From NCBI GenBank assembly GCA_963750165.1, contig CAVVPN010000011.1, positions 1,696,001 to 1,760,000 of the forward strand: DNA of 64,000 nt, given 5' to 3'. A program made the translations under genes and the position numbers. The notes beneath the pieces are model-generated. The model saw nothing but the letters and a program-made list of their open reading frames with translations, searched no databases and had not been told where the DNA came from. This document shows positions 1 to 64,000 of this stretch, in pieces; positions within the stretch are counted from its first letter, which is position 1; every line of letters starts with the position of its first letter. Origin of the DNA: an uncultured Gemmataceae bacterium. Lineage in GTDB: Bacteria; Planctomycetota; Planctomycetia; Gemmatales; Gemmataceae.

Positions 1-1356
1 GCCACCGGCGTCAAGGTCACCATCCCCTTCGGCGACCGCCTCAGCACCGGCTCCTATGTCCGCAGCAAACTGCCCGGCTCCGACGTGCCCGTGCTGCTCG
101 TCGAGCAACCGCACTACTTCGAGCGCGACCATCACGCCGAGGGCCGCGGTTTCTATCAGTGGACGAGCCCCGACGGCCGCAAGCTCGACTACAGCGACAA
201 CTGCGAGCGCTTCGCCTTTCTCAGCCAGGCCGTCCTCGAAGCGCCGCGGCTGCTCGACCTCTGGCCGGACGTCATCCACGTCAACGACTGGCAGACCGCC
301 CTGGTGCCGGTCTATCTCAAGGAACTGTACCGCAACCATCCGACCGCCGCCCTGCGGCCGCAGTACCAGCGCATCCGCACGCTGCTGACGCTCCACAACC
401 TCGCCTACCAGGGGGTATTCTGGCACGAGGATTTGCCGCTGATCGGCCTGCCGTGGCGGCTCTACAACGACGAGCACCTGGAGTTTTACGGCAAAATCAA
501 CTTCCTCAAGGGCGGCATCGTCTTCGCCGACCTGCTCAACACCGTCAGCCCGACCTACGCGCGCGAAATCCAGACACGCTACTTCGGCTGCGGCCTGCAG
601 GGCGTGCTTGCCAACCGGCAAAAAGCGCTATTCGGCATCGTCAACGGTGTTGATGAGCGCACCTGGGACCCGGCGACCGACAAGCACCTGCCGGCGAACT
701 ACACGGTGGACACCGTTGAGCAGGGCAAGGCGGTGTGCAAGCAGGCGCTGCAGCGATACCACGAGTTGGCGGAGGAACCGCGGACGCCCCTGCTGGGCAT
801 GGTGTCGCGGCTCGTGGAGCAGAAGGGGCTGGACCTGATCGGCCAGAGCGCCCGGCGGTTGCTGGAGCTGGGCACGCAGCTGGTCTTTCTCGGCGAGGGC
901 GATCAGCAGTATCATAAAATGTTGAGTGAACTGCAGGCGCAGCATCCGCGGCAAGTCGGCGTCACGCTGGGACAGCACGAGCCGCTGGCGCACCTGATCG
1001 AGGCGGGCGCGGACCTGTTTCTGATGCCGAGCCTGTTCGAGCCGTGCGGCCTGAACCAGATGTACAGCCTGAAGTACGGCACGGCGCCGGTGGTGCGGGC
1101 GACGGGCGGCCTGGCGGACACGGTCGCGGACGCCACGCCGGAGCGGCTGGCCGACGACACCGCCACCGGCTTCTCGTTCATTCCGGACACGGCGGACGTG
1201 TTCGTCGCCACGGTGCGGCGGGCCGTGACGCTGTACCATGACGACCCGGAGCGCTGGCTACGATTGTTGCGCACGGGGATGCGGCAGGACTGGTCCTGGC
1301 GGCGCAGCGCCGGCGAGTACGAGACGCTGTACCAGCGGCTGCGCGAGATGAAATGA
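1..1356 (+). CDS. glgA: Glycogen synthase (GT5), 5' end outside window
   Basis: Frame open from base 1; motifs HVNDWQT, TLHNLAYQG, VSRLVEQKGLDL, PSLFEPCGLNQMYSLKYGT. Confidence 0.95.
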   Translation, partial: ATGVKVTIPFGDRLSTGSYVRSKLPGSDVPVLLVEQPHYFERDHHAEGRGFYQWTSPDGRKLDYSDNCERFAFLSQAVLEAPRLLDLWPDVIHVNDWQTALVPVYLKELYRNHPTAALRPQYQRIRTLLTLHNLAYQGVFWHEDLPLIGLPWRLYNDEHLEFYGKINFLKGGIVFADLLNTVSPTYAREIQTRYFGCGLQGVLANRQKALFGIVNGVDERTWDPATDKHLPANYTVDTVEQGKAVCKQALQRYHELAEEPRTPLLGMVSRLVEQKGLDLIGQSARRLLELGTQLVFLGEGDQQYHKMLSELQAQHPRQVGVTLGQHEPLAHLIEAGADLFLMPSLFEPCGLNQMYSLKYGTAPVVRATGGLADTVADATPERLADDTATGFSFIPDTADVFVATVRRAVTLYHDDPERWLRLLRTGMRQDWSWRRSAGEYETLYQRLREMK

Positions 1357-1383
1357 AGCGGCGGTTGGGGGTCGTTTGTCTTC

Positions 1384-1444
1384 GTTCGTAGTACCGCCTT
1401 CAGGCGGCATTCAGTGAAGACCGCCCGAAGGCGGTACTACAAAC
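1384..1444. repeat. REP-like doublet, family A (GTAGTACCGCC...GGCGGTACTAC)
   Basis: Inverted pair gttcgtagtaccgccttcaggcgg / ccgcccgaaggcggtactacaaac; half copies at 14698-14712 and 39506-39525. Confidence 0.8.
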
Positions 1445-1489
1445 GAAGAGGCCCCAGTTCCCCGTGCCGGCGGTCGAGGAGGCCCCATC

Positions 1490-3685
1490 ATGGCAGACCT
1501 TGCGCTCGCCCTCTTCTGGCACCAGCACCAGCCCTACTACCCCGACGACCTCACCGGCGACAATCCGATGCCGTGGGTGCGTCTGCACGGCGTCAAGGAC
1601 TATTACGGCATGGCCCTGCACCTGCTCGAGGTGCCGGAGATGCGCTGCACCATCAACCTGGTGCCGAGCCTGCTGCAGCAGCTCCAGGCGTACACCGAGC
1701 GCGGCGCCAGCGACCGGCCGCTCGAGGTGTCGCGCCGGCCCGCGGACGGCCTGACCGAAGAGGATTGTCTGTATCTGCTCGACAACTTCTTCATGGCCAA
1801 CCCGCACTGGATGATCCGGCCGTATCCGCGCTACTTCGACCTCTACCAGCGCCGCGGCCTCGGTCGCAACACCGCCCGTGAGGCCCTGCGCCGCTTCAGC
1901 GAACGCGACTTTCGCGATCTGCAAGTCTGGTTCAACCTCACCTGGATTCACCCGCTCGCGGTCGTCGCCGACGCGGACCTGAAAGAACTGTTCGACAAGG
2001 GCCGCCATTTCACCGAGGCGGACAAGCAGCTGGTGCTCGACAAACACCTGGACATTCTGCGACGCATCATTCCGCTGCACCGCCAGCTGGCCGCGAACGG
2101 TCAGGTCGAACTGACGACCACGCCCTATTTCCATCCGATCCTGCCGCTGCTGTTCGACAAGAAGCTGGCGCGCGAGGCCATGCCCGACGTGAAGCTGCCG
2201 CGCTTCACCGGCGGCTATCCCGAGGACGCCGCCGTCCATGTCCGCCGAGCCGTTGAGCAGCACACGGCCTTCTTCGGCGAACCGCCGCGCGGCATGTGGC
2301 CGGCGGAGGGCAGCGTCTGTCAGGCCATGCTGCCGCTGCTGGCGGAGCACGGCATCCGCTGGATCGCCACGGACGAGGAGATTTTGAGCCAATCGACCCA
2401 GGGCTTCATCAGCCGCGACGGCCACGGCCATGTCCGCAACCCCGAGCTGTTGTACCGCCCTTACCGGGTGCGCGCGGGCGACAGCGAACTGGGGATCGTC
2501 TTCCGCGACCATGCGCTGAGCGACATGATCGGCTTCCACTACCAGCGCAGCGAGGGCGTCGCCGCGGCGGACGACTTCGTACAGCACCTGCACAACATCA
2601 AGAAGGCGGTCGGTGACAACGAGCCAGCGCTGGTCAGTGTCATTCTCGACGGCGAGAACTGCTGGGAGCACTACCCCGATGGCGGCGTGCCGTTCCTGCG
2701 GGCGCTGTACGAGCGCTGCACGCGCACTGCCGGCATCCAGTCCGTCCGCGTCGGCGATTTCCTGGAGCGGCACCCGCCGCGCGAGGCGCTGCCGCAGCTG
2801 TTCGCCGGCAGCTGGATCAGCCATAACTTCGCCATCTGGATCGGCCACGAGGAGGACAACACCGCCTGGGACGCTCTGCACCGCGCCCGCGAACACCTGC
2901 GCAGTCGGTCGCTGACGCCGCACGTGGCGCCCGAGAAAATCCGGCAGGCGTGGGAGGAAATTTACATCGCCGAGGGCAGCGACTGGTTCTGGTGGTTCGG
3001 CGACGACCATTCCAGCGCCCAGGACGCCCTGTTCGACTACCTGTTCCGCAAGCATTTGCAGAACGTCTACCAGTTGCTCGGCGATTCGCTGCCGTCGGAG
3101 CTGCTGCGGCCGATCAGCCGCCGCGGCCAGCGGCCGGCGTACACGCTGCCGCGCAGTTTCCTCGACGTGAAGATCGACGGCCGACAGACATTCTTCGAGT
3201 GGATCAGCGCCGGCCGCTACGCACGGCACAACGAACGTGGTACGATGGCCCAGGTGACGCAGGGGCCCATGAAAGAGGTCTATTTCGGCTTCAACCTGGA
3301 GGCGCTGCTGCTGCGCGTGGACTTTGACACACCGGCCCGCGCCGCCCTGGCGAACTACGACGCCTTCCGGTTGGGGTTTGCCGAGCCGGTCGGTTGGGAG
3401 CTATTAATTGAAGAACCGGCAACAGCGCGGCCGCGCGTGCAGCTGCTGCACGATGGCCTGGCGCCGGAGACCGAGCCGGGGGCGCCGGTTGTCGCGGTGG
3501 GCATCGACCAGATTCTGGAGCTGTCGCTGCCGTTCGCGCTGCTGGCCGTGCAGGCGGACGAACCGGTGCAGTTCTTCGTGGAGTTGTTGCAGGGCGACCA
3601 GAGCCGCGACCGCGCTCCCCGTGAGGGAGCCATCCACCTGACGTGCCCGTCGCCGGACTTCGAGCGCATCATGTGGCAGGTGTGA
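1490..3685 (+). CDS. Glycoside hydrolase family 57 (amylopullulanase-like)
   Basis: WHQHQPYY, PWVRLH, GMWPAEGSV, ILDGENCWE, AEGSDWFWW motifs; SD gaggag. Confidence 0.92.
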   Translation: MADLALALFWHQHQPYYPDDLTGDNPMPWVRLHGVKDYYGMALHLLEVPEMRCTINLVPSLLQQLQAYTERGASDRPLEVSRRPADGLTEEDCLYLLDNFFMANPHWMIRPYPRYFDLYQRRGLGRNTAREALRRFSERDFRDLQVWFNLTWIHPLAVVADADLKELFDKGRHFTEADKQLVLDKHLDILRRIIPLHRQLAANGQVELTTTPYFHPILPLLFDKKLAREAMPDVKLPRFTGGYPEDAAVHVRRAVEQHTAFFGEPPRGMWPAEGSVCQAMLPLLAEHGIRWIATDEEILSQSTQGFISRDGHGHVRNPELLYRPYRVRAGDSELGIVFRDHALSDMIGFHYQRSEGVAAADDFVQHLHNIKKAVGDNEPALVSVILDGENCWEHYPDGGVPFLRALYERCTRTAGIQSVRVGDFLERHPPREALPQLFAGSWISHNFAIWIGHEEDNTAWDALHRAREHLRSRSLTPHVAPEKIRQAWEEIYIAEGSDWFWWFGDDHSSAQDALFDYLFRKHLQNVYQLLGDSLPSELLRPISRRGQRPAYTLPRSFLDVKIDGRQTFFEWISAGRYARHNERGTMAQVTQGPMKEVYFGFNLEALLLRVDFDTPARAALANYDAFRLGFAEPVGWELLIEEPATARPRVQLLHDGLAPETEPGAPVVAVGIDQILELSLPFALLAVQADEPVQFFVELLQGDQSRDRAPREGAIHLTCPSPDFERIMWQV

Positions 3686-3688
3686 ATG

Positions 3689-3781
3689 AAATTGCAAATT
3701 GCAGATTGCAAATTGCCAATTGAAAGACAGCGGGGTTTCTGATTTTCAATTTGCAATCTGCAATTTGCAATTTGCAATTGC
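3689..3781. repeat. Inverted heptamer tandem repeat (AATTGCA)n / (TGCAATT)n hairpin
   Basis: aattgcaaattgcagattgcaaattgccaattgaaa ... tttcaatttgcaatctgcaatttgcaatttgcaattg, just after the GH57 stop. Confidence 0.85.
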
Positions 3782-3847
3782 TTCCCTGGGCCGCCGATCA
3801 TGGACCATTCATTACAAGGTTTTGCCGCCTCCATCCGAGGGTTGCCG

Positions 3848-4885
3848 ATGCCGGAATTGCGCAAGGATCCGATCGTGGGCCGCTGGGTCATCATCGCCAC
3901 CGACCGGGCCAAGCGGCCGGTCGCTCCCAAGACGGAGCTGTTGCCCACGGGGGGCTTCTGCCCGTTCTGCGAGGGCAGCGAGGACAAGACACCGCAGGAA
4001 ATCCTCGCCTACCGTGACCGCAGCACACGCTCCAACGACAAGGGCTGGCGCGTGCGCGTCGTGCCGAACAAGTTCCCGGCACTGCAAATCGAGGGCGAGC
4101 TGAACAAGCGCGGCGAAGGCATTTACGACAAGATGAACGGCATCGGCGCCCATGAGGTCATCATCGAGTGTCCGCACCACGAAACGACCATGGCCAACCT
4201 CAGCGAGGAGACCATCCGCGAGGTGCTCTGGGTCTACCGCGACCGCCTGGTCGATCTGAAGAAGGATCCGCGGCTGGTTTACGGCATGGTGTTCAAGAAC
4301 GTCGGCGCCCTGGCCGGGGCGTCGCTGGAGCACACGCACTCGCAGCTGATCGTCACGCCCATCGTGCCGATCAACGTCTGGGAGGAGATGAGCGGCTCGC
4401 TGGAGTTCTTCAACTATCGCGGCCGCTGCATCTACTGCGACATGATCCATCAGGAGTTGTCGTCGGAGAAGCGCATCGTCCTGGACACGCCCAACTTCAT
4501 CGCCTTCGTGCCGTTCGCCAGCCGTTTCCCGTTCGAGACGTGGATTCTGCCCAAGCAGCACAACAGCCACTTCGAGAACATTCAGAAGACCGAGGTGGAC
4601 GAACTGGGCACCGTTCTGAAGACGATCCTGCTCAAGCTGGAGACCGCGCTGGACAAACCAGCGTACAACTACATCATCCACACGGCGCCGTTCGACACGC
4701 AGTCACTGCCGCACTACCACTGGCACATTGAGGTGATCCCGCGGCTGACGCGCGTGGCCGGCTTCGAGTGGGGCACCGGCTTCTACATCAATCCGGTGCC
4801 GCCGGAGCAGGCCGCCGACTACCTCCGCGACACGGAGGTGGATGTGTCCGGCAAGCCCAGGGGGCAGGGCTCCCAGGGTGGTTGA
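3848..4885 (+). CDS. galT: GalT-family nucleotidylyltransferase (galactose-1-phosphate uridylyltransferase / ADP-glucose phosphorylase-like)
   Basis: MPELRKDP start, [21 protein letters not shown], HxHxQ (EHTHSQ), AGFEWGTG. Confidence 0.88.
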
Positions 4886-4907
4886 GACAAGCAAGAAGCA
4901 ACCGACC

Positions 4908-6146
4908 TCAAGCCCCGCTGACTGCATCCAGCGCCGCCAGCACGCGGTCGATCTCCTCATGCGTGTTGTAATGCACCAGCCCCAGCCGCACGAAGCCGCC
5001 GCGCTCCTCCAGGCCCAGCCGTTCACTCAGACTCACCGCGTACATGTTGCCGTGCCACACGTACACGCCGGCCTCGGCCAGGTGCGCCGCCACGTCCGCG
5101 GCGCGGCGCTGCGGCAGGCTGATCGACACCGTCGGCACCCGCTCCGCCAGCCGCTTCGGATCGGCGATGCCGTACACCTGGAGCGGCCACCGCGCCACCA
5201 GTCCCTCCAGCAGGTGCTTCGACAGCTCCGCCTCGTAAGCTCGGATCGCCTCCAGCGACGCCAGCAATCGCTGCCGGTAGCTCAACCCGGGTGCCGGCCC
5301 CGCCACGTCCGCCAGGTAGTCCAGCGCCGCCTTGACGCCGGCAATGCCCTCGTGGTTCTGCGTCCCCGTCATCCAGCGGCCAGGTAACGTTTCCGGCGCC
5401 GGCCGCACCTTGTACGCCGGCAGGGATTCCAGCAACTCGCGCCGGCCCCACAGGATGCCGACGTGCGGCCCGAAGAACTTGTACGCCGAGCACGCCAGAA
5501 AGTCGCAGCCCCACGCGCGCACGTCAATCGGCCCGTGCGGCGCGTAATGCACCGCGTCGAGGTACACCAGCGCCCCCGCTGCGTGCGCCCAGCGCGTCAG
5601 TGTCGCCACGTCCGTCAGGCTGCCGACGGCGTTGCTCGCGCAGGTCACCGCCACCAGCCGCGTTTTGTCGGTCAGCTTCTGGCGAAAGTCTTCCAGGTTG
5701 AGCGTGCAGTCCTCGCGGCGTACGTCGCAGGTGCGCACCAAAGCGCCGGCGTCGCGCGCGGCAAGAATCCACGGCGACACGTTGGCGTCGTGGTCGAGCC
5801 GCGTCACCAGCACTTCATCGCCGGCCTGCAGTGTCCGGCCCAGCGCTCGCGCCAGGTGGAACGTCAGCGTCGTCATGTTGGCGCCGAACACCACCTCGCC
5901 GGCTGACGGCGCGTTGAGGAAGTCAGCCACGGCCTGGTGGGCGGCGTGCAGCACCTCGTCAGAGGCCCGGCTGGTGGCGAACAGCCCGCCGTGGTTGGCG
6001 TTGCAGCGCGTCAGGTAGTCCGTCAGGGCGTCGATCACCCGCCGCGGCACCTGAGTGCCGCCGGGGCCATCGAGGAACACCGGCGTGCGGCCGTTGCGGG
6101 GTTGTAGGGCGGGGAACTGCTGGCGCAGCGCGTGAACGTCGAACAT
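4908..6146 (-). CDS. Cysteine desulfurase-like class V PLP enzyme
   Basis: FLDGPGGTQVP, LDHDANVSPW, DAVHYAPH, CSAYKFFGPH, GTQNHEG. Confidence 0.9.
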   Translation of the reverse strand: MFDVHALRQQFPALQPRNGRTPVFLDGPGGTQVPRRVIDALTDYLTRCNANHGGLFATSRASDEVLHAAHQAVADFLNAPSAGEVVFGANMTTLTFHLARALGRTLQAGDEVLVTRLDHDANVSPWILAARDAGALVRTCDVRREDCTLNLEDFRQKLTDKTRLVAVTCASNAVGSLTDVATLTRWAHAAGALVYLDAVHYAPHGPIDVRAWGCDFLACSAYKFFGPHVGILWGRRELLESLPAYKVRPAPETLPGRWMTGTQNHEGIAGVKAALDYLADVAGPAPGLSYRQRLLASLEAIRAYEAELSKHLLEGLVARWPLQVYGIADPKRLAERVPTVSISLPQRRAADVAAHLAEAGVYVWHGNMYAVSLSERLGLEERGGFVRLGLVHYNTHEEIDRVLAALDAVSGA

Positions 6147-6245
6147 GGCAGGAATCCGTGAAGGTGGGAAAAACCGCGCCCGTCCGGAAGCGTGGGTCTT
6201 GCGGGAACGCTCGCCGAACGGGCGCGGCCGTCGGACCGGGACCGC

Positions 6246-6503
6246 TTACCACTGTGATAGCATTTCCAGCGCCAGTTGACTCAGGCTTTCTTCGCCCACC
6301 GAAACCGCGTGGCCGCACTCCGGGCAGTGGATCGCTCCCTTGTCGGTCAGCGCGTTGAAGATCATGTCCTCAAAGGTTTCGCCATCACCCAGGCCGAACC
6401 ACGGGCCTTGCTCGTCCATGCGGTCGAGAATCTCCACCGCGGACGTTTCCGGCGGCGCGACAAACCGGCAGCAGCAGTTTGTGCAGGACAGTTCAATCCG
6501 CAT
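6246..6503 (-). CDS. Small putative zinc-binding protein (85 aa)
   Basis: CTNCCC ... CPECG; SD ggaggtg; sigma54-like promoter upstream. Confidence 0.7.
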   Translation of the reverse strand: MRIELSCTNCCCRFVAPPETSAVEILDRMDEQGPWFGLGDGETFEDMIFNALTDKGAIHCPECGHAVSVGEESLSQLALEMLSQW

Positions 6504-6557
6504 GGGACACCTCCTTGGAAGGACGGATGAGAGTTTTGGATTGGCGACTGCATAAAA

Positions 6558-6573
6558 AGCAAGACCAATACCA
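6558..6573 (-). promoter_or_regulatory. Putative sigma54 (-24/-12) promoter
   Basis: Minus strand TGGTAT-tggtc-TTGCT, ~55 nt upstream of the ATG at 6503. Confidence 0.6.
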
Positions 6574-6766
6574 ATCGCCCGTGTTCGCGCCAGCGGGCCC
6601 AGCGATTGGTCCGCAAGCCAAACAGTTGCAAGTAGTTAAGTGCGAAAAAACGGCCGGGAAAAATGGCGAACCTGGCGGGTCGGCGGCAGCGGTGTCGGCG
6701 TGATCGTTGCAAAAGCGCACATCGCGGTTTACAACGCGGTTTGCAGAATTGACAAGAGCAAAACAA

Positions 6767-6804
6767 CCGGGCCGCCGGACACGGCAAGGTGTCCGGCGGC
6801 CCGG
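6767..6804 (-). terminator. Intrinsic terminator
   Basis: 16-bp stem ccgggccgccggacac/gtgtccggcggcccgg followed by ttgtttt on the minus strand. Confidence 0.7.
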
Positions 6805-6839
6805 ATTGGTAACCGAAGTCTCACGACTTCAGCTATGGC

Positions 6840-8060
6840 CTATTGTTCCTTGACGACAGCGACCTGCGAGTTGAGCGCCATGGTGTAGGCGGCCAGCAGC
6901 GTCTGCAGCGCGTGGTAGGCGTCCTCGTCGCCGCTCCCCGCCGGGGCGAAACGCAGGCCGTTGGCGCTCATGTAGCTCACCAGATCCTGCACGTTCTTGC
7001 CCTCGCCGGCGAATTCCTTGTGGAATTCGATGTTGCGCGGCACGTCGCCGCTCTGAATGGCCACCAGGGCGTCGTCGAACTCATTGAGGAAGCGCTTGGC
7101 CGCGAGATACTGCTGCGTCGGCAGATCGTTAGCCCGCTTCAGCAACTTCTCGCGCAGAGTGTCGATGTCGCTCTTCATGCTGATGACGAGGTTGTCCGGC
7201 GGAGTCTTTTTGGCGGCGAGCCGGTAGGCTTCGCGGGCGTCGGCGGCGATGTCGTCCCGCTGCTTCACGGTGGTAAGTTCGCGCAGGGCGGTCGGCCAAT
7301 CGAACTGACCCTTGGTGCGCAGCAGACCGATGTTGCCGTGGCTCTTGCCGCCGCGCACGTTCACGTGCTGCAGCAGTTTCTCGTTGAGCGGGATCGGGTG
7401 GAGCTTCGGCCCCCTGGCCATCGTCTTCTTGCCCAGATCATCGGCCAACAGGTTCTGGGAACTGCCGGCCATGATTTCGCCGAGGGTGGGCGCGTTCAGG
7501 GCGCGATCCTGGCTGATTTTGAGGTTGCGTTTGGCGTTGTCCGTATAGGTGGGCGTGTTGGCCCGCTCGTAGGCCATCAGATCGATCATCTTTTTCTTGG
7601 TGTCGAGTTTGGCCTGGATGGCCACCTCGCGCAGGATGCGCGTCTGCTCCGAGGAGATGCCCAGCTGGCCGTAGGAGTTCATCACCGCAGCCTCGCCGTA
7701 CAGGGTGCCGAGGCTGTAGAAGCCGTTGTAGGGGTCGTACGGACCCAGGCCGCCATAGCCGCCGCCGCCGTAGCCGCCGTAGCCGCCGTAGCCGCCGAAG
7801 TTGCCGCCCACGACGGACGGCGTGTAGGGGTTGTAGCCATACATCCAGGGCGGGAACTGGCCGTAGGTGCGGCCGACGACATTGGTGTTGTACGCCCACT
7901 GCTTGAGCTGCATCCCCGGCATGATGTACGGGTTGGTCACGACTGGGTTCAACTGCTGGACGCTCGGGAAGCCCCGCTGCGCCGCGGCTGGCGTCGCCAG
8001 CACCGCCATCAGGGCGACGGCTGTTAGCACCGCGGCCCCGCGTTTCGCAAAGGTCAACAT
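6840..8060 (-). CDS. Secreted hypothetical protein with Gly/Tyr-rich N-terminal repeat
   Basis: Signal peptide (..ATPAAAQ), GGYGGYGGYGGGGY tract, host-like codon usage. Confidence 0.75.
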   Translation of the reverse strand: MLTFAKRGAAVLTAVALMAVLATPAAAQRGFPSVQQLNPVVTNPYIMPGMQLKQWAYNTNVVGRTYGQFPPWMYGYNPYTPSVVGGNFGGYGGYGGYGGGGYGGLGPYDPYNGFYSLGTLYGEAAVMNSYGQLGISSEQTRILREVAIQAKLDTKKKMIDLMAYERANTPTYTDNAKRNLKISQDRALNAPTLGEIMAGSSQNLLADDLGKKTMARGPKLHPIPLNEKLLQHVNVRGGKSHGNIGLLRTKGQFDWPTALRELTTVKQRDDIAADAREAYRLAAKKTPPDNLVISMKSDIDTLREKLLKRANDLPTQQYLAAKRFLNEFDDALVAIQSGDVPRNIEFHKEFAGEGKNVQDLVSYMSANGLRFAPAGSGDEDAYHALQTLLAAYTMALNSQVAVVKEQ

Positions 8061-8328
8061 GGTCGGCCTCTCTTTACCACTATGTTCGGCTTTTTCAGCC
8101 CCCAAATATCCCTGTTGCGCACCCGTTCCCGGAACGGAGTAGCTAATTTATATTCTAGTCCAGGTGGGGTGGCAAAAACAAGCAACAATCGCGGTGGGCA
8201 GCCTGCGCGGGGAGCCGGGATGCGGTTACGACCGGTTCGGCGCTTGCGGCGCGGCGGCCGGCGCTTTACCATGCCGGGACGGCATCCGTGTACGGCGGCA
8301 GCTTTCAGCAACTCCGGGAGGTGCAGCG

Positions 8329-9552
8329 ATGACGTGGCAGCGTTCCCTGGTCGGCGGCCTGTTCCTTCTGACTGGTGCGTTTCTGGCGGCGCCGACCGCG
8401 GCCCGGCCCGGCCCAGTCCAGGCGCCGGCGGCGCAGGCGCAGAAGCCCGGCAAACTCTGGGTCTTCCTCGGCACCTATACGCGCGGCAGTAAATCCAAGG
8501 GCATCTACCGCTGCGAGTTCGACGCGGCGACCGGCAAGCTGACGGAGCCCAGGCTCGCCACCGAGGCGGACAATCCCTCGTTCCTGGAGGTCCATCCCAG
8601 CCGGCAGTTCCTGTACTGCGTCAACGAAATCGACGACTTCAACGACAAAAAAGAGGGAGCGGTCAGCGCCTTCCGGCTCGATGTCAAGGACGGCAAACTG
8701 GAACTGCTCAACCAGCTCTCGACCGGCGGCGAGGGGCCGTGTCACGTCAGCGTGGACCCGACCGGCAAGACGGTGCTGGCGGCGAACTACGGCGGCGGCA
8801 GCGCCTGCGCCTTTCTGCTCGACTACGAAAACGCGGACCCGGCGGAGCGGGGCCGCCTGCGCCAGCGCACCTCGTTCGCGCAGCACAATGGCAAGGGCAC
8901 CGACGCCAAACGCCAGGAGGCCCCGCACGCCCACTGCATTATCACCGACCCGGCCGGCAAGCTCGTGCTCATCGCCGACCTTGGCCTGGACAAGATCATC
9001 CTCTACAGCCTTGACGCCGCCAAGGGCGCCCTCGGCACCCACCGGCCGCCCTACGCCGATCTGACGGCCGGCGCCGGCCCGCGCCACCTCGCCTTCCACC
9101 CCAACGGCAAATACCTCTACTGCATCAATGAGCTGAATTCCAGCGTGACCGCCTTCCGCTACAACGCCGACAAGGGCAGCCTGACGCCGTTCCAGATGAC
9201 CTCAACGCTGCCCAAGAAGTTCAAGGGCGAAAACACCGCCGCCGAGGTCGCGGTCCACCCGAGCGGCAAATTCCTGTACGGCTCCAACCGCGGCCACAAC
9301 AGCATCGCCGCCTTCAAGATCGACGAGCAGACCGGCCGCCTGACGCTCATCGCCCTGCAAACGAAAAACATCAAGACGCCGCGCAACTTTGCCATCGATC
9401 CGAGCGGCACTTTCCTGCTGGTCGCCAACCAGGACGCGGACAACGTCGTCGTTTTCCGCATTGACCCCAAAACTGGAACGCTGACCGAAACCGGTGTGAC
9501 CGTGCCGGTGCCGCGGCCTGTCTGTATCAAGATGGTGCCGCGCAACCCCTGA
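8329..9552 (+). CDS. 6-phosphogluconolactonase-like lactonase (7-bladed beta-propeller), exported
   Basis: GTYT..SKGIY, NPSFL, PCHVSVD, QEAPHAH, DLGLD, GPRHLAFHPNG, PRNF; signal peptide; SD ggagg. Confidence 0.9.
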   Translation: MTWQRSLVGGLFLLTGAFLAAPTAARPGPVQAPAAQAQKPGKLWVFLGTYTRGSKSKGIYRCEFDAATGKLTEPRLATEADNPSFLEVHPSRQFLYCVNEIDDFNDKKEGAVSAFRLDVKDGKLELLNQLSTGGEGPCHVSVDPTGKTVLAANYGGGSACAFLLDYENADPAERGRLRQRTSFAQHNGKGTDAKRQEAPHAHCIITDPAGKLVLIADLGLDKIILYSLDAAKGALGTHRPPYADLTAGAGPRHLAFHPNGKYLYCINELNSSVTAFRYNADKGSLTPFQMTSTLPKKFKGENTAAEVAVHPSGKFLYGSNRGHNSIAAFKIDEQTGRLTLIALQTKNIKTPRNFAIDPSGTFLLVANQDADNVVVFRIDPKTGTLTETGVTVPVPRPVCIKMVPRNP

Positions 9553-9621
9553 TCCGGCGGCCGTGCGACGGTGTCTATTCCAATAGTCGAGCCAAACCAT
9601 CTCACCCGTGACGAGGGTGCC

Positions 9622-10329
9622 ATGACGACCTCCTTCAGCTGTCCGAAGTGTAACAAACTGTTGAAACTGGGCCAGCCCGTGGCGGCCGGCACCAAGGTCA
9701 AGTGTCCGCAGTGCGCCGCCATCTTCGCCGCCCCGGGCGCGGAGAACGCCTTCGCGCCGCCGGCCCGCCAGCAGCGCCCAGCGGCGGCGCCGGCGCCGTC
9801 CCGCGACGAGGAGGAGCCGCGGCCGCGCCGCCGCGACGAGGATCTCGACTTCGAGGAGGACGACCGGCCCCGGTCGCGCCGCAAGAAGAAGAAGGCCGGC
9901 GGCGGCCTGCCGGGCTGGGCGCTCGGCCTGATTATCGGCGGCTCGGCGTTCCTGGTGCTGCTGATCGTCGGCGTCATCATCCTGATTGTTGTGCTCAACA
10001 ACCGCTCACCGCGGCAACAGCTCGTCGGCCGCTGGGAGCCGACCGCCGGCAACGCGCGGTTCGGGCCGCGGGGCGGGCCGCAAAGCATGATCCTCGAGTT
10101 CACCTCCGGCAATGAGGTCAAGATCAGTGTCACGGCGGGGCAGCCGGGCATGCAGAACCTCAACGCGAACCTGTCCGGCACATACCGCTGGGTTGACGAC
10201 CGGACGATTGAGATGAATATCGCGTTCGTGCCCACGACCCTCTTCTCCGTGAGTATCAGCGGCGACACGCTCACCATGACGCCGAAGAACGGCGTGGGAG
10301 GGCCGGAGTCGTTCCGCCGCGTACGCTGA
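9622..10329 (+). CDS. Zn-ribbon / charged linker / TM / extracytoplasmic domain protein, paralog 1
   Basis: CPKC...CPQC, DDRPRSRRKKKK, hydrophobic helix, LVGRW domain. Confidence 0.8.
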   Translation: MTTSFSCPKCNKLLKLGQPVAAGTKVKCPQCAAIFAAPGAENAFAPPARQQRPAAAPAPSRDEEEPRPRRRDEDLDFEEDDRPRSRRKKKKAGGGLPGWALGLIIGGSAFLVLLIVGVIILIVVLNNRSPRQQLVGRWEPTAGNARFGPRGGPQSMILEFTSGNEVKISVTAGQPGMQNLNANLSGTYRWVDDRTIEMNIAFVPTTLFSVSISGDTLTMTPKNGVGGPESFRRVR

Positions 10330-10354
10330 GGCCGCCAGCCGCGGCGGGGGTGTT

Positions 10355-10993
10355 ATGGCGAACTCCTTCACCTGTCCGAAGTGCGACAAATTGTTGAAGC
10401 TCAGTCAGTCCGTGGCGGCCGGCACCAAGGTCAAGTGCCCGCAGTGCGCCACCATCTTCGCCGCCCCGGGGGACGGCGATGAGGACGCTGACGTGGCGCC
10501 GCCGCGGCAGCGCTCTCGCCGCGACGAGGAGTTCTACGAGGACGAGGACGACCGCCCACGGCCGCGGCGCAAGAAGAAGAAGGCGGGCGGCGGTATGCCG
10601 GGCTGGGCGCTCGGCTTGATTATCGGCGGCCCCATCCTGCTGGTGCTGCTCATCGTCGGCGGCATCGTGCTATTCCTCATACTCAGCGGTAATGCGGCAC
10701 GGCAGCAGCTCATCGGCCGCTGGGAGGTGACGAACCACCCGGGGTTGGGGACCCAGGTGTATGAGTTCACCTCTGACGGCCGGATCAAGATCAACACCTC
10801 GGTCAGGCAGCAGGGCATCAACGTCGGCGGCCTGGATATGAGCGGAACCTACCGCTGGGTGGACAACCAGACGATTGAGATCACATTGCTGGGGATCCCG
10901 CTCCCCCACACGGTCAACCGCAGCGGCGACACACTCACCCTGACCCCGCAGGCCCCCGGCAGCCGGGCGACGACCTTACGCCGCCTACGCTGA
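10355..10993 (+). CDS. Zn-ribbon / charged linker / TM / extracytoplasmic domain protein, paralog 2
   Basis: Same architecture; N-terminal half nearly identical to 9622-10329. Confidence 0.8.
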   Translation: MANSFTCPKCDKLLKLSQSVAAGTKVKCPQCATIFAAPGDGDEDADVAPPRQRSRRDEEFYEDEDDRPRPRRKKKKAGGGMPGWALGLIIGGPILLVLLIVGGIVLFLILSGNAARQQLIGRWEVTNHPGLGTQVYEFTSDGRIKINTSVRQQGINVGGLDMSGTYRWVDNQTIEITLLGIPLPHTVNRSGDTLTLTPQAPGSRATTLRRLR

Positions 10994-12619
10994 GGCGGGG
11001 TGTAAAAAGCCGGTGCAGAACGCCCGCAGTTCCGCCTCCGGGTACAGGCAGAAGGAGTAATCGCGCCGCCCGAGCACCTCACGCAATCGTAGTTCCGCTT
11101 GCAGACGCTCCAGACGTGCCTGCGCGACCTCGACTTCCCTGGCCACGAAGGGCCGTAATTGCTCCCCGACCTGTCGCAGCGTGCGAAAGCGCTCGGCCCG
11201 CTCCTGGCGCGTGGCGGCCGTCTGCGCGGCCAGCCCCCGTTGACGTTCCGCCAGCGCCGTTGCCGCCGCGACCGCTCCGACCAGGTGCCGCTGTGGGTTC
11301 CAGTACAGGTCGCGCAACTGGCGCTCCGCCTGGTGCGCGTCCGCCGGCGCCGCCGGCGGCCGCGGCAGCGGCAACAGCAGCGTCGCCGACAGCACCAGGA
11401 AACGCGGCGGCTCGGCGCCGTAAAAGCGCCGGCTGATCTCGTCGGTCAATTCGTCGTACTTGCCGCCGCCGATGCCGTGAATGAACAGGTCGCACAGGAA
11501 CAACCGCGCGAACAGCGTGTTGGTCAGCGCCCGGCTGCGGATTTTCAGACCGTGCTGCTCCAGCTCGCGCAGCGCCGCCACCGTCTGTTGCGGCTCCGCG
11601 GCCGGCAGCGTCGGCCACTCCTCAGTGCCGACGCGCAGCGCAATACGGTCGGCGTGGCGCCGCGCCAGCAGTCGGCCGCGCCGCTCCTGACCGCTGCGCC
11701 ACGCCCAGAACGGCGCCTCCAGCCAGTCGCCCTGGCGTGCCAGGTCCGGCACCGGATGGTTGCGGCTATGGATGTCGTTGGCTCGGCGGTAGTCGTTGAC
11801 GACGGCGTTGTAGGTCGCGTGGAAGTGCGGCAGTTCGCCCAGCAGGTGAGCCGCGAACCAAGCGAACGGCTCCGTCCGGCAGACGGCGCTGACGGGGACT
11901 TCGAGGTTGTGACAGCCCCAGCGCCGCTCCCAGGCCCGCCGCGCCGCCGCCAAACGTTCGCCCAGCAGCGGCGTCCGCCGTGCCTGCCGCCGGGCCTCCT
12001 CCCAGAAGACCGGCAGCAGCGGTTGATAGGGCCAGTCGCGGAAGAACGGGGCGGCGCGCTCCGGCAGGCTGGCGAACAGCTCCTCATCGCGGATGGTGCG
12101 CTCTTCGTAGGGCACCTCGCTGGCCCAGTGGTCGAAGGAGACGGACTGGACATGCGGCACGACCTGGGGCAGATATTCCAGCCTGCCAACTCCTCGGCGG
12201 GGTAGAAAACCTACCCCATGTGCGGGGATTTTCAGCAGGCTGCTCTTGTTGGTGTCGTTATCGACGACGAGGTTGACCGGCACGAGGCCGTGGACACGGG
12301 CCAGGCCCTGCAGCGCGAAGTTCTTGACCCAGACGCCGGGGTGAAACAACTCCGGCTGATGGCCGGCCATCACCACCGCATCGCGGTCCACGTCCGGCAC
12401 CGGTTCGCCAGCCTGGCTAAGGTACGCGGTGGCAGCGTCCAGCACCGCCCGCCGTGCCTGTCGGCGCAACTCCGGCCACGGCCGGCCCAGCAGCGTGCTG
12501 GTGGCGCAGTCCAGCAGCCGGCGGTTGTCCGCCAGGACGGCGCCGACCGTGGCCAGCGGCGGCTCGGCCAGAACAGCGCCGTCCGCGGCGGGCGCTCGCA
12601 GGGGGTGTGCCTGGTTCAC
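10985..12619 (-). CDS. Hypothetical 544 aa protein, BshC-like (putative HUP/Rossmann-fold ligase)
   Basis: GTG start overlaps the GT2 stop (GTGA); motifs AGHQPELFHPG, VDND, LFIHGIGGGKYD, C-terminal coiled coil. Confidence 0.6.
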   Translation of the reverse strand: MNQAHPLRAPAADGAVLAEPPLATVGAVLADNRRLLDCATSTLLGRPWPELRRQARRAVLDAATAYLSQAGEPVPDVDRDAVVMAGHQPELFHPGVWVKNFALQGLARVHGLVPVNLVVDNDTNKSSLLKIPAHGVGFLPRRGVGRLEYLPQVVPHVQSVSFDHWASEVPYEERTIRDEELFASLPERAAPFFRDWPYQPLLPVFWEEARRQARRTPLLGERLAAARRAWERRWGCHNLEVPVSAVCRTEPFAWFAAHLLGELPHFHATYNAVVNDYRRANDIHSRNHPVPDLARQGDWLEAPFWAWRSGQERRGRLLARRHADRIALRVGTEEWPTLPAAEPQQTVAALRELEQHGLKIRSRALTNTLFARLFLCDLFIHGIGGGKYDELTDEISRRFYGAEPPRFLVLSATLLLPLPRPPAAPADAHQAERQLRDLYWNPQRHLVGAVAAATALAERQRGLAAQTAATRQERAERFRTLRQVGEQLRPFVAREVEVAQARLERLQAELRLREVLGRRDYSFCLYPEAELRAFCTGFLHPASA

Positions 12620-13371
12620 CGACAGGTTCCCCGCGGCCAGGCGTCGCAGCAAGCGGTCGGCAGCGTGACGTGTCCGGCCCGGCTCTCCTCTTGCAGGGCA
12701 TCGCAGATGACCTGGCGGTAATGCGCCAGCCGCTGTTCCGCGTTGTCGAACACGCCGCCGAAGGCTCGCGTCGGGTCGAGGTAAACGCGCGGCACCCCCA
12801 CTTCCTTGACGCGCAGCCCCTGCCGCGCCGCCCGCACCCACAGTTGCAACGGCATGCCCCAGCCGGTTTCGGTGATGTGCAGACGGGCCAGCGCCTCGCG
12901 GCGGTACGCCTTGAAGCCGCAGAAGGCGTCCGTCAGGTGCAGGCCGAGCAGGTCGTTGAGTTCCGCGGTGATGGTCTGGTTGATGCGGCGGCGATCCTCC
13001 GGCGGCAGCGTGTCCTGGCGGAAGTCGCGCAGGTAGCGGCTGCCGGAGACGATGTCGGCGTCGTGGATGGCCTCCAGCAGCACGGGGATGCGAGCGGGCT
13101 CGTGCTGGCCGTCGCAGTCCATGGTGACGAGCACGTCCGCGTCGCTGCGCAGGCCGTGAGCGAACGCGGAGATCAGGGCGGCGCCGTAGCCGCGGTTCTG
13201 CCCGTGTGTGATGATGTCCAGGTCGCGCTGCCGGGCCAGCAGTTCGCCGGTGCGGTCGGTGGAGCCGTCGTTGATGACGAGGATGTGCGGGCTGTAGCGG
13301 CGGACCTCGTCGAGGACGTGTTCCAGGTGCCGTTCTTCGTTGAAGACGGGGATCGCGGTTAGCAATTTCAT
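12616..13371 (-). CDS. Glycosyltransferase family 2 (polyprenol-phosphate mannose synthase-like)
   Basis: IPVFNEE, INDGSTD, NRGYGAAL, MDCDGQH, SGSRY, TDAFCGFKAYRR. Confidence 0.92.
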   Translation of the reverse strand: MKLLTAIPVFNEERHLEHVLDEVRRYSPHILVINDGSTDRTGELLARQRDLDIITHGQNRGYGAALISAFAHGLRSDADVLVTMDCDGQHEPARIPVLLEAIHDADIVSGSRYLRDFRQDTLPPEDRRRINQTITAELNDLLGLHLTDAFCGFKAYRREALARLHITETGWGMPLQLWVRAARQGLRVKEVGVPRVYLDPTRAFGGVFDNAEQRLAHYRQVICDALQEESRAGHVTLPTACCDAWPRGTCR

Positions 13372-13457
13372 GTGGCACCCACCTTTCGCGAATGAAGAAA
13401 TTAAGAGGGCGAAATCATTCTAACCAGGGTCAAAGGGATGTCAAACAACCGGAAAAA

Positions 13458-13520
13458 GGTCGGAGCCCGAGCGCCAGCGCGGGGCCAGCGCTGCCCCGCG
13501 CTGGCGCTCGGGCTCCGACC
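13458..13520. repeat. Palindromic repeat family B (GGTCGGAGCCCGAGCGCCAGCGCGGG...)
   Basis: Long perfect inverted repeat; copies at 44190-44250 and 49996-50049. Confidence 0.85.
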
Positions 13521-13676
13521 AGAAGCAAGAACCGCCCAGGGGCTGTCATTCTCGCGCCCGATGCCGGCGCGCCTTGCCAGATCGGCATACCGCCGGCACA
13601 GGAAGCAATACCATCCTCGTTGCCCAAGTCTTACAGGAAAAACAACTAGGAGTTCACGCCCCGTGACGCCAGGGTT

Positions 13677-13692
13677 TGGCACACGACTTGCT
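13677..13692 (+). promoter_or_regulatory. Putative sigma54 promoter of the Hsp20 pair
   Basis: TGGCAC-acgac-TTGCT, ~75 nt upstream of the ATG at 13766. Confidence 0.75.
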
Positions 13693-13765
13693 AATTTCAA
13701 GTTGAGAGGCTCGTAGCAAACGTCCTGCGACCACGATCCACATCATTTCACAAAGGAGAGGGGCC

Positions 13766-14212
13766 ATGAGACAGACGCGCTGGCAACCGCTCAACCCACT
13801 GTGGAACCAGCTGCAGCAGTTCCAGAACGAGATGAACCACCTGTTCGCGCGCTGGAACGACAACGACCGCGGCGTTGCCGCTGGTAGCTACCCGCCGGTC
13901 AACGTGCTGGAGGACGGCGACACCATTTTGGTTGAGGCGGAGGTGCCCGGCCTGGACCTGAAGGACCTGGAGATTTACGTCACGGGCACCAACCAGCTGA
14001 CGCTCAAGGGCGAGCGCAAGCCGTTGGCGCCGGACAAGGGCACGCGGCACCGGCAGGAGCGCGGCTTCGGCACGTTCGTGCGCGTGTTGACGCTGCCGTT
14101 TGCGGTGGACGCCAACAAGGTGGACGCCCGTCTGGAGCAGGGCGTGTTGCAGATCAAGCTGGCCAAGCACGAGTCGGCGCGGCCGCGCAAGATCGTCGTC
14201 AAGGGCGAGTGA
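13766..14212 (+). CDS. Hsp20/alpha-crystallin small heat-shock protein
   Basis: YPPVNV, AEVPG, LKGER, RQERGFGTFVR, ARLEQGVLQIKLAK. Confidence 0.93.
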   Translation: MRQTRWQPLNPLWNQLQQFQNEMNHLFARWNDNDRGVAAGSYPPVNVLEDGDTILVEAEVPGLDLKDLEIYVTGTNQLTLKGERKPLAPDKGTRHRQERGFGTFVRVLTLPFAVDANKVDARLEQGVLQIKLAKHESARPRKIVVKGE

Positions 14213-14247
14213 GCGAACCCCCAGAACCCCAACCGAGGAGCAAAACC

Positions 14248-14640
14248 ATGGCCGAACAAAATGCCCTGAAGCAGCGAACGAACGCGGGCCAGGCGGAGGC
14301 GACGCGCGGCGGCCAGTATTTCACGCCGAGCGTGGACATCTACGAGACGGACGGCGAACTGACGCTGTGCGCGGACGTGCCGGGCGTCAAGCCGGCGGAC
14401 GTGGACCTGCGTTACGAGCGCGGCGAACTGATCCTGCATGCGAAGGTGACACCGCGACCGCAGCAGGGCCAGTACGTCCACTACGAATACGAGGAGGGCG
14501 ACTTCTACCGCGTCTTCCAGATTCACGAATCGATTGACGCCTCGCGCATCGAGGCGGAGTGCAAGCAAGGCGTGCTGACGGTGCATCTGCCCAAGGCCGA
14601 GTCCGCCAAGCCGCGCCAGGTGCAGGTGCGCGGCGAGTAG
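14248..14640 (+). CDS. Hsp20/alpha-crystallin small heat-shock protein
   Basis: PSVDIYET, ADVPGV, IEAECKQGVLTVHLPKAE; SD gaggag. Confidence 0.93.
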   Translation: MAEQNALKQRTNAGQAEATRGGQYFTPSVDIYETDGELTLCADVPGVKPADVDLRYERGELILHAKVTPRPQQGQYVHYEYEEGDFYRVFQIHESIDASRIEAECKQGVLTVHLPKAESAKPRQVQVRGE

Positions 14641-14712
14641 TGTCTTTTCCGCCACTGCTGCAGACGCTTCACCAGGCGGTGCAGGGGCGGGATCCTGGTT
14701 CGTAGTACCGCC

Positions 14713-14990
14713 GGCAGTCGGGACAAGGGCCGACGGGCTCGCTCTGGGTCAGGGTGCCGTCGCGGCAGGCCAGGGTGCGCTCGGTCAGGCCGGCCGCGTC
14801 AGCCTGACCGAGTTGCTCCAGGGCGTTGAGATCGACCTCGGTCAGCGGGCCGTCACCGCAGGCGCGGTGGGCCACGATCTTGCCCCAGCTCTTGGCCGAC
14901 TCACGGATTTCGCGGAGGTCTTCAGGGGAAAATGCGCGGTGCGTCGTGGCGGCTCCTGCCTGGGGGTTACGTAAATCCAGCGGACGCATC
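14713..14990 (-). mobile_element. ISKra4-like transposase N-terminal remnant, internally deleted
   Basis: Translation ..IRESAKSWGKIVAHRA..EVDLNALEQ..AAGLTERTL..EPVGPCPDCRR resembles, from memory, the N-terminal ORF of planctomycete ISKra4-type elements; possible end GGATGCGTCC at 14990. Confidence 0.55.
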
Positions 14991-15119
14991 CTCCCTGGCG
15001 TTGTATCGCAAGCCCCTTTGCCGGGCAAAGCTGTTCATGACCTCAAGCTCTGAACCAGAGGCCAAAAGCCCTTGACAACCGAGCCGGACAGAATATAGTG
15101 GAAAAGAGTAGGAGTACCT

Positions 15120-15320
15120 TACCAACTTCGGAATCGTGACCGTGAGATTAATTCCCCTCTGGAACACGGCTACGTGTTGGTGTAGGTAGTCTTTGTTCAC
15201 CTCACATACCAGTCGGAAAAACTTCCGGAGGGCGGCCAACAACTTTTCCAGGGAGGGCATTGTCGTGGACTTTTCTGCCCCTGACGCAGTCGTCGTCCCG
15301 AGCGTATCTCGTAGGCCCGG
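15120..15320 (-). mobile_element. IS1595-family transposase C-terminal remnant, frameshifted
   Basis: YARDDDCVRGRKVHDNAL / LEKLLAALRKFFRLVCEVNKDYLHQHVAVF resembles the IS1595 C-terminus (ARDDDGDG.REVH.NT.EG.W..LRNFLR.FRGV.K.YL.QYVA.F). Confidence 0.6.
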
Positions 15321-15810
15321 GAATGGTAGCCTCGTCTTCCCCGCAACCCTTCCCAGGCGCCCTGGCACCCCCCGACCACTCATCCGCCCGCACTGCCCCC
15401 AGCAGTAGTCGAACAACCGCTACCGTTAACGAACCTGGACTTCGACTCGGTCTTCCTCCCCGCTCCGCGAACACTGGATCTCGCCGGGGTGGAAGAAATC
15501 GTGGAGGAAACGAGATTACCGCCGCACGAAAGAAGGTCATACAGGGCCGAAGTACCAGTAGCCGAATCTCGTCTTTGGCTCGTCGTGCTTATGAGGATCT
15601 TTCCTGCCGGGGTAATAACAGGCAACTGGATCCATCAGATTCACGAACGGGAAGTCCTTCTCCCCTCCTCTCGATCCGTCTCTTCCGGTCCAGCGGCGGC
15701 AGGCACGGCCCGAAGTTTACCCCCTCTGTCTGGTCGGTGGAAAACCCCAACCCCGATCGCCGCGTAAGCCGGTGTACAATCCAATAAGGTAACTAACGAG
15801 CGAAACGGCT

Positions 15811-16905
15811 ATGAAAATCTCACAGATCCTGGCCATCATCCTGGCGCTGAGTTGCCTCTCCCTCCCTGCTTGCCAGACACGCGAGGAGCAGTCCGAATCG
15901 GGGAACCAGAAGATCGTGGTCACCAGTCCTCTGGAAAAGGACGTCATCCTCACCCAGCCGTACGTCTGCCAGATCCACTCGCAGAACCACATCAAGGTCA
16001 AAGCGTTGATGGGCGGGTATCTCGAGGAGATCCTGGTCAAGGAGGGCCAGGGGGTGCGAAAAGGCTCTTTGATGTTCAAGATCCTGCCGATCCTTTACAA
16101 GGCAAATATGGACGCCGAGATGGCCGAGGCCAAGATCGCGGAGCTGGAACTCAAGTTCACCGAGAAGTTGGCGAAGCTAAACACAGTCTCTGAGAATGAA
16201 GTGGCACTGTACAGGGCCAAACTGACAAGGGCCGAGGCCAGGGCGGAGAAGGCGAAGGCCGAATGGAAATTTACCAAGATCGAGGCACCGTTCGACGGCA
16301 TCGTCGATCGTCTGCACGAGCAACTCGGCAGCCTGATCAAGGAAGGGGATGTCCTCACGACCCTGTCCGACAACAGCGGGATGTGGGTTTATTTCAACGT
16401 GCCCGAGGCCCACTACATCAAGTACCAGAAAGAGCAGGGTCAGCTTAAGGAAGACCCGCGCATCGAACTGCGGCTGGCGGGCGGCAGCAAGTTCTCGTAC
16501 AGCGGCAAGTTCTATACGATCGAGGCCGTCTTTAACAACGAGACCGGGACCGTCCCCTTCCGCGCGGATTTCCCGAACCCGAACCGCGTGCTGCGGCACG
16601 GCATGACCGGCAACGTGTTGATCCACCGCACGTTGAGCAACGCCATCCTCATCCCGCAGCGGGCGACGTTCGAGATTCTCGACAGGCGCTACGTTTTCGT
16701 CGTCAATCGAGAGGGCAAGGTACATCAGCGCGAGATCGTCATCCAGAACGAATTGCAAGACATCTATGTCATCAAGAGCGGACTGAGCCTGGGGGATCGG
16801 TTCATTTTCGAGGGAGTTCGACAGGTCCGCGACGGTGATAAGATCGAGTACGAGTTCCGTCCCCCGGAACAGGTGCTTGCCCACCAGAACTTTCACGCGG
16901 AATAG
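15811..16905 (+). CDS. RND efflux periplasmic adaptor (MFP) lipoprotein
   Basis: Lipobox LPAC, VKEGQGVRKG, IEAPFDG, NNETGTVPFRADFPNP, AILIPQRA. Confidence 0.93.
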   Translation: MKISQILAIILALSCLSLPACQTREEQSESGNQKIVVTSPLEKDVILTQPYVCQIHSQNHIKVKALMGGYLEEILVKEGQGVRKGSLMFKILPILYKANMDAEMAEAKIAELELKFTEKLAKLNTVSENEVALYRAKLTRAEARAEKAKAEWKFTKIEAPFDGIVDRLHEQLGSLIKEGDVLTTLSDNSGMWVYFNVPEAHYIKYQKEQGQLKEDPRIELRLAGGSKFSYSGKFYTIEAVFNNETGTVPFRADFPNPNRVLRHGMTGNVLIHRTLSNAILIPQRATFEILDRRYVFVVNREGKVHQREIVIQNELQDIYVIKSGLSLGDRFIFEGVRQVRDGDKIEYEFRPPEQVLAHQNFHAE

Positions 16906-16956
16906 CAACCACGTTTTCACGCCCCGGCACGGAAGTCGATAAGAGAACCTCAGAAC

Positions 16957-19900
16957 ATGTTCACCAAAATTCTCTACCGGCCGGCGCTGGCGATCGTGAT
17001 CTCCATCATCCTCTTGTTCCTGGGGACGCTGGGGATCAAGACCCTACCGACAGCTCAGTTCCCCGACATCGCGCCGCCGACCGTTCGCGTCGGGATTTCC
17101 TATCCCGGTGCCAGTGCCAATGTCCTGGTCAATTCGGTCCTGGTGCCGATGGAGCGAGCCATCAACGGCGTCCAGAACATGCGTTACATGGCCTCCTCCG
17201 CCACCAGTGCCGGTGAGGCAGCGATCACCATCTACTTCGAGCCGGGCACGGACCCCAACATCAACGCCGTGAACGTGCTCAACCGGGTCAACATCGTGCG
17301 GAGCCAGCTCCCCGAGTTGGTGCAGCGCGAGGGGATCATCGTCCTGCCGGTCGTGCCAAGCATGCTGATGTATGTGAATATTTACAGCACGGATACCAGC
17401 GTCGATCAGAAATTCCTTTACAACTTCGCCAACACAAACGTCATGCCCGAGATCCAGCGGATCCAGGGGATGGGTATCCCCTGGAATCTCGGCAACCGCG
17501 CCTATGCGATGCGGATCTGGCTGAATATCGACCGCTTGCGCGCCTACAAGCTGTCCAGTGAGGACGTCATGAAGGCCCTGGCGGAGACGAGCGTGATTGG
17601 CTCGCCCGGGCGACTCGGCCAGGCCACGGGCCACAGGTCGCAATCCCGCGAGTACGTCCTGACCTGGATCGGGCGCTATAACAAAGTGGAGCAGTATGAA
17701 AACATCGTTTTGAAGGCCAGTCCCAAGGGGGAGATCCTGCGGCTCAAGGACGTGTGTGGCACCTGGGATGAAAACGGCGTCCGGAAGACTCCCGGCATCG
17801 AGTTGGGCTCGTCGATGTTCGACATTTACTCGGACATCAATGGTTACCCTGCGTGTTCCATCATTCTCAAACAAACTCCCGGCTCCAACGCCTCCGCCGT
17901 TATTGAGGAAATCAAGACGCACCTCAAGGAGATCAAGAAGGAATCGTTTCCTCCCGGCATGGACTACGAATTCGCCTACGACGTTTCCAGCTTTCTGGAC
18001 GCCTCCATCGAAAAGGTGCTGCATACCCTGCTGGAGGCGTTCATTTTGGTGTCGCTGGTGGTCTACCTGTTCCTCGGGGATTTTCGTTCCACGCTGATCC
18101 CGACCCTGGCGGTGCCGGTGTCGCTGATCGGCACCTTTTTCTTCCTCAAGTTGTTCGGTCTCTCCATCAACCTGATCACGCTCTTCGCGATGGTGCTGGC
18201 GATCGGGGTCGTGGTGGACGATGCGATCGTGGTGGTGGAGGCGGTGCATGCCAAGATGGCCGAGAAGCATCTCGGCCCCTATCAGGCGACCATGGAGGTG
18301 CTGCACGAGATCTCCGGCGCGATCATCGCCATCACGTTGGTGATGACCTCCGTCTTCATTCCGGTGACCTTCGTGCCCGGACCGGCCGGCGTCTTTTACC
18401 GCCAGTTCGGCATCACCATGGCCACGTCCATCATCCTCTCCGGTCTGGTGGCCCTGACGCTGACGCCCGTACTCTGTGCGATGATTCTCAAACCCCACAC
18501 CCACGCCAACACCCACACCAGCAACCACAACCACACGAGTCCCGTGAAAAAGAAGCGCGGACTCCTGGTCATGCTGCTGTTTTTTATTGGTGGGATGCTG
18601 CTCTTGGCAGGCATCACTTATGTGGCGTACCACCTGTGGGGATTAGCCGGCCTGCCGATCGCCCTGGTGCCCTTTCTGCAGCGCCCCTTTGACCGCGTTG
18701 TGACCTTCGTCACGAGCGTTTATGGTGGGATCCTGCGAGGGATCGTCACCCGCCGCGTGCTGACCATGGCCGTCGTCGGGGGCTTTGCCGCCGGCATTGG
18801 GGTCGTCAGCACGCAGATCTCGGCTGGTTTTATCCCGGGCGAGGACCAGGGCATCATCTACGCGGTCCTCCAGACGCCGCCGGGCTCCACCCTCGAGTAC
18901 ACCAACGGCAAGGCCCAGGAACTCGAGAAGGTTGCCGAAGAACTCGAAGACGTCACCTCCGTCACTTCGATCGCCGGTTACGAGATCCTGACGGAAGGCC
19001 GCGGCTCGAACGCGGGAACCTGTGTCATCAACCTGAAAGAATGGTCCAAGCGCGATCGCACCGCGCGGCAGATCATCGAACAACTCGAAGAAAAATGCCG
19101 CCGGTTGTCCAACGTGAAGCTCGAGTTCTTCGAACCCCCCGCGGTCCCCGGCTTCGGCGCTGCCGGGGGTTTCTCCATCAACGTCCTCGACAAGACCAAC
19201 TCGGCCACGCCTGACTACAAGAAGCTCGGCGAGGTGACCGACACGTTCATGAAAGCCTTGAAGAAACGCAAGGAAGTGAAGAACCTGTTCACCTTCTATA
19301 CCGCCGGCTACCCGCAGTACGAGCTGAACATCGACATCGCCCGGGCCATGCAGAAGGGCGTGTCGGTCAAGAAGGCCCTGGACAACCTGAACATCTACGT
19401 CGGCAGCACCTGGGAGCAAGGCTTCATTCTCTTCAACCAGTTCTACAAGGTTTACGTCCAGGCCGCGCCGGAGTTCCGGCGTTTCCCCAAGGATCTGGAC
19501 AACATTTTCGTCAAAAGCGACAGCGGGCAAATGGTTCCCTACTCCTCGTTCATGACGATCAAGGAAAAGCAGGGATTGAACGAAATCAATCGCTATAACA
19601 TGTATCCCACCGCCCCCATTCAAGGTGCACCAGCTCCCGGCTACAGCACCGGTCAAGCCATCCAGGCGGTCAGGGAGGTTGCCGTTCAGACGCTGCCACA
19701 CGGTTACGCCATCGGCTGGTCAGGTCTCTCGTACGACGAGGAAAAAAAGGGGAACGAGGCGGTTTTTATCTTCCTCATCGTCGTCGCCTTCGTCTATCTG
19801 GTCCTGGTCGCGCAGTACGAGAGTTTTCTGTTGCCGCTGGCCGTCATCCTGTCCCTGCCGATCGGGATCTTCGGTTCCTTTTTCCTCCTGCAGGCCCTGG

Positions 19901-20823
19901 GTTTGGCCAACGACGTCTGGGCCCAAATTGGTCTGATCATGCTGGTCGGCCTGCTGGGTAAGAATGCGATCCTGATCGTCGAATTCGCGGTGCAGCGGCG
20001 CCGGGAGGGCCTGCCCATCCACGAGGCAGCCATCGAAGGAGGAAAATTGCGCTTCCGGCCGATTCAGATGACCTCCTTCGCCTTCATCGCCGGCCTCATT
20101 CCGTTGGTCATTGCCACCGGCGCCGGGGCGATCGCCAACCGCACCATTGGCACCACGGGGGTGGGCGGGATGCTCACGGGCACCGTGGTCGGCGTCCTGG
20201 TGATTCCCGGCCTTTATTACATTTTCGCCCGCATCGCCGACGGGAAAAAAATCCTCCGGGAGGAGGTGGATGAACCGCTCAGTGAGGTTCTCGATCACAA
20301 ACCATTTGAGGCGCTTCCGGAAGTGACGGCCGGTGAGATCGAGAGTCTGCTGAACTACCTCGACGCCCGCGGCGGTCGGGACGACCTCTCCCACATCGCC
20401 GCCCAGACCCACCGTGACTTCCGCCAACTCCTCATCGTGGCCCAGGCCGCCGAGTTGCTCGATTTCGTCACCACAGCGCCAGGCCAGGTCGTGGTCAACG
20501 ACGAGGGCGACCGCTTCAGCAAGGCGAGCCCCGCGGATCGCCAGGCCATCTGGCGTGAGCACATCCTTCAGTTGCGGCTGTTCAAGGAGACCCAGGAGAT
20601 TCTCCGCCGTGCGGGCGGTCTCATCGACAGCGATCTGTTGCGGGAAATCTTCATCCTGAACCTGCCCGGGGTGAACTTCGACAAAGGTGTCGCCACCTTG
20701 ATCGACTGGGCCAGATACGGCGACCTGTTCGCCTACGACGACTCAACCGGGAAGATCTCAACGCGGGGAGCGGGTCACACCCTGTTCACGTCAGCCGAGA
20801 GGCCGCCGGGAGAGCGTCACTAG
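16957..20823 (+). CDS. RND efflux permease (HAE1/AcrB-like) with a fused C-terminal AAA-associated-like domain
   Basis: QFPDIAPP, GVVVDDAIVVVE, GKNAILIVEFA, RFRPIQMTS; ~170 aa extra tail ending LIDWARYGDLFAYDD. Confidence 0.93.
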   Translation: MFTKILYRPALAIVISIILLFLGTLGIKTLPTAQFPDIAPPTVRVGISYPGASANVLVNSVLVPMERAINGVQNMRYMASSATSAGEAAITIYFEPGTDPNINAVNVLNRVNIVRSQLPELVQREGIIVLPVVPSMLMYVNIYSTDTSVDQKFLYNFANTNVMPEIQRIQGMGIPWNLGNRAYAMRIWLNIDRLRAYKLSSEDVMKALAETSVIGSPGRLGQATGHRSQSREYVLTWIGRYNKVEQYENIVLKASPKGEILRLKDVCGTWDENGVRKTPGIELGSSMFDIYSDINGYPACSIILKQTPGSNASAVIEEIKTHLKEIKKESFPPGMDYEFAYDVSSFLDASIEKVLHTLLEAFILVSLVVYLFLGDFRSTLIPTLAVPVSLIGTFFFLKLFGLSINLITLFAMVLAIGVVVDDAIVVVEAVHAKMAEKHLGPYQATMEVLHEISGAIIAITLVMTSVFIPVTFVPGPAGVFYRQFGITMATSIILSGLVALTLTPVLCAMILKPHTHANTHTSNHNHTSPVKKKRGLLVMLLFFIGGMLLLAGITYVAYHLWGLAGLPIALVPFLQRPFDRVVTFVTSVYGGILRGIVTRRVLTMAVVGGFAAGIGVVSTQISAGFIPGEDQGIIYAVLQTPPGSTLEYTNGKAQELEKVAEELEDVTSVTSIAGYEILTEGRGSNAGTCVINLKEWSKRDRTARQIIEQLEEKCRRLSNVKLEFFEPPAVPGFGAAGGFSINVLDKTNSATPDYKKLGEVTDTFMKALKKRKEVKNLFTFYTAGYPQYELNIDIARAMQKGVSVKKALDNLNIYVGSTWEQGFILFNQFYKVYVQAAPEFRRFPKDLDNIFVKSDSGQMVPYSSFMTIKEKQGLNEINRYNMYPTAPIQGAPAPGYSTGQAIQAVREVAVQTLPHGYAIGWSGLSYDEEKKGNEAVFIFLIVVAFVYLVLVAQYESFLLPLAVILSLPIGIFGSFFLLQALGLANDVWAQIGLIMLVGLLGKNAILIVEFAVQRRREGLPIHEAAIEGGKLRFRPIQMTSFAFIAGLIPLVIATGAGAIANRTIGTTGVGGMLTGTVVGVLVIPGLYYIFARIADGKKILREEVDEPLSEVLDHKPFEALPEVTAGEIESLLNYLDARGGRDDLSHIAAQTHRDFRQLLIVAQAAELLDFVTTAPGQVVVNDEGDRFSKASPADRQAIWREHILQLRLFKETQEILRRAGGLIDSDLLREIFILNLPGVNFDKGVATLIDWARYGDLFAYDDSTGKISTRGAGHTLFTSAERPPGERH

Positions 20824-20959
20824 CGTACCTTCGTCATTCGCTGGAATTTCCACTGTTTTTCCCCAGTTCGAGCGGGAATAGTCGAACGTTGCCGGCACAA
20901 CCGCTAAAGTCCACCCGGCATATCGGTCGAAGAAAGAAGTGGAAGCGAACGATTTCAAC

Positions 20960-21160
20960 AGGCTGCTGATGCCGTGTTCTGCATTTCCCCATCTCCGACA
21001 GGTGGGGCCAGGGCCAGTCCTGCCGGCAAGCTTCTTCAACGGAGCGACCAGCCTGGAAAATTCAGCTTAGCTCGGGATCGAAGCGTTCACATTGATCCGA
21101 TCCTGACGCGCTGATCGTCCAGGCAGTGGCCGGCAATCGGGAGTTGAAAAGCCTGGCTCA
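20960..21160 (+). pseudogene. Degenerate duplicate of the 5' part of the downstream outer-membrane factor gene
   Basis: Aligns with ~21257-21460 (ccggcaagctt..caacggagcgaccagcc.ggaaaa.tcagct.agctcgggatcgaagcgtt), with indels and a CAG->TAG change. Confidence 0.8.
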
Positions 21161-21180
21161 GGGCTTCAAGGACGGTGCAG

Positions 21181-22857
21181 ATGAACCTCTTAGTGCGATT
21201 TTCGCGCACAACGCGTGTGAAGCAAGTGCTTGCGAGAGCGATCACTTGCTGCATGCTCCTGGTGCTGCCGGCCTGTGCAATCCCCAATCTCCGTCAGGCG
21301 CAGTCGGGGCCCGACCTTCCGGCAAGCTTTTTCAACGGAGCGACCAGCCCGGAAAACTCAGCTCAGCTCGGGATCGAAGCGTTTTTCAATGATCCGGTGC
21401 TTACGGGCTTGATCGACCAAGCGGCGGTCGGCAATCGGGAGCTGAAAATCCTGAATGAGGAGGTCCAGATCGCCAGAAACGAGATTCTGGCGAGGCAGGG
21501 GACGTACCTTCCCTTTGTCGGTTTCACGGGCGCTGCGAGTCTGGACCAACTCAGCACCTTCACGCTTCCTGGTGCCGGCGTACACGACGACCCGTATCTC
21601 GACGGAAAGTTCCTTCCCAATCCGCTGCCGAATTACCTGCTCGGCCTCAACTTGTTCTGGCGGATCGACATCTGGAGGGAACTGCGCAATGCCAGGGACG
21701 CGGCGGCGCAGCGCTACGTCGCCGCCGTGGAGAAACGGAACTTCTTCGTGACCCGTCTGGTCGCAGAGATTGCCGAGAATTATTACGGGCTGATGGCGCA
21801 CGACAAACGGCTTGAGAATCTGGATAAAATCATCGAGCTGCAGAAGAAAAGCCTCAAGACCGCCGAGGCCTTTATGGAAGCAACGAAGATCACCGCGTTC
21901 CCTGTCCGGCGTTTCCAGGCCGAGATTCGCAAGAACCAGAGTCAAAAGCTGATCGTTAAGCAGGAGATCATCGAGGTCGAGAACCGTATCAACTTCCTCG
22001 TCAATCGCTACCCGCAGCCTGTCGAACGCATGACTGCGCGGTTCTACGATCTGAACTTTCCGCTGTTCATCGGGGTGCCCGCACAGCTGCTTCAGAACCG
22101 ACCCGACATCCGCCAGGCCGAGCGCGAGCTGGAGGCTGCCGGGCTCGACGTGAAGGTCGCCCGGGCCCACTTCTTTCCCAAGCTGGACATCAACGGCGGC
22201 GTTGGCTACGAGGCCTTCAACCCCAAATATCTGTTCTGGACTCCGGACGCCTTGATTGGAAGCGTTGCTGGTGGACTGGTCGCGCCGGTGATCAATTTCA
22301 AAGCGATTCAGGCCGAGTACCTCAGCGCGAACGCCAAACAATTGCAGAGCGTCTACAACTACCAGCGCGTAATCCTCAACGCTTTCACCGAGGTTGTCAC
22401 CCGCGTGTCCATGGTGCAGAACTACAGCCAGAGCATCGGGATCAGGAAGCAGCAGGTGGAAGCGCTTGAGGACGCCGTCACCCAGGCCACCAACCTTTTT
22501 AATTTTCCCAGGCCGGGGGAGAAAAACCCCGTCGATTACCTGGACGTGCTATTGGCCCAGCGTGACCTCTGGGGGGCGAGATTGGAATTGATCGACACCA
22601 AACAGCAGCAACTGGCTGCCTTCGTGAACGTCTATCAAGCCCTGGGCGGTGGCGTCTCCGTATTGAGTCACCTGCAGGACGGCACGCATACGCCAGTTCC
22701 TTGCAATCAGACCAAGGAATCTGAGGCGACACTGCCACCGCCGACGGTGATGCAGATGTCGTACGCGCCGCCGACCGTGCCGACCTTCCCGAGCATCGAA
22801 GGAACCCCGGCTACTGCGACGGCGCGGTTACTGCCTCCGACTTTTCTGCCACCATAA
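21181..22857 (+). CDS. Outer-membrane factor lipoprotein (TolC/NodT family)
   Basis: Lipobox LPAC, QLLQNRPDIRQAE, VARAHFFP, YLDVLLAQR, YQALGGG. Confidence 0.92.
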   Translation: MNLLVRFSRTTRVKQVLARAITCCMLLVLPACAIPNLRQAQSGPDLPASFFNGATSPENSAQLGIEAFFNDPVLTGLIDQAAVGNRELKILNEEVQIARNEILARQGTYLPFVGFTGAASLDQLSTFTLPGAGVHDDPYLDGKFLPNPLPNYLLGLNLFWRIDIWRELRNARDAAAQRYVAAVEKRNFFVTRLVAEIAENYYGLMAHDKRLENLDKIIELQKKSLKTAEAFMEATKITAFPVRRFQAEIRKNQSQKLIVKQEIIEVENRINFLVNRYPQPVERMTARFYDLNFPLFIGVPAQLLQNRPDIRQAERELEAAGLDVKVARAHFFPKLDINGGVGYEAFNPKYLFWTPDALIGSVAGGLVAPVINFKAIQAEYLSANAKQLQSVYNYQRVILNAFTEVVTRVSMVQNYSQSIGIRKQQVEALEDAVTQATNLFNFPRPGEKNPVDYLDVLLAQRDLWGARLELIDTKQQQLAAFVNVYQALGGGVSVLSHLQDGTHTPVPCNQTKESEATLPPPTVMQMSYAPPTVPTFPSIEGTPATATARLLPPTFLPP

Positions 22858-23040
22858 GAGGAAGTGCCGACGGCTGAGCAAGGACCGGGAGAAAAGCGTG
22901 CGCTCGTCGGAGGCGTTCGTCAAGTTGGCCATGATCCACCTGATTCTCAACCGCCTGGCACCCCAGGGACGCGCAGGTCGAGTTCTGTTACCGCAAGGCC
23001 GTCTAACCTGACATATTACCCCGGCGGGTAAGATGGCCAT

Positions 23041-23068
23041 GTAGGACGGCTCTGGAGAGCCGTCCTAC
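23041..23068. repeat. REP-like palindrome family C
   Basis: GTAGGACGGCTCTGGAGAGCCGTCCTAC; same unit at 31797-31888. Confidence 0.8.
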
Positions 23069-23143
23069 GTGACGATGTTAGCTGCCAGGGTAATATGGGA
23101 CAGATGCTTACAATCGTCACGCTCATTTCAGGGAAGTGAAGAG

Positions 23144-23590
23144 ATGGTCTATCGCGTAATTTGTGCTTTCTTGCTGCTCTCAAGCCTGCCAATTGCAGGA
23201 TGCGGGACGGTTGCAAACCTGGTCAAGACGCCTCCCGAGGAAGGCGGGAAGAGCCCTTTCGGTGGAGTAAGACACGATCTGGGGTGTATTGAGCATGCGG
23301 CAATCGGAGAATCTGGCTGCAGGACACACCCCGAGCCGGAGTTGGAGCAATGTCGGCAGGTGGCACTAACGCTCTGCTGCAGCGCAGACCTGCCGTTGAG
23401 TTTTATCGGCGATCTCGTGACGTGGCCTTATACGGCGACGTACTCCTTCATTAATCAGCCAGTCCCTACCCCACCTGTGAACCAGGCACCTACCTCGCCT
23501 GTGACACAAGGAACGACCGAGGTCCGGCCTCAGCCTGCTCCGTTAGAACCCCAGCCAGAAACTTTGCCAGACCCCAGAAAACTTCCCTGA
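23144..23590 (+). CDS. YceK/YidQ-like lipoprotein with Pro-rich tail
   Basis: Lipobox IAGCGT, PFGGVRHD, DLPLSFIGDLVTWPY. Confidence 0.7.
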   Translation: MVYRVICAFLLLSSLPIAGCGTVANLVKTPPEEGGKSPFGGVRHDLGCIEHAAIGESGCRTHPEPELEQCRQVALTLCCSADLPLSFIGDLVTWPYTATYSFINQPVPTPPVNQAPTSPVTQGTTEVRPQPAPLEPQPETLPDPRKLP

Positions 23591-23799
23591 ATACGGCGTG
23601 CCATAGGGGTTTTGTCAGTGGTTCTCACGGAGCGATGGACCGACGTGCTCCGGGGCTGCAGCCTGACGTTTCGCGTTCGCGCCACCCCTTGCCCACTGGT
23701 TATCGGCGCGCAAGCCGCCACCTCGACATCGAACTCCCGCAGCCGCGCCACCTGCGCTTGTTGTGTCTCCGTCCGCTGCGCCGGCCTGGCGCTGACCGC

Positions 23800-23899
23800 G
23801 CTGGGCGTCGTGGATGGATTCTCCCCGAAGGGGGTCGAGGACGAGGGAGAGATCAGTTGGCGGAAGGACTTCCTGCGGAAGCTCGGGTACAAGCTGTAA
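23800..23899 (+). pseudogene. C-terminal fragment of an adenosine-specific kinase family gene
   Basis: [32 protein letters not shown] resembles that family's C-terminus; no matching N-terminus upstream. Confidence 0.6.
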
Positions 23900-23919
23900 G
23901 CGGAAAAGACAGGTGGACC

Positions 23920-24630
23920 ATGACCGCCGCTGACCAGGATCAGCCACGGAAAGGGATCAATCAGCGCCGCTTGATCGGTTTCCTGGTGGCCGTGCCGGTG
24001 TACTTTGCCCTGTTCATGTTTCTGCCTGCCGGCACCTGGGCGTGGACGAAGGGCTGGCTCTTTGTCGGGGTGTTCCTCGGTACGCTGGCCGTCGTCGGTG
24101 TGTATCTCTGGCGAGTGAATCCCGAAGTCGTGGTCGCCAGGACCGGCTCGCAGAAAGGAACCAAGCGCTGGGACAAGATTCTGGTCCCTATCCTGCTGGC
24201 GGTGGTGTACGCCATCATTCCCGTTGCGGCGCTTGACGACGGGCGCTTTCACTGGTTTCCAGTTCCCTGGTGGGTCTGTGGCGTCGGCTACGTTCTGTTC
24301 CTTGTCGGCATGGGCATTCTTACCTGGGCGGAAGCCGTCAACAAGTTCTTCGAGGTCACGGTACGCATCCAGACGGATCGAGGTCAGAAGGTGATCGACA
24401 CCGGCCCCTACACCATCGTGCGGCATCCCGGATATGTCGGCGGCATCCTCTTCTTCGTGGGGACGGCCTTGTGCCTGGGGTCGGTTTGGGCGCTGGTTCC
24501 TGCGGGCCTGGCCTCTGCCCTGTTGATCCTGCGGACGCAGTGGGAAGATCAGACGTTGCAGGCCGAGTTGGCGGGGTACAAGGAGTACGCCCAGCAGGTC
24601 CGCTATAAACTCATCCCTGGCGTGTGGTGA
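23920..24630 (+). CDS. Isoprenylcysteine carboxylmethyltransferase-family membrane protein
   Basis: VRIQTDRGQKVIDTGPYTIVRHPGY, EDQTLQAELAGYKEY, YKLIPGVW. Confidence 0.9.
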   Translation: MTAADQDQPRKGINQRRLIGFLVAVPVYFALFMFLPAGTWAWTKGWLFVGVFLGTLAVVGVYLWRVNPEVVVARTGSQKGTKRWDKILVPILLAVVYAIIPVAALDDGRFHWFPVPWWVCGVGYVLFLVGMGILTWAEAVNKFFEVTVRIQTDRGQKVIDTGPYTIVRHPGYVGGILFFVGTALCLGSVWALVPAGLASALLILRTQWEDQTLQAELAGYKEYAQQVRYKLIPGVW

Positions 24631-25103
24631 TTGCCTCCAGACAAATCTCGCACCGGGGCACTGCTTCCAGGATCACCCGGAATGAAACCTCTGCGGTTAT
24701 CCGGCCAGGCCAGGTAGAACATCCACACCCAACACGCTCCCCGAAGACCCTCGAACGCCGTCCACCACCACGGCAACCCCGCCGCCCAATCCACGCCGAC
24801 GAAGACTACGCTCATCAGGCCGACCGCAGCAGCCAGAAAGCGCACCAGGGGCCGGTAGCGCTCCAGGTCGGACGCCACCACCAGGCAAAGAGCGCCCAGG
24901 AGGACGTAGAAGGCCGAGAGAGATCGGGCCAGATACTCGACCACGGGAGAAGTCGGCATCTCTCCCAGGCCCAGCCAGCGGTGCGCAGCGACCATCCACG
25001 ACACGGGCATGAAGACAGGAACCAGGGCGAACAACCCGCTCACGCCCCCGACCCAGAGGAGAGCAACCAGCACCTTGTCGGCCCCCGGTCTGTTTGCCGT
25101 CAT
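24603..25103 (-). CDS. Hypothetical membrane protein
   Basis: Several hydrophobic helices (PVVEYLARSLSAFY); SD ggag; 3' end uncertain. Confidence 0.6.
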   Translation of the reverse strand: MTANRPGADKVLVALLWVGGVSGLFALVPVFMPVSWMVAAHRWLGLGEMPTSPVVEYLARSLSAFYVLLGALCLVVASDLERYRPLVRFLAAAVGLMSVVFVGVDWAAGLPWWWTAFEGLRGACWVWMFYLAWPDNRRGFIPGDPGSSAPVRDLSGGNHHTPGMSL

Positions 25104-25124
25104 TGCCATACTCCGACCTGATCC

Positions 25125-25503
25125 GGTGGCCGCCCGCCACCTGTTGTTCCAGAACCAGTAGGCATAGTCCTTCAGCAGTTGCCGGGTGGGGCCGCTCTTC
25201 TTCGCCTCGCACTCGGCCAGCGGCACTTCGACCAATCGGTCCTCGGCCCTCGCCTCGCACAACAGACCGTACATCTCGTCCGCACAGGCGTCGTCAGCAT
25301 CGCCCAGGTCGGTGATCTTGCTGATCGGCCTGGGGCCGTATACCGGCTCCCACCTGGCCTCGAAGGGGAACGCCAGGTGCGCCGCCAGGTAGCGATGGTA
25401 CGTTCGCAGCGTTCGTCATCGACGCCCGGCAGCGGATCGTCACCCGTCAGCCCCAGCGCTATCCGCACACGGTCGTCCTCGTCGCTGGGCTGTGTCAGCC
25501 ATC
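25125..25503 (-). pseudogene. CcbP-like calcium-binding protein gene, frameshifted/truncated
   Basis: EDDRVRIALGLTGDDPLPGVDDE / YHRYLAAHLAFPFEA..YGLLCEAR..VPLAE..LLKDYAYWFWN in different frames, break near 25411. Confidence 0.55.
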
Positions 25504-25509
25504 TCCGTG

Positions 25510-25650
25510 TCAGCCACGGATTCGGTGGACAGCCCACAGAATCAGGGTCAGGACCAGGCTGAGGAGCAGGCACGTCACGACCGGGAAGTAGAAGCGGAAG
25601 TTCTCCCGCTCGATGCGGATGTCGCCCGGCAGCCGGCCCAGCCAGGAGAT
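25510..25650 (-). pseudogene. DUF2905-like small membrane protein, 5'-truncated
   Basis: WLGRLPGDIRIERENFRFYFPVVTCLLLS; first TM helix and start codon missing. Confidence 0.65.
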
Positions 25651-25750
25651 TTTGTATACCAATGACTTGCGCTCGGTCAGGCTGGAGACAGAGTAGAAAT
25701 AAGCCGCATGATCGGATTTCCCTCGCTGAAAGAAAATTCTCGCAGGCGAC

Positions 25751-25779
25751 TTGACTGTAAACAGACAGGTCTGTATAGT
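25751..25779 (+). promoter_or_regulatory. sigma70 promoter with embedded palindromic operator
   Basis: TTGACT-17nt-TATAGT; ACAGAC-AG-GTCTGT at 25761-25774. Confidence 0.8.
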
Positions 25780-25785
25780 TGAGAG

Positions 25786-26364
25786 GTGGGGCGCACACGA
25801 GAAACCTCTGAAGCCCGGCAACGCATCCTTGAAACAGCCGGCCGGCTGTTCTACCAGGAAGGGGTGCGGGCGGTAGGCATCGACCGGATCATCGCCGAGG
25901 CTGGGGTCGCTAAGATGAGCCTATACAAGCACTTTCCGTCCAAGGACGACCTGATCCTGGCCGTCCTGAAGCATCGAGAAGAAAGCGTATTGGCGTTCTT
26001 CCGTTCGGCGATGGAGCGGCAGAGCAAGAAGATGAAGAACCCGCTGCGGGCCTTCTTCGCCGCCCTGAAGGAGTGGTTCGAGACGCCGGACTTCCGGGGC
26101 TGCGCCTTCCAGAACGCCGCCGTCGAACTGGCGGACGCCGCCCACCCCGGCACCGAGTTCGTCCGTGGGCACAAGCAGCGATTCGGCGAGTTCCTGCGTG
26201 GCCTGGTCGAAGAAGCGGTCGGCAAGTCGGCGAAGGTCACCCCCGCCGTGGCCCTGCTGGTTGAAGGGGCCATCGTGACCGCCGTGATCCAGGGCAAGCC
26301 CGACGCCGCCGACGTGGCCCGTGACGCTGCTCTGAAGCTGGTGGCCGAAGGGAAGGGCGGCTAA
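25786..26364 (+). CDS. TetR/AcrR-family transcriptional regulator
   Basis: HTH GVRAVGIDRIIAEAGVAKMSLYKHFPSKDDL; FRGCAFQNA. Confidence 0.93.
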   Translation: MGRTRETSEARQRILETAGRLFYQEGVRAVGIDRIIAEAGVAKMSLYKHFPSKDDLILAVLKHREESVLAFFRSAMERQSKKMKNPLRAFFAALKEWFETPDFRGCAFQNAAVELADAAHPGTEFVRGHKQRFGEFLRGLVEEAVGKSAKVTPAVALLVEGAIVTAVIQGKPDAADVARDAALKLVAEGKGG

Positions 26365-26386
26365 TTCGTCCCTTTTTGCATCAAAT

Positions 26387-26404
26387 ATACAGACCTGTCT
26401 GTAT
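26387..26404. promoter_or_regulatory. Second putative TetR operator
   Basis: ATACAGAC-CT-GTCTGTAT, same core as 25761-25774. Confidence 0.75.
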
Positions 26405-26427
26405 TGACAGAAATGAGGGCAGGAGCC

Positions 26428-27051
26428 ATGAGACAGTATCCGAGTGACATCGCCTTCACTCCCGCCGTGAAGGGCATACAGACGGCGAAAGGCTCACGGG
26501 CCGGCTACGCCAAGGTCGAAAGCCGTGGTTGGCGGACCCGTGTGACGCCAGACCTGGCCGAATTCGTGGCGGGGTTGGATATGTTCTACCTTGGCACGGC
26601 GAGCGCCGAAGGGCAGCCGTACATCCAGCATCGAGGCGGATCGCCTGGCTTTCTGAAGGTGCTGGACGACAAGACGCTCGCCTTCGCAGACTTCGGCGGC
26701 AATCGCCAGTACATCACGCTTGGCAACCTGTCGGAGAACCCCAAGGCGTTCATCTTCCTGATGGATTACGCCAACCAGCAGCGGGTCAAGCTCTGGGGCA
26801 CAGCCAGGGCGGTCGAAGATGACGCCGAGTTGCTGGAACGCTTGCGTGACCCGGACTATCCAGCCAAGGTGGAGCGGGCTATCGTCTTCACCATCGAAGC
26901 CTGGGACATCAACTGCCCGCAGCACATCCAGAAGCGGTATTCGCAACGGGAAGTTCAGCCCGTGATCGAGCAACTACAGCGCCGCATCAGCGAGTTGGAG
27001 TCACAGTTGGCGCAACGAGAGGCCCATGAGCCACGCCCCTCGCCCGCCTGA
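26428..27051 (+). CDS. Pyridoxamine 5'-phosphate oxidase-family FMN-binding protein
   Basis: GQPYIQHRGGSPGFLKVLD, ADFGGNRQYITLGNL, WDINCPQHI; SD aggag. Confidence 0.88.
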   Translation: MRQYPSDIAFTPAVKGIQTAKGSRAGYAKVESRGWRTRVTPDLAEFVAGLDMFYLGTASAEGQPYIQHRGGSPGFLKVLDDKTLAFADFGGNRQYITLGNLSENPKAFIFLMDYANQQRVKLWGTARAVEDDAELLERLRDPDYPAKVERAIVFTIEAWDINCPQHIQKRYSQREVQPVIEQLQRRISELESQLAQREAHEPRPSPA

Positions 27052-27144
27052 AAAGATCAACGTCCCACGAAGATTTCTTCCCGTTCAGGTCGGTCGCCGA
27101 GGGGCGACTGCCTGCGACGATCTTTCCCTCCCAGGGAGTTTGAC

Positions 27145-28023
27145 ATGACGATTCCGAAAATGGCGTACCGCACTGTGAACATCGACGGCCTGGACATCTT
27201 CCATCGAGAGGCGGGTGCGAAGGACGCCCCGTCGATCCTGCTGTTGCACGGCTTCCCGACATCCTCGCATATGTTCCGCAACCTGATCCCGGCCCTGGCC
27301 GACGAGTTCCACCTGGTCGCCCCGGACTACCCCGGCTTCGGCTACAGTTCGGCCCCGCCCGTGGGCCGGTTCGACTACACCTTCGACAACCTGGCCGACG
27401 TGGTGGAGAAGTTCACCCAGGAGGTCGGGCTGAAGAAGTACGCCCTTTACGTCCAGGACTACGGCGCTCCGGTCGGTTACCGGCTGGCAGTCAGGCACCC
27501 GGAGCGTGTCACCGCCCTGGTGGTGCAGAACGGCAACGCCTACGAGGAGGGGCTGGACAACGACTTCTGGAAGCCGCTCAAGGCGTACTGGCAGGACCGC
27601 TCCGAGAAGAACGCCGAGCCGCTGCGGAAATTCCTGGCCCTGGAGGCGACGAAGTGGCAGTACACGCACGGGGTCCGCAACCTGGAGGCAATCAGCCCGG
27701 ACACCTGGACCATCGACCAGGCGCTCCTCGACCGGCCCGGCAACCAGGAAGTTCAGTTGGCGTTGTTCTACAGCTACGGCAGCAATCCGGCGCAGTACCC
27801 CCGCTGGCACGACTACTTCCGCCAGCACCAGCCTCCGACCCTCATCACCTGGGGCAAGAACGACGCCATCTTCCCGCCCGCAGGGGCCGAACCGTACAGG
27901 AGGGACTTGAAGAATATCGACTTCCACCTGCTCGATACCGGCCATTTCGCCCTGGAGGAAGACGGTGACGAGATCGCCAGCCTCATGCGGCAGTTCTTGC
28001 GGAAGCATTCAGCAACCAAGTAG
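27145..28023 (+). CDS. Alpha/beta hydrolase (epoxide hydrolase / haloalkane dehalogenase-like)
   Basis: [21 protein letters not shown] nucleophile, DTGHFALE. Confidence 0.9.
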
Positions 28024-28057
28024 CGCCCTTTCCTTCTCGCCGTTGAAGAGACTTTCT

Positions 28058-28639
28058 ATGCACTACGAATTCACCGCCATCCCCGATGTCGATGTCCTCC
28101 AGGCCGTCGAACCGATTTTCCAGCACGTTGTCACCGCCTACGCCAGCGAGGCGAACAAGACGGTAAGCGTCTGGAGGGCGGTGCCGGACCATCTTCTCGA
28201 CTTCAAGCCGCACGAGAAGACCAACCCGATCCGCACCATTCTGGTCCACCAGCTTCTCTCCGAGCGGCGGTTCTTCGCTCAGTTCGTCGGCACTGAGGAG
28301 CCACCCGTCGAAGAACTCCTCCCTGCCGGCGAGAAGCCCGTCGTCCAGGCGTACATCGAGAAGTACATCTGGCTCGTGAAGCGCCGGCTGCCGCAGTTGG
28401 CGAAGGGCACCGCTGTCTGGTGGCTGGAGAACCGGCCCTTCTTTGGCGGCTTGCAGCGGGAGCGGATTTGGGTCTTCTGGCGGCGAGTCTTGCACACCTG
28501 CCACCACCGGACGCAGGTGCAGTCCTGGCTGCGCCTCGCCGGCCAGCACGTCCCGGCCATCTACGGGCCGTCCGGCGACGTGAAGTGGGACGAGGCCACC
28601 CCGACCTACTCCCTGGAGGCGGCGAAGCGAGGCGGGTGA
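28058..28639 (+). CDS. DinB-family protein
   Basis: HQLLSERRFF, HTCHHRTQ, VPAIYGPS. Confidence 0.85.
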   Translation: MHYEFTAIPDVDVLQAVEPIFQHVVTAYASEANKTVSVWRAVPDHLLDFKPHEKTNPIRTILVHQLLSERRFFAQFVGTEEPPVEELLPAGEKPVVQAYIEKYIWLVKRRLPQLAKGTAVWWLENRPFFGGLQRERIWVFWRRVLHTCHHRTQVQSWLRLAGQHVPAIYGPSGDVKWDEATPTYSLEAAKRGG

Positions 28640-29026
28640 CTGCTGCCGTGATTTGTCGAAATCGTCAAAGAATGCCCTCGGCTCGGTACAAGGGTAGGAG
28701 ATCGGCGGGGGTGTAGATTCTGTCGTCGTGCTCCACGGTTGATTATTGGAACAGCCTCTAAACTCGACTGATGCACTTTTTCGAGGGGGCGAGTTTCGGG
28801 AAAGCCAGGGATTTTCGGGGGTTTTGCATATTTTGAGACAGGCCGCACCCGATATGGGGTGTGCAAAAAGTCCTTCTCCAGCGTAAAACCGCAGAAAAAC
28901 CTGGCAAATCCCCTTCCGAAAAAGTGCATCAGTCGAACTAAAAGGCTACCGCAGTAGAGGCCGACCGCCGGGCCGCACATCGGGCTGCCAGTATCTCAGG
29001 ATGCTCTTCGGCGGCGGGGCAGGTGG

Positions 29027-29701
29027 CTAAGCAGGACCGAATTCCGGCAGCAGCGCCCGCACCAGGGCGCGCGGTGCGCCGATGTCCGCCACATGGACCT
29101 CGCCCAGCCATTCTTTGGCTGTGGGGTTGGCGAAGCCTTTCTTCTGGGTCACGAACGTGACCGTGTGCAGCGCCCGCACGCACGGCCCCAGCGGCAAACC
29201 GGTGTCGCAGTCCATCCCGGACGGCAGGTCCACCGCCAGTACCTTCGCTCCGCCAGCGTTGATCGCGGCAATCACCCGGTCCAGCGGCGGCCGCGCCGGT
29301 CCCGTCACCCCAGTTCCGAGCAAGGCGTCCACCACCCAGTCCGCGCCCGCCAAGTCCGGCGCTGGCACGGCATCAGCGCACACCGTCAACGGCAGTCCCG
29401 CGCGACGCACAATCTCGAAGTTGATGGCCGCGTCACCGGTCAGCGTCTGCGGTTGGCCGAAGAACAGCACGCGCACCGTGACGCCGTGGTTGTCCAGGTG
29501 GCGAGCGATGACGAAGCCGTCGCCACCATTGTTGCCCTTGCCGCAACACACCACCACCGGGCCGCACACGCCCAGCCGCAGCAGCACCTCCGCGGCGCCG
29601 CGGCCGGCGTTCTCCATGAGCACCACGCCCGGCACGCCATACTCGGCGCTGGCCCGCCGGTCCAGCTCCCGCACCTGGTCACGGCTGATGAATTCGCCCA
29701 T
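29027..29701 (-). CDS. nnrE: NAD(P)H-hydrate epimerase (YjeF N-domain)
   Basis: LMENAG, CGKGNNGGDG, VDALLGTG, AVDLPSG, TVTF, ADIG. Confidence 0.92.
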   Translation of the reverse strand: MGEFISRDQVRELDRRASAEYGVPGVVLMENAGRGAAEVLLRLGVCGPVVVCCGKGNNGGDGFVIARHLDNHGVTVRVLFFGQPQTLTGDAAINFEIVRRAGLPLTVCADAVPAPDLAGADWVVDALLGTGVTGPARPPLDRVIAAINAGGAKVLAVDLPSGMDCDTGLPLGPCVRALHTVTFVTQKKGFANPTAKEWLGEVHVADIGAPRALVRALLPEFGPA

Positions 29702-29708
29702 ACGCCCC

Positions 29709-30695
29709 TCAGCGGCTGATGCGCAGCGTGCCGCTCTTCATGGTCGCCTCGACCTCCTCGCGCGTCAGCCAGGCGAAGTCACCGGGGATCGAGTGCTTGA
29801 GCGCACTGGCCGCGACGCCCGCGTCCAGGCCGCGCTGCAGGTCGTTGCTCAGCAGGCCGTGGATCAACCCCGCCGCGAAGCAGTCGCCCGCGCCGAGCCG
29901 ATCCACTATCTCCACCTCATAGGTGCGCGTCTTGTAGACCTTGCCGTCCTGGTACGCCATCGCGGTCCAGCTGTTTTTCCAGACGAGCGGGTTTTCGCGC
30001 AGCGTGATGGCGACAGTCTTGAGGCCAAAGCGGCGCACCAGCTGGGCGGACACGTCCTCGTAATCCTTGCCGTGGATGCCGAAGACGCGCTCGGTGTCCT
30101 CCTCGGTGGTGATGAGCACGTCGCACAACGGCATGAACTCGCTCATCCAGCGGGCCGCCTCCGCCTGGCTCCACAACTTCACGCGGTAATTCAGGTCCAT
30201 GCTGGTGCGAACGCCGGCCGCCCGCGCCGCTTGCAGGGACTCGCGCGTGACCTCGGCAGCGCCAGCGCTGAGCGCGGGCGTGATGCCGGTGACGTGATAC
30301 CACTTCGCCCCGGCGAAGACCTTTTTCCAATCGACCATGCCCGGCCCGATGCCGGCGATGGCCGCGTTCTTGCGGTCGTAGAGGACGCTGCTGGCGCGCG
30401 GGGCGGCGCCGAATTCGAGGAAGTAGAGGCCAACGCGGTCGTCGTCGGTCCAGACGACGTGATCGGTGGCGACGCCGGCACAGCGGGCGTGGTTGGCGAT
30501 CAGGCGGCCGAGGGGGTTGCGCGTCAGCCGCGACACCCACGCCGTGGCGTGGCCAAGCCGCGCCAGCGCTACCGCGGTGTTCAGCTCGGCGCCGCCGACC
30601 ATGAGGTCCAGACTGGTCGCCTGCTCCAGCCGGCGGAAGTTCGGCGGACTGAGGCGGACCATCGCCTCGCCGAACGTGATGACCTCGGGAGACAT
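29709..30695 (-). CDS. kdgK: 2-dehydro-3-deoxygluconokinase (PfkB family)
   Basis: TFGEAM, GGAELN, DLNYR, VDRLGAGDCF, LKHSIPGD; adjacent to eda; SD ggaggt. Confidence 0.85.
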   Translation of the reverse strand: MSPEVITFGEAMVRLSPPNFRRLEQATSLDLMVGGAELNTAVALARLGHATAWVSRLTRNPLGRLIANHARCAGVATDHVVWTDDDRVGLYFLEFGAAPRASSVLYDRKNAAIAGIGPGMVDWKKVFAGAKWYHVTGITPALSAGAAEVTRESLQAARAAGVRTSMDLNYRVKLWSQAEAARWMSEFMPLCDVLITTEEDTERVFGIHGKDYEDVSAQLVRRFGLKTVAITLRENPLVWKNSWTAMAYQDGKVYKTRTYEVEIVDRLGAGDCFAAGLIHGLLSNDLQRGLDAGVAASALKHSIPGDFAWLTREEVEATMKSGTLRISR

Positions 30696-30710
30696 GGATA
30701 CCTCCGAAGA

Positions 30711-30783
30711 CATTAGTCATTAGTCACCAGTCATTAGTTTCAATCCTAATGACTAATGACTAATGACTGATGACTAATGACTA
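30711..30783. repeat. Inverted heptamer tandem repeat (CATTAGT)n / (ACTAATG)n
   Basis: cattagtcattagtcaccagtcattag ... ctaatgactaatgactaatgactgatgactaatgact; supplies the eda stop codon. Confidence 0.85.
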
Positions 30784-31433
30784 TTTTGTTCTTCGCGGGT
30801 TTTGCGGACGATGGCGACGTACTGCCGGGCCAGGTCGCGGAGGCGCTCGAAGTTGCGTTCCTGCACCGCCCGCGGCTCGACCAGCTGGCTACCGATACCG
30901 AGGCAGCAGGCACCTGCCTTGAGGAACGCTGCGGCCGTGGTCAGATCGACGCCGCCGGTTGGCATGACGCGGATTTGCGGCAGCGGCCCCCGCAGCGCCT
31001 TGAAGTACGCCGGCCCAACCACCTCCGCGGGGAACACCTTGACGATGTCGGCGCCGGCCTCCCAGGCGGTCAGGATCTCCGTCGGCGTGAAGGCGCCGGG
31101 CATGACCAGCTTGTTGTAGCGCTGGCACAGCTTGATGACCTCGACGTTGACGGTCGGCGAGACGATGTACTCCGCCCCGGCGAGGAAGACGGCACGGGCG
31201 GTTTCGGGGTCGAGGACGGTGCCGGCGCCGAGGAGAATCTGGTCGCCGAGGGCGTCGCGGACCTGGCGCAGTACGTCGAGGGCGTTGGGCACGGTCATGG
31301 TGATTTCGATGACGTGAACGCCGCCGTCGGCCAGCGCCCGCGCCACCTCGACGAGCTGCCGGCTGTCCGGCGAACGCACGACGGCGACGATGCCGTCGTC
31401 GAGGACGCGCTGGAGTTGACGTTCCTTGCTCAT
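30774..31433 (-). CDS. eda: KDPG/KHG aldolase
   Basis: IVAVVR, IEIT, GAGTVLD, PGAFTPTE, VKVFPA, MPTGGV. Confidence 0.93.
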   Translation of the reverse strand: MSKERQLQRVLDDGIVAVVRSPDSRQLVEVARALADGGVHVIEITMTVPNALDVLRQVRDALGDQILLGAGTVLDPETARAVFLAGAEYIVSPTVNVEVIKLCQRYNKLVMPGAFTPTEILTAWEAGADIVKVFPAEVVGPAYFKALRGPLPQIRVMPTGGVDLTTAAAFLKAGACCLGIGSQLVEPRAVQERNFERLRDLARQYVAIVRKTREEQNSH

Positions 31434-31754
31434 GGCCTGCCCCAGTCCAGGAAATCGCGGGCGACTGGAGGGGTTTGTACGGGGCCGATGGCGGAAGTCA
31501 ACTCCGCGGTGGGCCGCGCCATGCCGGCCAGCGCCTGGGGTTGCCGGGCCGGGCAAGGATGCCAAGGGGGCCAACGGAGCCAGTGCCAGCGGTCGCCAAT
31601 TGCGCGTGCCGTGTCGCGCCGCGGGAAGCCGTCGCTTGCCGGTGAAAGCAAGGGTGCCAAGAGTGCCAACATTTTGTACGTCGAGAATCGGCGCCGTTGC
31701 CCCACGCGGCCGCCCTTCCGAAGTCTGCTGGCCAGCCGCGACAATGATCATTCT

Positions 31755-31930
31755 TGGTTCGTAGTTCTACGGTGCGCGGTGGGCAATGGAGGAGGTGTAG
31801 GACGGCTCTCCAGAGCCGTCTCTGCGGCAGAAGATGGCTCTGGAGAGCCGTCTCTGCGGCAGAAGACGGCTCTGGAGAGCCGTCCTACACCTCGCCTTCC
31901 CCGCATCCCGCACCGTAGAACTACAAACCA
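31755..31930. repeat. Nested REP-like composite: outer GTAGTTCTACGGTGCG inverted repeat enclosing three family C units
   Basis: tggttcgtagttctacggtgcg...cgcaccgtagaactacaaacca flanking gtaggacggctctccagagccgtc repeats. Confidence 0.8.
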
Positions 31931-31942
31931 GGACAACCGCGT

Positions 31943-32671
31943 TCAGCGCGACGTTCCTGCCAGGGCGGTGAGGCGCTTGTTCGCCTCCTCGTGGCGGGCC
32001 GCGTCGGTTTCGTGGGTCAGGATTTCCTTGTACAACTCAATGGCCCGGGTGCGGTCGAGGGTCATCTTGTCGTACAGCCGGGCGGCGCGCAGCCGGGCGT
32101 CGCGCGTCGTCGTCGGGTTCCACTGGAAGCAGCGCTCGTAGTACGCCGCCGAGCGCCGGTACTGCCGATACACCTTGCTCTCGTAGATGTCGCCCAGCAT
32201 GTAGGCGGCGTCGGAGATCTTGTCGCTGTGCGGGTACTGCGTCAGCAACTGCTGAAACAGGATTTCCGCGCACCGCTGGTTGTCCTGGTATTCCGTGCTC
32301 CAGCCCTTGTCCTTGTACGACATGGCGCGCGTGAACAGCTTGTTGGCATCGGGCACGTTGATGGGGTCGGGCATCTTGCGTGGCGGCACTTCCAGTTCGA
32401 GGCGGAACGCCTGGTGGGGGATGCGGTGGAACTGCCGCAACTCCTCTTCGGCCCAGCGGGCCTTCTCCGTGTCGCTGACCTGGTTATAGTGGGCGCGCAG
32501 CTGTTCCAGCGTATGCTGGTAGTTCTTGCGCACGGCGATCAGGCGTTCGACCAGTTCAAAGTCGGACATGCCGCCGGGGTTGTTCTTGGCGTCGGGGGCC
32601 TGGGCGGTGGTGACGCCCAGGCCGGCGCAGAGCACGAGCGTGGCAATCAGGGGGACGTGGCGGTAGGCCAT
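31943..32671 (-). CDS. Secreted TPR-like protein
   Basis: Signal peptide; QLLTQYPHSDKISDAAYMLGDIYE helical repeats. Confidence 0.75.
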   Translation of the reverse strand: MAYRHVPLIATLVLCAGLGVTTAQAPDAKNNPGGMSDFELVERLIAVRKNYQHTLEQLRAHYNQVSDTEKARWAEEELRQFHRIPHQAFRLELEVPPRKMPDPINVPDANKLFTRAMSYKDKGWSTEYQDNQRCAEILFQQLLTQYPHSDKISDAAYMLGDIYESKVYRQYRRSAAYYERCFQWNPTTTRDARLRAARLYDKMTLDRTRAIELYKEILTHETDAARHEEANKRLTALAGTSR

Positions 32672-32729
32672 ACAAACCTCACCTCGCAGGTCAAGCGAAA
32701 GGGTGTGAGGTCGGGCCGGGCCACGCGTC

Positions 32730-33839
32730 TCACGATGAGGTTGGGGCCGTGACGCTGCGTGGCTCGATCCGACCGAAAATCATGCGCCCCGCGGGGGTCT
32801 GCAACACGCTGGTGACCGTGATGTTGACCTCCTGCCCGATCGCGGAACGGCCCTGCTCCACCACCACCATGGTGCCGTCGTCGAGATAGCCGACGCCCTG
32901 CCCGGGCTGGTCGCCGTGCTTGACAATGCGGATGGGCAGATGCTCGCCCGGCAGCGCCACCAGCTTCAGGGCGTTGGCCAACTCGTTCAGGTTGATAACG
33001 TCCACGCCCTGCAACTGGGCGATCTTGTTCAGGTTGAAGTCGTTGGTCACGACGCGGGCGCCAAGCGCCTTGGCCAGGCCGACCAGGCGCTCGTCCACCT
33101 TTTGCAACTCGCGCAACTCGGGCAGGTTGGCCTCGTGCATTTGCAACTCCACCTTGGAGTTGTTCTGCATCCGCTTGAGCATGTCCAGCCCGCGGCGACC
33201 GCGGTTGCGCTTGATCTTGTCCGAGCTGTCGGCGATCCCTTGCAGTTCTTGCAGGACGAAACGCGGCACCACCAACTTGGTGTCGATGATCCCCGTATCA
33301 CAAATATCGGCAATCCGGCCGTCGATGATGACACTGGTGTCGAGCACGAGCGGTTTCTGGCCCTTGACCTGTTTGGAAAATTCCACGTAGGGGATGATGA
33401 AGCGGAATTCGTCCTTGGTCTGCAGCAGCGTGGAGGTGGAGATGTAGCAGCAGATGATGGTGATGAGCAGGCGGATGGCCTGGAGCAGGTTGGCGTCGTT
33501 GCCGACCATGTCCTTGATGAACGGTTCCAGGGCGGTGGTAAACAGGGTGCCGAGCAGCAGCCCGAGCAGCAGGCCAAAATAGACCGCCGAGATGCTGGTG
33601 ATCTGCTTGTTGCGCACCGCCAGGTCGATGACGACGACGAAAAGGCCGGCGGCGAGGATGCCGACGAACGCCCGGATGGCCGTCTCGGGGTCCTTGCGCT
33701 GGTCGTTAAAGTAGGTAAAGGCCATCCAGGCCATGAGGATGATGAGCACCCCAAAGCCGCCGCGCAGCAGCCACAGCAGGACATTACCGGGGGCCGGCTT
33801 GCCGCCCAATTGATCTGAGGAAAACCAGCGGGAAAACAT
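32730..33839 (-). CDS. PIN/TRAM domain membrane protein (YacL-like)
   Basis: VLDTSVIIDGRI, RGRRGLD, TNDFNL, QGVGYLDDGTMVVVE, QTPAGRMIF. Confidence 0.93.
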   Translation of the reverse strand: MFSRWFSSDQLGGKPAPGNVLLWLLRGGFGVLIILMAWMAFTYFNDQRKDPETAIRAFVGILAAGLFVVVIDLAVRNKQITSISAVYFGLLLGLLLGTLFTTALEPFIKDMVGNDANLLQAIRLLITIICCYISTSTLLQTKDEFRFIIPYVEFSKQVKGQKPLVLDTSVIIDGRIADICDTGIIDTKLVVPRFVLQELQGIADSSDKIKRNRGRRGLDMLKRMQNNSKVELQMHEANLPELRELQKVDERLVGLAKALGARVVTNDFNLNKIAQLQGVDVINLNELANALKLVALPGEHLPIRIVKHGDQPGQGVGYLDDGTMVVVEQGRSAIGQEVNITVTSVLQTPAGRMIFGRIEPRSVTAPTSS

Positions 33840-33966
33840 GGACAACCTCCGAAAGCGCCGGGCCGCGGCGCGGGCTGGGGGCGTGGGTTGGCGAAGGGGC
33901 GGTGCCGGTCGGCCCGCCAGGGGGGGTGGCGGCCTCTGGGCCTGGCCCTTGGCAGCAACGGCCATT

Positions 33967-35136
33967 CTATACGGGAGTGTACGGCTGGAACAGTCTTTGG
34001 TACTCGTCCTGGGCATAGCGGTCGGTCATGCCGGCCAGGTAGTCGCAGACGGTCTGGTGCAGGGCGCCACCGAGGGCGCGCCGGGCGTAGCGCTCCGGCA
34101 GTTGCCGCGGCTCCCGACAGTACTCCGCGAACAGTTGCCGCAGGAAGCGCTGGCCCTTGGCGGCCATGCGCATCACGCGGTGGTGGTGGTAGACGCGCTG
34201 CCGCAAGAATTCTTCCAGGCTCGTCTTGAGCGCCCGCACCTCCGGCCCCGGGGCGGCCAGCAGCGCGGCGGCGGCGCGCACGTCCTCGACGGTGCGGACG
34301 CGCTGCTGCCGCAACCGCTGCCGGGTGTGCTCCAGCAGGTCGTTGACCTGCCAGTTGATGAGTTCGCGCAGGACGGTGGGCACGAACTGCTCCGGCCCCG
34401 CCCGGCTGGTGTGCCGCCGCACGCGCTCGACCCCCTGCTGCCAGAACGGCACGTCCTGCAGATCGGCGGCCGCGATCAGGCCAACGTTGAGGGCGTCGTC
34501 GAGGTCATGGGTGTCGTAGGCGAGGCTATCGGCGGCGTCCACGACCTGGGCTTCGAGGAAGGGTTGGCCGCCGTCCTGGTATTCGCGGAGGTCGGGGTCA
34601 TCGCGGTGTTTGCCGTGCAGGGCCTGGGCCTGGCGGACCTCGAAGGACAGGTTGAGGCCAGGGAAGTCGGCGTAACGGTATTCGAGGACTTCGAGGATGC
34701 GCAGGCCATGGCGGTTGTGCTCGAAGCCGCCGTGGTCGCGCATGCAGTCATTGAGGGCGTCCTCGCCGGCGTGGCCGAAGGGCGGATGGCCGAGGTCGTG
34801 GGCCAGGGCGATGGCTTCGGTGAGGTCTTCGTTCAGGCCGAGCTGGCGGGCGATGGTACGGCTGATCTGGGCGACTTCGAGGGTGTGCGTCAGGCGGGTG
34901 CGGTGGTAGTCGTTGGTCTGGTTGACGAGCACCTGGGTCTTGTACATGAGGCGGCGGAAGGCGGTGCTGTGGACGATGCGGTCGCGGTCGCGGGTGTACA
35001 GCGGCCTGTAGGCGTGGTCCTGTTCGGGGTAACGACGGCCGCGGCTCAGGCGTGTGCGCATGGCGTAGGGGGCCAGCAGTTCCTCCTCGCGCTGCAGCCA
35101 GTCGATGGGCACCAGGTTCCAGGGGTCGTCGCTCAT
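33967..35136 (-). CDS. dgt: Deoxyguanosinetriphosphate triphosphohydrolase (HD family)
   Basis: RDRDRIVHS, RTRLTHTLEV, HDLGHPPFGHAGE, DYLAGMTDRYA. Confidence 0.92.
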   Translation of the reverse strand: MSDDPWNLVPIDWLQREEELLAPYAMRTRLSRGRRYPEQDHAYRPLYTRDRDRIVHSTAFRRLMYKTQVLVNQTNDYHRTRLTHTLEVAQISRTIARQLGLNEDLTEAIALAHDLGHPPFGHAGEDALNDCMRDHGGFEHNRHGLRILEVLEYRYADFPGLNLSFEVRQAQALHGKHRDDPDLREYQDGGQPFLEAQVVDAADSLAYDTHDLDDALNVGLIAAADLQDVPFWQQGVERVRRHTSRAGPEQFVPTVLRELINWQVNDLLEHTRQRLRQQRVRTVEDVRAAAALLAAPGPEVRALKTSLEEFLRQRVYHHHRVMRMAAKGQRFLRQLFAEYCREPRQLPERYARRALGGALHQTVCDYLAGMTDRYAQDEYQRLFQPYTPV

Positions 35137-35167
35137 GAGGGCCTCATCGGTTCTGCCGCTTGGGGTC

Positions 35168-35397
35168 CGGTTGTGGCCTGGTCTCCCGACCAGGCCACGG
35201 TTGTGGCCGGGTCCCCGGTTGTGGCCTGGTCTCCCGACCAGGCCACTCGGCCGGATCGAAGGTCTCCCGCCTTCCCGCGACTATGAAGAGGAGACCTTCG
35301 GTCGCAGGTCGTGGCACGGTCAGGAGACCGTGCCACAACGGGCACAACGGGGGGAGGTCAAGAGACCGTGCCACAACGGGGATGTGCCACAACGGGG
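35168..35397. repeat. Cluster of GTGG-type REP-like palindromes
   Basis: ggttgtggcctggtctcccgaccaggccac x2 and ggtcaggagaccgtgccacaacggg x2 in opposite orientation. Confidence 0.75.
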
Positions 35398-35406
35398 ATT
35401 TCGGAT

Positions 35407-35901
35407 TTATTCGCGCAATTGCGCCGTCAACAAATCATACAGCGTTTCCAGCGACTGCACGATAACGCGCACGTCGCTGACGACGGTCATGAAGTTGGTG
35501 TCGCCGTTCCAGCGCGGCACCAGATGCCAGTGCAGATGGCCCGGCAGGCCAGCGCCGGCGGCACGACCGAGGTTCAGGCCGATGTTGTAGCCGTCGGGCC
35601 GCAGCAGGCCGTCGAGGGTGCGCACCAGGCGCTGCAGGAGTTGCTGCGTGTCGAGCAGCACGTCGGGCGACAGTTCGTCGAGGCGGCCGAGGTGCGCCCG
35701 CGGCGCCACCAGCAGGTGACCGTTGTTGTACGGGAAGCGGTTCAGGACCACGACGCTGAGGGGGGTGCGCAGGGCGATCAGATGGCGGCGGTCGTCGTCC
35801 TGGGCGAGGCCCTGGCAGATGAAACAGGGCTCGGCGTCGGCGGCCGGCTTCGGGTTGGCGACATATGCCAACCGCCAGGGGGCCCACAGTTGCTCCATCA
35901 T
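35407..35901 (-). CDS. HIT-family hydrolase (Ap4A phosphorylase-like)
   Basis: LWAPWR, CFIC, NRFPYNNGHLLVAP, HLHWHLVPRWNGD. Confidence 0.9.
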   Translation of the reverse strand: MMEQLWAPWRLAYVANPKPAADAEPCFICQGLAQDDDRRHLIALRTPLSVVVLNRFPYNNGHLLVAPRAHLGRLDELSPDVLLDTQQLLQRLVRTLDGLLRPDGYNIGLNLGRAAGAGLPGHLHWHLVPRWNGDTNFMTVVSDVRVIVQSLETLYDLLTAQLRE

Positions 35902-35968
35902 GGCGTCCTCTTTATGATAGCGTTCCCGTACAGGCGCTGGACAACTCCCAGTAGACAGGGTGGCAAAT

Positions 35969-36361
35969 ATGGGGCGGCCGGCAAGCAGAAAATTGCAGAT
36001 TCGCTATCACGTGGCGGTGGCGCTGGGCCTGGCGCTCCTGGGGATGCTGGCGCTGTGGTGGGGTTTGAGCATGCGCTCGGACTGGCAACACTGGCTGGCG
36101 TGCTGGCTGGTGGCGGTCAACGTGGTGGCGTTCGGCTACTACGGCTATGACAAGGGGCGGGCGCGGTTCAGCCGGTCGCGCGTGCCGGAGGTGGTGCTGC
36201 ACGGGCTGAGCGCCGTTGGCGGCAGTGTCGGCTCCTTCCTGGCGATGCAGACGTTCCGTCACAAAACCATCAAGGGCTCGTTCCGCCTGCTGTTCTGGAT
36301 CATCGTGCTGTTGCAGCTGACGCTGATTCTCTGGATCATCAAGCTGGTGTGGTTCACGTAA
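35969..36361 (+). CDS. DUF1294 membrane protein
   Basis: YGYDK..A....RVPE..L...GGSVG....FRHKT.K. Confidence 0.85.
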   Translation: MGRPASRKLQIRYHVAVALGLALLGMLALWWGLSMRSDWQHWLACWLVAVNVVAFGYYGYDKGRARFSRSRVPEVVLHGLSAVGGSVGSFLAMQTFRHKTIKGSFRLLFWIIVLLQLTLILWIIKLVWFT

Positions 36362-36372
36362 CGGAGAAACCC

Positions 36373-37212
36373 ATGCCGATCATCGACGCGCACGTCCACG
36401 TCTGGACGGACGACACCGCCCGCTATCCGCTGGCCGCGGGCTACATCGCGGAGCAGATGGTGCCGCGTTCGTTCACGCCCGAGCAACTGTTCGCCCACAC
36501 CCGGCCGGCCGGCGTCACACGCATCCAACTCATTCAACCGCGGTTCTACGGATTCGATAACTCTTACATGGTCGATGCGATGGAGCGCCACCCGGGAGTC
36601 TTCGTCGGCACCGCGGTCATCGACCCGCACACGGACGACGTGGCCGCCCGGATGGCGGAGCTGGGGCGCCGCGGCGTGCGCGCTTTCCGCATCCATCCGC
36701 GGCTGAGCGGTCAGCAGCCGGCGACGTGGCTGCGTCCGGAAGGCTTCACGCGGATGTTCGCAACGGCCGCCCACACCCGCCAGTTTGTGAGCTGTCTGAT
36801 CGACCCCGACGGTCTGCCCGAAGTGGATCGCATGTGCGCGGCGCACCGCGACACGCCCGTCATCATCGACCACCTGGCGCGCGTCGGCGGCGACGGCACC
36901 GTCCGCGAAGCCGACACGGAGGCCCTGTGCGCCCTGTCCCGGCACCGCCACGTGTTGGTCAAGCTCGGAGCCTTTTACGCGCTGGGCGCACGGCAGCCGC
37001 CCTACGACGACCTGGTGCCGCTGCTGCACCGGGTCGTGACGGCGTTTGGCCCGCGTCGCTGCATGTGGGAGAGCGATTGCCCCTACCAGGTGCGGCGGCT
37101 GCACACCTATGCGGACAGCCTCGACCTGGTGCGCCGCCTCAATTTTCTGAGCGACGCGGAGCGGGAGTGGCTGTTGTGGAGGACGGCGGCAACATTTCTC
37201 TTCGACGAGTGA
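36373..37212 (+). CDS. Amidohydrolase 2 family protein
   Basis: IDAHVHVW, IIDHLA, FGPRRCMWESDCP. Confidence 0.88.
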   Translation: MPIIDAHVHVWTDDTARYPLAAGYIAEQMVPRSFTPEQLFAHTRPAGVTRIQLIQPRFYGFDNSYMVDAMERHPGVFVGTAVIDPHTDDVAARMAELGRRGVRAFRIHPRLSGQQPATWLRPEGFTRMFATAAHTRQFVSCLIDPDGLPEVDRMCAAHRDTPVIIDHLARVGGDGTVREADTEALCALSRHRHVLVKLGAFYALGARQPPYDDLVPLLHRVVTAFGPRRCMWESDCPYQVRRLHTYADSLDLVRRLNFLSDAEREWLLWRTAATFLFDE

Positions 37213-37262
37213 CCCCGTTTTCAGTTTCGCGCACCCTGAGCGCGAAACTGAAAACGGGGTCA
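37210..37262. terminator. 23-bp hairpin between convergent genes
   Basis: tgaccccgttttcagtttcgcgc / gcgcgaaactgaaaacggggtca. Confidence 0.6.
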
Positions 37263-37292
37263 GGAAAGACTCGAAGCGACCTGAGCCGCTCA

Positions 37293-39146
37293 CTACAGGC
37301 AGGGCGTTTTCCATTGCCGGCTGCCGGGTCCCTGCTTTATCTGGGTCCGCTCGAGGGGCTGGGGGTCGAGCAGCGCCCGCCACTGCTCGGCGGTGGTGCC
37401 GGCGTCTCGGCCGGTCAGCGCCCGCAGCGCGAAGAGGATCGCCTTGCGGTGCGCCGACAACGGTCGGGTTTCAGGTCGCTCGGCCGCGAAGGCGACCTGT
37501 TCTTCCGCGGTCAGCGGCCGGACGCGCACCAGGTAGTCGAAGCGCTGCCAGGCGGGCCAGACGCCGTGATCCTTCACCGGCTGCAGCACCGAGAAGTCCT
37601 GCCGCAGATACGTCACGTCCGCCCGCACCAGCGTGTAGCCGCTGCGCTCCATGTAATAGATGCTGGACCTCTCGGGCACCTCCTCGCCAGGCGGCGGCAC
37701 CGGGGCGCGAACGTGGTCCGTCTTGGCGGTGGACGGCGAATGGCACAGCAGGCAGTTGCGCAGATGGTTAACGCGCACCAGTTCACGCTTCACGAGCACC
37801 CGGCGGTTCGCGACCCGCTGCTGGAAGGGTGCGTCCGGGTCAGGTTCGCCCAGCAGCGCCACCAGGTGCGGAACGGCCTCGGTCGTCCCCAGGGCGGCCA
37901 GGGCCTCGGCGGCGTGCTCGGCGGCTGCCGGCCAGGGGTGGCGCAGGCCGTCGAGCAACACGGGCAGGAATTCTTTGGCAGGTCGCCCGTGCAGCCCCAC
38001 GACGGCCGCGCCGCGCACCTCCGGGTCCAGGTCAAACACGGCGGCCTCGGCGAGGTTTCTGACCGCCTCGCTACGGCTCGTCTCGTTCAGGCGCTTGATA
38101 AAGGAGAACCGCAGGCCGGGGTCCTTCACCGCCAGCATTTGTCGGAGCGCTGACAGCCCCGCCCCGTGGTCGTACAACCCATTGCCATTCTTCTGCAGGG
38201 TCGTCCAGAAGAGTTCCGACTCGTGCAACGGTGCGTCCGGGACGGGCTTGGTCTGTTTCTGCAAGGATTTCTTGGAGGCAACCAGGCTGCCGTCCAGGGC
38301 GGTGCGAATGAGCCGCGACCGAGACTCCAGTTCATACCCTGCCGTCCCAGTCAGCCGGCAGTCCTGGCCCATGCGCCACGGCAGGCCCGCCAGATCCTCT
38401 CGCTTCTCCTTGAGGTGCATCACGAACGCATCCGGGTTGCTCGTGATCTGCTTGGCGATGGCGTTAGCCTGGGCCTGGATGTGCTGTCGGGCCGCCTTCG
38501 CGTCCGTCCCCTTCGTGGGAGCGGCGTCCGTCTCCAGGGCCACCTCCGGGACATCCTTGAGGAGTTGCTCGCGCAGCACCTCCGCGGTGCGCGACTGCTG
38601 GTGTTTGGCCGAGAGTTCGACCGTCGCCCGCACCCTGGCTTGCAGTTCGGCTTTCTGTTGCTCCGGGGTTTTCTGCGGCGCGTCCAGGGCCGTGGCCAGA
38701 CGCTTTGTGGGCGGCAGCTTCACCCAGGCCAGCGTTGTCTCCTTCCGCGGCGCCAGCTTGCCCTGGGCGCGGACGACCTCCGGCGCAGGCGCGGCCGGCG
38801 CCGTGGCGACCGGCGGCAGGGGCGCGGGCGTTTCACGAGTTTCGGGCTGCACGGGTGAAAGCACTTTGAGGCAGGATGGTCCACCATCGCGTGCCGGCGT
38901 TTCGGCGCGGTGGACGAGCACCGCCGTCACCAGGATAGCGGCCAGCAGCATCGTGGCCGCGGTCCCACCGATCACGAGGCCGCGGCGTCCGCCCGCCACG
39001 GCTTCTCCGGGTTCGGCCAGGCGGTAAGTGTTGCCGTTGCGGCGGGCGATGACGAGGCCACCCTTGCAGGCGGGACACTTCGCCGGCCGGCCGGCGCCGG
39101 CGCGGATGGCCGGGAGGGGTTCGCAGTAACAGCAGCGCGAAGACAT
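37293..39146 (-). CDS. Membrane-anchored HEAT-repeat protein with CxxCH motif
   Basis: N-terminal Cys cluster, TM helix, HEAT-like repeats (DLDPEVRGAAV, AAEALAALG), CLLCH. Confidence 0.75.
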   Translation of the reverse strand: MSSRCCYCEPLPAIRAGAGRPAKCPACKGGLVIARRNGNTYRLAEPGEAVAGGRRGLVIGGTAATMLLAAILVTAVLVHRAETPARDGGPSCLKVLSPVQPETRETPAPLPPVATAPAAPAPEVVRAQGKLAPRKETTLAWVKLPPTKRLATALDAPQKTPEQQKAELQARVRATVELSAKHQQSRTAEVLREQLLKDVPEVALETDAAPTKGTDAKAARQHIQAQANAIAKQITSNPDAFVMHLKEKREDLAGLPWRMGQDCRLTGTAGYELESRSRLIRTALDGSLVASKKSLQKQTKPVPDAPLHESELFWTTLQKNGNGLYDHGAGLSALRQMLAVKDPGLRFSFIKRLNETSRSEAVRNLAEAAVFDLDPEVRGAAVVGLHGRPAKEFLPVLLDGLRHPWPAAAEHAAEALAALGTTEAVPHLVALLGEPDPDAPFQQRVANRRVLVKRELVRVNHLRNCLLCHSPSTAKTDHVRAPVPPPGEEVPERSSIYYMERSGYTLVRADVTYLRQDFSVLQPVKDHGVWPAWQRFDYLVRVRPLTAEEQVAFAAERPETRPLSAHRKAILFALRALTGRDAGTTAEQWRALLDPQPLERTQIKQGPGSRQWKTPCL

Positions 39147-39533
39147 GCCAGAAACCTCCTGAAAGGCACCAACCCTTCGTGGAATGGCTCAAGAAGGTCA
39201 GGGGACCGACGCGACGTTACAGCAGTGGGCGCCGGAAGGACCGCGCCCGTGGGTGTTGCTCGAAGAGCAACCATTGCGATTGGTGAAGTTGATTGTACCC
39301 CAGTCCAGGCCGACCGCAACCGTTTTCTTCCGTGGTGCAGGCGGCTCGCCCGATCGTGTAACCCAGGAACGTGAACGCCTCTTCCGGCACGCGGCACCCA
39401 TGTAGCCCAGCAGCGAATCGGTCAACCGCAGCAGCCGGAAGGGCCGGTCGGTCGGGCCCAGCTGCAGCGAGAACGCGCCGATGGCCACGCGGACGCGGAC
39501 GATCTCTGAAGGCGGTACTACGAACAAATACCG

Positions 39534-41309
39534 TCACATCCGCTCAATCGTGCGAATGCCCAGCAACTGCAGCCCGCACTGGATGACGCGCGCCGTCAGG
39601 TCGCACAGCAGCAGCCGGCTGCGCTTCAGCTCCGGTGTCGGCGCCTTCAGCACCGGGCAGTTCTGGAAGAAGCCGCTGTACGTCTTCGCCAGGTCCCACA
39701 GATACGACGTGATGGCGCTCGGCTGGCACTCCGCCGCCGCGCTCGCCAGCGCCTCCTCGAAGCGCAGCAGCGCCAGCGCCAGCGCCCGCTCGTGCGGCGT
39801 CTCCAGCAGCGGCCGCGGCGGGTCGGTGCGGTAGGGCGTCACGTCCTCGCCGCCCTTGCGGAAGATGCTGCGGTTCCGCGCGTAGGCGTATTGCATGTAC
39901 GTCGCCGTGTTGCCCTGCATCGCCAGCATCTTGTCAAAGTCGAACTTGTAGTCGGTGGTGCGGTTCTGGCACAGGTCCGCGTACTTCACGGCCCCGATGC
40001 CCACCGCTTCTTCCACCTGCCCCCGTTCTTCGGGCGTCAATTCCGGCACCTCTTCACCTCGGGCAAGGCGGTCTTGCCGTGTCTGCTCGTAAACCTCGGC
40101 GGCCCGCCGCACAGCCTCGTTGAGCAGGTCCATTAACTCGGTGCCGCCGCCCCGCCGCGTCGAGAGCAGTTTGCCGTCCGGTCCCAGCACCGAGCCGAAT
40201 TTGACGTGCTCCAGCTTCACCCGGTCGTAGCCCCACCGCCGCGCCGCTGCGAACAGGTTCTCGAAGTGCAGCGACTGCGGCGTGCCGACCACGTACAGGA
40301 TCTCGTCGGGGTGCCAGTGGTCCAACCGATACTGGATCGTCGCCAAATCACTGGTGGTGTAGGTGAACGCGCCGTCCCGCTTGCGCACCAGGGCCGGCGG
40401 CTTGTTCTCTCCAAAGAAGATCGCCATTGCCCCCTGGCTTTCCTGGGCGATGCCCGCTTGTGCCAGACTGTCCACCACGCCGGCGAGCATCGGCTGGTAA
40501 AAACTCTCGCCGTGGAAGTGGTCGAACTCCACGCCCAGCCGCTGGTAAATGTCGTCGATTTCCTCCCGGCACGGCGGCTCGAACAGCTGCCACAGCCGCA
40601 GGTTTTCCGGATCGCCGGCGTGCAGTTTCGCCGTCTCCTGCCGCACCGCCTCCGCGACCGGGTTGCCGGCGGCCCCCTCGTCCTCCTCGCCCTCGGCCTT
40701 CATGAGCTGCCGCACATGCAGGTACAACCGCAGCAGTTCCCGCAACGGCGCCGCCTGGAACGCCACGTCGTCCCGGAAGTGCTTGTAGCCGTACAGCAGG
40801 ATGCCGAACTGTGTGCCCCAGTCGCCGAGGTGGTTGTCCGCGATGACCGTGTGGCCCAGGAACCGGAACAACCGCTTCAGCGCGTCGCCGATGATCGTGC
40901 TCCGCAGGTGGCCGACGTGCAGCGGCTTGGCCACGTTCGGCGAACTGTAGTCGATCACGATGGTCTTCGCCGGCCGCGCCACGCCGACGCCGAGCCGGTC
41001 GCTCTTCGCCATCACTTGCAGCTGCACCGCCAGCCAGTCGTCCCGTAGCCGCAGGTTGATGAAGCCCGGCCCGGCGACCTCCGGCGCTTGCAGTTCGTCG
41101 CCGAGCGGCAGCCGTTGCACGATCTCCTGCGCAACGTCGCGCGGTTTCTTGCCGAGCATCTTGGCCAGACTCATGGCGCAGTTGGCCTGGTAGTCGCCGT
41201 GCCTGGCGTCCTGCGTTGGCTTGACCATCGCGGCGTACGGCGCCGGGTCCGGCACCAGGCCCGTCAGCGCCTGGGCAACCTTGTCCTGCATCAGCTGCAG
41301 CAGATTCAT
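39534..41309 (-). CDS. argS: Arginine--tRNA ligase
   Basis: GDYQAN, AGPGFIN, DYSSPNVAKPLHVGHLRST, NHLGDWGTQFG, GNTATYMQYAYAR, C-terminal ERM. Confidence 0.97.
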   Translation of the reverse strand: MNLLQLMQDKVAQALTGLVPDPAPYAAMVKPTQDARHGDYQANCAMSLAKMLGKKPRDVAQEIVQRLPLGDELQAPEVAGPGFINLRLRDDWLAVQLQVMAKSDRLGVGVARPAKTIVIDYSSPNVAKPLHVGHLRSTIIGDALKRLFRFLGHTVIADNHLGDWGTQFGILLYGYKHFRDDVAFQAAPLRELLRLYLHVRQLMKAEGEEDEGAAGNPVAEAVRQETAKLHAGDPENLRLWQLFEPPCREEIDDIYQRLGVEFDHFHGESFYQPMLAGVVDSLAQAGIAQESQGAMAIFFGENKPPALVRKRDGAFTYTTSDLATIQYRLDHWHPDEILYVVGTPQSLHFENLFAAARRWGYDRVKLEHVKFGSVLGPDGKLLSTRRGGGTELMDLLNEAVRRAAEVYEQTRQDRLARGEEVPELTPEERGQVEEAVGIGAVKYADLCQNRTTDYKFDFDKMLAMQGNTATYMQYAYARNRSIFRKGGEDVTPYRTDPPRPLLETPHERALALALLRFEEALASAAAECQPSAITSYLWDLAKTYSGFFQNCPVLKAPTPELKRSRLLLCDLTARVIQCGLQLLGIRTIERM

Positions 41310-41437
41310 GATGGCACCGAATCGGCGAATTTGTGTATCAGTTTGGTTAATTCCCCGTGCCACGGGGAACACAAACCCCCGGGCGCTCGGCCAAGCGCCG
41401 GGGGTCATGTTAGAAAACCTGGAAATCCGCGGCACCG

Positions 41438-41821
41438 TCACGCCCAGGGCACCTTGGGGGCGTCGGCCCACAGATCCTCCAGGGAGTAGTATTCGCGCGA
41501 ATCCTGGTCGAACACATGGACCACGATGTCGCCATAGTCCTGCACCACCCACTTGCCGGCCTCGTAGCCCTCGATTGACAGACGGGTTTCTCCCTCGGCG
41601 CGCATGGCGTCGTCAATCTCTTCGGTGATCGTGTGGATTTGCCGGCGACTCAGGCCGGTGACGAGGATGAAGAAGTCATACAGGGGGGTGATGGCCCGCA
41701 TGTCGAGGATGACCACATTGCGGCCTTTGTTGTCCTCGGCCACCCGGGCACAGTTACGGGCGCGTTCGATTGCCACCGCCGCACGTGCGGCCGGTACTTG
41801 TCTCGCGATTGCGCTGCTCAA
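41438..41821 (-). CDS. rsfS: Ribosome silencing factor
   Basis: DNKGRNVVILD, WVVQDYGDIVVHVF, REYYSLEDLWADA; TTG start inferred from SD ggagg. Confidence 0.92.
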   Translation of the reverse strand: MSSAIARQVPAARAAVAIERARNCARVAEDNKGRNVVILDMRAITPLYDFFILVTGLSRRQIHTITEEIDDAMRAEGETRLSIEGYEAGKWVVQDYGDIVVHVFDQDSREYYSLEDLWADAPKVPWA

Positions 41822-42405
41822 AGGACCTCCTTCCGCCGTTGCGCTGCGGGTCTGGAGGTCGGGGCACCTGAGCCCCGCCGCGATCGCATTGTGCAATGAA
41901 TCGCCGTTGGTCACCTCCAGGCCTGAGCTAGATTCAAGCCCACCGTTTGCAGGAAGAAACCCACCCGGCCATCCGTCGATGGCCGTCTTCAGGCATCATC
42001 CTTCATCGGAAGACCGCCGTCAAGCAGTCAATGGCAAAACGCATTCCGATTCCTCCCCAACAGCGCCGCCCCGACGCCGCAGCCTCGTCACAATCCGCGT
42101 AAAGCGCCCGTCATGGAACACGTCCCTCCGCGAACTCCACCATGACACTACGAGCCCCCGGCGTGTTCACGCGCCGGGTGAGATTTGTCGAAACCTTGCC
42201 TTTCCTGCCTGCGTCACGTTTCCTTCATATTGTACACACGGCGCGACTGGGAAAAGCGGGAAATTGGCCGTTTCGTGCCGCTCGCCTCAACCCAGCGGCA
42301 CGAAACGCCACCTGAACCAGCTGCAGCCGGGCCAACGTTGCAGGGCCGGTTTTGCCGATAATAGCGAAGAGGATCGCGCTGGGTTCGGAAGTGAAAGGAG
42401 CAGCG

Positions 42406-42762
42406 ATGGCCGGCAAACGTCTGTGGCGGGCGGCGCTGGGGTTGGCGTTGGGGGCGGTGCTGCTGATACCCTCCCAGGCGCTGGCCGGGCCATACTTCGG
42501 CGAGTGGGGCCTGTTCTGGCACCAGGCGAAGGACTGCCCGCACGGCGTCTATTCGCCGCTGCACTACTGGGCGCCGCGGCTCTTCTACCTGCGGGCGTTC
42601 TTCCACCCTTCGTACCTGGACCAGTATCCGCCGGGCCCCAGTCCGGCGCCTCCGGTCAACTTTGAAGACCACCGCTACCCCTGTCGCTCGCTGCCGCCGA
42701 CACCCACCAGTCCGTACGCCTACCCGTCCGAGTATTTCGGCCGGCAGATTGCGCCACCGTGA
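42406..42762 (+). CDS. Small secreted Pro/Tyr-rich hypothetical protein
   Basis: SD aaggag, signal peptide (SQALA), YSPLHYWAP. Confidence 0.65.
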   Translation: MAGKRLWRAALGLALGAVLLIPSQALAGPYFGEWGLFWHQAKDCPHGVYSPLHYWAPRLFYLRAFFHPSYLDQYPPGPSPAPPVNFEDHRYPCRSLPPTPTSPYAYPSEYFGRQIAPP

Positions 42763-42763
42763 G

Positions 42764-42836
42764 GATGAAGGGGTGAAGGGGTGAGGGGGTGAAAGACAAC
42801 GGCTCTTTCACCCCCTCACCCCTTCACCCCTTCATC
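42764..42836. repeat. Perfect 33-bp inverted repeat built from an octamer (GGTGAAGG)n
   Basis: gatgaaggggtgaaggggtgagggggtgaaaga-7nt-exact reverse complement; fills the gap between convergent stops. Confidence 0.9.
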
Positions 42837-42837
42837 T

Positions 42838-44179
42838 TTAGTTGTGCCGCAGCGCCTCAATCGGATCCAGGCGCGATGCCCGGCGCGGGATACCAGCCGA
42901 ACAGCACGCCGACGCCGATGGCCACGCCCAGCGACAGGAAGATCGAACCGACATCCAGCTTGGCCGGCATGTTCATTTTCGACACCAGTCGCACGAACCA
43001 CGGCACGCCGAACACTGTTACCAGCCCCAGCAGCGTGCCCAGCAGGCCGCCGATGCTCGTCTGCACCACCGCCTCAATGATGAACTGCAACGTGATGTCG
43101 CGGCGCTTGGCTCCCAGCGCCCGCCGGATGCCAATCTCGCGCGTCCGCTCCGTCACCGTCGCCAGCATGATGTTCATGATGCCGATACCGCCGACCACCA
43201 GCGAGATCGACGCGATCACGAACAGCAGGACGTTCATGCGGTCGCGGGCCCGCTCCGCCTCCTCCAGCCGGTCCAGCGGCACGATTACCCGCCAGTCCTT
43301 CTTGATGTGATTCCTTTCGATCAGGCTGCGCACCGCGTCGCCAGTGATACGCACCTTCTCGATGTCCGAAACCGTTAGCGTGATCTGGTGCAGCTGCACC
43401 TGTTCGCCGGTGCGGCTGCCGCCCTGGCGGATGATGACCTTTTCGCCGTAACGCACCTGGCACGTCTTGATGGGGATGTACACGTCCTTGTTGAAGTCCT
43501 CCGACGAGCCGCCGCCACCGCTGCGCGCACGCCGCTCGTCGATCACGCCGACGATCACGTATTGCTCCTTGTTGATCACGACGGACTTGCCGATAGCGTC
43601 TTCCAGGGGGAACAACGCCTCGGCCACCGTCGCCCCGAGCACGACCACGGTGCGTAAGCGCTGGTCGTCACCCTCGTCCAACTGGTTATCGCCGTCCACC
43701 AGGAAGCGGCCGGCGGCCATCTTGAAGTGGTTGATTTTGGCGTAGTTATCGGTGGTGCCCACCAGCCGGGCGTTGATCGACTTCTCCAGGTTGCGGATCT
43801 CCTGCGGGAAGACGCGCATCGGCACCGAGCTGATCACCGTGTCCAGTTTGTCCAACCGCTTGTAGTCGTCCCAGGTCAGGCCGTACGGCACGATCCAGGC
43901 CCGCGACTGGGCGGTCGTCTCGTCCACGGGCTTGACGCTCTCGACGATGATGTTGGTGGTGCCCTGCTGACGGATGTCTTCCAGGGCGTCTTCCATGCTG
44001 CCCTTGCCGAAGGCCATCAGGATAATGACCGCCGCGGTGCCGATGATGATGCCCAGCACCGACAGCACCGCCCGCAGCTTGTGCAGCCACAGACTGCGCA
44101 GCGCCAGCACGAAGCCGCTGCGGTACTTCATCCAGGTGACGGCGGCGTGGTCCAGGTAGGATCGGAAGGTGGTGGTCAT
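42838..44179 (-). CDS. MacB-type ABC transporter permease (apparent frameshift near 3' end)
   Basis: LSVLGIIIG, SLVVGGIGIMNIMLATVTERTREIGIRRALGA; canonical tail RASRLDPIEALRHN* lies in another frame after ~42885. Confidence 0.9.
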
Positions 44180-44257
44180 GGTGCTCTCTGGTCAGAGCCC
44201 AAGCGCCAGCGCGGGGTAGCGTCCGCCCCGCGCTGGCGCTCGGGCTCGGAAAGAAGA

Positions 44258-45025
44258 TCAACGCGGCGCCGGTGGGCTGACGATGAGTTCGGTGGACGCC
44301 GGCGCGGGCAGGGACGGGGCGACGGCCGGCGGTTCGGTGTCGTTGCGCATGTCCGATTCCACGTGGCCGTCGCGCATGCGCACCATGCGGCGGGCCCAGG
44401 CGGCGATGTCGTTCTCGTGCGTGACCATGATGATGGTCTTGCCGGTCTGGTTCAACTTGCGCAACAGCCGCATGATCTCGTCGCTGGTGTGCGAGTCGAG
44501 GTTGCCGGTCGGCTCGTCCGCCAAAATGACGTGCGGATCGTTGACCAGGCTGCGGGCAATGGCCACGCGCTGCTGCTGGCCGCCGGACAGCTGCGTCGGC
44601 CGGTGGTCCAGCCGCGAACCCAGGCCGACCATCTCCGCCAGGGCGATGCAGCGCTGCGTCGTCTCCTCGGTCAGGCGGATGCCCTGGTACAGCAGCGGAA
44701 TCTCAATGTTCTCCACCACCGTGTACTGCGGCAGCAAATTGTACGACTGGAAGATGAAGCCGATGTACTTGCTGCGCACCTCCGAGAGTTGATCGTCTTC
44801 CATGTGGGCAACATCCTCGCCGCCGAGGAAGTACTGGCCGCTGGTGCAGCGGTCCAGGCAGCCGAGCAGGTTCAGCAGCGTCGATTTGCCCGAGCCGGAC
44901 GGCCCCATCAGCGCGATGAAGTCGCCCTCGTCGAAGGTCAGCGTCACGCCGTTCAGCGCCGGCACGACAACCTCTTCCATGTGATAATTCTTGACCAGGT
45001 TCACGACCTCTGCGATGGCGCCCAT
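44258..45025 (-). CDS. ABC transporter ATP-binding protein (LolD/MacB-like)
   Basis: GPSGSGKST, LSGGQQQRVAIAR, ADEPTGNLD, VTH. Confidence 0.95.
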   Translation of the reverse strand: MGAIAEVVNLVKNYHMEEVVVPALNGVTLTFDEGDFIALMGPSGSGKSTLLNLLGCLDRCTSGQYFLGGEDVAHMEDDQLSEVRSKYIGFIFQSYNLLPQYTVVENIEIPLLYQGIRLTEETTQRCIALAEMVGLGSRLDHRPTQLSGGQQQRVAIARSLVNDPHVILADEPTGNLDSHTSDEIMRLLRKLNQTGKTIIMVTHENDIAAWARRMVRMRDGHVESDMRNDTEPPAVAPSLPAPASTELIVSPPAPR

Positions 45026-45124
45026 ACCGGATGCTTCCTCTTCGGGAGTGTTCCGCGTGGTGCTGCTGCTCGCGGCCCGGCGCTTCCGCCAGGCCGCGAG
45101 CAGCAGAAAACCTGCTGCCAACCG

Positions 45125-47200
45125 TTACGCCTCGCTCCGCTCCAGGCGGCGGAGCAGCGGCGTGGGCAAGGCCAGCCGAGCTGTCTCCGTCGGCAACGCC
45201 TCCGGCCGGCGCAGCCAACCCGCCTGATTCGGCGCGGCCTTGTTGCCGCCTGGCGGGCCACCGCCAGGGGCCACGGCCTTGCCGTCCTTCTTCGGCGGGA
45301 TGACGCCTGGTGCGGCGCCCTTGAGACCGCCGCCCTTCTTGCCGTCGCCGCCGTAGCCACCCGGGCCGCCCGGGCCGCCCTTGCCGCGCGGCCGGCCCAC
45401 CCGCAGGCCGTTCTCATCGTCCTTGATGAGCGAACTCGGGTCCAGGACGATCTTGTCGCCCTCCTTCAGGCCCGACTTGACTTCCACGTCGCGCTCGTTG
45501 CTCAGGCCGATCTGGATGGCCCGTTTCTCAGGGAAGCCGGCCTCGTTGATGACGAAGACGTGCCGGTCGGCGCCCGAGTTGATGGTACCGATCACCGACT
45601 GGATCGGCACCAACAGAACGGGATCCTTGGTTTCCTCGGCCACGATGGTCACCTCCGCGGACATGCCAGGTTTCAGGCCCGTCATCTTGGTGTCGATGGA
45701 CACCAGGGTCTTGTAAACCTTCACGTCGGAGGAGAACCAGTCCTGCTGCGAGGCGACCGTGTCCACCACCTTGACGTGGCCCGGGAGCAACTGCGCCGGG
45801 AAGGCGTCCACCTTGATGGAGGCGTGCTGCCAGCTGCTCTTGTTCTCCTTGTCCGCGCTGTGCAGGTGCCGCACGAACGCCTCGGGGACACGGACGTTGA
45901 CCATCATCTTGTCCAGGTCGGGGATCTGCATCATCTTCTGGTTCTCGCGCACCGGCTCGCCCTGGGCGACGATGGACTGCTGCGTGCCGCCACCGCCGCG
46001 CACCTGCTCGGGCACATAGTACACCAGCAGGCCGTCCTGCGGCGCCCGCACCGTACACTTGGCGATCTCACTGAGGATTTCCATCTGCCGATCCAGATCC
46101 TGCCGATACAGCGACGTCTTCTCCTTGCGCACGGCCTCGGCCTGGATCATCTTGGAACGCGCCAGGAGTTCCGCCTTGCGCAGGTCACGTTGCTTCTCGT
46201 TCTGCTTGCTGGTCAAATCCTGGATGGTGCGCGGCTTGATGTACTTCTCCAGCACGCGCTGCTCCTCCTCGACCTTCTGCAGGGCGATGCGCGAACCCTC
46301 CTCGCGGTCCTTGTCGGCGTCGGCCTGGACCTTGCTCATCAGGCCCTTCTTCCACATGCGATTCGACCAGGCGGACCGCTCCTTCCAGCTAATCAGGTCT
46401 GACTTGGCCGTCTCCATGCGGCCCTCCACGTCCTTGCGGGCCTGCTCGTAATCGCCCTCGATGTACTTCTTCAGGTCGATCTTGGCCAACTCGTAGGCAT
46501 TCCGCTTCACTTCGATGTCGGTCTCGTTCTCCAGTTCCTGGATGCGGTAGTCCTGCTCGGCCTTGATCATCAGGGACATGGACGTTTCCACCGCCTGGTT
46601 CTTGTCCTTGAGCTGCTCCTGCAGGCCGGACGACTCCAGTTCCATGATGACCTCGCCCTCGCTTTTCGGCTTGCCGTACGTGGCCACGATGGCCGGCGTC
46701 AGCGGGCCGCCGCCCACGGTGGGGATGCTCCACTGGAGCAGGCCGCGCGCGAAGTCGGCGATCTGGTCGTGCTTCCACTTCGGCCCCTTGATGTAGGAAC
46801 CGGCCTCCACCAGTGAGCGGATGGTGGTGGCGGTGGTGCTGTTGGTGGTGCGCGGCTTGACGGTGCAGTAGATGTCGCCGTTCTTGGCCGACTCCAGGGT
46901 ACCGCGGGCCACGATGGTGACCTTGAGCCGCTCCTTGCGGACGGTGGCCGTCAGCCCGGTGTAGGGCGAGCGGCCGAAGATGACGCCCGTCCAGGACAGC
47001 GTGCCCACCACCCCGCCCACCAGGACAAGGGTGACCAGCACCAGGGTGACGATCCTGCGCCGCCTACTCCAGCCCTGCTTGGGCCGCGGTGGGCGGGAGG
47101 AGGACGGCGGGATGGTACTCAAGCGAGACTGCGGTTCCCCGTTGGTTACCGGGGACTGGGAGCTGGGGGGGGAGGAGCCGGGGGGTTGGGAGGAGCTCAT
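45125..47200 (-). CDS. MacA-like periplasmic adaptor with long coiled coil
   Basis: N-terminal TM, VRAPQDG, LKPGMSAEV, LLVPIQSV, SGLKEGD; start inferred from SD ggag. Confidence 0.88.
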   Translation of the reverse strand: MSSSQPPGSSPPSSQSPVTNGEPQSRLSTIPPSSSRPPRPKQGWSRRRRIVTLVLVTLVLVGGVVGTLSWTGVIFGRSPYTGLTATVRKERLKVTIVARGTLESAKNGDIYCTVKPRTTNSTTATTIRSLVEAGSYIKGPKWKHDQIADFARGLLQWSIPTVGGGPLTPAIVATYGKPKSEGEVIMELESSGLQEQLKDKNQAVETSMSLMIKAEQDYRIQELENETDIEVKRNAYELAKIDLKKYIEGDYEQARKDVEGRMETAKSDLISWKERSAWSNRMWKKGLMSKVQADADKDREEGSRIALQKVEEEQRVLEKYIKPRTIQDLTSKQNEKQRDLRKAELLARSKMIQAEAVRKEKTSLYRQDLDRQMEILSEIAKCTVRAPQDGLLVYYVPEQVRGGGGTQQSIVAQGEPVRENQKMMQIPDLDKMMVNVRVPEAFVRHLHSADKENKSSWQHASIKVDAFPAQLLPGHVKVVDTVASQQDWFSSDVKVYKTLVSIDTKMTGLKPGMSAEVTIVAEETKDPVLLVPIQSVIGTINSGADRHVFVINEAGFPEKRAIQIGLSNERDVEVKSGLKEGDKIVLDPSSLIKDDENGLRVGRPRGKGGPGGPGGYGGDGKKGGGLKGAAPGVIPPKKDGKAVAPGGGPPGGNKAAPNQAGWLRRPEALPTETARLALPTPLLRRLERSEA

Positions 47201-49898
47201 CGGATGCAGGTCTCCATTGATCGCCGGGCACGGGCTGTCCCAGGGACGCCCCGGGGGCAGCACAGCTGGAGCAATCGGTTACGTCGGCTAATTCGTCAAT
47301 CCAGACGCCGCGGGCGTCCAGGGGCAGGCGCTCGAGGTCGAGGAACATTTCCATGCGCGTGGCAAGGAAACTGAGCCAGAGGTCGTACATCTTGGTCTGG
47401 GCACCGTTCAGGTTGCCCAGGGCTTGCAGGTACTGGTTCGTCAGGGCGGCGGCGTTGGCGGCTGAAGCGGGACCGAGTTGGCTGGGATCGGCCGGGGCCA
47501 CGATGACTTCCAGGGCGTTTTCCACCTGGTTGTAGTACGACTCCAGCACCTTCTGTTGGATTTTATAGTTCGCGGCGAACAATTGCAACTGGCGAACGTC
47601 AAATCTTACCTGGGCGGCAATGTTATCTTCCAGGCTCATCAGGTTGCGCCGTGCGCGCTGGTAGTTGATGAGCGCGGTGCGGTAGGTGATCTGCTCGACC
47701 TTGCGAACGAGCGGCAGGGCGGCGTTGAACGTCAGCGAGGCGCTGGTCCGCGACGGCGCGAAGGCGAACGGCAGCGACCGGCCCGCCGGCGTCGAACTGC
47801 TCAGGTTGCCGGCGACGTTGAAAATGCCCAGCAGGGCGTTGGCCGTCACCCGCAGCTGTCGCCAGGCGTCCACCACCTGGGCGCGGGCGTTCATCAGATC
47901 GACGCGGTTGCTCAGGGCGTACCTGACCGCCTCCTCCTGCGCCTTGTCCACATTGGCGGTGACCAGATCGAGGCCGTTCAGGCACACTTTCGGCTGTTCC
48001 GGCCAGTTGCGACCGACGGCCTCGAAGCGGTCGTTGCGCGCCCAGGCCAGCATCAGGCCGGCGGAGTACAGGACCAGGCGGAACGTCTTGAGCCGGTCCT
48101 GCCGCCGCTTCACCTCGTCCTTGATGTTCTTCCACGGCTCGCCCTCGTAGAAGCGCAGATCCTTTTCCAGGGTGCCCACCTGGCCGAGGAAATCCACCTC
48201 GGTGAGTCGGGCGGCGTCCTGCGGCGACATCGCTATTTTCTTGACATCCAGGTCCGTCTTGAGGTCGAGCAGCTTGCTGCGCTCCAGGGCCAGCTTCTGC
48301 TGCCGCTCGGTCAGCTGCTTGTCGGTCAGTTTGGTTTTCTCCACGGCGTCCAGGGCGCGCCCGATGTTCTTCTGGAAGTCCGTTCCCTTGACTAACGCAT
48401 CCGAAGTGAACAACTTGCGCAGGAAAACGCGAAGTTGCGCCGGCGGCAGCGCGTCCTGTTTCTCGACCTCCTTGTAAGCGGCGTCGGCCTCGGCCAGAAT
48501 GTCGTAATAGGCGTCCAGCTGCCTGGTGACCGGCCGGCCGGGCGAATCGTCGAGCACCAGCGGCACGTTGGTGGGGATGCCCAGTTGCAGCTTGAACTGG
48601 TCCTTGGCGTTGGTCATGTCCTGGTAGTCCTTCAGGACGGCGTTGCGGGCATTGAGCAGGGTGCTGGTAACCTGCATGACCTGCAGCGGCGAGACCTGGC
48701 CGCCTTCCTCGAAGCCCTCGAAGAGCTTGAGCGACTTCTCCAGGTCGCGGACGTACTTGGTATCGACGGCCAGGTCGAACTCACGGTAGAGCGACGGCAG
48801 GTAGCCGCGGAACTCGCCGGCCACGTCGGTGCTGGCGACGCCCAGGGTGGCCAGCGTCGAGATGGCCGTGTTGCCGGTGACGCTGACCGCCGCCTCCAGC
48901 GACGCGGGCGGTACCGTGCCCAGGGCGATGGACAGGTAGAACTGCCGGCGGTAGCGGGAGTACGCGCGGATGTCGTAGACAAGGGTGCGCTCGACCTGGG
49001 TGAGCGGCTCCAGGGTGACAGCCCGGCCGCCGCCGCGCAGCAACGGTTGCACGATGTCGAGGTTCACGGTCGAGACGCTGGTGGTGTGCGGGCCGACGCC
49101 GAGGAAATTGATGACGGTGTTGTTGGCGAAGGCGGCGGTGAGCAGGGCGCCGGTGCTGAACAGCTTGCTGAAGCCGCCAGCCGTGCTGACGTTCCAGTTG
49201 TTGGTGTGGCCCAGCGGCGACAGCGGGCCGGCCCAGTTGCGCATGGCGTCCTCGGTGGCGGAGAACTGGTAGACGAAGCTGAAGCGCTGCAGCGCCACCG
49301 GCAGGGAGTTCAGATACAGATCCTCGCGGATGAACTGGTATTCGCGGCTGTTGATGAGACCGAGTTCGACGGTCTGGTCGAGCTTGAGCAGGAAGCCGGT
49401 GCGCTCGGCATACAGGGGCAGGTCAAAGATGGTCTGCAGGGGCGCCCGGGTGATGTCGGCGGGGTTGGTGGGCCGGGCGGGGCCATCCTTCTCGCGCTGC
49501 TCGCGGTTCTGGCCGTCCCAGATCTTGAGCATTTCCACATAGGCGGTGCCGTACACGTTGCCGACGCCCGCGGGGTAGGGCTGTTGCGGGTGCGGCGTGA
49601 CGCGGTAGGTGTAGTCGTCATCGGTCGGCATCGGCGGCCGATCCGGGTTGGTCGGGTCGGCGAAGCGGGCGCGCTGGTCCGGGTAAACGTGGTACTGTTC
49701 GATCTTCCACAGCAGCGGCGACTGCTTGTCCTTTTCGGCCAGGATGTCGTTAACTTCCTTGTCCTCGCACTTGCGGTAGTAGGCGCGCGTACAGCCGCTC
49801 AGGACGATGAGGACCAGCGCGAGCAACGCCAGGCTGAGCAGATAACGGCTCAAGGGGAAAAGCTGGCGAGACTGGGAGGTTAGCGCGCGATCTTCCAT
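47064..49898 (-). CDS. Large TolC-family outer-membrane lipoprotein (planctomycete type)
   Basis: Lipobox LSGC, NSREYQ, QPLLRGGGR, ALSNRVDLMNARAQVVD; tail overlaps the next gene. Confidence 0.82.
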   Translation of the reverse strand: MEDRALTSQSRQLFPLSRYLLSLALLALVLIVLSGCTRAYYRKCEDKEVNDILAEKDKQSPLLWKIEQYHVYPDQRARFADPTNPDRPPMPTDDDYTYRVTPHPQQPYPAGVGNVYGTAYVEMLKIWDGQNREQREKDGPARPTNPADITRAPLQTIFDLPLYAERTGFLLKLDQTVELGLINSREYQFIREDLYLNSLPVALQRFSFVYQFSATEDAMRNWAGPLSPLGHTNNWNVSTAGGFSKLFSTGALLTAAFANNTVINFLGVGPHTTSVSTVNLDIVQPLLRGGGRAVTLEPLTQVERTLVYDIRAYSRYRRQFYLSIALGTVPPASLEAAVSVTGNTAISTLATLGVASTDVAGEFRGYLPSLYREFDLAVDTKYVRDLEKSLKLFEGFEEGGQVSPLQVMQVTSTLLNARNAVLKDYQDMTNAKDQFKLQLGIPTNVPLVLDDSPGRPVTRQLDAYYDILAEADAAYKEVEKQDALPPAQLRVFLRKLFTSDALVKGTDFQKNIGRALDAVEKTKLTDKQLTERQQKLALERSKLLDLKTDLDVKKIAMSPQDAARLTEVDFLGQVGTLEKDLRFYEGEPWKNIKDEVKRRQDRLKTFRLVLYSAGLMLAWARNDRFEAVGRNWPEQPKVCLNGLDLVTANVDKAQEEAVRYALSNRVDLMNARAQVVDAWRQLRVTANALLGIFNVAGNLSSSTPAGRSLPFAFAPSRTSASLTFNAALPLVRKVEQITYRTALINYQRARRNLMSLEDNIAAQVRFDVRQLQLFAANYKIQQKVLESYYNQVENALEVIVAPADPSQLGPASAANAAALTNQYLQALGNLNGAQTKMYDLWLSFLATRMEMFLDLERLPLDARGVWIDELADVTDCSSCAAPGASLGQPVPGDQWRPASDELLPTPRLLPPQLPVPGNQRGTAVSLEYHPAVLLPPTAAQAGLE

Positions 49899-50057
49899 GA
49901 CGCCCTCGTGCTCTCGGCGATACACACGTCACATCCGGTATCTTTGGTATCGGCCGAAAAGTCGCGCCAACTTGACATGCGGGATTCAGGAGGTGGGTCG
50001 GAGCCCGAGCGCCAGCGCGGGACCCCGCGCTGGCGCTCGGGCTCCGACCAGAAGCTA

Positions 50058-51740
50058 CTAATGTGCCATCGCCACGGCGGGTTCGCTGACCATCCGGCCG
50101 TTGAGCCAGCGGTCCAGATGGCCGAAGAGCGGGCTGACCTGATCGCGGGTGACGGCGCCCATGGTGGCGATCTGCACCATGCGCTTCTCGGCGAGGTAGC
50201 CGCTCTGGCCGCCGATGGCGAAGCCCCACAGCCGGCAGCGGGCCACGAAGGCGTTGGAACCCTCCATCCCCGGCGGCGCGAACGTGGTCACCACCGGGCA
50301 GGCGTGCTCATCGCGCGCGAGCGGGTCCAGGCCCAGGCGGCGCAACTCGCCGCGGACGTAAGCCCCCAGCTCGGCGTAGCGGTCGTAGGTGGCCCGGGCG
50401 CGCGCCGGCGTCGCGTACTCCTGCAGGGCCGCCTCCAGGGCGCGCAGCGTTGGCGACGGGAAGGTGTAGCACGGCCCCTCGCTGGCCAGCGCCGCCACCA
50501 CGTCGAAGTAACTCGGCACCCGACTGCGGTCCAGTGTCTTCAGCGCCTCGGCGTCGGCGAAGATCAGCGCCCCGCCGGCGAACGAGCCGAGCGCCTTGCC
50601 AGTCGAGCCGGTCGCCATGTACACGTCGCGCAGGTCGAGCGGCACGGCGCCAAGGCTGCTGATGCAGTCGATGCAGACGCGGACGCCGTGCTTGCGGGCC
50701 ACACGGACCAGGCCAGGGAGATCGTTGAGCACGCCAGTGCTGGACTCCTGATGGACGCCCCAGACCCAGCTGCCGGCCGGCTCCTCGCGCAGCGCCGCCT
50801 CCACTTCGTCGAGGTTCCAGGGTTCGCCCCAGGGCCACTCCAGCAGCCGCGGTTGCAGGCCAAAGCGCGTCGCTTGCCGGGCCAGGCGCTGGCCGAACTC
50901 GCCAGTGCTGAGCAGCACGCCGCGACCGCGGCCAGCCGTCGCCGCCAGCGTCGCCGCCACGCTCTCGTTGGCCAGCGTGCCGCTGCCGTTGAGGATGGCC
51001 GCGGCGGGCGCGTTGACCAGCTCCGCCAGCTGGCGACGCACGGACTGGAAGCGACGGATGAACTCGGGGCCGCGGTGGTAGATCGGCGGCTCGTGGAAGG
51101 CGTCGCGCACCGCCTGCGACGTGGTGACCGGCCCCGGCAGCAGACACACCGTCTCGCGCGGCGGCAGTCCCTGACGGCGGACATGCCCCTCCCACATGCG
51201 CTTGACGCGCTGAATCTTGGCCGGCAGCGCCGCCACGTCGAGCATCATCGGCACGAACGCGGCGTTGCCACAGTGGACCGCCGGGCCGAGCGGCACGAAG
51301 CCGATTTTTTCGTACAGGTCGAGCCGCGACTCGACACCGGAGATGAACAGGTGCGTGTAGCCGTGCGCCTGCGTGTAGTGCTCCAGCGACCAGATCAGGC
51401 CGAAGAACAGCGTGCTGTTGCGCTCCTGCGGCTCGATGGCCAGCAGCCGCACCTCCAGCGGCCGGGTGCCGGGCCGCGTCAGGATGCCCGGGTCGGGCAG
51501 CCGGTCGGCGACGGAGAACGGTGGCTGATCGTGGACGCTGAGCATGCCGACGACGCGGTCGTCGCGCAGGACGATCAGGTAGTCGTTTTTACTGTGAAAT
51601 TTATCGACGAGCATCCCGGTGCCGGTGTCGGGGTGCTGCGGAATTTCGCTGACGAAGGTCCGATAATTGAGGCAGTGAATCTGCTCAAATTCCTGCCGCG
51701 TGTCCGCACATTTGAAGACGTAGTGACCGACTCGCAACAT
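50058..51740 (-). CDS. GNAT-like acyltransferase fused to a class V PLP-dependent enzyme (560 aa)
   Basis: N: NYRTFVSEIPQH, LEVRLLAIE, LYEKIGFVPLG; C: LLPGPV, GSGTLANE, HQESSTGVLN, DCISS, STGK(PLP Lys)ALG; SD ggaggtgg. Confidence 0.85.
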   Translation of the reverse strand: MLRVGHYVFKCADTRQEFEQIHCLNYRTFVSEIPQHPDTGTGMLVDKFHSKNDYLIVLRDDRVVGMLSVHDQPPFSVADRLPDPGILTRPGTRPLEVRLLAIEPQERNSTLFFGLIWSLEHYTQAHGYTHLFISGVESRLDLYEKIGFVPLGPAVHCGNAAFVPMMLDVAALPAKIQRVKRMWEGHVRRQGLPPRETVCLLPGPVTTSQAVRDAFHEPPIYHRGPEFIRRFQSVRRQLAELVNAPAAAILNGSGTLANESVAATLAATAGRGRGVLLSTGEFGQRLARQATRFGLQPRLLEWPWGEPWNLDEVEAALREEPAGSWVWGVHQESSTGVLNDLPGLVRVARKHGVRVCIDCISSLGAVPLDLRDVYMATGSTGKALGSFAGGALIFADAEALKTLDRSRVPSYFDVVAALASEGPCYTFPSPTLRALEAALQEYATPARARATYDRYAELGAYVRGELRRLGLDPLARDEHACPVVTTFAPPGMEGSNAFVARCRLWGFAIGGQSGYLAEKRMVQIATMGAVTRDQVSPLFGHLDRWLNGRMVSEPAVAMAH

Positions 51741-51842
51741 CCTGGACCACCTCCGACGGTGCCTCGCCCTGGCGCGCGGTGAGGGACGCAACGCCCTTCG
51801 GCGCTTGAAGGGCGCAGCCGCGCAGCACCTCGTATGGCAGAG

Positions 51843-51871
51843 AGGTTATAAACCTTTGCGGTAGTTTGCAA
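51843..51871 (-). promoter_or_regulatory. Putative sigma70 promoter (duplicated near 57516-57544)
   Basis: Minus strand TTGCAA-17nt-TAACCT, conserved in both copies. Confidence 0.5.
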
Positions 51872-52096
51872 GGACTTGCTGAAAAGAGAACGATCAGAAG
51901 CTCGCCGCTTCGTTAAACCTTCTTGTTTGTAGGTTCTGCGAAAGATCTCCGGCAAGGGAGCAGGCGTTCAGGCCGTCGGAAAAGACCGCGTGTTCAGTGT
52001 TCGGAGTTCGGAGTTCGGTTTTCCGTGGTCCACGGACAGCTGCTCGATTATGATGCGGATGGGGTCTTGTCACCGAACACCATTCCGGAGGAATCC

Positions 52097-53026
52097 ATGC
52101 CGACCCAGGCCGTCATCGCCACCTGGCCGTTTGGCCAGACGGCGGCGCGCGTGGCGCTGCCGATGCTGCAAAAAGGCCGACCCGCACTCGACGCCGCCAT
52201 CGCCGGCGCCCAGGCCGTCGAGGACGATCCGCGCGTCAACTCGGTAGGCTACGGCGGCCTGGCCAACGCCATCGGCACCGTGACGCTGGACGCCTGCGTC
52301 ATGGACGGTCGCACCCTCGGCTGCGGTGCCGTCGCCGGCCTGGAGAACATCCGCCACCCCGCGGCGCTGGCACGGCGCGTCATGGAGCGAACGCCGCACA
52401 TTTTGCTGGTCGGCGAGGGCGCCCGCTGGTTCGCGCTGCAGCAGGGTTTTCCGCTGGAAACGCTGCTGACGCCCGATAGCGTCTCGCAATGGGAGAAGAC
52501 GCGGCCCAAGGCCCAGGCACCGAAGCCGAAACCGGGGCCGAACCCGGCGCCGGGGCCGGAGCCGTGGGATCCCATCGGTCACGACACGGTGACGGTGCTG
52601 GCGCTGGACCAGAAGAGCAATCTTGGCGGCGTCTGCACCACGTCGGGGCTGGCGCACAAACTGCCGGGCCGCGTCGGCGACTCGCCGCTGATCGGCTCGG
52701 GGCTGTACGTGGACAACACGGCGGGCGCCGCTGGCGCAACCGGCGTGGGCGAGGAGATCATCCGCATTAACGGCAGCTTTTTCGTGGTGGAGCACATGCG
52801 GGCGGGACGGACGCCGCAGCAGGCGTGCGAGTTGGCGGTGCGCAAGGTCAACGCGGTGGCAGCGCGGCGCGGCGTCCACCCGGCGCGGGTGGCCTTCCTG
52901 GCGCTGAACGTCAAGGGCGAGCTGGGGGGCGCGGCCACGGTCGGGACGAACTTTCAGTACGCGGTCAGCGTCGGCGACAAGGTGGAGTTGCGCAAGGCGC
53001 CGGAGATCCCGGCAGCCAAGCAATGA
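52097..53026 (+). CDS. Asparaginase-2 family Ntn hydrolase (glycosylasparaginase / isoaspartyl peptidase-like)
   Basis: SVGYGG, LDACVMDG, HD|TV autocleavage site, TTSGLAHKLPGRVGDSPLIGSG, ATGVGE; SD ggagg. Confidence 0.92.
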   Translation: MPTQAVIATWPFGQTAARVALPMLQKGRPALDAAIAGAQAVEDDPRVNSVGYGGLANAIGTVTLDACVMDGRTLGCGAVAGLENIRHPAALARRVMERTPHILLVGEGARWFALQQGFPLETLLTPDSVSQWEKTRPKAQAPKPKPGPNPAPGPEPWDPIGHDTVTVLALDQKSNLGGVCTTSGLAHKLPGRVGDSPLIGSGLYVDNTAGAAGATGVGEEIIRINGSFFVVEHMRAGRTPQQACELAVRKVNAVAARRGVHPARVAFLALNVKGELGGAATVGTNFQYAVSVGDKVELRKAPEIPAAKQ

Positions 53027-53070
53027 CGCCGCATCCCCGCTCATCTACCGCTGGCGGCAGCACCAGCGCC

Positions 53071-56000
53071 TCAGTCAACCACGCTGAGGTGCAGCACCAC
53101 GCCAAGGTCGCGGTGTGGATTGTAGCTGGTCAGCGTCGGGGTGTTCCACGGTCCCGGGTGGCCCTGGTAGCGAATGATCTCCCCGGCCGCGTGCGTGTGC
53201 CGGAAGACCGCGGTTAGCTGCGTCGGGTTGGCCGCGTTGTCCACCGCGGTCACCACCACTACCTCCTCGTTGGCGGCGCCCTGGTTGACCACCAGCCGCG
53301 AGCCGACCTCCAGTTTGATCCGGTTGCCGCTCACCGTGAACAACTGCTGCGCATTGTTGAGGGTAATCGTCGTGGTCACCGGCACACCGTTGGTTACGGT
53401 GATGTTGTTCACCAGACTGATGGTGGCCGGCGTGAACGTGGTGCCATTCATGGCGTAGAACGAGTTGTCCACGCCCGTGCGGTCGATGATGGCGAAGAAG
53501 CGGTGACGGAGGTGGCGGTTCTCGTTACGGTACAGCTCGGCCCCCAGTGTCGCCGGCCTGACCGTCTCGTTGGTCACCTCGAAGAAGCCGACCGTCACCC
53601 ACACTGCGAAGACGTTGCTGCGCGTCGTCACGTTGTTGAACAGCTTCGTCAGCAGGGCGTTCTGCTGGTAGGGGTGCGCCGCGCCCGGCACGCTAAGCAG
53701 CGGTGTACCGCCGGGGCCCGCCGCGCCCGCCGTCAACAGTGTGTTGTTGAGGCCGATGGCGGTCGGGTACTGGTTGACGGCGACGGCCGTGGCGGCGGTG
53801 GTCACGCCGACGCTGAAGGGGCTGAAGGGGCGGTCAAATGTCGTCGCGTTGACCGCGGCCGCCCTGTGATGCCAGGTCGGATTGATCGTCCCCGTCGCCA
53901 GGCCCGGGCTGCGCCAGCCGATCATGTTGTTGTACAGCGTCGGCGCCTGCGCGGGAGAGTCGAGCAGGGCGTAAAACACCTCCGGCTCCCAGATGGTGTT
54001 GACGTTCACCTTGCCCGGCACGCGGAAGCGGCTGGCGGAGGTGTAGCCGGCGGCGTTGCTGCCCGTGGTGATGCTGTTGCCAGCGCCGCGGTCGTGCGTC
54101 TTGACGAACTCCAGGAAGCGGTAAATCCGTGAGGTCTGCATGAACCACGGGGCATAGTGGCCCGAGGGCGCTGCGACGCCAAACTTCTCCGTCAGGCGGT
54201 GCGGCGGGTAGGCGGAGACGTACAGCAGTTCCAGCGGGCTGATGAGCGGCCGGTCCAGGTGCGTCAACCAGTTGAACGGCACCGTCAGGGTTTGCGTCTG
54301 CGCCTGCGTCGTGGGGGGCGTGCTGCTCTCGCCGTTGTGGCGGAAGAAGGTGCTGTACGTCTGATAGGCGGTCGGCGGCGGCGTGGGATTCTGAGGCGTC
54401 AGGGCCACGCCGCCGGCGTAGGGCTGCTTACGGCCGAGCGTGCGATAGGTGTTGACCGGCGCCGGCGACGGGTTGATTTTCCCGCCGAGGTCGTAGACCG
54501 TGCCCTTGATGACCGTGACGTTGTTCATCACGTCCACGGTCACGTAGGGGTTGGTGACAGCGTTGTACGCCAGGTTGGGGCAGGCCAACCGCTGCAGCAG
54601 GATGGAGACGACAGCGGGGGCTTGGTTCACGCTCTTCGTCATTTTGAAGGACATCGCTGGGCTGGCGAGCGTCACCGGCAGGTTCGGGTTGCGGTTCTGG
54701 ATGAAGTTCGGCAACGGCGCCGCCCCGGTCTGTGGCCCGACCACGTAAAAGCCCTGGTTGGTCTGGGTGGTGTCACGGTAGGCGCCGTTGGCGGGCAGGA
54801 TGCGGCGTTGCGTGGCGGTGGTGCCCCAGGTCGTCAGCTGGTTTAGCAGCGCCGCGGCGGGCGCCTGGCCGGTCGTGTTGCCGGGACTGGTCAGGCCGTT
54901 GGTGGCCGTGGCCAACGTCGGGTCCATGACCTGGAGCCGATACGGCACCTGGAGCGTCTTGGTCGATGGGTACTGCAGTGTCGCGATGCCGGTGTCGGTC
55001 GTGCGGAGCGGGCTGACCACCTGGTTCCGGAACGAGTTGTGCAGCTCCACCCAGGCGTTGAGCTGGAAGTAGGTGGCCTTCTGCTGGGCGACGTTGGGGG
55101 GCGCCAGGCCCGGGTCGTGGGAGTCGTTGTCGTAGGTGACGAAGGCCTCGTTGAGCAGCGCGCGCGGCAACTCGGTGCCATAGACCCACTCGCTCTGACC
55201 GTTGCGGTTGAACCAGTTGAACGGCGTCATGTAGTCGTCGTCGTCGAGGTAATCGACGATGTTGACGGCCAGCTGCGCCAGCCAGCGGGCGGCCTGGAAG
55301 TCGGTCGGGGCATTTGCCAGGTTGAAGCCGGCCGGAACGGTCCACTGCGGGTTGTTCGGGTCGCGGGCGCCGGTGGTCTGGATCAGGATGGTGTAAAGGT
55401 CCTGGGCCAGCTGTTGCCGCGTCGTCTGGGCGAGGTTGAACTGGGCGAGGTTGGCTTTGGCGATCAAGCCCGTGTTGGCGTTAAACGTCGGGTAATCGAC
55501 CAGTTGGCGGCTGAGGTCGAGGCGGTTCAGGGCGGCGCTGACGGCACGCCAGGTGTTCCCGTCGAACTCACTGCCGGCCTGCGTGTTGCCGCGCTGGGCG
55601 GTGGTGGGGAAGGCGATCGCCGGGCCGGTCGGGAAGGCGCCATTGGCGACATAGTTGTAAGTCGGGTCGGTGTAGGGGTTGTTCCACACCCAGGGCGTCA
55701 CGCCGGGCAGTTCGTAGTCAGAGCTGTCGGTGGTCAGCAGATAGCGCAACTTCTCGTGGTTAGCGAGGAAATTCTGCGGCAGCAGTCGCAGCAGTTCAGA
55801 GGTCAGGGCGGGGCGCCCCGGTCGCCGCGGCGCAGCAGCGCCTCCTGGTTGCTGGTGGGGAACTTGCGGTCAGGGGTCAGCGGGGCGAAGAAGCTGAAGT
55901 TCGAGGGGTGGTTGGCTGGCACGAGCGTGGCGTTGTTGTAGCCCGTGAAGGTCGGGAAGGTGAGGAACTGGCCGGCGGTCGGCAGCACGGGCGGGGTGCC

Positions 56001-57190
56001 GCTGCCGATGATGTCCACCGGTGCATACCAGGGGCCGAGGGCGCCGGCGTCGGCGCCGTGCCGTGCGGGGCGGTGTTGTTCAGGCCGTAGAGGCCGACCT
56101 GCGGCAGAGCATTGTTGCCCTGGAAGACGTTATTGAACTCGGTCGGCACTGTGCCGAGCCGCGTCAGGTTCATTTCCCAGCGGCCCCAGCCCTGGTTCGA
56201 CCGGGCCAACATGCTACCGGCGATGTTCAGGTTGATGCGGTTGTCCAGGTCGATGATGAGCGGCGCGAACAGCATCTTGTAGCGCCGGCCGTCGGGCGCC
56301 GTCATGATGGGGGCGTCCAGGTCGATCCAGAGGCTGTCGTTGCCGCCGACGCCGTAGGCACCGAGGCCGAAGGGGAGGTTGCGCACGTCGCCGCCGCGGT
56401 CCTCGGGGTAGGGGAAGCCGGGGTTGCCGTTGATGCCGGCGTTGTCCACCGGCCGCGGCCGCAGCGTCTTGTACTTGCCGCTGGTGTTGAGCCAGTTGCT
56501 GGCGGCGGTTGCCTGCTGAGCCAGGCTGCCAAACAGGTACTCGCGGTGGAACGATGGCGTCAACACGGTGCCGTCGGAGCGGATCGCCGCCAGGAAGAAG
56601 TTGTGCAGGTCGGGGTAGGTGTACGGCACGTTGACGCCGAAGGTTTGCGTGCTCAGCGCCGACGCCAGGTTGGCGCGGAAGCCGATGCGTTCCGGGTCGC
56701 GCAGGGGGCCGCCCAGGCCCTGGAAGAAGGTGTAGTTGATGGCCTCGTAGTCATCGATGCCGGTGAGGGCGCCGGCGCCCATGGCGGCGGTGAGGGAGTA
56801 GTGCAGCCGGCCGGTGCCGCTGAACGGGGCGCTGCGGCAGTGCATAATCATCTGCGGCGGGCTGACGGTGGTGTCGAAATCGTAGTCCATGCCGTAGACG
56901 GTGCGCAGCAGGGAGTGGCCGCGCAGCGCCGAGTAGGCGCCGCCGGTGTCGTCGCGTTCGTCGTAGATGAGTTTGCCGAGGAAGAAGCCCATGGCCGCTT
57001 CGGGATCGATGTCCGGGACGCGCAGGTCCACTGCCTCACGGGCGGAGCCGGAGGCGGTCGCCTCGGACTCGGCGTAAGTGACGAAGGCGATACCGGTGAT
57101 CGCGAACAGCGTCAGCATGGTGATGACGATGAGCAGCACCATGCCCGGCCGGCGGCCAGCGGTCGGCGAAAACGGCGGTTGCAATATCAT
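53071..57190 (-). CDS. Giant PilX/GspK-like prepilin-type protein, ~1373 aa if two 1-nt deletions (~56045, ~55812) are repaired
   Basis: RRPG-MVLLIVITMLTLFAITGIAFV leader; three consecutive frames with continuous coding character; TTRSNVFAVWVTVGFFEV..RHRFFAIIDR near the C-terminus. Confidence 0.72.
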
Positions 57191-57217
57191 GGCCGAAAAC
57201 TCCCGTTGAGGAGGCAT

Positions 57218-57303
57218 TAGGCATTAGTCATTAGTTTTCAGACATCAGTCCCTGGTCATTAAATTCTGTCCTAATGACTAATGACTAATGACTAATGATT
57301 ATT
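57218..57303. repeat. Inverted heptamer tandem repeat (CATTAGT)n / (ACTAATG)n, second copy
   Basis: gcattaggcattagtcattag ... ctaatgactaatgactaatgactaatga; same unit as 30711-30783. Confidence 0.8.
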
Positions 57304-57309
57304 ACATAT

Positions 57310-57696
57310 GCAGCACGCCGCGACCGCGGCCGGCCAGCGACGCCAGCGTCGCCGCCACGCTCTCATTGGCCAGCGTGCCGCCGCCGTTGAGGATGGCCGC
57401 GGCGGGCGCGTTGACCAACTCCGCCAGCTGGTGGAGCACGAACTGGAAGCGACGGATGAACTCGAGGCCGCGGTGGTAAAAGGGCGCAGCCGTCCCGGCA
57501 CCTCGTATGGCAGAGAGGTTATAGACCTTTGCGGTAGTTTGCAAGGACTTGCTGAAAAGAGAACGGTCTGAAGGCCGCCGCTTCGTTAAACCTTCTTGTT
57601 TGTAGGTTCTGCGATAGATCTCCAGCAAGGGAGCAGGCGTTCACGCCGTCGGAAAAGACCGCGTGTTCAGTGTTCGGTGTTGTGGTCCGCGGACAG
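57310..57696 (-). pseudogene. Deleted duplicate of the GNAT-PLP gene and its upstream region
   Basis: 57310-57478 matches 50912-51080; 57480-57696 matches 51808-52039; the intervening ~727 bp is absent. Confidence 0.9.
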
Positions 57697-57885
57697 GCCG
57701 ACGCCCCCACAGGGTTTCAACAATGCAGAATGCTTCTTTTTTATGAAGTTGCTGACCTGTTCCGACGAATGGATTGATGTATACTATACAAGAGAACACT
57801 AAACCTGCATTCGCCCTCAAACGCAGCGTAATCAACCAGTGGTCGCCGGCCCATTGCGGCCGGCCCTGTTCCGAGGAGGTGCATC

Positions 57886-58243
57886 ATGAAGAAGTCCGAA
57901 ACCCCGGCTGCGGACACCGCGCCGAACCGCCCCAGCGTCCAGGAGCTGACGCAGGCGCTGGCGGAGCCGTTCGAGTCCGCCGAGGTCAAGTTCAAGCCGG
58001 CGGTGGTCAGCGGCAATCGCGCCATGGCGCTGGCCTACGTCGATGCGCGCGTCATTCAAGACCGCCTGGACGATGTGCTCGGCGTCGAAGGTTGGCAGGA
58101 CGACTACGAGTGCCGCGAGGACGGCAGCGTGATTTGCCGGCTGCGGCTGCGGCTCGGCGATGAGTGGGTCACCAAGGTGGATGTGGGCGGCCCCAGCGAG
58201 CAGCCCGACGGCGGCGACCGACTCAAGGCGGCGTTCTCCGACG
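57886..58243 (+). CDS. Rad52/Rad22-family (DdrA/Sak-like) single-strand annealing protein, exon 1
   Basis: SD gaggagg; LAEPF...VKFKP, AYVDARVIQDRLDDVLG, WVTKVDVG, LKAAFSD^. Confidence 0.9.
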
Positions 58244-60693
58244 GTGCGCCGTGTCACGGCTGATCTCATCACCGCTTGAAGCGGTAGGGACTTGACCGAA
58301 GTCCCTGGGCCAGCGCCTAAGCCGAGTCCGAAAGGACGGAGCAAAAATAGCATGGCGTGCAGAAGCGTGGAGTGGAGTAACCGCAATACAAACTGCCACG
58401 CAGGCCCGCGTCCCAAGGCTAAGGCTAAACTGCTTGAATCCGAATCCCCAAGCGCTTATGAAGCGAGCCTCCGGAAACGCGGTTGATTACCGGATGCGGT
58501 TGGTATGCGAGGAAAAGTGCGTCGGGTTCCCCGCAAGGTCAAGCCAACCGGCGACCACAAGACAGTGAGTTCAAGGGGATGAGTCGGAAGCCTACAGGAC
58601 GCTAGAACGTGAGAGCAGTTCGGAACACGGGATTGCCTACGGGGGGCGACCCCTATGGCAACGGAGCCGCCGTAGTAGTCCGAGGTCGGGAAAGCCGGCC
58701 ACATGGCGAAGGGCGGCAGGTGTCTGAAGACCTGGCATACGAAGGCGGTGCGTGATGCACAACACCCAACGTAAAGACGCGATCCACGAGGAACGCGGCA
58801 GGCGAGGTCTGAAACTGGAACGTCTGTATCGTGAACTCTACGACCTGGACCGCTACTTGCAGGCGTACGGCAAGCTGTACCGCAACGACGGTGCCATGAC
58901 GCCCGGAGTGACGACGGAAACGGTGGACGGAACGTCGGTGGAGAAGATGCAACTGATCATCCGGCACCTGCGGGATGGCAGTTTCGGCTGGACGCCGACC
59001 AAGCGAATCCACATCCCCAAGAAAAACGGGAAGATGAGGCCGCTGGGATTACCGACGTGGTCCGACAAACTGGTCCAAGAAGTAATCCGCTCCCTCCTGG
59101 AGCCTTACTACGAGGCCAAGTTTCAGGACAGCAGCCACGGGTTCCGACCGAACCGAGGGTGCCACACCGCCCTGCAAACCTGCAAGCAGAAATTCAGGGG
59201 GGCGAGTTGGTTCATCGAAGGGGACATCAAGGGATGCTTCGACAACATCGATCACGATGTCTTGCTCGACATCCTGCGGGAATCCATCGACGATGAACGA
59301 TTCGTTCGGCTCGTCAAGGACATGCTGGAAGCGGGGTATTTGGAGGAATGGCGGTATCACGACACCCACTCGGGGACTCCCCAAGGCGGCGTGATCAGCC
59401 CCCTCCTGGCCAACGTCTACCTGCATAAACTGGACGAGTTCGTGGAAGACGTCCTGATCCCTCGACACACCCGAGGAGGAACAAGGAAGCACAACCCGGA
59501 ATACCGGAGCATCTGTGACCAGATGAAGAAGGCCAAGAAGTACGAGGACTGGAACAGCTGGTGGGAACTAAAGAAGGTGCAACGCACCCTCCCGTCCCTC
59601 AACCAAATGGACCCAGCCTTCCGGAGACTGGCCTACGTCCGTTATGCCGACGACTTCCTCCTCTCGTTCACGGGGCCAAGGTCAGAAGCCGAAGACATCA
59701 GGCAGCAAATCGGTGACTTCCTGAAAAGCACCCTGAAGCTGCAACTGTCCGAGGAAAAGACTTTGATCACCCACGCGAGGACCGAGAAAGCACGATTCCT
59801 GGGGTATGACATCACGATTATGCACGAAAATAATCAGATGTCAGCCGGCAGAAATCACGCCGGACGGTTCTTCAAACGGTCGATCAACGGGGGCGTCATG
59901 CTCTCGGTGCCCTGGGAAAAGATCGAGGCGAAGTGCCATGACTTTATGAAAGGCGACAAAATCCGCAAGCGACTCGACCAGACAACCAACGAGGACTTCT
60001 CCATCGTGGCCTGGTACGGGATCGTCTTCCGAGGCGTGGCCGAATACTACTGCATGGCACACGACCGGGCGAAGAAGCTGTCAAAGCTGAAAAACGTCAT
60101 GCAAACGTCGATGCTAAAAACTCTGGCTGCCAAGCACAAGACGAGTGTCGCTGCAATGGCAGGCAAATACAGAGTCCAACTTCAGACGCCAAATGGCGAA
60201 TACACAGCTTACCAAGTGGTGATTCCGAGAGAAGGAAAACTCCCGCTCATCGCCACCTTTGGGGGCTTCGGGCTCAGACGGCAGGACAAGGACATCAACG
60301 ACGCCCCGTCCCGTAACCGGAACGGGCGAACTGAAATCCTGGAACGACTTCTGGCAGACCAGTGCGAATACTGCGGAGCAGAAGGGGACTGCGAAGTCCA
60401 CCACATCCGCAAACTGGCGGCACTGCTGAAGCAGAAGAAGGTCACAGGATGGAAGCGGTTGATGACCATCAGAAAACGAAAGACGTTAGTTCTCTGTCAG
60501 AAATGCCACTCGGCACTACATGCCGGGAAACTGGACTAACAGAGACTCCGGAGACACTGGAGAGCCGGATGCGATGAAAGTTGCACGTCCGGTTCGGAGG
60601 GGGGCCATCGGAAAAGGGACTCATCCACGTTCGGGAACTGGTTACTGGTTGACTGTTCCCGGTATGAGTCACCTCGCCGGTGGCCTACCCTAC
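58244..60693 (+). mobile_element. Group II intron, subgroup IIA (ML-like), 2450 nt
   Basis: 5' GTGCGCC; domain V 60562-60595 with AGC triad; domain VI with bulged A at 60687 (-7); 3' AC; EBS1 58520-58526 complementary to the exon 1 end; removal restores the host frame. Confidence 0.95.
58755..60539 (+). CDS. ltrA: Group II intron-encoded reverse transcriptase/maturase with HNH endonuclease (LtrA-like)
   Basis: IPKKNGKMRPLGLP, SHGFRPNRGCHTAL, IEGDIKGCFDNIDH, GTPQGGVISPLLANVYL, YVRYADD, FLGY, CEYC..EVHH..RKTLVLCQKCH. Confidence 0.96.
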   Translation: MHNTQRKDAIHEERGRRGLKLERLYRELYDLDRYLQAYGKLYRNDGAMTPGVTTETVDGTSVEKMQLIIRHLRDGSFGWTPTKRIHIPKKNGKMRPLGLPTWSDKLVQEVIRSLLEPYYEAKFQDSSHGFRPNRGCHTALQTCKQKFRGASWFIEGDIKGCFDNIDHDVLLDILRESIDDERFVRLVKDMLEAGYLEEWRYHDTHSGTPQGGVISPLLANVYLHKLDEFVEDVLIPRHTRGGTRKHNPEYRSICDQMKKAKKYEDWNSWWELKKVQRTLPSLNQMDPAFRRLAYVRYADDFLLSFTGPRSEAEDIRQQIGDFLKSTLKLQLSEEKTLITHARTEKARFLGYDITIMHENNQMSAGRNHAGRFFKRSINGGVMLSVPWEKIEAKCHDFMKGDKIRKRLDQTTNEDFSIVAWYGIVFRGVAEYYCMAHDRAKKLSKLKNVMQTSMLKTLAAKHKTSVAAMAGKYRVQLQTPNGEYTAYQVVIPREGKLPLIATFGGFGLRRQDKDINDAPSRNRNGRTEILERLLADQCEYCGAEGDCEVHHIRKLAALLKQKKVTGWKRLMTIRKRKTLVLCQKCHSALHAGKLD

Positions 60694-61181
60694 CGCTGAA
60701 GCGCGCCGCGGTCAAGTTCGGCATCGGCCGTTATTTGTATCGACTGCCGAACCAGTGGGTCGATTACGACATGCAGAAGCGCACCTTCGCGCGGACGCCG
60801 ACGCTGCCGGCGATGTACCTGCCGAAGAAGGCCGAGCCGGTACTTGAGGCCGCGGCCCCGGCACCGAAGCCCACCGCGAAACCCGCGGCCAAACCGGCGC
60901 CGAAGACCGCCGCCAGGGTCGCGGCGCACACACTGCCGAGCAGCGGCGACGAGTTCCAGCGGCGGTTGTACGACTATGACGCCAAGCTGGCACGCGAGGG
61001 CGTGTGTCAACCGGGTGAACTGGTCAAGCGCGTCGTCGAGGCGGGCGCGAAGGCAGGCTTCGACCCGGACCTGGCCACCTGGGACGCCCGGGGCATCACC
61101 CTGGCTGCGGAGCAGACCAAGGTGTTCGAGGCACACGCCCGGCAGCGGCCGGCACCGCCGCAGCGCAAGGAAGTCGCGTAG
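60694..61181 (+). CDS. Rad52/Rad22-family protein, exon 2
   Basis: ^ALKRAAVKFGIGRYLYRLPNQWVDYD, Ala/Pro/Lys linker, C-terminal domain, TAG at 61179-61181. Confidence 0.9.
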
Positions 61182-61186
61182 GGAAA

Positions 61187-61294
61187 AGGATTTCACCACA
61201 GAGAACGTGGAGAATGCGGAGAAAAAACAAAGAATGGCAATTTAATTCTTTTGTCGTTTCTCCGCGCACTCCGCGTTCTCTGTGGTGAAATCCT
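61187..61294. repeat. Long imperfect inverted repeat with 9-mer periodicity between convergent genes
   Basis: aggatttcaccacagagaacgtggagaatgcggagaaa ... tttctccgcgcactccgcgttctctgtggtgaaatcct. Confidence 0.8.
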
Positions 61295-61299
61295 CTTCG

Positions 61300-61863
61300 T
61301 TAACCGCCCGCCGAGCGCTGCACCTCCTGCGCCGTCTTCAACGAACTCTTCCAATCATCCACGCCCGAGCGCCAGTCGTCCACCTGCTCCGAAGGAACGA
61401 CCGCGACCAGCGTGCCGGTGACGTTCGCTAGCACCGGCGCGATCGCCGATTTCTCCAGCAATTCGTCGGTGACGGTGTGGGGGAAATTCATCATGGCCAG
61501 GAAGATGCCGCCGAGCACCACGGCGGTCTTGCCAGCGCCGAGGACGCCGCCAAGGACGCAATTCATCGTCTGCAGCTTGATCTCCTTGAGCCACTTCTCC
61601 GCGGCCAGTGAGGCGAAGTGGAACGCCAGGTACACGACCACGAACACCAGCAAATAAGCCAGCGCCCCGCTGACGCGCGGGTCCGCTTCCTGGAGCACCG
61701 CGTCGGACAGGGCACTGCTGGCCCATTCGTGCAGGGCGACCGCGGCGTAGACGCCGACACTGAGGCCGACAACGCGCGCCACCTGCATGAGCAGCCCGGA
61801 GATGGCGCCGAAGGTTGCCCCGACGCCGAGTAGAACCAGGATGATGGTGTCGAGCCAGTGCAT
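61300..61863 (-). CDS. cvpA: CvpA-family (colicin V production) membrane protein
   Basis: WLDTIIL..G...GL, four TM helices, N..LGGVLGAGK, S.IAP. Confidence 0.82.
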   Translation of the reverse strand: MHWLDTIILVLLGVGATFGAISGLLMQVARVVGLSVGVYAAVALHEWASSALSDAVLQEADPRVSGALAYLLVFVVVYLAFHFASLAAEKWLKEIKLQTMNCVLGGVLGAGKTAVVLGGIFLAMMNFPHTVTDELLEKSAIAPVLANVTGTLVAVVPSEQVDDWRSGVDDWKSSLKTAQEVQRSAGG

Positions 61864-62106
61864 GGCGTGCATCCTCGGGGCGGGCAGGACTCAAACCTCA
61901 TTATTCACATCCGGTCAACCGACGCAAGCACCGCCGGATGAATCCGTGAGCTGGCGGCGCCGACCAGACCGCACGGCCGCCCTATTTGGTAATTCGCTCA
62001 CCGTCGCCCATCCTCGGCGCAAAATGTAACTCCCGCGCCCGCCGCTGGCTCCAATCCCGAGATGTACCGCCGTTTTTGGGTGTGCCGCTGGATTTGGCAT
62101 TTGCGG

Positions 62107-62173
62107 GCGAACGGCGCGGCGTCAGCCCGCCGGTGCTTCAAAGTACCGGCGGCCTGACGCCGCGCTGCTCGCC
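62107..62173. repeat. Imperfect palindrome (REP-like / terminator)
   Basis: gcgaacggcgcggcgtcagcccgccggt ... accggcggcctgacgccgcgctgctcgc. Confidence 0.6.
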
Positions 62174-62213
62174 AGGGAGTGACCTTGGCCGCGCTGGTCG
62201 CAGTAGTTGGCGC

Positions 62214-64000
62214 TCAGCGGTAGCGCACCGCCCACGGCCGGCCATTGCACTGGCGCTCGAAGATGCGGTTGCCGTTGCGGTCCAGCTCGGCGATCTGGCG
62301 CGTCGTCATGCTTGCCACCAGCGTATTGCCGTTCGGCAGCCGCGTCGCCCGGAAGACGCCCGGCATATTCGCCTTCCAGAACACCTTGCCCGTCGTGTCG
62401 ATCTCACGCACCTCGCCCTGCGACATCAACGCCACCAGGTAGCGGCCGTTCGGCAGCAGCTCGACGCTGCACCAGTTGCCGTTGGCGCCGAGGTTGATCG
62501 TCCGCACTTCCTTGCCGGCCGTGTCCATCTCCACAATGGTGCCGTTGGAGGTGATGTACAGGATGTTGCCGTTGCGCAGTTTCTGGGCGCCGAAGATGAT
62601 GTAGCCGTTGCGCTGATGCGTGTAGACGACGTTGCGCGTCGGCGACAGCTCCAACACCTGGTTGTACGCGGCGATGAAGGTGTTGCCGTTGGGCAGCCGC
62701 TGCACGGCCACCGGGTTGTTGACGCGGTATTCCCAGATCACGGTGCCCTTCTTGTCGCGCTCGCTGACCCTGCTGCCGGAGTTCTCGGCCACCAGCACGT
62801 TGCCGTTGGGCAGCACCTGGCCGTCCATGGCGCCGAGCAAATTCTTGATCTCCCAGCGCGGCTTGCCGTCGCGGCCGCACTCCCAGAGGCGGCCCTGACC
62901 GCCGCCGTTGAACGAGTCGTACTCGGCGATGGTGTACAGGCCCTGGAAGTGGTCGTCGCGCAGGTGCTGGCCGAGGTCGATGCGGTCGCCCTGCTCGCGC
63001 CACCAGGCGGCCCAGGCGACAGCGGCCTTGGCGCGGCCGCCCGGGCCGGGCGACTCCACCGCCAGCGGCGTCGGCGACTTGCCACCGGCCAGGCGCACCA
63101 GCGGTTCCTCCACCTTCCACACCAGGCTCTCCGGCGCGACCCGCAGCAACTCGATCAGCGCCGGCACCGCCTGCTTGTCACGGCCGGCCAGCAGTCCCTG
63201 AGCGGCGCGCAGCCGCACCTTCAGCGTCGGGTCGTTCAGCAGTTTGCGGACCTGCTGCCGCTGCGCCTCGGTGCCGACGCGGCCCAGCACATAGGCGGCG
63301 GCGGCGCGGCGCAACGGCAGCGGGTCGGTCAGCGCCTTGACCAGCGCCGGCTCAAGTTCCGGCCGCCGCACGCTCAACAGGCTCAGGCTGGTCAGCACCT
63401 CCTCCTCGATCTGCTCGTCGTCGGCGAAGGGGAAGTAGGTCAGCAGGGCCTGCAGCGGTTCGGCGGTCTTGCCGTCCTTGACGGCGGGCAGATCGGTCAG
63501 CAGCCGGGCGGCGGCGATCGGCAGGGCCGGCGGCTCCGGCGGTTTGATGCGGTCGATGCACACCTGGGCCCGGCGGGCCTTCTCCGCCACGGGGTCGTCA
63601 GTCGCCAGGCGCAGCAGCGGGATCGCCAGCGGACCGCGCTCGATCAGCTTGCGGCTGGCCTGCTCGCGCACGGCGTAGCTTTTGGCGCCCAGCTGGACGA
63701 TCAGCGTCCGTATGTGCTCCTGGTCCTTCTCGCTCAGAGTGCGCGCCAGCAGGAATTTTTGCAGGGCCTGCTGGTCAACGGCCAGCTTGGCGTTCTGGAA
63801 AACGACGGCGGCCTGGGCGACGTTTTCGCGGGCGCCGAGCACGGTGCGCTTGCCGAGAAAGCCGGCGGCGGCGCGCTGCTGCACGGCCTCGTTCTTGTCC
63901 GCGAGCACGGCGCGCAACTGGTCGCGCTGGCCGGAGGAGCCGAACTGGGCCACGACGAACGCGGCGGTGGCGCGGCGGTCGGCGTCCTTGTCCTTGAGGG
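62214..64000 (-). CDS. HEAT-repeat plus PQQ-like beta-propeller protein, 5' end outside window
   Basis: HEAT repeats (ALTDPLPLRRAAAA, LLNDPTLKVRLRAA) then repeated RLPNGNTLV / V.E.D..GK..W blades. Confidence 0.82.
   Translation of the reverse strand, partial: LKDKDADRRATAAFVVAQFGSSGQRDQLRAVLADKNEAVQQRAAAGFLGKRTVLGARENVAQAAVVFQNAKLAVDQQALQKFLLARTLSEKDQEHIRTLIVQLGAKSYAVREQASRKLIERGPLAIPLLRLATDDPVAEKARRAQVCIDRIKPPEPPALPIAAARLLTDLPAVKDGKTAEPLQALLTYFPFADDEQIEEEVLTSLSLLSVRRPELEPALVKALTDPLPLRRAAAAYVLGRVGTEAQRQQVRKLLNDPTLKVRLRAAQGLLAGRDKQAVPALIELLRVAPESLVWKVEEPLVRLAGGKSPTPLAVESPGPGGRAKAAVAWAAWWREQGDRIDLGQHLRDDHFQGLYTIAEYDSFNGGGQGRLWECGRDGKPRWEIKNLLGAMDGQVLPNGNVLVAENSGSRVSERDKKGTVIWEYRVNNPVAVQRLPNGNTFIAAYNQVLELSPTRNVVYTHQRNGYIIFGAQKLRNGNILYITSNGTIVEMDTAGKEVRTINLGANGNWCSVELLPNGRYLVALMSQGEVREIDTTGKVFWKANMPGVFRATRLPNGNTLVASMTTRQIAELDRNGNRIFERQCNGRPWAVRYR

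Follow-up and report, generated by a model that had tools for sequence, protein, structure and literature searches.

A likely mobile class ML group IIA intron at a conserved codon of a planctomycete Rad52-family gene with predicted LexA boxes

Why should an intact group II intron sit in the most conserved motif of a chromosomal gene for a Rad52-type protein? The question is raised by a locus of an uncultured Gemmataceae bacterium (assembly GCA_963750165.1, contig CAVVPN010000011.1, positions 1,696,001 to 1,760,000; this whole stretch of 64,000 nucleotides is called the window here). Host gene and insert together occupy positions 57886 to 61181 of the + strand and, as the initial annotation had it, joining position 58243 to 60694 restores a frame of 846 nucleotides, or 281 amino acids, with one stop codon at its end. 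The GC content of the insert is 57% versus 69% in both exons. Left unspliced, the frame runs into a stop six codons inside the intron and yields a truncated product of 125 amino acids, in line with the earlier claim that the full-length protein requires splicing. The chromosomal setting could be confirmed as well: of 16 flanking proteins none matched a phage family for structure or replication, and four match generic families of enzymes or repeats. Synteny is lacking, with cvpA adjoining the gene in only 2 of 72 orthologue loci with flanks of about 1.5 kb. Rfam matches to miRNAs at 61150-61335 reflect a repeated hairpin and were rejected as miRNAs. The favoured reading, to which a probability of roughly 0.7 is given, is that of a selfish, likely mobile ML group IIA intron which homes to one conserved codon of planctomycete Rad52 genes and is likely co-induced by DNA damage via predicted LexA boxes. 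The features are collected in Table 1.

Table 1. Features of the interrupted gene, its intron and its promoter (window positions)
Feature	Position	Strand	Description
Second, weaker predicted LexA box	57770..57783		Overlaps -10-like hexamer; full matrix 15.4, symmetric core 7.8
Predicted LexA (SOS) box, RWAC-N4-GTWY type	57785..57798		Matrix score 20.1; symmetric core 11.2
Exon 1 of Rad52/22-family gene	57886..58243	+	358 nt; PF04098 24.6 bits, model 3-55; intron-less orthologues run through the site; last 6-7 nt are IBS1
Group IIA intron, class ML	58244..60693	+	2450 nt, GTGCG start, AC end; phase 1 in Ala codon of S-D-A-x-K-R motif; single copy in genome
delta (58517-58519) and EBS1 (58520-58526)	58517..58526	+	Terminal loop of covarying stem; complements first 3-4 nt of exon 2 and last 7 nt of exon 1; pairing read from sequence
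Intron-encoded protein	58755..60539	+	594 aa; RT, maturase X, DNA-binding, HNH-type endonuclease; from Pfam, LtrA match, dN/dS
Domain V	60562..60595	+	Catalytic AGC triad; from RF00029, fold
Domain VI	60598..60693	+	Bulged branch A at 60687, AC end; longer than in relatives; from RF00029, fold
Exon 2 of Rad52/22-family gene	60694..61181	+	488 nt; rest of motif, Pro/Ala linker, C-terminal domain; from Pfam model 119-149, PHROG 1097 positions 105-168, orthologues

The interrupted gene had been assigned to the Rad52/22 family, and a profile check of the spliced protein agrees with this. Against Pfam Rad52_Rad22 (PF04098) exon 1 scores above the cut-off of 20.3 bits and exon 2 follows collinearly below it, a profile of 50 intron-less homologues matches the joined protein continuously over positions 3-142 (E 1.9e-77), and PF04098 is present in all 120 homologues among the matches listed. 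Nine of the 17 invariant columns in the alignment of the 50 homologues fall within 21 residues around the insertion codon, so that the description of this motif as the most conserved one was correct. A PDB sequence search with one orthologue as query gave no match and a profile query reached RAD52 only at E values of 0.2-0.4; given these weak matches, the fold assignment was decided by structure comparison. The predicted core of an intron-less orthologue (pLDDT 93) compares with RAD52 at a Z score of 13.0 and an rmsd of 2.5 over 122 aligned residues, and with Mgm101 and Sak at Z scores of 11.3 and 10.3; this orthologue model (Foldseek E 2e-6) has the Rad52 N-terminal fold. The host protein is a member of the Rad52/22 family with a predicted role in single-stranded DNA annealing. 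The label DdrA-like, which it had also been given, holds at this family level only: phage annealing proteins are close to it (38-45% identity; PHROG 1097, E 5.7e-37), and DdrA is reported in PMC515370 as showing no annealing in vitro. Human RAD52, Mgm101, phage Sak and Deinococcus DdrA belong to the Rad52 superfamily. DdrA is damage-induced according to PMC515370, a likeness to the SOS control predicted here, the link being the shared Pfam family only.

Judged from its sequence, the insert is a group IIA intron of class ML, intact both as an RNA and in its reading frame for an LtrA-like RT-maturase-endonuclease. All parts of the anatomy named at the outset were recovered, namely the GTGCG start, domains V and VI, the AC end and a full RT-maturase-HNH frame with YADD. 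The boundaries agree with 5' GUGYG and 3' AY and restore the host frame, domain V carries its triad and domain VI its bulged A. A search with group II models had been proposed; Rfam RF00029 covers 60560-60693 at 65.7 bits (gathering threshold 40), and the match ends exactly at the 3' splice site. Domains V and VI fold with a z of -4.4, the bulged A lying at -7, and 58244-58720 with a z of -3.1. EBS1 and delta share one loop complementary to both exons, which places the RNA in subgroup IIA as annotated. This loop is kept across 14 aligned introns while its closing stems vary on both sides, and 24 of 58 predicted pairs are altered on both sides; against the loop reading, RNAalifold places three pairs within the EBS1 loop. 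A single change in the EBS1 of the window fits its own Ser codon, with six of six positions paired versus five of six for the common form, and this EBS1 pairs at 5/6 or better with empty alleles in two families (45/48 and 29/29). For EBS2-IBS2 there is a 5-bp candidate near 58475, its register being unconserved in relatives.

Pfam finds RVT_1, Intron_maturas2 and an AI2M-like HNH domain in the intron-encoded protein, with YADD at residue 297 (59643-59654) and both CxxC pairs present. Residues 22-587 match LtrA (5g2x) with 408 bits and an E value of 4.8e-121, other intron RTs being far weaker (132-139 bits, about 1e-38), and NCBIfam TIGR04416 scores 281.5 bits (E 9e-84), just under its cut-off of 300. 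Class ML is assigned by grouping with LtrA in match scores, rather than in a tree of all reference classes, together with the RT, X, D and En domains; this class corresponds to IIA RNA in the class table of PMC4424553. The protein has dN/dS values of 0.08-0.34 in all domains, with purifying selection on RT and endonuclease in seven of seven pairs. Ll.LtrB with its protein LtrA from Lactococcus lactis, equally ML and IIA, has the same RT-X-D-En architecture, which is matched near full length, and the same combined loop of EBS1 and delta, and both introns interrupt a conserved motif of a gene acting on DNA. The host of Ll.LtrB is however a plasmid relaxase, whereas the intron of the window lies in a Rad52-family gene on the chromosome whose promoter has a predicted LexA box, its target sequence is different, and neither conjugative nor phage genes were observed in its vicinity.

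In a quick tree of 60 rows the intron falls into a clade of 21 (SH-aLRT 100); this clade with its putative conserved exon-binding loop is new here. A search of related genomes for intron-less alleles and for introns at the same codon, as suggested in the initial annotation, yielded both. Among 148 genomes of the same family with the gene the intron was seen in one and in none of the other 147. Four of the 20 other clade members are flanked by Rad52 exon sequence at this same codon, on both sides in L027 and L110, on the 5' side in L114 and on the 3' side in L115. The insertion codon, as read from these junctions, is shared across two families. Intron proteins are 68-69% identical where the cores of these host genes are about 43% identical, a difference that speaks for horizontal spread. 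Of the 20 relatives, ten lack a usable exon, the pair L106/L123 sits in an unrelated small gene and the flanks of L102, L104 and L112 are unassignable, so that a description as dedicated to Rad52 rests on five loci. Conserved codons elsewhere in Rad52 genes are occupied by two other ML lineages, and the one Rad52 gene seen to be interrupted among 85 Isosphaeraceae genomes carries two introns. Sister introns of the second of these (L135, L141, L147) lie outside Rad52 genes, and for L173 the boundary was not found. Domain I DNA was searched in 401 genomes of the class and found only in the window's own genome, the sole further match being a 49-nt fragment away from any Rad52 gene, and 16 odd-looking Rad52 matches proved, apart from G456, to be frameshifts, contig ends or intact genes and held no introns. 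The Pfam model, with two matches in 401 genomes of the phylum as compared with 18 of 36 family genomes for a protein query, lacked sensitivity and was set aside in judging the distribution. A phage vector was considered and rejected, the seven loci from a viral scan all being distant (38-49% identity) and outside the clade.

A link to DNA damage had been proposed, and it gains ground from the host promoter, which has two copies of a motif common to lexA and recA. The motif matrix was trained on 42 intron-less orthologue promoters, the window excluded, and resembles cyanobacterial and Gram-positive LexA boxes (PMC2248561, Table 5); in the literature searched no description of a LexA box for Gemmataceae-like planctomycetes was found. 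The symmetric core score of the stronger box is reached at only 15 of 9.6 million positions of the genome, lexA being the top site. Scores of at least 9 were obtained for 23 of 29 lexA, 11 of 29 recA and 8 of 30 Isosphaeraceae rad52 promoters, as compared with none in coding sequence and, after local shuffling, at most 5 (lexA), 4 (recA) and 3 (rad52). A palindromic predicted operator common to lexA and recA promoters is what a LexA regulon would have; 18 of 29 recA promoters stay under the threshold, and several top sites of the genome precede genes unrelated to repair. With these predicted boxes in the host promoter, host gene and intron would likely be induced jointly by DNA damage.

For a selfish intron homing to this codon the following course may be envisaged. 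Cleavage of LexA would lift repression and give the precursor RNA, as the motif suggests. From this precursor the intron protein would be translated and aid folding of the ribozyme, EBS1 would pair with the end of exon 1 and delta with the start of exon 2, complementarities which are seen in the sequence, and the intron would leave as a lariat via the bulged A, by analogy with Ll.LtrB. The ligated mRNA has the open frame for the 281-residue protein and would be translated into a Rad52-fold product. The lariat-protein particle would then reverse-splice into an empty allele, the endonuclease cutting the other strand and the RT copying the intron, as is expected from the family. The site favours the intron because it is kept constant from family to family by amino-acid constraint and because nothing short of exact splicing restores the gene. 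SOS timing would be passively inherited from the host gene. A point against the proposed damage link is that constitutive SOS did not raise retrohoming of Ll.LtrB in E. coli (81-87% of wild type), the intron in that work having no LexA promoter (PMC3636086).

A stronger form of this proposal, which appears unlikely though worth weighing, is that the lineage was selected to live in a LexA-controlled Rad52-type gene. The SOS response would then make homing particles at a time of DNA breaks, single-stranded DNA and incoming empty alleles, and the product of the spliced message, an annealing protein, would help to complete the intron's own insertion; if so, the three independent invasions of Rad52 genes would reflect selection for timing beyond a conserved target. 

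According to PMC7306698, introns of classes B, CL1, E and ML 'hijack' replication, recombination and repair neighbourhoods, and expression timing with repair genes was proposed there; Rad52 and DdrA are absent from one of its supplementary files. That work is a statistical neighbourhood analysis, whereas the window locus gives a specific promoter motif and target and offers a concrete test, with an intact intron, a defined target left unoccupied in most relatives and a predicted operator which can be mutated. Group II introns had been found in repair genes before, and their rarity as implied in the initial annotation was overstated: PMC2504315 lists cases in Geobacillus recA and in radC, mutS, polC and uvrD/rep genes of B. 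cereus. There too the product of a chromosomal repair or recombination gene needs splicing, in another host family and phylum, while the clade described here shares a codon across two families and three lineages occur in one gene family. Rad52-family genes are added as a repeated intron target, including a bacterial gene with two introns, along with a candidate LexA box for Gemmataceae-like planctomycetes and a new family of IIA introns whose exon-binding rules are known and which might be retargetable in high-GC bacteria.

Less probable again is a parasite of a conserved site with no link to damage, the motif being mainly a promoter element or the site of another regulator and Rad52 one of many DNA-metabolism targets of ML introns. 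Half of the motif does overlap a -10-like hexamer, related ML introns are spread over many different sites in Dehalococcoidia, and the clade pair in the unrelated gene would fit as well. Yet the symmetric core, scored without the -10 tail, still places lexA at the top of the genome and picks out the lexA promoters counted above, a count attained by none of 300 column-shuffled matrices.

That the host keeps the intron as a device, splicing efficiency gating the repair protein after damage, was an initial suggestion and is quite improbable. Such a switch could draw on the truncated product of the unspliced frame, on the lowering of host mRNA by spliced group II introns through EBS-IBS retargeting (PMC6003770) and, according to PMC2504315, on the proposal of a similar regulatory role for the recA intron of Geobacillus. 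Against it stand the rarity of the intron among orthologues in both families and the mismatch of intron and host divergence, by which it appears to move between divergent alleles; if the gene is damped at all, a cost is the simpler explanation. The endonuclease of group II introns is not needed for splicing, and here it is conserved and under selection.

Hardly credible, finally, is a recent insertion which splices poorly or not at all in a dispensable gene: in 104 of 252 family genomes, many being incomplete, no copy of the gene was found, several alleles from MAGs have frameshifts and no spliced RNA was seen in metatranscriptomes, which contained relatives only, but neither exon is damaged, their GC3 (0.89 and 0.86) resembles that of the host, all splicing elements are present with an EBS1 perfectly fitting its allele, and the two-intron Isosphaeraceae gene still has an open frame of 252 amino acids when joined. 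Five metatranscriptome runs contained 5-6% of the words of the locus. Contigs from four runs join the sequence up to 58243 to exon 2, with different letters at the joint; they therefore come from other organisms, are indistinguishable from intron-less alleles and were rejected as proof of splicing.

Nine contigs of the intron clade, either DNA or RNA, start and stop within the intron; this would fit excised intron RNA but was not counted as such.

Removal of the intron restores a frame of 846 nt (281 codons, single terminal stop) from two pieces of a gene, as the initial annotation had read it, and the Rfam group II model matches 60560-60693 with 65.7 bits, its match ending at the 3' splice site. 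The intron is a real, well-formed element. It has a GC content of 57% versus 69% in each exon and is present in one copy in the whole genome (9.6 Mb, 12 contigs). Domains V and VI fold with z = -4.4 and contain an unpaired A seven bases before the intron end, and the 5' 477 nt fold with z = -3.1. In domain VI (60598-60693) an additional hairpin roughly doubles the length found in the clade relatives. In the EBS1 loop a heptamer is complementary to the final seven bases of exon 1 and the bases 5' of it to the initial three to four bases of exon 2, a layout which, judged from the sequence, is the IIA arrangement. An alignment of 14 introns shows the loop almost unchanged and its closing stems varying on both sides, with two-sided changes in 24 of the 58 predicted pairs of the EBS1 region; RNAalifold also places three pairs within the loop. 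As the unspliced frame terminates six codons inside the intron, full-length protein is predicted to require splicing.

The intron protein contains YADD and both CxxC pairs. Its nearest solved structure is LtrA (408 bits, residues 22-587), other intron RTs of solved structure, matched solely over the RT part, reaching 132-139 bits, and it was therefore assigned to class ML, which pairs with IIA RNA (PMC4424553, excerpt). The TIGR04416 score of 281.5 is slightly below the cut-off of 300. Across RT, X and endonuclease, dN/dS was 0.08-0.34 in all seven pairs.

Features of the interrupted rad52 locus (window positions)
Feature	Position	Strand	Basis or content
Motif copy	57770-57783	.	motif match
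Motif copy	57785-57798	.	motif match
Exon 1	57886-58243	+	joined-frame reading
Intron, 2450 nt	58244-60693	+	joined-frame reading, Rfam
EBS1/delta terminal loop	58513-58527	+	complementarity and covariation
Intron protein, 594 aa	58755-60539	+	RT, maturase, AI2M-like HNH domains
Exon 2	60694-61181	+	joined-frame reading

In collinear order, exon 1 corresponds to the first third of Pfam Rad52_Rad22 and exon 2 to the last, and the joined protein gives an unbroken match to a profile of 50 intron-less homologues (E 1.9e-77). The insertion codon is a nearly invariant Ala within the block where 9 of the 17 invariant columns lie. A core model of an intron-less orthologue (pLDDT 93) matched human RAD52 with Z 13.0 (rmsd 2.5, 122 aligned), Mgm101 with 11.3 and Sak with 10.3, the next row being at 6.8. 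Homologues bearing names are from Gemmataceae, to which the host therefore probably belongs; phage annealing proteins are also near (PHROG 1097, E 5.7e-37), with 163 phage records matched and top identities of 38-45%. From the earlier description as a Rad52/DdrA-like DNA-annealing gene, membership in the Rad52 family is established and kinship to DdrA stands at the level of the shared family; annealing is a putative role only, as DdrA showed end protection and no annealing in vitro (PMC515370, excerpt). The gene was found in 148 of 252 genomes of the window's family and in 85 of 121 of the family of an Isosphaeraceae MAG with a two-intron rad52. The 16 flanking proteins yielded no match to a phage structural or replication family, in agreement with the initial annotation. 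Four genomes of the window's family (G032, G583, G551, G498) carry four to six Rad52-family paralogues each; these probably sit on mobile elements, by which empty target sites or the intron could pass from cell to cell.

Searched with the intron protein, genomes gave 75 loci, metagenomes 79 and viral sequences 7, the genome and metagenome loci coming from the best 80 of 189 and the best 80 of 355 matches. In a quick-method tree of 60 chosen rows (L111 omitted as a duplicate of L027) the window's intron falls within a 21-member clade on a long branch (SH-aLRT 100). Rad52 exons border the intron at the window's insertion codon in four of the 20 other members, on both sides in L027 and L110, 5' in L114 and 3' in L115. 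L113 has a 13-nt flank compatible with this site, L106 and L123 are an identical pair in an unrelated small gene where EBS1 pairs only 4/6, L102, L104 and L112 have flanks lacking a gene assignment, and a usable exon is absent in ten. A single base separates the EBS1 of the relatives from that of the window, whose form pairs completely with the window's own Ser codon. Intron-less alleles were found as well: the window's EBS1 pairs at 5/6 or better with 45 of 48 in its own family and with 29/29 in that of the Isosphaeraceae MAG. Between the two families intron proteins are 68-69% identical versus 43% for the host cores, which together with the purifying dN/dS fits an element that is still mobile. 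Occupancy is low: no other clade-level match was detected in 251 genomes of the window's family (23 matched the generic 3' part of the query only) or in 400 genomes of the class, and of 184 protein matches the 150 that were listed showed no other frame broken at the insertion site; as MAG assemblies can drop introns, occupancy figures are lower bounds. In some clade members domain IV holds, ahead of the intron protein, an additional small ORF of 62-78 aa (L106:2633-2870; L113:457-645, the latter with an early stop). At L106:4790-4879 domain V is broken by a sequence starting like another group II intron, possibly a twintron.

A motif search in 42 intron-less orthologue upstream regions, the window left out, found RWAC-N4-GTAY followed by ACTA, scoring above 10 in 38. 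The 14-base core was symmetrised because its right half overlaps a -10-like hexamer, and the window's score was then attained at only 15 of 9.6 million genome positions. The genome's top site lies upstream of lexA (G000:C11:29247) and recA (C3, upstream of 1503924) is within the top eight, but several other top sites are upstream of genes unrelated to repair. Lower-scoring sites lie before a priA-like gene (C7) and a radical SAM gene (C12), both names resting on sequence appearance only. Among relatives, scores of at least 9 were reached by 23/29 lexA, 11/29 recA and 8/30 Isosphaeraceae rad52 promoters, kin being non-independent, and by 0 coding controls. In 100 local shuffles at most 5, 4 and 3 promoters, respectively, did so, and none of 300 column-shuffled matrices equalled the observed count. 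The motif is similar to cyanobacterial and Gram-positive LexA boxes (PMC2248561, Table 5, excerpt). RWAC-N4-GTWY (window, G000 and L291-L348) is a candidate LexA box of Gemmataceae-like planctomycetes, common to lexA, recA and rad52 promoters, a description of which was not found in the literature searched, and LexA control of the window's rad52 promoter is predicted. Directly upstream of this promoter, 57310-57681 is a partial duplicate (92-94% identity) in which two separate pieces of the GNAT-aminotransferase locus (50912-51088, 51808-52008) are fused. Two dispersed repeat families occur around the gene. One, at 57225-57303, is an inverted repeat built on a heptamer and present many times in the genome. 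The other, a long hairpin directly after the rad52 stop (61180-61305), has 92 BLAST pieces genome-wide, one copy lying just downstream of lexA.

With a probability of roughly 0.7 we favour a selfish mobile IIA intron: protein constraint would hold the homing site constant, the intron would home to that conserved site, splicing would restore the rad52 gene, and LexA cleavage would induce the intron together with its host gene. That there is no real damage link is improbable beside the promoter counts. Constitutive SOS in E. coli did not increase retrohoming of Ll.LtrB, although that intron was not under a LexA promoter (PMC3636086, excerpt); this speaks against the SOS state itself being of direct benefit. 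A switch kept by the host, as the initial annotation had considered, could build on the predicted need for splicing and is quite unlikely; spliced introns can lower host mRNA (PMC6003770, excerpt), so the repair gene is expected to bear a cost. An effective knockout of the gene is very improbable. The RNA data found were soil metatranscriptomes with only a small share of matching sequence; the four of five that were analysed contain relatives of the intron, and also joined forms that differ in sequence at the junction and may come from intron-less alleles.

Group II introns have been published in recA, radC, mutS, polC and uvrD-type genes (PMC2504315, excerpt), and for the classes B, CL1, E and ML it has been suggested that they time themselves with repair genes (PMC7306698, excerpt). 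In the literature searched, which took in neither subscription journals nor the dedicated database of group II introns, no report was found of such an intron in genes for Rad52, DdrA or Sak or in planctomycete repair genes; Rad52 and DdrA are absent from one supplementary file of PMC7306698, which may hold only part of that study's neighbour tables. New here are the Rad52-family target, an intron lineage sharing it and the predicted SOS promoter, which makes the idea of repair-gene 'hijacking' testable.

Rad52 genes have been invaded repeatedly. In the Isosphaeraceae MAG (L216; G456:C85:84200-89400, minus strand) rad52 is interrupted by two intact ML introns of 2417 and 2423 nt, unrelated to each other and separated by a 177-nt middle exon, and removal of both opens a 252-aa frame. 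The second intron lies upstream at another conserved codon and belongs to an unrelated ML lineage, its protein being 48% identical to that of the window-clade type. A third lineage is found three codons upstream of the window's site in a Dehalococcoidia locus, where the intron protein contains a stop and the host gene, assigned as Rad52-type from its motif with no match in the profile search, is disrupted. Dehalococcoidia/SAR202 loci (L030-L098) contain many related ML introns within coding sequences at numerous sites, often several per few kb, one recurrent site resembling a helicase Walker A motif; head-to-tail tandem copies of ML introns occur in L043, L044 and L057. Other ML-like introns of the family are inserted directly into domain V-like sequences of older introns (L222, L224, L226, L245). 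The sole other intron RT match of the window's genome (L220; G000:C11:809000-813600, minus strand) is a group II intron that lacks an endonuclease and is disrupted by an opposite-strand insertion of about 2.45 kb which resembles a serine-recombinase element.
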